Below, in pieces: positions 1 to 4,282 of a stretch of DNA of 4,282 nt (positions are counted from its first letter, which is position 1; the number at the start of each line of letters is the position of its first letter). Position numbers and translations under genes: made by a program. Source of the DNA: Oligoflexales bacterium (lineage in GTDB: Bacteria > Bdellovibrionota_B > Oligoflexia > Oligoflexales > Bog-1112). A model generated the notes under the pieces. That model was not told the origin of the DNA. It searched no databases and saw only the letters and a list, made by a program, of their open reading frames with translations. Where the stretch lies: the NCBI GenBank assembly GCA_045106415.1, contig JBGCEP010000041.1, positions 1-4,282 of the forward strand, written 5' to 3'.

Positions 1-644
1 TTTTTTGTTTTATCAAAATAAGTAATAATCCCGCCGTCGAGTTGGTAAACCGATTCGAATCCTTTTTGCTTCATGTAGGAAGTTGCTTTTTCACAACGGA
101 TGCCACCGGTGCAAAAGGTTACGATAGGGATATTCTTTTTACCTTCTAAATTTTGATCAACCCAGTCAGGAAATTGGTCAAAAGACTGAATGTTGGGGTT
201 AACAGCATTTTTGAATGTACCCATATCAACTTCATAGTCATTACGAGTATCGAGGATGATCATATCTTTATTATCATTTTGCCACTGTAGAAAATCTTCA
301 GGGGAGATGTATTCTCCTGTGATTTCATTTGGCTCAATATCTTTTCGAAGAGTAATGATGTGATCTTTGACTTTGACGAGCATGCGACTAAAGGCAGGGC
401 TGTCGTGTTGGTTTACTTTAAAGAGTACGTCCTGGAACAAAGGATTGCTGTGTATATGCTTTTTAAAGCGAGTGATGTTGTCAGGAGAGCCGGTAACCAT
501 TCCATTGATACCCTCTTCTGCGAGGAGAATCGTGCCAAGCATATCAAGTTCTTGCGTAACTTTTTTGAGTTCAGTCCGCAGCTCTTGGGTCTTGTTAATC
601 TCTATGAATTTGTAGAAACTAAGGATTTCGTATGTTTGGCTCAT
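1..644 (-). CDS. trhO: tRNA uridine(34) hydroxylase TrhO / YceA (UPF0176) rhodanese-related protein, 3' end beyond the window edge
   Basis: Manual translation from ATG at 644 (cat 642-644): MSQTYEILSFYKFIEI...LGTILLAEEGINGMVTG...TFCTGGIRCEKATSYMKQKGFESVYQLDGGIITYF. The FYKF, GTILLAxEGING, CTGGIRCEKA and VYQLxGGI motifs are characteristic of TrhO. A purine-rich SD-like AGAGAGGAAA lies at 651-660 on the minus strand. Confidence 0.93.
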   Translation of the reverse strand, partial: MSQTYEILSFYKFIEINKTQELRTELKKVTQELDMLGTILLAEEGINGMVTGSPDNITRFKKHIHSNPLFQDVLFKVNQHDSPAFSRMLVKVKDHIITLRKDIEPNEITGEYISPEDFLQWQNDNKDMIILDTRNDYEVDMGTFKNAVNPNIQSFDQFPDWVDQNLEGKKNIPIVTFCTGGIRCEKATSYMKQKGFESVYQLDGGIITYFDKTK

Positions 645-799
645 TGTGGTTTTCCTCTCTTCTCATATAACAACGAAAGAGTTTTAAACGATCTTATGGA
701 CTTATGTCCAGAGAAAATAAATATTTTGTCGTTGTGGTACGCCTGAGATCTTAGGGGTTTAATTGAGCTGGGCATTAACAGTTCTTTGTGAAAAATGTT

Positions 800-828
800 T
801 TGCTCACGACTTTTATCTATGTTATTAG
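800..828 (+). promoter_or_regulatory. possible sigma70-type promoter for the plus-strand gene pair
   Basis: TTGCTC (800-805), 17 nt spacer, TATTAG (823-828) preceded by TGn, in the divergent intergenic region 645-890. Imperfect match in AT-rich DNA. Confidence 0.25.
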
Positions 829-890
829 GGTGTCGCGCACCTTTGTTGTGGGATTTTTTTTAGAAATTCTTAATTGTAAATGGAATTTAA

Positions 891-1961
891 ATGCGTTTTT
901 TAACTTGTGTTTTTTTACTGATATTGTCGAATAGTGGTTTTAGTCTAGAAGATTATTCAAATGATAGAAGAGTTCATGTGAATGTTAAAGACCGTGTTTT
1001 TGAGTTTCACAAATCGAGCTTTATTGGCCTTGAAGACACAGTTCTTTATAAGAAGATCTTTAGCACAAACTTCGCTGATTCTGTGGATCTAACATATGCC
1101 GCGGGTGTTTATTTAGATACTTTCGAAGGTATTCACTTTGCTATTGAACAAGATTTATCTTATCCGGGTTCAGGTAAAAGAATTTTACCAAAGTGGTTTG
1201 CCGTTCACCGAAACCTTGTTTTTGATGTTTTACCTATTTTCTCAAGCTATGTAAGTCTGGCGGATATTTATTCATTTTACGCTTCTGATCTGAACTTCCT
1301 TGGTCTTAAAGGAAAAGTTGCTGGCCCTGGTTGGTCGAAAATCCGGACTGAGTCGTTTGAGGGGCGAGATTATATCTATTATATTTTGACTATAAATGGT
1401 GCTGATTTTGAATTTGTAGAAGTCCCAGGAGAAGTAGCGGATGAAAGTTCTTTCATGATGTCTCATTGGGTTACCCATCAGCACTGGAGGGCTGTAACAG
1501 GTCAGAGCCCCGCAACGTTTTCTGGCGCTGGTGCCAATTTCCCATTGAAGAATGTTTCTTACAATTGCATTATGAATGAATTTTTTCCTCCTTTGAATGC
1601 AGCGTTTACGGCAGCAGGTTTTGAGGGAGAGCTTTCACTTCCAAGTGATTCGAATTGGCAGATAGTTGCAGATGATTTTGCTGTGAATAAGCCTCAGTAT
1701 TCAGATGTTGGTAAAAGCGCTCTTTCAGATGCTTCTCCAGCTCTTGTTAGGTCAAAATTACGAGGCAAGCTTGGTATGTGGATGTTTGGATCTGTCTGGG
1801 AGTGGGTCGGTATACCTGATGATTTGGGTAATGCTAATCTTCGCGGCGGGAGTTGCTACTCTTCTGTTGAGAGAGTAGGCCCTAACGCGCTGCTTTCGAA
1901 TGACACAGATAGTCGACGTCGCGACTTTGGCTTTCGTTTGTTTAGAGCTAGCACTCATTAA
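891..1961 (+). CDS. exported protein: signal peptide + probable BTB/POZ (KCTD/T1-like) domain + FGE-sulfatase-like CLec domain
   Basis: 356 aa. Hydrophobic N-terminus MRFLTCVFLLILSNSGFS. aa 26-140 has RVHVNVKDRVFEFHKSSF..LEDTVLYKKIFS and ASDLNFLGL, resembling the KCTD BTB pattern. aa ~163-356 has VT..HWRAVTG.SP, FPLKNVSY, LPSDSNW, GMWMFGSVWEWV, RGGS and GFRL, typical of the FGE-sulfatase/SUMF1 fold. GGA upstream at 882-884. Confidence 0.85.
   Translation: MRFLTCVFLLILSNSGFSLEDYSNDRRVHVNVKDRVFEFHKSSFIGLEDTVLYKKIFSTNFADSVDLTYAAGVYLDTFEGIHFAIEQDLSYPGSGKRILPKWFAVHRNLVFDVLPIFSSYVSLADIYSFYASDLNFLGLKGKVAGPGWSKIRTESFEGRDYIYYILTINGADFEFVEVPGEVADESSFMMSHWVTHQHWRAVTGQSPATFSGAGANFPLKNVSYNCIMNEFFPPLNAAFTAAGFEGELSLPSDSNWQIVADDFAVNKPQYSDVGKSALSDASPALVRSKLRGKLGMWMFGSVWEWVGIPDDLGNANLRGGSCYSSVERVGPNALLSNDTDSRRRDFGFRLFRASTH
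1377..1961 (+). repeat. paralogous CLec-domain segment, copy 1 (partner 3347-3958)
   Basis: Roughly half the residues are identical by eye (DFEFVEVPG, FMMSHWVT, FEG, NKPxYSD, WMFGxVWEWVG, FGFRL). Exact 17-mer atgatgtctcattgggt at 1455-1471 and 3443-3459. Confidence 0.9.
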
Positions 1962-2041
1962 TTTCAATCACATACTCATTTTTTGTTGAAGATCGAAGTG
2001 TTTGTTCTTGAGTGTAGAAAAGTAAAGAAAAGGAATTTCTA

Positions 2042-3958
2042 ATGGTAAAGTTTGTTTCATTTTTGTTGATGTTTTGTTCAGGTTTCGCCCTAGGTATGGA
2101 ATTAGAATTGCATACTGATACGAGGTCGGTTGAGAAGTGGCTGGAAGAGAATCGAAATCTCGCACACCCTGCTGAAATTTTACGAGCTGAATTGTTACTT
2201 CAACACCAGTTGGATGCTATTCCAAAGGGTTATGAAAATTTTCCTAAATTTTCTTTTTCGTTGTCTGGTGAAAATATTTCTGATGAATTGTATCTTCTTA
2301 ATTTAGCTAAAGTGTCAAAAGATTTAGAACGTGCTCAGACCTTAATGGAAGGCCGCTCTGAGTGTTTAGAGGGCTTGGAATGTTTGCGTTCAGGTTCTCT
2401 TGAGATGAAAGCGGATGTTGCGATTGGTTCTGAATCTTCAGAATGCCCTGTGTGTACAGATGGTTTTTTGTCTGGTGAGATTATTGTGAAAGAGAGCTGT
2501 GGTCACATATATCATGCACCTTGTGTGAAGCAGGGTCTTTTGGCGTCATTGCACGGTGGGAATGATAAGAATATCTCTTGTCTTGTTAAGGACTGTCCTG
2601 GGTATTTGTCTCCACTTCAGGCTGCAAGTCTGTGTTTGCAGGAGTCTGTTTCTACACGGATACAGATGCAGAAGATGTTGTTGTCACATTTGGAGAAGGT
2701 GGTTTTTTGTCCATCGTGTGGTTTGGGTGTGAAGCGATCTGAGCATGCAGCAAGTGGTGCGTGTGGCCATTGTGCTAAAGAAGTGTGTTTTGATTGCGGT
2801 TATACATCTCACCGTGGTGAAAGTTGTGATTTACAGTTGGAAAAACAGAAAACTTATAGGGAAGTGTTATCTAAAGGTCTTAATGTAGGTCTTTGCCCCC
2901 ATTGTGACTGTTTGATGGAACGAGGGGAGGGTTGTTCTATCATGCGTTGTGGTGATAACGCTCATACGACGAATGATGTAAGCAATCGAGGTTGTGGTCG
3001 AGAGTTTCAGTGGCCGGATCGCAAGCCTGTACCAAATGATTTGAAAGATATCCCTGATCGTTCGAAAAAAACTATAACGACACATTTTAAGACTTTAAGC
3101 CCTGATGATTTGCAGAGGCATATTTTTGAAGGCAAACCACTTTTTGATATTGCTAATGTCATAGGTGTATCGAGTGTAGAAGAAGCTTTGGATGTGATTC
3201 GTTTGGGTGGCAAAATACGAGGCCGGTTTCTAGCTTCAGAGGTTTCAGAAGGTGATCGAGAGATACTTATGAAGTATGGGTGTTTTTTCATTGATGGAAA
3301 GTCTGAAAAATCTTGGGGCTACACCTATAAGGAAGATGGATTTACTTATTATGTGATGACACTTGCAGGTGTTGATTTTGAGTTTGTAGAAGTACCGGGT
3401 AAGCGTATCTTGGGGATTTTAGGGAAGAGAAAATCTTTTTTTATGATGTCTCATTGGGTAACTCAAGGTCAATGGTTTGCAGTTATGGGAGAGAATCCTG
3501 CGGGTTTTGCAGGCCGTGGCTTAGATTTTCCAATGGAGAGTATTTCTTACAATGATGTTGTGAATAATTTTCTTCCACGTCTGAATGTTTTGCTTCAAGG
3601 CGCTAGTTTTGAAGGAAAGTTTAAGCTTCCTGGTGATGCTCAGTGGCAGAGAATGGCAGATAAGAACGTTGCAGCAGAGTTTGCATCGAACAAGCCAAAG
3701 TATTCAGATTTTGGCCAGAATTGGGATTCAGGACAGCCTCTATCAGTGAAGTCTAAGGATCGAGGAAATCTTGGAGCTTGGATGTTTGGGACTGTTTGGG
3801 AATGGGTTGGAACTCTTAATGCCTCTGGTCTCGTTGCTTTACGTGGCGGCAGTTGGGCCGACTACTCGGAGAACGTGGGCCCTTCGGCGCACTTTTCGTA
3901 CAGGTCTGACCACCGCGCCCGCAACTTCGGCTTTCGGCTCTTGAGAGCTTTACCCTGA
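2042..3958 (+). CDS. exported protein: signal peptide + RBR (RING1-IBR-RING2) E3 ubiquitin ligase module + FGE-sulfatase-like CLec domain; putative DGR target
   Basis: 638 aa, SD-like AGGA at 2031-2034, hydrophobic N-terminus MVKFVSFLLMFCSGFALG. RING1: C135,C138,C153,H155,H158,C161,C180,C185. IBR: C223,C226,C241,C244,C249,C252,H257,C262. RING2: CPHC...ERGEGCSIMRC...GCGREFQW. C-terminal domain has VTQGQWFAVMGENP, FPMESISYND, LPGDAQW, MFGTVWEWV, RGGSW, FGFRL. Confidence 0.9.
   Translation: MVKFVSFLLMFCSGFALGMELELHTDTRSVEKWLEENRNLAHPAEILRAELLLQHQLDAIPKGYENFPKFSFSLSGENISDELYLLNLAKVSKDLERAQTLMEGRSECLEGLECLRSGSLEMKADVAIGSESSECPVCTDGFLSGEIIVKESCGHIYHAPCVKQGLLASLHGGNDKNISCLVKDCPGYLSPLQAASLCLQESVSTRIQMQKMLLSHLEKVVFCPSCGLGVKRSEHAASGACGHCAKEVCFDCGYTSHRGESCDLQLEKQKTYREVLSKGLNVGLCPHCDCLMERGEGCSIMRCGDNAHTTNDVSNRGCGREFQWPDRKPVPNDLKDIPDRSKKTITTHFKTLSPDDLQRHIFEGKPLFDIANVIGVSSVEEALDVIRLGGKIRGRFLASEVSEGDREILMKYGCFFIDGKSEKSWGYTYKEDGFTYYVMTLAGVDFEFVEVPGKRILGILGKRKSFFMMSHWVTQGQWFAVMGENPAGFAGRGLDFPMESISYNDVVNNFLPRLNVLLQGASFEGKFKLPGDAQWQRMADKNVAAEFASNKPKYSDFGQNWDSGQPLSVKSKDRGNLGAWMFGTVWEWVGTLNASGLVALRGGSWADYSENVGPSAHFSYRSDHRARNFGFRLLRALP
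2444..3013 (+). other. RBR E3 ligase module (RING1 2444-2596, IBR 2708-2827, RING2 2894-3013)
   Basis: Cys/His spacing and the order of the three clusters match Ariadne/Parkin-type RBRs. The predicted catalytic Cys298 is codon TGT at 2933-2935. Confidence 0.85.
3347..3958 (+). repeat. paralogous CLec-domain segment, copy 2 (partner 1377-1961)
   Basis: Same alignment as copy 1; for example gattttgagtttgtagaagt (3374-3393) versus gattttgaatttgtagaagt (1404-1423). Confidence 0.9.
3842..3940 (+). other. putative DGR variable region (VR)
   Basis: 33 codons from RGGSW to GFRL: 18 end in C, 9 in G, 6 in T, 0 in A, versus 2 C-ending codons in the preceding 33 (3743-3841). Runs GCC GAC TAC and GAC CAC CGC GCC CGC AAC TTC sit where DGR templates for CLec targets typically carry AAC runs. 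Confidence 0.72.
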
Positions 3959-3962
3959 GTAA

Positions 3963-3984
3963 GCATAAAAGCGAAGCTTTATGC
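3963..3984 (+). promoter_or_regulatory. GAA-loop DNA hairpin, candidate DGR cis-acting target-recognition stem-loop
   Basis: GCATAAAAGC-GAA-GCTTTATGC: 9 bp stem with one bulged A, core GCGAAGC, beginning 4 nt after the TGA stop. No poly-T tract follows. Confidence 0.65.
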
Positions 3985-4055
3985 GATTGTTATCCTTTTA
4001 CCGTTAAGCCTGGCCGGATGGAGGCCAATAATCGGAATCTTTATTTTTAGGTTAA

Positions 4056-4104
4056 GGAGCCGTGAAGGTTAGCGAGCGTGAGCGGGCGGCCTTCAAAGGG
4101 TTCC
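4056..4104 (+). other. long imperfect GC-rich stem-loop between convergent genes (terminator-like or REP-like)
   Basis: GGAGCC (4056-4061) pairs with GGTTCC (4099-4104) and TGAAGGTT (4063-4070) with GGCCTTCA (4088-4095), using three G-U pairs; 17 nt loop AGCGAGCGTGAGCGGGC. Confidence 0.4.
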
Positions 4105-4159
4105 GTTGTTGTGAGATTTTTTTAAAAATTTTTAAGTATAAATCCGGCATTGATCACAC

Positions 4160-4282
4160 CTAATTTTGATTTAGAGAATAAATATCAGATGCAGAATTTG
4201 AAATCATTAATATGATTTTTCTTCGTAGGTCAGTAACACCTGTCACTAAGACTTGCATCTGCCCATCAAGTTCAATGTAAAC
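4160..4282 (-). CDS. 3' end of a convergent CDS, possibly an IS1634-like transposase C-terminus
   Basis: Open frame from the window edge to TAG (cta 4160-4162): VYIELDGQMQVLVTGVTDLRRKIILMISNSASDIYSLNQN*. Resembles from memory the IS1634 tail pattern (xxLTxxRRxILxxxGxxxxxYY), but only 40 aa are visible. Confidence 0.4.
   Translation of the reverse strand, partial: VYIELDGQMQVLVTGVTDLRRKIILMISNSASDIYSLNQN

Follow-up and report, generated by a model that had tools for sequence, protein, structure and literature searches.

An RBR module joined to a CLec domain with a DGR-type variable-region signature in one of two tandem paralogs

ORF2, one of two neighbouring genes on a 4.3-kb contig, encodes a RING1-IBR-Rcat module with the RBR fold and a conserved catalytic cysteine, followed by an FGE-type CLec (lectin) domain whose tip resembles, in composition and layout and far beyond chance, a variable region (VR) of a diversity-generating retroelement (DGR). 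The window – the whole 4,282-nt stretch of DNA analysed – also contains ORF1, a paralog with the same lectin domain and a different head. The original prediction proposed that a eukaryote-associated bacterium varies the substrate receptor of exported ubiquitination effectors by mutagenic retrohoming; the observation underlying it is confirmed and the interpretation as a whole is partly supported. A variable lectin tip would allow a ligase-type enzyme to be re-aimed at new targets.

Tandem paralogs and their setting

ORF1 and ORF2 lie on the same strand with 80 nt between them (Table 1) and, as had been proposed, are tandem paralogs with different N-terminal modules and a shared C-terminal CLec domain. 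BLASTP of ORF1 against ORF2 residues 434-636 gives 101 of 204 residues identical (50%; E 4e-62), and the N-terminal parts do not align to each other. The lectin domains differ mainly at predicted variable positions, the intervening scaffold residues being common to both. Pfam FGE-sulfatase matches ORF2 above its curated cut-off (E 1.1e-8; 35.5 bits versus 23.3) and ORF1 only at E 0.27, so the ORF1 assignment follows from its identity to the ORF2 domain. Both predicted signal-peptide-like starts can be read directly as a short basic stretch and then 12-15 hydrophobic residues, and our own hydropathy rule also flags ORF2.

Table 1. Features of the window, with strand and basis of assignment
Feature	Coordinates	Strand	Basis or remark
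trhO 5' part (tRNA U34 hydroxylase; UPF0176 + rhodanese)	3..644	-	truncated by contig end
Direct repeat, left copy, ~42 nt	840..882	.	repeat family D3
ORF1, 356 aa: signal-peptide-like start, tentative BTB/T1-like N-terminal domain, CLec	891..1961	+	
Candidate BTB_2/T1-like fold, ORF1 residues ~21-150	951..1340	+	ESM Atlas structure search
ORF1 CLec domain, residues 161-353	1371..1949	+	BLASTP against ORF2 CLec
ORF1 counterpart of ORF2 VR	1842..1943	+	codon-position composition
ORF2, 638 aa: signal-peptide-like start, helical N-terminal region, RING1-IBR-Rcat, helical linker, FGE-type CLec with VR-like tip	2042..3958	+	
RING1 (C135 C138 C153 H155 H158 C161 C180 C185)	2444..2596	+	Pfam zf-RING_2
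IBR (C223 C226 C241 C244 C249 C252 H257 C262)	2708..2827	+	Pfam IBR
Rcat (RING2) variant: zinc site C285 C288 C303 C318, catalytic Cys298 (codon 2933-2935)	2894..3013	+	family-profile alignment to ARIH1
ORF2 CLec, FGE-sulfatase type, residues 434-636	3341..3949	+	Pfam FGE-sulfatase
Candidate DGR variable region, residues 601-633, last 33 codons before tail	3842..3940	+	composition and TR alignment
Imperfect GAA-loop hairpin	3963..3984	+	folding; 5 nt past ORF2 stop codon
Direct repeat, right copy, ~42 nt	4103..4144	.	repeat search and alignment
Convergent gene, last 40 codons, truncated by contig end	4160..4282	-	next gene downstream of ORF2

A BTB domain had been predicted for the ORF1 head. 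In the ESM Atlas, nine of ten structural-neighbour rows list BTB or BTB_2 (TM 0.47-0.54, for the Atlas's own model with pLDDT 0.61), but sequence searches of Pfam and the PDB gave no match at a threshold as lax as E<=10, and alignment-free AlphaFold modelling gave a pLDDT of 32. We assign a BTB/T1-like fold only tentatively, from a single language-model structure.

The two genes are bracketed by direct repeats, found as 29 nt at 83% and extended by alignment to about 42 nt. The upstream trhO gene (NCBIfam TrhO equivalog, E 1.1e-74, 250.9 bits versus a cut-off of 170; Pfam UPF0176_N, 9e-27, and Rhodanese, 1.5e-11) is chromosomal context only, outside the system. Its best match among the species genomes (52% identity) is in a MAG labelled Bdellovibrionota_B. 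This group, the sole taxonomic hint, includes predators of bacteria, and bacteria are without ubiquitin, which counts against a ubiquitin ligase role. Downstream, 324 nt separate the ORF2 stop from the contig end, and the convergent gene there has no match among the loci compared.

The RBR module and the lectin tip of ORF2

The predicted combination of an RBR module and an FGE-type lectin in ORF2 is borne out by Pfam, with RING (zf-RING_2, 27.9 bits versus 27.3) and IBR (28.2 versus 24.3) also above their curated cut-offs, and by structure prediction. An AlphaFold model built with 47 sequences scores pLDDT 78-95 for the 10-residue blocks of residues 131-300 and 69-95 for those of 301-330, and Foldseek returned 43 PDB matches at E<=1e-3 for it; all among the matches listed are RBR ligases, with ARIH2 the best (4e-8). 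A profile of 21 relatives likewise supports the suggested Ariadne affinity, matching ARIH1 (1.1e-18) and ARIH2 (5e-18) ahead of Cullin-9 (2e-13), RNF216 (4e-8) and parkin (9e-5).

Exhaustive HMMER searching found 445 relatives at E<=1e-3. Among 46 relatives, the RING1 ligand columns are kept in 32-45 (lowest at H158, which is C in 12), the IBR ligands in 34-46, and C298, C303 and C318 of Rcat in 42 each. The ORF2 Rcat ends in GCGxxFxW, not FCWxC, and so lacks a second zinc site, which every characterised RBR has; its activity is therefore uncertain. By our own heuristic, 15 of 39 relatives with the variant Rcat have a signal-peptide-like start, versus 2 of 59 canonical RBRs. Pentapeptide repeats are the commonest C-terminal tail (7 relatives); two others (P0027 and P0033) end in an Lcl_C/DUF1566-like tail (E ~1e-4, below the Pfam cut-off), and ankyrin and Tudor-like modules also occur. 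ORF2 thus belongs to a family, apparently undescribed, in which RBR proteins bear signal peptides and their C-terminal binding modules can be exchanged; this Ariadne-like family is probably bacterial. Exported via Sec, the 18 zinc-binding Cys ligands and the catalytic Cys would face the oxidising periplasm, a point against a working exported ligase.

The VR-like 3' end noticed earlier in ORF2 is pronounced. Third-position C occurs in 18 of the 33 codons (55%), versus 46/605 (7.6%) among the remaining codons (Fisher p 3e-11), and third-position A in none, versus 136/605 (p 6e-4); the 13 A's all fall in codon positions 1 and 2 (4, 9, 0), and G+C is 60-63% compared with ~40% in the gene. These limits were set post hoc, and a fixed tail window gives a similar result (third-position C 17/33 versus 45/599). 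Alignment of the tip to a verified DGR, both its TR and its VRs, sets TR AAC codons opposite ORF2 NNC codons. The tip equals this heterologous TR in 44 of the 63 non-A columns, even though identity between the proteins is only ~31%. Two targets of the verified DGR have the same tail signature (third-position C 17/33 versus 77/261, and 16/33 versus 56/224), whereas an FGE gene in a metabolic context does not (10/33 versus 47/256, with third-position A in 8/33). At the ORF1 tip, third-position C (10/34 versus 39/322; p 0.015), third-position A (4/34) and the match to the heterologous TR (33/63 columns) give only a faint VR signature, of a region probably decayed or never diversified.

The predicted diversification by a DGR thus stands as to the composition and layout of the tip, but neither a reverse transcriptase nor Avd is on the contig, and no TR was found in the window, where an A-tolerant scan scored as shuffled sequence did. 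A search of genome contigs found no relatives. The GAA hairpin, noted earlier together with the VR-like end, does exist (7 bp and, beyond a single bulged A, 2 bp more up to the loop; dG -5.9 kcal/mol, z -3.2, with 1 of 200 shuffles as stable), but it is imperfect, not G+C-rich and a misfit to the published type with a GC-rich stem and a 4-nt GRNA loop (Guo 2011). Other perfect hairpins of >=7 bp number three in the window versus 0.86 expected, and a verified DGR is without a hairpin of the DGR type; as DGR evidence the hairpin is weak.

A retargeted ligase and its alternatives

We favour, at slightly less than an even chance, the reading that ORF2 is a Sec-exported Ariadne-like RBR whose CLec tip has been written by a DGR, recently or currently, with TR, reverse transcriptase and Avd located off the contig. 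In an active DGR, which we infer, mutagenic retrohoming would swap the tip for TR copies with randomised adenines, altering ~15 side chains while the lectin scaffold stays fixed. Delivered to a eukaryotic host, the RBR would accept ubiquitin (or a ubiquitin-like protein) as a thioester from an E2 at Cys298 and hand it to any target bound by the lectin tip, the C-terminal module being the putative target-binding part throughout the family. ORF1 is a paralog, possibly with a BTB/T1-like oligomerising or cullin-adaptor-like head, and its tip would either have ceased to be diversified or never have been. Remote targets are documented for 45 of 372 DGRs (Wu 2018), as are targets with an N-terminal module and a C-terminal FGE domain (Kaur 2020; Wu 2018), and both count for this reading; against it, no route to the host cytosol is visible, and cellular DGR targets are, according to Roux (2021), mostly signal-peptide proteins thought to bind extracellular ligands.

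The pair could instead be ordinary DGR-type surface binders, exported and adhesin- or receptor-like, whose RBR- and BTB-like heads would have no ubiquitin chemistry and would act as oligomerisation modules or as scaffolds stabilised by zinc or disulfides. Signal-peptide-like starts on both proteins, the missing second zinc site of Rcat, the nearest taxonomic hint, which is not a known intracellular lineage, and the report that most cellular targets combine a signal peptide or TM segment with binding domains (Roux 2021) all fit; conservation of Cys298 (42/46) and of the ligands of three zinc-binding units (32-46/46) suggests selection beyond a scaffold, however, and the pentapeptide, ankyrin and Tudor-like tails of the family are typical intracellular protein-binding modules. 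We consider this unlikely, and somewhat less likely still that the tip is a fossil, frozen in a lectin descended from a DGR target after the working DGR was lost. A contig without a DGR core and the ORF1 tip, which shows that decay happens in this lineage, would suit a fossil, but the ORF2 signature is undiluted in both third-position C and third-position A; the genome is A+T-rich with a strong strand skew, so a VR signature would erode quickly, as in ORF1.

It is improbable that the diversified lectin acts within bacteria as a conflict sensor of invaders, with the RBR head driving bacterial ubiquitin-like conjugation. The 22 ORF2 homologs from outside the window cover the CLec part only (28-35% identity), and in the closest, precomputed Pfam assignments place a Pkinase, TIR or caspase domain N-terminally, the arrangement that Kaur et al. 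(2020) describe; those systems are cytoplasmic, though, and ORF1 and ORF2 have export signals, PADLOC defence models assign neither to any family (0), and the contig holds no E1, E2 or ubiquitin-like gene. A protist, giant-virus or chimeric contig, with the lectin fusion an artefact, is very improbable: RBR and BTB are overwhelmingly eukaryotic, the named Atlas neighbours are all eukaryotic plus one giant-virus cluster, and the contig is a short singleton, but it carries a bacterial-type trhO, its genes are close together and without introns, a single uninterrupted frame spans RBR and lectin, and relatives have bacterial-type signal peptides and pentapeptide repeats.

Comparison with known systems

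ARIH1 (HHARI) and ARIH2 share with ORF2 the order RING1-IBR-Rcat, the full set of zinc ligands in RING1, in IBR and at the first Rcat site, and a catalytic Cys within a G-C-x-x-M motif; the helical region before RING1 aligns by profile to that of ARIH1. They differ in that the ORF2 family replaces the second Rcat zinc site (FCWxC) with an 8-25-residue insert and GCGxxFxW, and in that ORF2 has a signal peptide, a lectin tail, a bacterial origin and no identified Ariadne autoinhibitory domain. Bacterial E3-ligase effectors include NEL/IpaH, HECT-like SopA, U-box LubX and SidC, which ORF2 would resemble in ubiquitinating host proteins via a dedicated binding domain; to our knowledge, none of these is RBR-type or DGR-linked. 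If the ORF1 head is BTB_2-like, ORF1 would have the layout of BTB/KCTD Cullin-3 adaptors such as KCTD9, a BTB with a C-terminal binding domain; the KCTD9 tail consists of pentapeptide repeats (PMC6019787), as does the commonest tail in the ORF2 RBR family.

TvpA-type targets (FGE-sulfatase CLec, 'CLec1', category b; Wu et al. 2018) likewise have an N-terminal export signal and a C-terminal FGE lectin with variable last ~35 codons and an NNC-rich tip free of third-position A, whereas the ORF2 contig is without TR, reverse transcriptase and Avd and the appended module is an RBR ligase. The modules named in passages of Wu 2018 are proteases, kinase, Toll-like receptor, NTPase, metallophosphatase, IF2_N and WD40, with RBR not among them. 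The FGE fusions of Kaur, Burroughs, Iyer and Aravind (2020), like the nearest ORF2 lectin homologs, follow the same strict syntax, another domain N-terminal and a DGR-diversified FGE C-terminal; they are cytoplasmic parts of NTPase-centred systems, however, and ORF1 and ORF2 are an exported pair unaccompanied by an NTPase. The main text of Kaur 2020 does not use the term 'BTB' and mentions RING for a prokaryotic E3 encoded by a separate gene. Legionella LdtA is also an exported DGR target, but it was wrongly taken for an FGE-type one: it belongs to a different lectin subclass, DUF1566/CLec2 (Wu 2018), similar to the tails of P0027 and P0033, and is without an enzymatic head.

A phrase search of the literature turned up no bacterial or prokaryotic RBR ligase among the papers listed, and a search joining 'diversity-generating retroelement' and 'ubiquitin' gave no DGR-linked E3 ligase in titles or abstracts among the matches listed. 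The original prediction was aware of no described DGR target with this architecture, but an N-terminal effector with a C-terminal DGR-diversified FGE domain already appears in Kaur 2020 and Wu 2018; the novelty lies in the ligase module and not in the overall architecture.

Lectin and RBR modules of the two paralogs

The window (~40% G+C) contains four coding features, of which ORF1 and ORF2 are singletons in the protein collection and lie together on one contig of 4282 nt, as long as the window, which probably represents the entire contig. ORF1 and ORF2 share 50% identity over their last ~204 residues (E 4e-62) and no other part of the two proteins aligns, as expected for the tandem paralogs with a common C-type-lectin (CLec) domain and differing N-terminal modules described in the original prediction. 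The domain is of the proposed FGE type, with a Pfam FGE-sulfatase match spanning ORF2 residues 464-635 (E 1.1e-8, 35.5 bits versus a cut-off of 23.3), and the C-terminal end of this fold carries a stretch (residues 601-633) resembling the variable region (VR) of a diversity-generating retroelement (DGR).

Coding features and sequence elements of the window
Feature	Coordinates	Strand	Evidence
trhO 5′ part	3-644	minus	NCBIfam TrhO E 1e-74
Direct repeat, first copy	840-882		
ORF1, 356 aa	891-1961	plus	coding-feature call
ORF1 tail	1842-1943		faint NNC enrichment
ORF2, 638 aa	2042-3958	plus	coding-feature call
ORF2 candidate VR	3842-3940		third-position C enrichment
Hairpin	3963-3984		predicted fold
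33-codon ORF	4062-4163		AAGGAG 5 nt ahead of GTG start
Direct repeat, second copy	4103-4144		
Convergent gene, last 40 codons	4160-4282	minus	coding-feature call

Matches to whole ORF2 among word-indexed proteins are confined to the lectin domain, and its nearest lectin homologs have N-terminal kinase, TIR or caspase heads. Searches of plasmids and phages by tblastn also match the lectin part alone, at 25-38% identity, and there are no matches to it among PDB sequences at E≤1. AlphaFold models the lectin domain poorly (pLDDT <50), with no Foldseek lectin match, because lectin homologs were left out of the input after a combined RBR and lectin alignment misplaced them onto the RBR region. Both proteins begin with a basic residue or n-region, a 12-15-residue hydrophobic core, small residues and then an acidic stretch; by a hydropathy heuristic these starts are signal-peptide-like, and the cleavable Sec signal peptides proposed for both ORF1 and ORF2 are graded probable.

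The head of ORF2 was predicted to be an RBR (RING1-IBR-Rcat) module, and this assignment is upheld by sequence and structure searches alike. Pfam reports zf-RING_2 (27.9 bits, cut-off 27.3) and IBR (28.2 bits, cut-off 24.3), and when residues 1-430 are searched exhaustively with HMMER, 445 proteins reach E≤1e-3; 23 of these reach ≤1e-10 and two (one being the query) ≤1e-30. RING1, IBR and Rcat follow one another in the RBR order and carry zinc ligands. Across an alignment of 47 rows, eight ligands in RING1, eight in IBR and four in Rcat, together with Cys298, are kept in 32-46 of the 46 relatives, and the catalytic Cys298, which aligns with the cysteine of G-C-N-H-M in ARIH1, is kept in 42. 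A 21-member family profile matches ARIH1 (1.1e-18), ARIH2 (5e-18), Cullin-9 (2e-13), RNF216 (4e-8) and parkin (9e-5). Modelled by AlphaFold with the 47-row alignment, residues 131-300 reach pLDDT 78-95 per 10-residue block, and residues 301-330 reach 69-95; Foldseek gives 43 PDB matches at E≤1e-3, all of them RBR ligases among the matches listed, with ARIH2 first. The ESM Atlas neighbours of ORF2 are IBR/RBR clusters throughout. The RING, IBR and FGE-sulfatase matches that the original prediction expected were recovered.

The affinity is to the Ariadne group: ARIH1 and ARIH2 are the best matches, in a profile alignment that also takes in ~50 positions ahead of RING1. An Ariadne domain was not recognised in ORF2, in which helices at residues 354-411 are modelled at pLDDT 38-63. 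The catalytic cysteine is common to ORF2 and ARIH1/ARIH2; however, a feature that helps to define RBR ligases, the second Rcat zinc site (F-C-W-x-C), is absent from ORF2, which has instead an insert ending in GCGxxFxW (GCGREFQW). Ubiquitin transfer by ORF2 through E2~Ub transthiolation is a predicted and unproven activity.

TrhO matches three loci among the species genomes at 37-52% identity – the 52% match being to a Bdellovibrionota_B MAG – and none of the three has ORF1 or ORF2 relatives or synteny. Within the window there are no Rfam matches, no tRNA or tmRNA calls and no PADLOC families, and in the flanking spacers no significant fold other than the hairpin after ORF2. G-over-C skew on the plus strand is +0.13 to +0.33 throughout, a strong strand asymmetry, and third-position C is 7.6% in ORF2, 12% in ORF1 and 29% in the minus-strand trhO. 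The ORF1-ORF2 pair is flanked precisely by a direct repeat of ~42 nt (~83% identical), of which one copy separates trhO from ORF1 and the other separates ORF2 from the convergent gene; it may be a scar left by the insertion of a two-gene island. The spacer after ORF2 (4000-4163) is richer in G+C (53% at 4000-4089) and contains a 33-codon ORF; it has no Rfam or tRNA match and no significant fold.

The candidate variable region at the ORF2 tip

Codon usage at the lectin tip differs from that of the rest of ORF2. In 20 blocks of 30 codons, third-position C (C3) is 0-13%; at 3842-3931 it is 57%, and third-position A (A3) is lacking altogether. Across the whole candidate VR, C3 is 18/33 versus 46/605 elsewhere in ORF2 (p 3e-11) and A3 is 0/33 versus 136/605 (p 6e-4), and A occurs at codon positions 1 and 2 only. 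The predicted variable positions, about 15, are the NNC codons of residues 606-608, 611, 617-618 and 620-628. A tail window set in advance gives C3 of 17/33 versus 45/599. The positive control, two targets of a verified Prosthecochloris-plasmid DGR with annotated avd and RT, has C3 of 17/33 versus 77/261 and 16/33 versus 56/224. In the negative control, an FGE gene of Klebsiella with metabolic surroundings, C3 is 10/33 versus 47/256 and A3 is normal (8/33).

The tip can also be aligned with the template repeat (TR) and VRs of the verified DGR, which are of the CLec1 type. Control VR1 is identical to its own TR at 62/63 non-A and 10/21 A columns, the ORF2 tail is identical to this foreign TR at 44/63 non-A and 9/21 A columns, and the ORF1 tail at 33/63 and 6/21. 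Opposite AAC codons of the Prosthecochloris TR, ORF2 has GCC, GAC, CGC and AAC. The VR-like 3′ end reported earlier for ORF2 is borne out by C3, A3 and alignment to a verified TR, and from its sequence the ORF2 lectin tip looks DGR-written. The combination in ORF2 of an RBR, a lectin domain and a VR-type tip is well supported, and a C3 spike without A3 offers a practical flag for orphan DGR targets when a short contig does not include the retroelement.

The control cassette itself, at 1041-5576 of Prosthecochloris aestuarii plasmid pPAES01 (L004), is a textbook one, with HRDC-avd-RT between two FGE targets and the TR just past the RT, around 4019-4160. In ORF1 the signature is faint: C3 of the tail is 10/34 versus 39/322 (p 0.015), A3 is 4/34, and GGSC stands in place of the GGSW motif with its conserved Trp; this tip looks decayed, or else never diversified or untargeted. 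The two tips side by side form a built-in contrast of decayed or untargeted and fresh.

No TR was detected in the 4282-nt window, either with a repeat finder or with an A-tolerant gapless scan, which did not rise above shuffles; the contig ends 324 nt past the ORF2 stop codon, and there are no ORF2 relatives among 185,579 species genomes. The absence of a TR from the contig is not a refutation, because remote DGR targets are documented: targets are non-adjacent in 45 of 372 DGRs according to Wu 2018. An active DGR acting on ORF2 is nonetheless unproven.

The hairpin after ORF2 was put forward as a second DGR feature. It is composed of 7 bp, a bulged A, 2 bp and a 3-nt GAA loop, with an A+T-rich stem, and its dG of -5.9 is equalled in 1 of 200 shuffles. 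Hairpins described for phage-related DGRs lie 4-34 bp past the VR, with a GC-rich stem of 7-10 bp closed by a GRNA loop of 4 nt (Guo 2011), so that the ORF2 hairpin agrees with them in position alone and differs in both stem and loop. The feature is not universal to DGRs, since neither VR of the verified Prosthecochloris DGR is followed by one, and the window has three other perfect hairpins of at least 7 bp, versus 0.86 expected. The spacing from the VR is right, but the mismatch in stem and loop, the hairpin-less control and the other window hairpins led us to reject the hairpin as strong DGR evidence; it is weak evidence.

Relatives of the RBR module and the ORF1 head

By regular expression, the Rcat variant (GCGxxFxW) is present in 39 of the 149 relatives listed, with 59 canonical and 51 neither; among these relatives, signal-peptide-like starts by the hydropathy rule are found in 15/39 with variant Rcat versus 2/59 with canonical Rcat. 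The tails of exported members are diverse: pentapeptide repeats in seven (P0035, P0044, P0052, P0067, P0085, P0121 and P0131), Lcl_C/DUF1566-like tails in P0027 and P0033 (E ~1e-4, below the Pfam cut-off), and Tudor-like repeats, ankyrin repeats or membrane segments in others. A midpoint-rooted FastTree of the RBR columns, for which ORF1 and the fragment P0041 were dropped from the 47 rows to leave 45, and with branch supports uninspected, places ORF2 beside P0025, inside the exported variant-Rcat group. From the signal-peptide-like starts and pentapeptide repeats only, we infer that this family is bacterial. The ORF2 RBR region finds itself alone among word-indexed proteins. None of the papers listed by phrase searches describes bacterial or prokaryotic RBR ligases, and the literature searched contained no description of an exported single-zinc-Rcat RBR family (GCGxxFxW, exchangeable tails; P0026-P0131, relatives of ORF2 residues 130-330).

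The closest relatives of ORF2 are P0025, of 225 aa, with 48% identity across residues 148-344, and P0041, of 121 aa, with 38% across 25-141. Both look like pieces of a single orthologous gene, or of two, truncated at contig ends, which implies that there is at least one related organism. Eight variant-Rcat relatives without a signal peptide (P0038, P0039, P0042, P0043, P0045, P0051, P0054 and P0059) form a second subgroup, in which the protein begins with the RBR and continues into Asn-rich, membrane-segment-like tails, a composition that suggests A+T-rich protists or giant viruses.

The head of ORF1 is more equivocal. It was predicted to be a BTB domain, and in the ESM Atlas model (pTM 0.54, pLDDT 0.61) 9 of 10 neighbour rows are BTB/BTB_2, at TM 0.47-0.54; however, the BTB_2 family expected from Pfam/HMMER did not appear, with no BTB family and no BTB chain among PDB sequences at E≤10. 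The segment after the putative signal peptide may resemble the start of the T1/KCTD motif. The head has no homologs besides itself among word-indexed proteins, and a single-sequence AlphaFold model of ORF1 is unusable (pLDDT 32). Overall, the chances that ORF1 has a BTB head are about evenly balanced.

Possible function and known systems

The ORF1/ORF2 observation as a whole is confirmed. Tails appear swappable in the RBR family of ORF2, and they include pentapeptide repeats like those of KCTD9, a eukaryotic Cul3 adaptor (PMC6019787, abstract); this points to the C-terminus as the substrate receptor. If so, the likeliest working is that of a ligase whose lectin receptor would be rewritten by retrohoming.

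A fuller scenario, in which a host-associated bacterium re-aims an Ariadne-type RBR ligase by means of a DGR, with BTB-like ORF1 as a Cullin-3 adaptor mimic and the pair copying the eukaryotic cullin-RING/Ariadne E3-E3 partnership, we consider rather unlikely. In that scenario ORF2 would represent a natural device for targeted ubiquitination that diversifies itself, and the first studied member of a secreted bacterial RBR ligase family with exchangeable substrate receptors. The host-effector reading is weakened by the missing second Rcat zinc site, by the passage of a zinc-cysteine module across the Sec pathway that it would entail, by a 52% TrhO match to a Bdellovibrionota_B MAG as the sole taxonomic hint, and by the extracellular role usually proposed for cellular DGR targets (Roux 2021). 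A eukaryotic host of the putative ORF2 effector is unproven.

Most DGR targets are regarded as binders. With a DGR-diversified receptor fused to a transfer enzyme, bacteria would evolve the substrates of an enzyme as well as the ligands of a protein, a natural instance of the logic of engineered degraders. Bacterial E3 mimics would gain a fourth mechanistic class from an exported, probably bacterial family of Ariadne-like RBRs with a single-zinc Rcat, and studies of mechanism would gain a minimal Rcat.

Titles and abstracts of the listed literature joining ‘diversity-generating retroelement’ and ‘ubiquitin’ contain no case of a DGR-diversified ligase, and the main text of Roux 2021 has 0 occurrences of ‘ubiquitin’ and 0 of ‘ligase’. 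The original prediction knew of no described DGR target with this architecture, a claim that stands in part. An N-terminal module joined to a C-terminal DGR-diversified FGE domain is already a known syntax (Wu 2018; Kaur 2020), and ORF2 has the same layout; what is new relative to those fusions is its Ariadne-like RBR head combined with an export signal.

Follow-up and report, generated by a model that had tools for sequence, protein, structure and literature searches.

The known ubiquitin-ligase effectors of bacteria either imitate HECT, RING/U-box, F-box and BTB modules or have unrelated folds (NEL, SidC, SidE). RING1-IBR-RING2 (RBR) ligases are treated as eukaryotic enzymes in excerpts of PMC13728172, and full-text literature searches turned up no account of an RBR in bacteria. 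The present locus raises the question of whether a bacterial gene can encode a genuine RBR module and, if so, what such a protein might do. By the window we mean the whole stretch of DNA that was analysed, 4,282 nucleotides. An earlier note on this DNA had located an RBR with a non-canonical RING2 at 2444-3013; this interval begins precisely with the C135 codon and ends with the W324 codon of the ORF at 2042..3958 (+), and the residue numbers given there all agree with the translation. The features of the window are:

3..644, minus strand: trhO, 5' 214 codons, running off the left end of the window; a bacterial housekeeping neighbour
645..890, no strand: AT-rich intergenic region separating the divergently oriented trhO and ORF2, GC 0.32-0.34
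891..1961, plus strand: ORF2 (356 aa), with a signal-peptide-like N-terminus, a head (aa 19-160) without known family and an FGE-like C-terminal domain
2030..2034, plus strand: SD-like AAGGA of the RBR gene, with a 7-nt spacing to its ATG, read from the sequence
2042..3958, plus strand: RBR gene, 638 aa plus stop
2042..2095, plus strand: signal-peptide-like N-terminus of the RBR protein, MVKFVSFLLMFCSGFALG (aa 1-18), from hydropathy and clade comparison
2096..2428, plus strand: region before RING1 (aa 19-129), no Pfam family
2444..2596, plus strand: RING1, C135 C138 C153 H155 H158 C161 C180 C185; presumed E2~Ub binding finger
2708..2827, plus strand: IBR, C223 C226 C241 C244 C249 C252 H257 C262 (C6HC)
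2894..3022, plus strand: variant RING2/Rcat, lacking His at Cys+2 and with one predicted zinc site; identified by alignment to the ARIH2 Rcat
2933..2935, plus strand: codon of Cys298, presumed thioester-forming catalytic cysteine, from column conservation
3023..3340, plus strand: linker/middle region (aa 328-433), without known family
3341..3949, plus strand: FGE-sulfatase-like (C-type-lectin-fold) C-terminal domain, Cys-less; presumed target/ligand-binding module, common to ORF2
3959..4282, no strand: downstream non-coding stretch, no ORF of at least 50 aa

The cysteines of the RBR protein are concentrated in one region, with 20 among the 196 residues of aa 130-325 against 4 among the 442 of the rest, the last being C414. 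All eight putative zinc ligands of RING1 and all eight of the IBR could be read from the translation, so that the sets are complete, as had been claimed. The RING1 ligands form a C3H2C3 set with C-x4-C as the final pair. In alignments A1, A5 and A6 their columns show either no variation or at least 90% conservation. The finger scores 27.9 bits with Pfam zf-RING_2 (cut-off 27.3) and is modelled by AlphaFold at a pLDDT of 90-94. Regarding the IBR, the Pfam model of that name matches aa 210-262 with 28.2 bits (cut-off 24.3), and the ligands are again conserved in the alignments. Part of aa 19-129 aligns with a stretch that is conserved among clade relatives (consensus L..IP..L … Y..E.T..I, alignment A2); aa 328-433 had no match in Pfam or the PDB.

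In a phmmer search of the PDB, aa 133-308 were colinear with residues 137-320 of ARIH2 (E 1.1e-3). Exhaustive HMMER searching retrieved 435 representative proteins at E <= 1e-3, whereas a word-index homologue search, with the whole protein or a 17-sequence profile, returned the query alone. Non-RBR zinc families (zinc ribbon, PHD, LIM) were rejected, their matches being weak, limited to single fingers and non-colinear. The AlphaFold model of the RBR module has a mean pLDDT of 85.7. With this model Foldseek gave 46 PDB matches at E <= 1e-3, and among the matches listed every one is an RBR ligase, including ARIH1/2, HOIL-1, HOIP, RNF216 and Parkin. Global TM to solved RBRs is 0.2-0.4, which may be due to differing domain arrangements. 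Atlas feature matches were all to IBR/RBR clusters, the best score being 0.93. Pfam, the colinear ARIH2 alignment, Atlas, AlphaFold and Foldseek are in agreement on the RING1-IBR-RING2 module proposed earlier, and the modelling check suggested with it gave the RBR fold. Judged by architecture, homology and modelled fold, the protein has a true RBR-type E3 module as its presumed catalytic part, for which we infer ubiquitin ligase activity.

In the case of RING2, the earlier reading of what is kept and what is lost was found in the translation as described. Kept are CPxC (C285-P-H-C288), Cys298 and the first putative zinc site (C285, C288, C303, C318), with a 14-residue insert, G304-DNAHTTNDVSNR-G317, between C303 and C318. 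Further residues are E293, G297-C298-S-I-M301, C303-G-x-N306, G317-C318-G319, F322-x-W324 and R327. In the phmmer alignment, CPHCDCLMERGEGC298 lies against ARIH2 CPKCNICIEKNGGC, with the catalytic cysteine in a G-C context after CPxC. Lost is the general-base histidine, since GCSIM has Ile300 at Cys+2; in canonical RBRs this histidine deprotonates the acceptor lysine, according to an excerpt of PMC11354881. Also absent is the second zinc site (F-C-W-x-C and two later ligands): C318 is followed by G-R-E-F322-Q-W324-P-D, so that F322-Q-W-P-D326 replaces FCWxC and the next cysteine is C414. None of the Pfam models IBR, IBR_1, IBR_2 and Rcat matched aa 285-327 at E <= 1, which fits a non-canonical RING2. 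The AlphaFold model places RING2 strands at 163-165, 172-174, 181-183 and 202-204 of the 221-aa construct, and the GCGREFQWPD stretch reaches a pLDDT of 95.

The variant RING2 was correctly called non-canonical, but it is not peculiar to one gene, being the signature of 43 of the 110 rows of our tree. In this unrooted tree of aligned RBR rows, the 43 rows with a variant RING2 are split from 67 canonical RBRs with an SH-aLRT of 98. On a tree without the RING2 columns, the 43-row label requires 3 changes; the shuffled mean, obtained for the complementary 67-row label, is 34.1. Counted by regular expressions on the raw sequences, the second-site C-x2-C occurs in 0/43 subfamily rows versus 49/67 canonical rows, and histidine at Cys+2 in 4/43 versus 47/67. 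Another trait, "no Cys at 204/207" by alignment column, was discarded as too noisy, as it took in 60/110 rows with misaligned or truncated canonical rows. A cysteine stands in the catalytic column of 108 of the 110 rows and 41 of the 43, which suggests that it is under selection. The motif C-x2-C-x6-10-G-C-x4-C-G-x-N…G-C-G-x2-F-x-W-x2-R was present in 37 of the 150 best listed matches (of 435). In the polar stretch after the catalytic cysteine, C-G-x-N-A-x-D, G304 is invariant and N306 at least 90% conserved (A2). Judged from these comparisons, the RING2 variant is a conserved subfamily signature and not private decay. Full-text literature searches found no name for this subfamily (P0004-P0136). 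It can be added that the tail F-Q-W-P-D-R-K-P of the window protein is closer to eukaryote-type rows than to most rows of its own clade, and that one eukaryote-type row, P0032, is 55% identical to the window protein across the RING2 stretch.

Within the subfamily, the window protein belongs to a clade of 25 rows, and its nearest relative is P0004 (48% identity, SH-aLRT 99). The labels bacterial, AT-rich and eukaryote-type that we give to clades are taken from architectures and composition, as the matches carry no taxonomy. Under a fixed rule, signal-peptide-like N-termini were found in 15/25 rows of the window clade versus 1/11, 1/7 and 0/67 in the other groups; that of the RBR protein has a mean hydropathy of 2.17 across 12 residues, beginning at residue 1. 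Partner domains in the subfamily are pentapeptide repeats, Lcl_C, ankyrin, Tudor-like repeats, SAP, ZZ and C-terminal hydrophobic (TM-like) segments. In the window clade, pentapeptide repeats occur in 8/25 rows and Lcl_C in 2/25 (P0006, P0011; E about 1e-4, below the cut-off), and the FGE-like domain is found in the window protein only, across the whole subfamily. From these features the 25-row clade looks bacterial; the subfamily also contains eukaryote-type members with SAP and ZZ partners and AT-rich members. Two peptide patterns from the alignment of the window protein with P0004 detected no close relative in GTDB genomes. Their sole locus, an Enterococcus methyltransferase-like ORF, was rejected as spurious, merely having GKVVFCPSCG in common. 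A tblastn search of plasmids gave no match.

The C-terminal domain is matched by Pfam FGE-sulfatase (PF03781) over aa 464-635, with 35.5 bits against a cut-off of 23.3. A phmmer search of the PDB with the C-terminal 299 aa gave nothing significant, and a 6-sequence profile over aa 434-636 matched TvpA (2y3c, 1.3e-10), PorK/GldK (5.5e-8) and SUMF2 (2.8e-6). Catalytic FGE/SUMF1 has a cysteine pair near its C-terminus. This pair is absent here, as the RBR protein has no cysteine after C414, and the domain was therefore classed as a putative FGE-fold binding domain and not as an FGE. Relatives of the domain reach 55-58% identity, and one of them (57%) is named by NCBI from an Oligoflexales bacterium MAG. 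The domain is paralogous to that of ORF2: aa 161-353 of ORF2 and aa 434-636 of the RBR protein share 50% identity (101/204, E 4e-62). In P0153 and P0155 it stands behind a head of yet another, third type.

Regarding the head of ORF2, Pfam gave no BTB match at E <= 10 and the PDB no sequence match. Its AlphaFold model, made from 2 sequences, has a pLDDT of 49.7, and with this model Foldseek found 0 matches at E <= 1e-3, KCTD16, KCTD7 and NAC1 appearing at E about 1. Compared with Atlas structures, 10/10 rows were BTB clusters (TM 0.45-0.54), and from this Atlas lead a BTB-like fold is possible. Since the two proteins differ in their heads but share the C-terminal domain, they resemble a pair of effectors directed at a single ligand. 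A domain common to two adjacent genes would offer a direct handle on the target.

The bacterial setting claimed for the gene agrees with the window: the gene is intronless, AAGGA precedes it at 2030-2034, and trhO at 644..3 (-) is identified at equivalog level, scoring 250.9 bits with NCBIfam NF001133 (cut-off 170) and matching Pfam UPF0176_N and Rhodanese, with a GAGG SD-like motif before its ATG. One gene, ORF2, stands between trhO and the RBR gene. Composition is uniform across the window; the RBR part, with a GC of 0.45 and a GC3 of 0.36, lies inside the range of the rest, and this, together with the in-frame FGE-like fusion, argues against a chimera. Promoter and terminator scans of the window were not above shuffles (9 promoter-like sites in 645..890 against a shuffled mean of 8.0), Rfam and tRNA scans of the window gave no match, and the predicted folding of the 185 nt downstream does not exceed that of shuffled sequences (z-score -0.75). 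The window holds no E1, E2 or ubiquitin gene, no eukaryote-association marker and no secretion-system gene. The earlier proposal of direct acquisition from a protist host was not supported, given nearest relatives that form a 25-row clade with bacterial-type architectures, an ameliorated composition and an unrooted tree. A eukaryotic origin of the variant subfamily is plausible; if there was a transfer, it probably took place long ago, with later spread among bacteria.

On sequence comparison and models, we consider it rather probable that the ORF at 2042..3958 encodes a Sec-exported modular protein of a bacterium, probably Oligoflexia/Bdellovibrionota-like, which combines an RBR-type E3 of a conserved subfamily with a lectin-fold targeting domain. 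Such a protein would act in or on a eukaryotic host cell. RING1 (C135-C185) would bind eukaryotic E2~ubiquitin, the ubiquitin would pass as a thioester onto Cys298 of the variant RING2, and a target held by the Cys-less FGE-like domain would receive it. A single zinc (C285, C288, C303, C318) would hold RING2, with the conserved G-C-G-x-x-F-x-W-x-x-R strand in place of the second zinc knuckle. This suggests a bacterium that ubiquitinates host targets. Sec export counts against the scheme, as the Cys-rich domain (20-21 Cys) would meet an oxidising periplasm. So do the replacement of the Cys+2 histidine by Ile300, the loss of a zinc site in a RING2 that no Pfam RING2 model matches, and the lack in the window of secretion-system, E1, E2 and ubiquitin genes and of eukaryote-association markers. 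Nor did the two peptide patterns in GTDB genomes or the plasmid search yield a close relative, and the link to Oligoflexales comes through one named relative of a single domain. If the protein is active, bacterial effectors would come to include RBR-type thioester ligases, and Oligoflexia-like Bdellovibrionota would be pointed to as manipulators of eukaryotic hosts. Nature would also have supplied a minimal Rcat, with one zinc and without the Cys+2 histidine, on which the contributions of the second knuckle and the histidine to catalysis could be tested.

Another explanation, which we regard as unlikely but worth weighing, is that the protein is an RBR by descent with a different function, either modifying non-lysine acceptors (hydroxyls of Ser/Thr, or of sugars or lipids bound by the lectin-fold domain) or trapping E2~Ub or ubiquitin as a pseudo-ligase that blocks host ubiquitination. 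The scarcity of the Cys+2 histidine in the subfamily (4/43 versus 47/67 canonical rows) points this way, as do the conserved alternative polar residues C-G-x-N-A-x-D after the cysteine, the lectin-type partner folds of the clade (FGE-like here, Lcl_C in P0006 and P0011) and the presence of HOIL-1, which makes ester-linked ubiquitin, among the closest PDB structures. However, the catalytic cysteine in 41/43 rows favours thioester chemistry over a decoy, and 20/67 canonical rows also lack the histidine, so that its absence alone does not predict a new chemistry. A bolder joint reading, to which we give little credence, combines non-lysine (hydroxyl) ubiquitination by one-zinc, His-less RBRs with ORF2 as a Cullin-3 adaptor mimic and with transfer among protists, giant viruses and bacteria. 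Ubiquitin would then be placed on glycan or other non-protein hydroxyls bound by the lectin-fold C-terminal domains (FGE-like; Lcl_C in relatives); ORF2, as a BTB-like Cullin-3 adaptor mimic, would address the same ligand, giving one host target two independent ubiquitination routes; and the subfamily would have passed between protists, giant viruses and bacteria.

Two further possibilities concern the origin of the fragment and the beneficiary of the protein. That the fragment comes from a giant virus, a eukaryote or an assembly chimera, with the RBR as a viral or eukaryotic gene, is very improbable: TrhO is found at equivalog level, the intronless genes are closely packed with SD-like motifs, GC and GC3 vary little from part to part, the RBR is in frame with a domain common to ORF2 and the Oligoflexales-named protein, and the nearest clade has signal-peptide-like N-termini with pentapeptide or Lcl_C partners. 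These points stand against a short contig (4282 bp in all), named Atlas neighbours that are all eukaryotic except one Nucleocytoviricota cluster, and the RBR-type E3s of Klosneuvirus-type giant viruses, the best BFVD match being Hokovirus (E 1.1e-10). We find it hardly credible that the protein serves the bacterium itself, for example in bacterial ubiquitin-like conjugation or defence or in a zinc or redox role outside the cytoplasm, with no eukaryotic target. The window carries no host marker, FGE-like domains are described as sensor modules in bacterial conflict systems, and many Bdellovibrionota are predators of bacteria and not inhabitants of eukaryotes, all of which would suit this idea. 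Against it, the neighbouring genes include none for E1, E2, Ubl or JAB, the signal-peptide-like N-terminus would take the module out of the cytoplasm and so away from the ATP that conjugation requires, and the subfamily includes members with the eukaryote-type partners SAP and ZZ.

The favoured reading, an exported host-directed RBR ligase, can be set beside known systems. Excerpts of Domman et al. 2014 (PMC4209131) describe NEX1a/NEX1b and PEX1 as chlamydial ubiquitination-related effector families; in Neochlamydia, NEX1a (F-box) and NEX1b (RING/U-box) carry swapped ubiquitin-ligase heads on LRRs. The design logic resembles that of the window: in those families, eukaryote-type N-terminal heads (F-box, RING/U-box, BTB) are exchanged on a common C-terminal interaction domain, in tandem arrangement. 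In contrast, the heads in those excerpts are adaptors or simple RING/U-box domains and not a thioester-forming RBR, the partners are LRRs, and delivery was assayed by type III secretion, whereas the N-terminus of the window protein looks Sec-type. The words IBR and RBR have 0 occurrences in PMC4209131.

With Ariadne-type RBRs (ARIH2/TRIAD1, ARIH1/HHARI) the window protein shares the colinear RING1-IBR-RING2 order, a RING1 ending in C-x4-C, the RING2 pattern CPxC…E-K/R…G-C…C with the cysteine in the same column, and the best Foldseek PDB matches (7od1, E 1.1e-7; 5udh, 2.7e-7). Unlike them, it has no Ariadne domain, its RING1 is of the H2 type (C3H2C3), and its RING2 has Ile at Cys+2, the 14-residue insert before the fourth site-1 ligand and FQWPD for FCWxC, hence no second zinc site; the signal-peptide-like N-terminus and the FGE-like domain are further differences. 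Giant-virus RBR-type E3s (Hokovirus HKV1 A0A1V0SFZ0, Fadolivirus, Klosneuvirus) are likewise RBR modules outside cellular eukaryotes and rank first among the BFVD structure matches (E 1.1e-10 to 3.3e-8), with only 18-24% identity. To our knowledge, no giant-virus RBR has a signal peptide or an FGE-like domain. As for the C-terminal domain, the profile matches are to TvpA of T. denticola, PorK/GldK and SUMF2/pFGE, which we take to be non-catalytic members of the FGE fold; pFGE lacks the catalytic cysteine pair. Unlike these proteins, the domain of the window protein stands behind an RBR module, with no cysteine past C414.

The window of 4282 bp is the whole contig, and three genes were found in it:

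644..3, minus strand: trhO (Pfam UPF0176_N and Rhodanese; the NCBIfam TrhO equivalog scores 250.9 bits, its cut-off being 170)
891..1961, plus strand: ORF2, 356 aa
2042..3958, plus strand: the RBR gene, 638 aa

The final 324 bp (3959-4282) contain no ORF of 50 aa or more, no tRNA and no Rfam family. The GC content along the window lies between 0.32 and 0.51, with its minimum between trhO and ORF2. It reaches 0.51 around 3751-4050, and a fold predicted downstream of the RBR gene was not better than shuffles (z -0.75).

An earlier note had described an RBR E3 ligase with a non-canonical RING2 at 2444..3013. Translation confirmed this observation together with all the residue numbers given for it, the span running from the C135 codon to the W324 codon. 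The zinc ligands and neighboring residues are complete in RING1 and in IBR and depart from the usual form in RING2:

RING1, plus strand, by translation: C135, C138, C153, H155, H158, C161, C180, C185
IBR, plus strand, by translation: C223, C226, C241, C244, C249, C252, H257, C262
RING2, plus strand, by translation: C285-P-H-C288, G297-C298-S-I-M, C303, the insert GDNAHTTNDVSNRG, C318, then G-R-E-F-Q-W-P-D

Cysteines are concentrated in this region, with 20 in the 196 residues of aa 130-325 against 4 in the remaining 442. Pfam identified IBR (28.2 bits) and zf-RING_2 (27.9 bits), both above the curated cut-offs, and no Pfam RING2 model matched aa 285-327. In a phmmer search of the PDB, aa 133-308 were colinear with ARIH2 137-320 (E 1.1e-3), with G297-C298 facing the catalytic G-C of that ligase; the best match overall was simply the RING of RNF4. 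The ESM Atlas matches listed for the protein were IBR/RBR clusters only, with a best score of 0.93. An AlphaFold model, which the earlier note had proposed as a check, was calculated for aa 120-340 from a 113-row alignment and reached a mean pLDDT of 85.7. With this model, Foldseek returned 46 PDB matches at E <= 1e-3, and those listed were all ARIH1/2, HOIL-1, HOIP, RNF216 or Parkin. Altogether, the window's protein counts as an RBR in both descent and fold, with two usual features of RING2 missing. With one zinc site left in RING2, the module is predicted to bind five zinc ions (2+2+1), compared with six in a canonical RBR. Of the interpretation proposed in the earlier note, which included horizontal acquisition from a eukaryote, the RBR-type module and the bacterial-type gene context are supported.

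Judged from the alignments of its relatives, the odd RING2 is the mark of a subfamily. An exhaustive HMMER search with aa 120-340, counting the query itself, gave 435 representative proteins at E <= 1e-3; of these, 23 reached E <= 1e-10 and 2 reached E <= 1e-30. Among the best 150 of these 435 matches, the strict variant pattern C-x2-C-x6-10-G-C-x4-C-x8-35-G-C-G-x2-F-x-W was present in 37 (window's protein counted) and the strict canonical pattern (G-C-x-H…C…C-W-x-C) in 31, the remainder fitting neither. In the alignments of near relatives, every RING1 and IBR ligand is invariant or nearly so, and the same holds for C285, P286, C288, E293, G297 and C298 and further for C303, G304, N306, G317, C318, G319, F322, W324 and R327.

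For the tree, the RBR region of the window was combined with 112 of the 149 other listed matches; 37 had been left out by eye (matches ending before RING2, multi-stretch RING repeats and very long proteins). Three further relatives with fewer than 140 filled columns (P0093, P0114, P0144) were dropped, leaving 110 rows. A quick IQ-TREE run on 185 columns set 43 rows apart from the 67 canonical ones (SH-aLRT 98). The 43 rows comprise the following groups:

25-row clade, support 94: contains the window, whose sister is its nearest RBR relative, P0004 (support 99)
11-row clade, support 94: AT-rich proteins
7-row group, support 93

Because the 185 columns contain the RING2 trait itself, the tree was rebuilt from RING1 and IBR alone (137 columns). 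Three changes then sufficed for the 43-row label, whereas shuffling the complementary label gave a mean of 34.1; 2 changes were needed for the 25-row group and 1 for the 11-row group. No starred branch of this second tree includes the window, so that relatedness is supported and monophyly is not proven. The trait counts, taken from raw sequences, were as follows:

Second-site C-x2-C: subfamily 0/43, canonical 49/67
His at Cys+2: subfamily 4/43, canonical 47/67
Cys in the catalytic column: subfamily 41/43 (exceptions P0033 and P0061), canonical 67/67

The correspondence between variant and canonical RING2 is visible in the related protein P0084, which carries the insert, retains F-C-W-I-C and clusters with the canonical rows.

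Regarding the carriers of this subfamily, the labels bacterial, eukaryotic and AT-rich were drawn from architecture and composition. By a fixed hydropathy rule, a signal-peptide-like N-terminus was detected in 15/25 rows of the window's clade, against 1/11, 1/7 and 0/67 elsewhere. In the same clade, Pfam found pentapeptide repeats in 8/25 rows, Lcl_C in 2/25 (at E about 1e-4, which does not reach the curated cut-off) and, in single rows, ankyrin repeats, Tudor-like repeats and a beta-roll or Tudor-knot; the FGE-sulfatase domain occurs within it in the window's protein only. The 7-row group has SAP and ZZ domains (Pfam) and no convincing signal peptides, and for these reasons looks to be of eukaryotic type. 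The RING2 tail of the window, F-Q-W-P-D-R-K-P, resembles that of the eukaryote-type rows, and identity to the relative P0032 across the RING2 stretch is 55%. In the 11-row clade, the F/Y/M/I/N/K fraction is 0.40-0.51 in 10/11 rows, and a strongly hydrophobic C-terminal segment is found in 9/11. Its proteins (including P0016, P0019, P0021, P0022, P0024, P0028, P0031, P0034, P0048 and P0059) are rich in Asn, Ile and Lys and begin directly with RING1. Candidate sources are a giant virus or an AT-rich protist; RBR-type E3s are encoded by Klosneuvirus-type giant viruses and the top BFVD match was Hokovirus (E 1.1e-10), these records not being tied to the 11-row clade.

Outside the RBR module, aa 1-18 (MVKFVSFLLMFCSGFALG) have the appearance of a Sec signal peptide, and aa 464-635 match Pfam FGE-sulfatase with 35.5 bits against 23.3. 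FGE catalysis requires a cysteine pair. The last cysteine of the protein is C414; thus, this pair is missing. A 6-sequence profile of the C-terminal domain matched T. denticola TvpA (1.3e-10), PorK/GldK (5.5e-8) and SUMF2 (2.8e-6) in the PDB, as well as CalU17 and an entry labelled CotH; several of these have binding or structural roles within this fold and are not catalytic. The adjoining ORF2 ends in this domain as well (101/204 identical, E 4e-62). Of 844 candidates in a search with this region, 6 proteins had E <= 1e-5, namely the query, P0153, P0154, P0155 and two distant ones; identity to the window's domain was 55%, 58% and 57% for P0153, P0154 and P0155, respectively. P0155 is named by NCBI from an Oligoflexales bacterium MAG, and the Oligoflexales are part of Bdellovibrionota; this is the one taxonomic pointer obtained, through a single domain of one named protein. 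The ORF2 head is also present in P0154 (46% identity), which lies on a contig of 4628 bp and is an orthologue of ORF2. P0153 and P0155 have in common a head of a third kind. This C-terminal domain is thus coupled to three or more distinct heads, which suggests a family of modular exported proteins.

The bacterial context claimed for the RBR gene also held, with trhO in the window, intronless and compact genes, and an SD-like AAGGA 7 nt upstream of the RBR ATG (GAGG precedes trhO as well). ORF2 and the RBR gene are both on the plus strand and both begin signal-peptide-like. A chimeric join within the RBR ORF would have had to keep the frame and is unlikely: the RBR module is in frame with the domain common to ORF2 and to the bacterium-named protein, and GC3 varies little (0.29-0.42 across seven parts of the window, 0.36 in the RBR part). 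A tblastn search of plasmids gave no match. A GTDB genome scan with two peptide patterns gave a sole match in Enterococcus sp. PF1-24 (L001 7161-8813), which was rejected as spurious. By eye, this is a 550-aa methyltransferase-like ORF whose zinc-ribbon GKVVFCPSCG fits the pattern by chance.

In the case of the ORF2 head (aa 19-165, window 945-1385), all 10 rows of an Atlas structure search were BTB or BTB_2 clusters (TM 0.45-0.54). Pfam and PDB sequence searches showed no BTB. The AlphaFold model, built from 2 sequences, had a pLDDT of 49.7, and Foldseek with this low-confidence model gave 0 matches at E <= 1e-3, with KCTD16, KCTD7 and NAC1 showing up only at E values close to 1. A possible BTB-like head is therefore only a lead.

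The best-supported reading, based on the observed fold, ligand sets, conserved cysteine and modular paralogy, is that of an exported RBR-type E3 effector, whose activity, export, host and target we infer. RING1 would bind host E2~Ub, Cys298 would take up ubiquitin as a thioester, and the C-terminal lectin-fold domain would supply the target. According to the review PMC11354881, the Cys+2 histidine of RBRs helps to deprotonate the lysine that accepts ubiquitin. As this histidine is lost here, either its role has passed to another conserved residue, perhaps in the C-G-x-N-A-x-D stretch, or the acceptor chemistry is unlike that of canonical RBRs. The latter is an alternative in which an RBR by descent would use another acceptor or serve as a ubiquitin or E2~Ub trap. 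With respect to the exported E3 effector, the partner-domain logic suggests host targeting.

The design proposed here has a precedent in Neochlamydia NEX1a/NEX1b and Protochlamydia PEX1, where ubiquitin-ligase heads are swapped on a common interaction domain (PMC4209131); that paper mentions neither IBR nor RBR. Full-text searches of open-access papers and bioRxiv gave no description of a bacterial RBR ligase or of the RING2 variant seen here. Pfam labels for RING, IBR and FGE-sulfatase are already attached to the window's protein in the database, so the domain matches themselves are not new. What appears to be new is an RBR lacking two typical RING2 features in bacterial-type exported proteins.

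In P0033 and P0061, both from the window's clade, the catalytic Cys is replaced by Asp or Leu and the RING2 insert is shorter, while the signal-peptide-like start is retained. These two proteins may be pseudo-ligases.

Follow-up and report, generated by a model that had tools for sequence, protein, structure and literature searches.

A candidate DGR variable region at the C-terminal end of a bacterial protein with a eukaryote-type RBR module

Tail fibres of phages, surface proteins and sensors of conflict systems make up most of the proteins that are diversified by DGRs. A DGR-type reverse transcriptase is usually found with Avd, and often within 10 kb of its target. In the targets of the FGE type the variable stretch lies at the C-terminal end of the protein. 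TvpA (Treponema denticola variable protein 1) is one of these targets, and has an FGE-sulfatase-like lectin fold. The formylglycine-generating enzymes (FGEs), of family PF03781, have two catalytic cysteines just after a GGS motif. In the part of PMC7159879 that we draw on here, the N-terminal partner domains of DGR variable proteins always come before the FGS domain. A quite different group of proteins, the eukaryotic RBR E3 ligases such as ARIH2 and HOIL-1, is characterized by the domain order RING1, IBR, RING2. In this work we describe a bacterial gene, ORF2, that has this RING1-IBR-RING2 order in its N-terminal part and a domain with the lectin fold of TvpA in its C-terminal part, the end of which is a candidate variable region.

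The closest proven system for comparison is a DGR in a distant relative, the locus JAWKNX010000025.1 (L012) of a Bdellovibrionales MAG with 40.5% GC. It hosts a 115-nt repeat pair, a template repeat (TR) at 4199-4313 and a variable region (VR) at 1817-1931, with 19 mismatches, 18 of which are at adenines of the TR. The VR forms the C-terminal end of a FGE-domain protein. Between the VR and the TR lie a HRDC domain, a bAvd-like match of 31.4 bits, which is below the 40-bit cut-off, and the pieces of a reverse transcriptase that is split by frameshifts, one piece carrying the YMDD motif. In the VR 18/33 codons end in C, compared with 70/400 in the rest of the gene, and 1/33 end in A, compared with 125/400; the GC content of the core is 62.6%.

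The window, i.e. the whole stretch of DNA that was analysed, is 4,282 nucleotides long and is an entire contig of the assembly. It contains four features: the start of a UPF0176/rhodanese gene, the tandem paralogues ORF1 and ORF2, and the end of an IS transposase gene. Table 1 lists these together with the parts of ORF2 and two signals near its 3′ end. The N-terminus of ORF2 is hydrophobic and resembles a signal peptide, as judged by eye. The C-terminal 200 residues of ORF1 are 50% identical to ORF2. The transposase fragment ends about 200 nucleotides past the ORF2 stop codon, about 320 nucleotides in all lie 3′ of ORF2, and the full-length match of the fragment, P0152 (532 residues) is a transposase with DUF4277 and DDE_Tnp_1 domains.

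Table 1. Coordinates of the features of the window (strand + is the strand shown).
Feature	Position	Strand	Basis
UPF0176/rhodanese gene, start	3..644	-	Pfam scan
ORF1, tandem paralogue of ORF2, 356 aa	891..1961	+	Alignment to ORF2
ORF2, 638 aa: N-terminus, RING1-IBR-RING2, linker, FGE-type C-type-lectin domain with candidate variable region	2042..3958	+	
RBR module: RING1 ~aa 135-186, IBR ~aa 210-262, RING2 ~aa 285-324	2444..3013	+	
C-type-lectin / FGE-sulfatase-like domain, candidate variable-region scaffold	3314..3955	+	Pfam, model, structure match
Putative DGR variable region, 33 codons from RGGSW to GFRL, ORF2 C-terminus	3842..3940	+	Codon/GC shift, change-points, equivalence with L012
G/C-only run of 10 nt, close to the 3′ end of the stretch	3913..3922	+	Among the two longest in the window, the other being 4082-4091
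Inverted repeat/hairpin, 9 pairs, one bulge, 3-nt loop, AT-rich stem	3963..3984	+	Fold; 23 nt after the stretch
IS transposase, last 40 codons; contig terminates inside	4163..4282	-	100% match to P0152 C-terminus

The label of RBR gene, which the preliminary description had given to ORF2, is backed by several kinds of comparison. Pfam places zf-RING_2 and IBR domains on the protein. A single phmmer alignment to human ARIH2, itself weak (E about 1e-3), covers residues 133-308, that is, RING1, IBR and RING2 up to the stretch of the active-site cysteine, and a cysteine of the ORF2 RING2 aligns within that active-site stretch. HOIL-1 and RNF4 also match ORF2. Each of the 10 best feature matches listed from the protein atlas is a eukaryotic RBR cluster or has RBR domains; the nearest neighbours by language model and by model structure are eukaryotic RBR clusters. 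The Pfam domains, the ARIH2 alignment and the atlas neighbours agree on the order RING1, IBR, RING2. The RING2 of ORF2 has an insertion, and its last zinc-binding pair is not recognisable by eye. Unlike the eukaryotic ligases, ORF2 is found on a bacterial-type contig beside a UPF0176/rhodanese gene, has a start that resembles a signal peptide and carries a lectin-like domain at its C-terminus.

This C-terminal domain matches PF03781 at residues 464-635 of ORF2 (E 1.1e-8), and its family and fold are those of the formylglycine-generating enzymes. A model of the C-terminal 214 residues, built from a 9-row alignment, reached a pLDDT of 66.8 and a pTM of 0.70. The best solved structure for the model is 2y3c, TvpA (E 3e-8, TM 0.64), and FGE-fold enzymes rank lower. 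The last 60 residues of ORF2 contain no cysteine, and hence no counterpart of the catalytic pair, which argues that the domain is a binding scaffold and not a formylglycine-generating enzyme. ORF2 and TvpA share the lectin fold at a sequence identity of about 20%, and, in contrast to TvpA, no template or reverse transcriptase accompanies ORF2 in its window. According to Pfam and the model, positions 3842-3940 encode the extreme C-terminus of this C-type-lectin fold, which is where DGR variable regions lie, in C-type-lectin or Ig folds; both the fold and this position within it are established.

The stretch 3842-3940 is in frame with ORF2, ends 18 nucleotides before the stop codon, and is set apart from the rest of the gene by its composition. 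The third bases of its 33 codons are 18 C, 9 G, 6 T and no A. In the 33 codons directly upstream they are 2 C, 16 T, 8 G and 7 A, and in the other 600 codons of ORF2 they are 45 C, 268 T, 153 G and 134 A. Both the excess of C-ending codons (18/33 against 45/600, Fisher p = 2.8e-11) and the lack of A-ending ones (0/33 against 134/600, p = 6e-4) are significant. The GC content is 65.7%, compared with 41.6% in the rest of ORF2, and is the highest value of any 99 nucleotides in the window; over the stretch the GC skew drops from about +0.39 to -0.07. AT-rich sequence returns in frame after 3940 and continues through the stop codon and further. Adenine-poor, NNC-rich codons are thus confined to 3842-3940. 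A point against a DGR is that several variable positions have codons other than NNC, namely TCG (three times), GAG, GCG, TTT and AGG.

In order to separate codon choice from amino-acid content, we kept the amino acids of the stretch fixed and sampled synonymous codons from the usage of ORF1 and the rest of ORF2. These simulations gave 3.9 C-ending codons on average and 13 at most, and in none of the 100000 draws were there 18 or more, therefore the shift is synonymous and not a by-product of the amino acids encoded. A change-point search that was blind to the motifs found the best segment for C-ending codons at 3845-3940 (18/32 inside, 46/606 outside), and the best segment for GC in the whole window at 3842-3938; both pairs of borders coincide with RGGSW and GFRL. 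The codon and GC observation is confirmed as real and far beyond chance, and the island and its extent are established. Our recount reproduced the numbers of the preliminary description exactly, for the stretch (18/33 and 0/33) and for the codons just upstream (2/33 ending in C), and the change of strand skew that it had reported is also seen. It had further placed the switch exactly between RGGSW and GFRL. The island is indeed there, but the count of 18/33 includes the flanking motifs; strictly between them (3857-3928) the 24 codons end in C 14 times, in G 7 times, in T 3 times and in A never.

How does this compare with the proven DGR? BLASTP aligns the segment from RGGSW to GFRI of L012 with that from RGGSW to GFRL of ORF2, and both are 33 codons long, i.e. 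the extent of the island is that of the stretch diversified in L012. Both proteins come from low-GC genomes and have a hydrophobic N-terminus (by eye) and a FGE domain, and the two stretches share the count of 18/33 C-ending codons and the depletion of A-ending ones. They differ in that the domains are just 25% identical and that the L012 protein is without an RBR module. As a proven variable region carries the same codon shift, this signature is the one that a DGR leaves in a relative of low GC content.

We put the probability that 3842-3940 is the variable region of a DGR target at about 0.7. This reading is well supported but indirect: it draws on where the stretch lies, on the fold of its domain, on its exact extent and on positive and negative controls that match it, and not on a template. 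The preliminary description had gone further, proposing a DGR variable region recently overwritten from a template located outside the window; the recent overwriting and the template sequence that it suggested are conjecture, and its interpretation is supported in part. The lectin fold at the C-terminus, the TvpA match, the extent equal to that of L012 and the codon shift all speak for the variable region, but the decisive element, a cognate template with differences at adenines only, was found neither in the window nor in the 13 related loci described below, nor among plasmids and phages. By analogy with L012, the variable region may start up to about 25 nucleotides before 3842.

If ORF2 is a DGR target, a template repeat elsewhere in the genome would be transcribed, the DGR reverse transcriptase would copy it with random bases opposite the template adenines, and the cDNA would replace 3842-3940. 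Template positions other than adenine would be copied faithfully, and C-ending, GC-rich codons would persist in this way in an AT-rich gene. Template codons of the AAC type would become NNC, so that about a dozen residues of the binding face could change with no stop codons created. The source genome would presumably host the template, the reverse transcriptase and Avd, and the element may still be active.

The searches for such components covered the window and several collections. The window holds no reverse transcriptase or Avd. It also holds no template repeat, by a repeat search (seed 7) and blastn (word size 7), and only the paralogous stretch of ORF1 resembles 3842-3940. A two-anchor pattern built from the ends of the stretch had no match in 185,579 species genomes. 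A profile search of the species genomes returned 13 related loci, all of them distant (best identity 33%) and 9 of them from Bdellovibrionota-type MAGs; there was no close family member among the 13, and none had a blastn match to 3842-3940. The plasmid and phage collections had none either, in a distant blastn search. The template of L012 was considered as the cognate of 3842-3940 and rejected, as its mismatches to the stretch are spread over all four bases (16 at A, 9 at T, 11 at C and 8 at G). The window has NNC codons at 8/11 of the positions that are AAY in that template, and at 10/22 elsewhere, a hand count that is too weak to weigh. However, according to an excerpt of PMC5758913 a target can lie more than 100 kb away from its reverse transcriptase, and templates 'elsewhere in the genome' have been reported (PMC7159879, also in excerpt), therefore the absence of a cassette from 4.3 kb carries little weight. 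The IS element downstream of ORF2 explains why the contig stops where it does, and the 'orphan' status is probably an effect of the assembly, the contig breaking in this element.

The IS element may also have separated ORF2 from a cassette, and this leads to the alternative that survives best, that a DGR wrote 3842-3940 once, its cassette later disappeared or became separated from the gene, e.g. by an IS insertion, and the sequence is now frozen and was not recently overwritten. A transposase gene so close to the ORF2 stop, with the contig ending inside the element, fits this history. The reverse transcriptase of L012 is itself broken by frameshifts, and ORF1 has the kind of weaker bump that a decaying variable region might show: its stretch 1842-1940, homologous to 3842-3940 and 59% identical to it, has 10/33 C-ending codons and a GC content of 54.5%, the maximum of ORF1. 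However, the shift in ORF2 is as strong as that in L012, where the template is still present, and with targets known at such distances from their reverse transcriptase the content of 4.3 kb says little about loss. We consider such a relic possible, though unlikely.

By composition alone, a DGR cannot be told from a GC-rich piece of foreign DNA. About 100 nucleotides could have been acquired by recombination or gene conversion from a FGE-domain homologue of a GC-rich organism, with no retroelement involved, and the third bases of GC-rich relatives do have the same profile: the native stretch of L003, a relative with 66% GC, has 19/33 C-ending and no A-ending codons, and that of L004 has 19/33 C-ending. 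This would require two crossovers, both placed precisely where the DGR-diversified stretch begins and ends, a blastn search found no DNA similarity to the GC-rich loci (best E 0.7), and six T-ending codons persist within 3842-3940. The origin of the island in a mosaic gene is for these reasons improbable.

Could the island instead be due to selection acting locally, on codons or on the structure of the nucleic acid, or be a general property of this segment of the domain, with no transfer of sequence at all? The C-ending maximum of ORF1 is also in the homologous stretch, and mild enrichment, up to 1.7 times, is seen in a few of the control stretches. The controls were drawn from 26 homologous stretches, six of which (L013) duplicate L006 through overlap on one contig, leaving 20 distinct ones; a comparable shift was defined as no more than 2 A-ending codons combined with a share of C-ending codons at least double the share in the remainder of the gene. 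In the loci of less than 50% GC there are 17 distinct stretches, and only those of L012 and L002 show such a shift, the other 15 do not. L002 is at a contig end, therefore its template, if there is one, is also out of view. The enrichment in ORF2 is sevenfold, compared with 2.5-fold and 4 A-ending codons in ORF1, and the fold of the DNA around the stretch is unremarkable (z -1.3). We regard local selection as very unlikely. Least credible of all is an assembly chimera, in which reads from the homologue of a GC-rich organism were joined at conserved motifs of a metagenomic contig: the window is the whole of such a contig and conserved motifs do border the stretch, but two junctions would be needed within 100 nucleotides, AT-rich sequence resumes in frame beyond them, and neither the reading frame nor the VGP core specific to the family is disrupted.

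The protein family adds points both for and against the DGR reading. A HMMER scan of 1.84 billion representatives returned 14219 proteins at E values up to 0.001 and 28 at E values up to 1e-30, with a handful of family members 52-64% identical. In favour, no part of the domain varies more in the family alignment than the segment that follows GG(S/C)W, with VGP and GFRL as its fixed points. Against it, the members differ by small indels within this segment, and these would not be expected from one shared template. Also in favour, the residues K, E, Q, M and W, which cannot be encoded by NNC, make up 15/193 of the stretch in eight family members, compared with 627/2906 elsewhere (p 8e-7); P0022 was excluded from this set because it lacks the motif. 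In 15 control stretches, a set that excludes the GC-rich L001, L003 and L004 and the VR-like L002 and L012, these residues account for 56/352.

The combination with an RBR module appears to be particular to ORF2. The protein database search returned no full-length counterpart besides ORF2 itself. Six relatives that were scanned (P0002, P0003, P0005, P0006, P0007 and P0151) have no RING or IBR domain, and their N-terminal parts differ; the sources of relatives include two ENA entries and one NCBI Oligoflexales MAG. Among the papers listed for DGRs together with ubiquitin ligases, and among those listed for DGRs together with Bdellovibrio, no title or opening part of an abstract links DGRs to such ligases. 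An RBR partner for TvpA or other FGE-type DGR targets is not mentioned in the literature examined. ORF2 is therefore a known kind of system, a FGE-type DGR target, if the reading holds, with an RBR partner domain that is without counterpart in the searches and papers examined.

What would such a protein do? ORF2 is predicted to be secreted, going by its N-terminus, and its RBR module could be an active ligase, with the choice of substrate set by the variable domain. That an Oligoflexales/Bdellovibrionota-related bacterium secretes an RBR-type ubiquitin ligase with a substrate-binding lectin domain rewritten by a DGR is a tentative proposal, and we think it rather doubtful in this complete form. 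If true, the joining of a DGR-diversified binding domain to a complete RBR module of eukaryote type would link hypermutation with an enzymatic effector, and the cell could by this means direct an E3 ligase of eukaryote type at new molecules of a host or prey. Among the effectors of the ubiquitin system that deliver an enzyme, it would be the first to have a programmable recognition head, and ORF2 would add a rare bacterial RBR.

There is also a methodological use for the codon analysis. The positive and negative controls suggest that, in AT-rich genomes, codon composition alone is enough to recognise a variable region. This would be useful for short metagenomic contigs on which no template is present.

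Finally, we looked at the DNA around the stretch for further signals. Rfam has no match in the whole window at E values up to 1, a promoter and terminator scan of 3800-4282 found none, and the fold of the non-coding sequence 3959-4105 is not unusual (z -1.6). The run of G and C listed in Table 1 could possibly be the GC-rich start of an IMH, going by the IMH features given in the excerpt of PMC5758913. In the same excerpt, a confident repeat is reported for only 34% of the surveyed DGRs. The targets of phage DGRs have hairpins with GC-rich stems of 7-10 bp and GRNA 4-nt loops, 4-34 bp away, as stated in the part of PMC3240598 that we used. Compared with these, the hairpin that follows the stretch in ORF2 fits in distance and stem length, and differs in its AT-rich stem and 3-nt loop.

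The codon bias that marks the putative variable region of ORF2, the target gene, recurs in L002, one of the 13 related loci that a profile search of genome contigs returned. In this locus, from a Bacteriovoracaceae MAG of 38% GC, the end of the FGE domain, at 10493-10591, carries C as the third codon base in 14 of 33 codons and A in only 2 of 33; elsewhere the shares are 0.16 for C and 0.36 for A. The stretch sits at the end of its contig and no template is in view. We regard it as a candidate for a second variable region of the same kind as that of ORF2.

A weaker signal is found within the window itself, in the tandem paralogue ORF1. The segment homologous to the ORF2 stretch (1842-1940, GC 54.5%) has 10 C-ending codons out of 33, the maximum within ORF1, together with four A-ending codons. 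Either decay of a former variable region or a weaker form of the same bias may account for this.

The features surrounding the two genes, and the RBR module of ORF2, are listed in the table. The assembly breaks beside ORF2 because the contig stops within an IS transposase gene; the matching 532-aa transposase has the domains DUF4277 and DDE_Tnp_1 and was seen on two contigs. The direct repeat has its first copy immediately 5' of ORF1; its second falls in the interval that separates ORF2 from the transposase gene. The repeat may represent an IS end, or what is left of such an end. The non-coding stretch that precedes the second copy has no match in Rfam, and its fold is within the ordinary range (z -1.6).

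Coordinates of features in the window
Feature	Position	Strand	Remark
RING1-IBR-RING2 module	2444-3013		eukaryotic type, on a bacterial-type contig
Direct repeat, ~46 nt	839-884 and 4102-4147		flanks the ORF1-ORF2 pair on both sides
Non-coding stretch	4007-4101		~54.5% GC; between hairpin (3963-3984) and repeat copy (4102-4147)
IS transposase gene, last 40 codons	4163-4282	-	identity to C-terminus of a 532-aa protein

The RING2 of ORF2 contains an insertion, and its last zinc pair is unclear by eye. A protein database search found no second protein with the full architecture of ORF2, an RBR module joined to a lectin-like domain.

In L012, the Bdellovibrionales locus that served as positive control, the reverse transcriptase of the proven DGR (3185-4029) is spread over several frames, with YMDD within the piece 3739-3870. 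The split reflects either a pseudogene or sequencing errors in the MAG. The same locus has a hairpin with a GC-rich stem (2019-2035), 87 nt downstream of its variable region, that shares a GCGAAGC core with the hairpin 3' of the putative ORF2 variable region.
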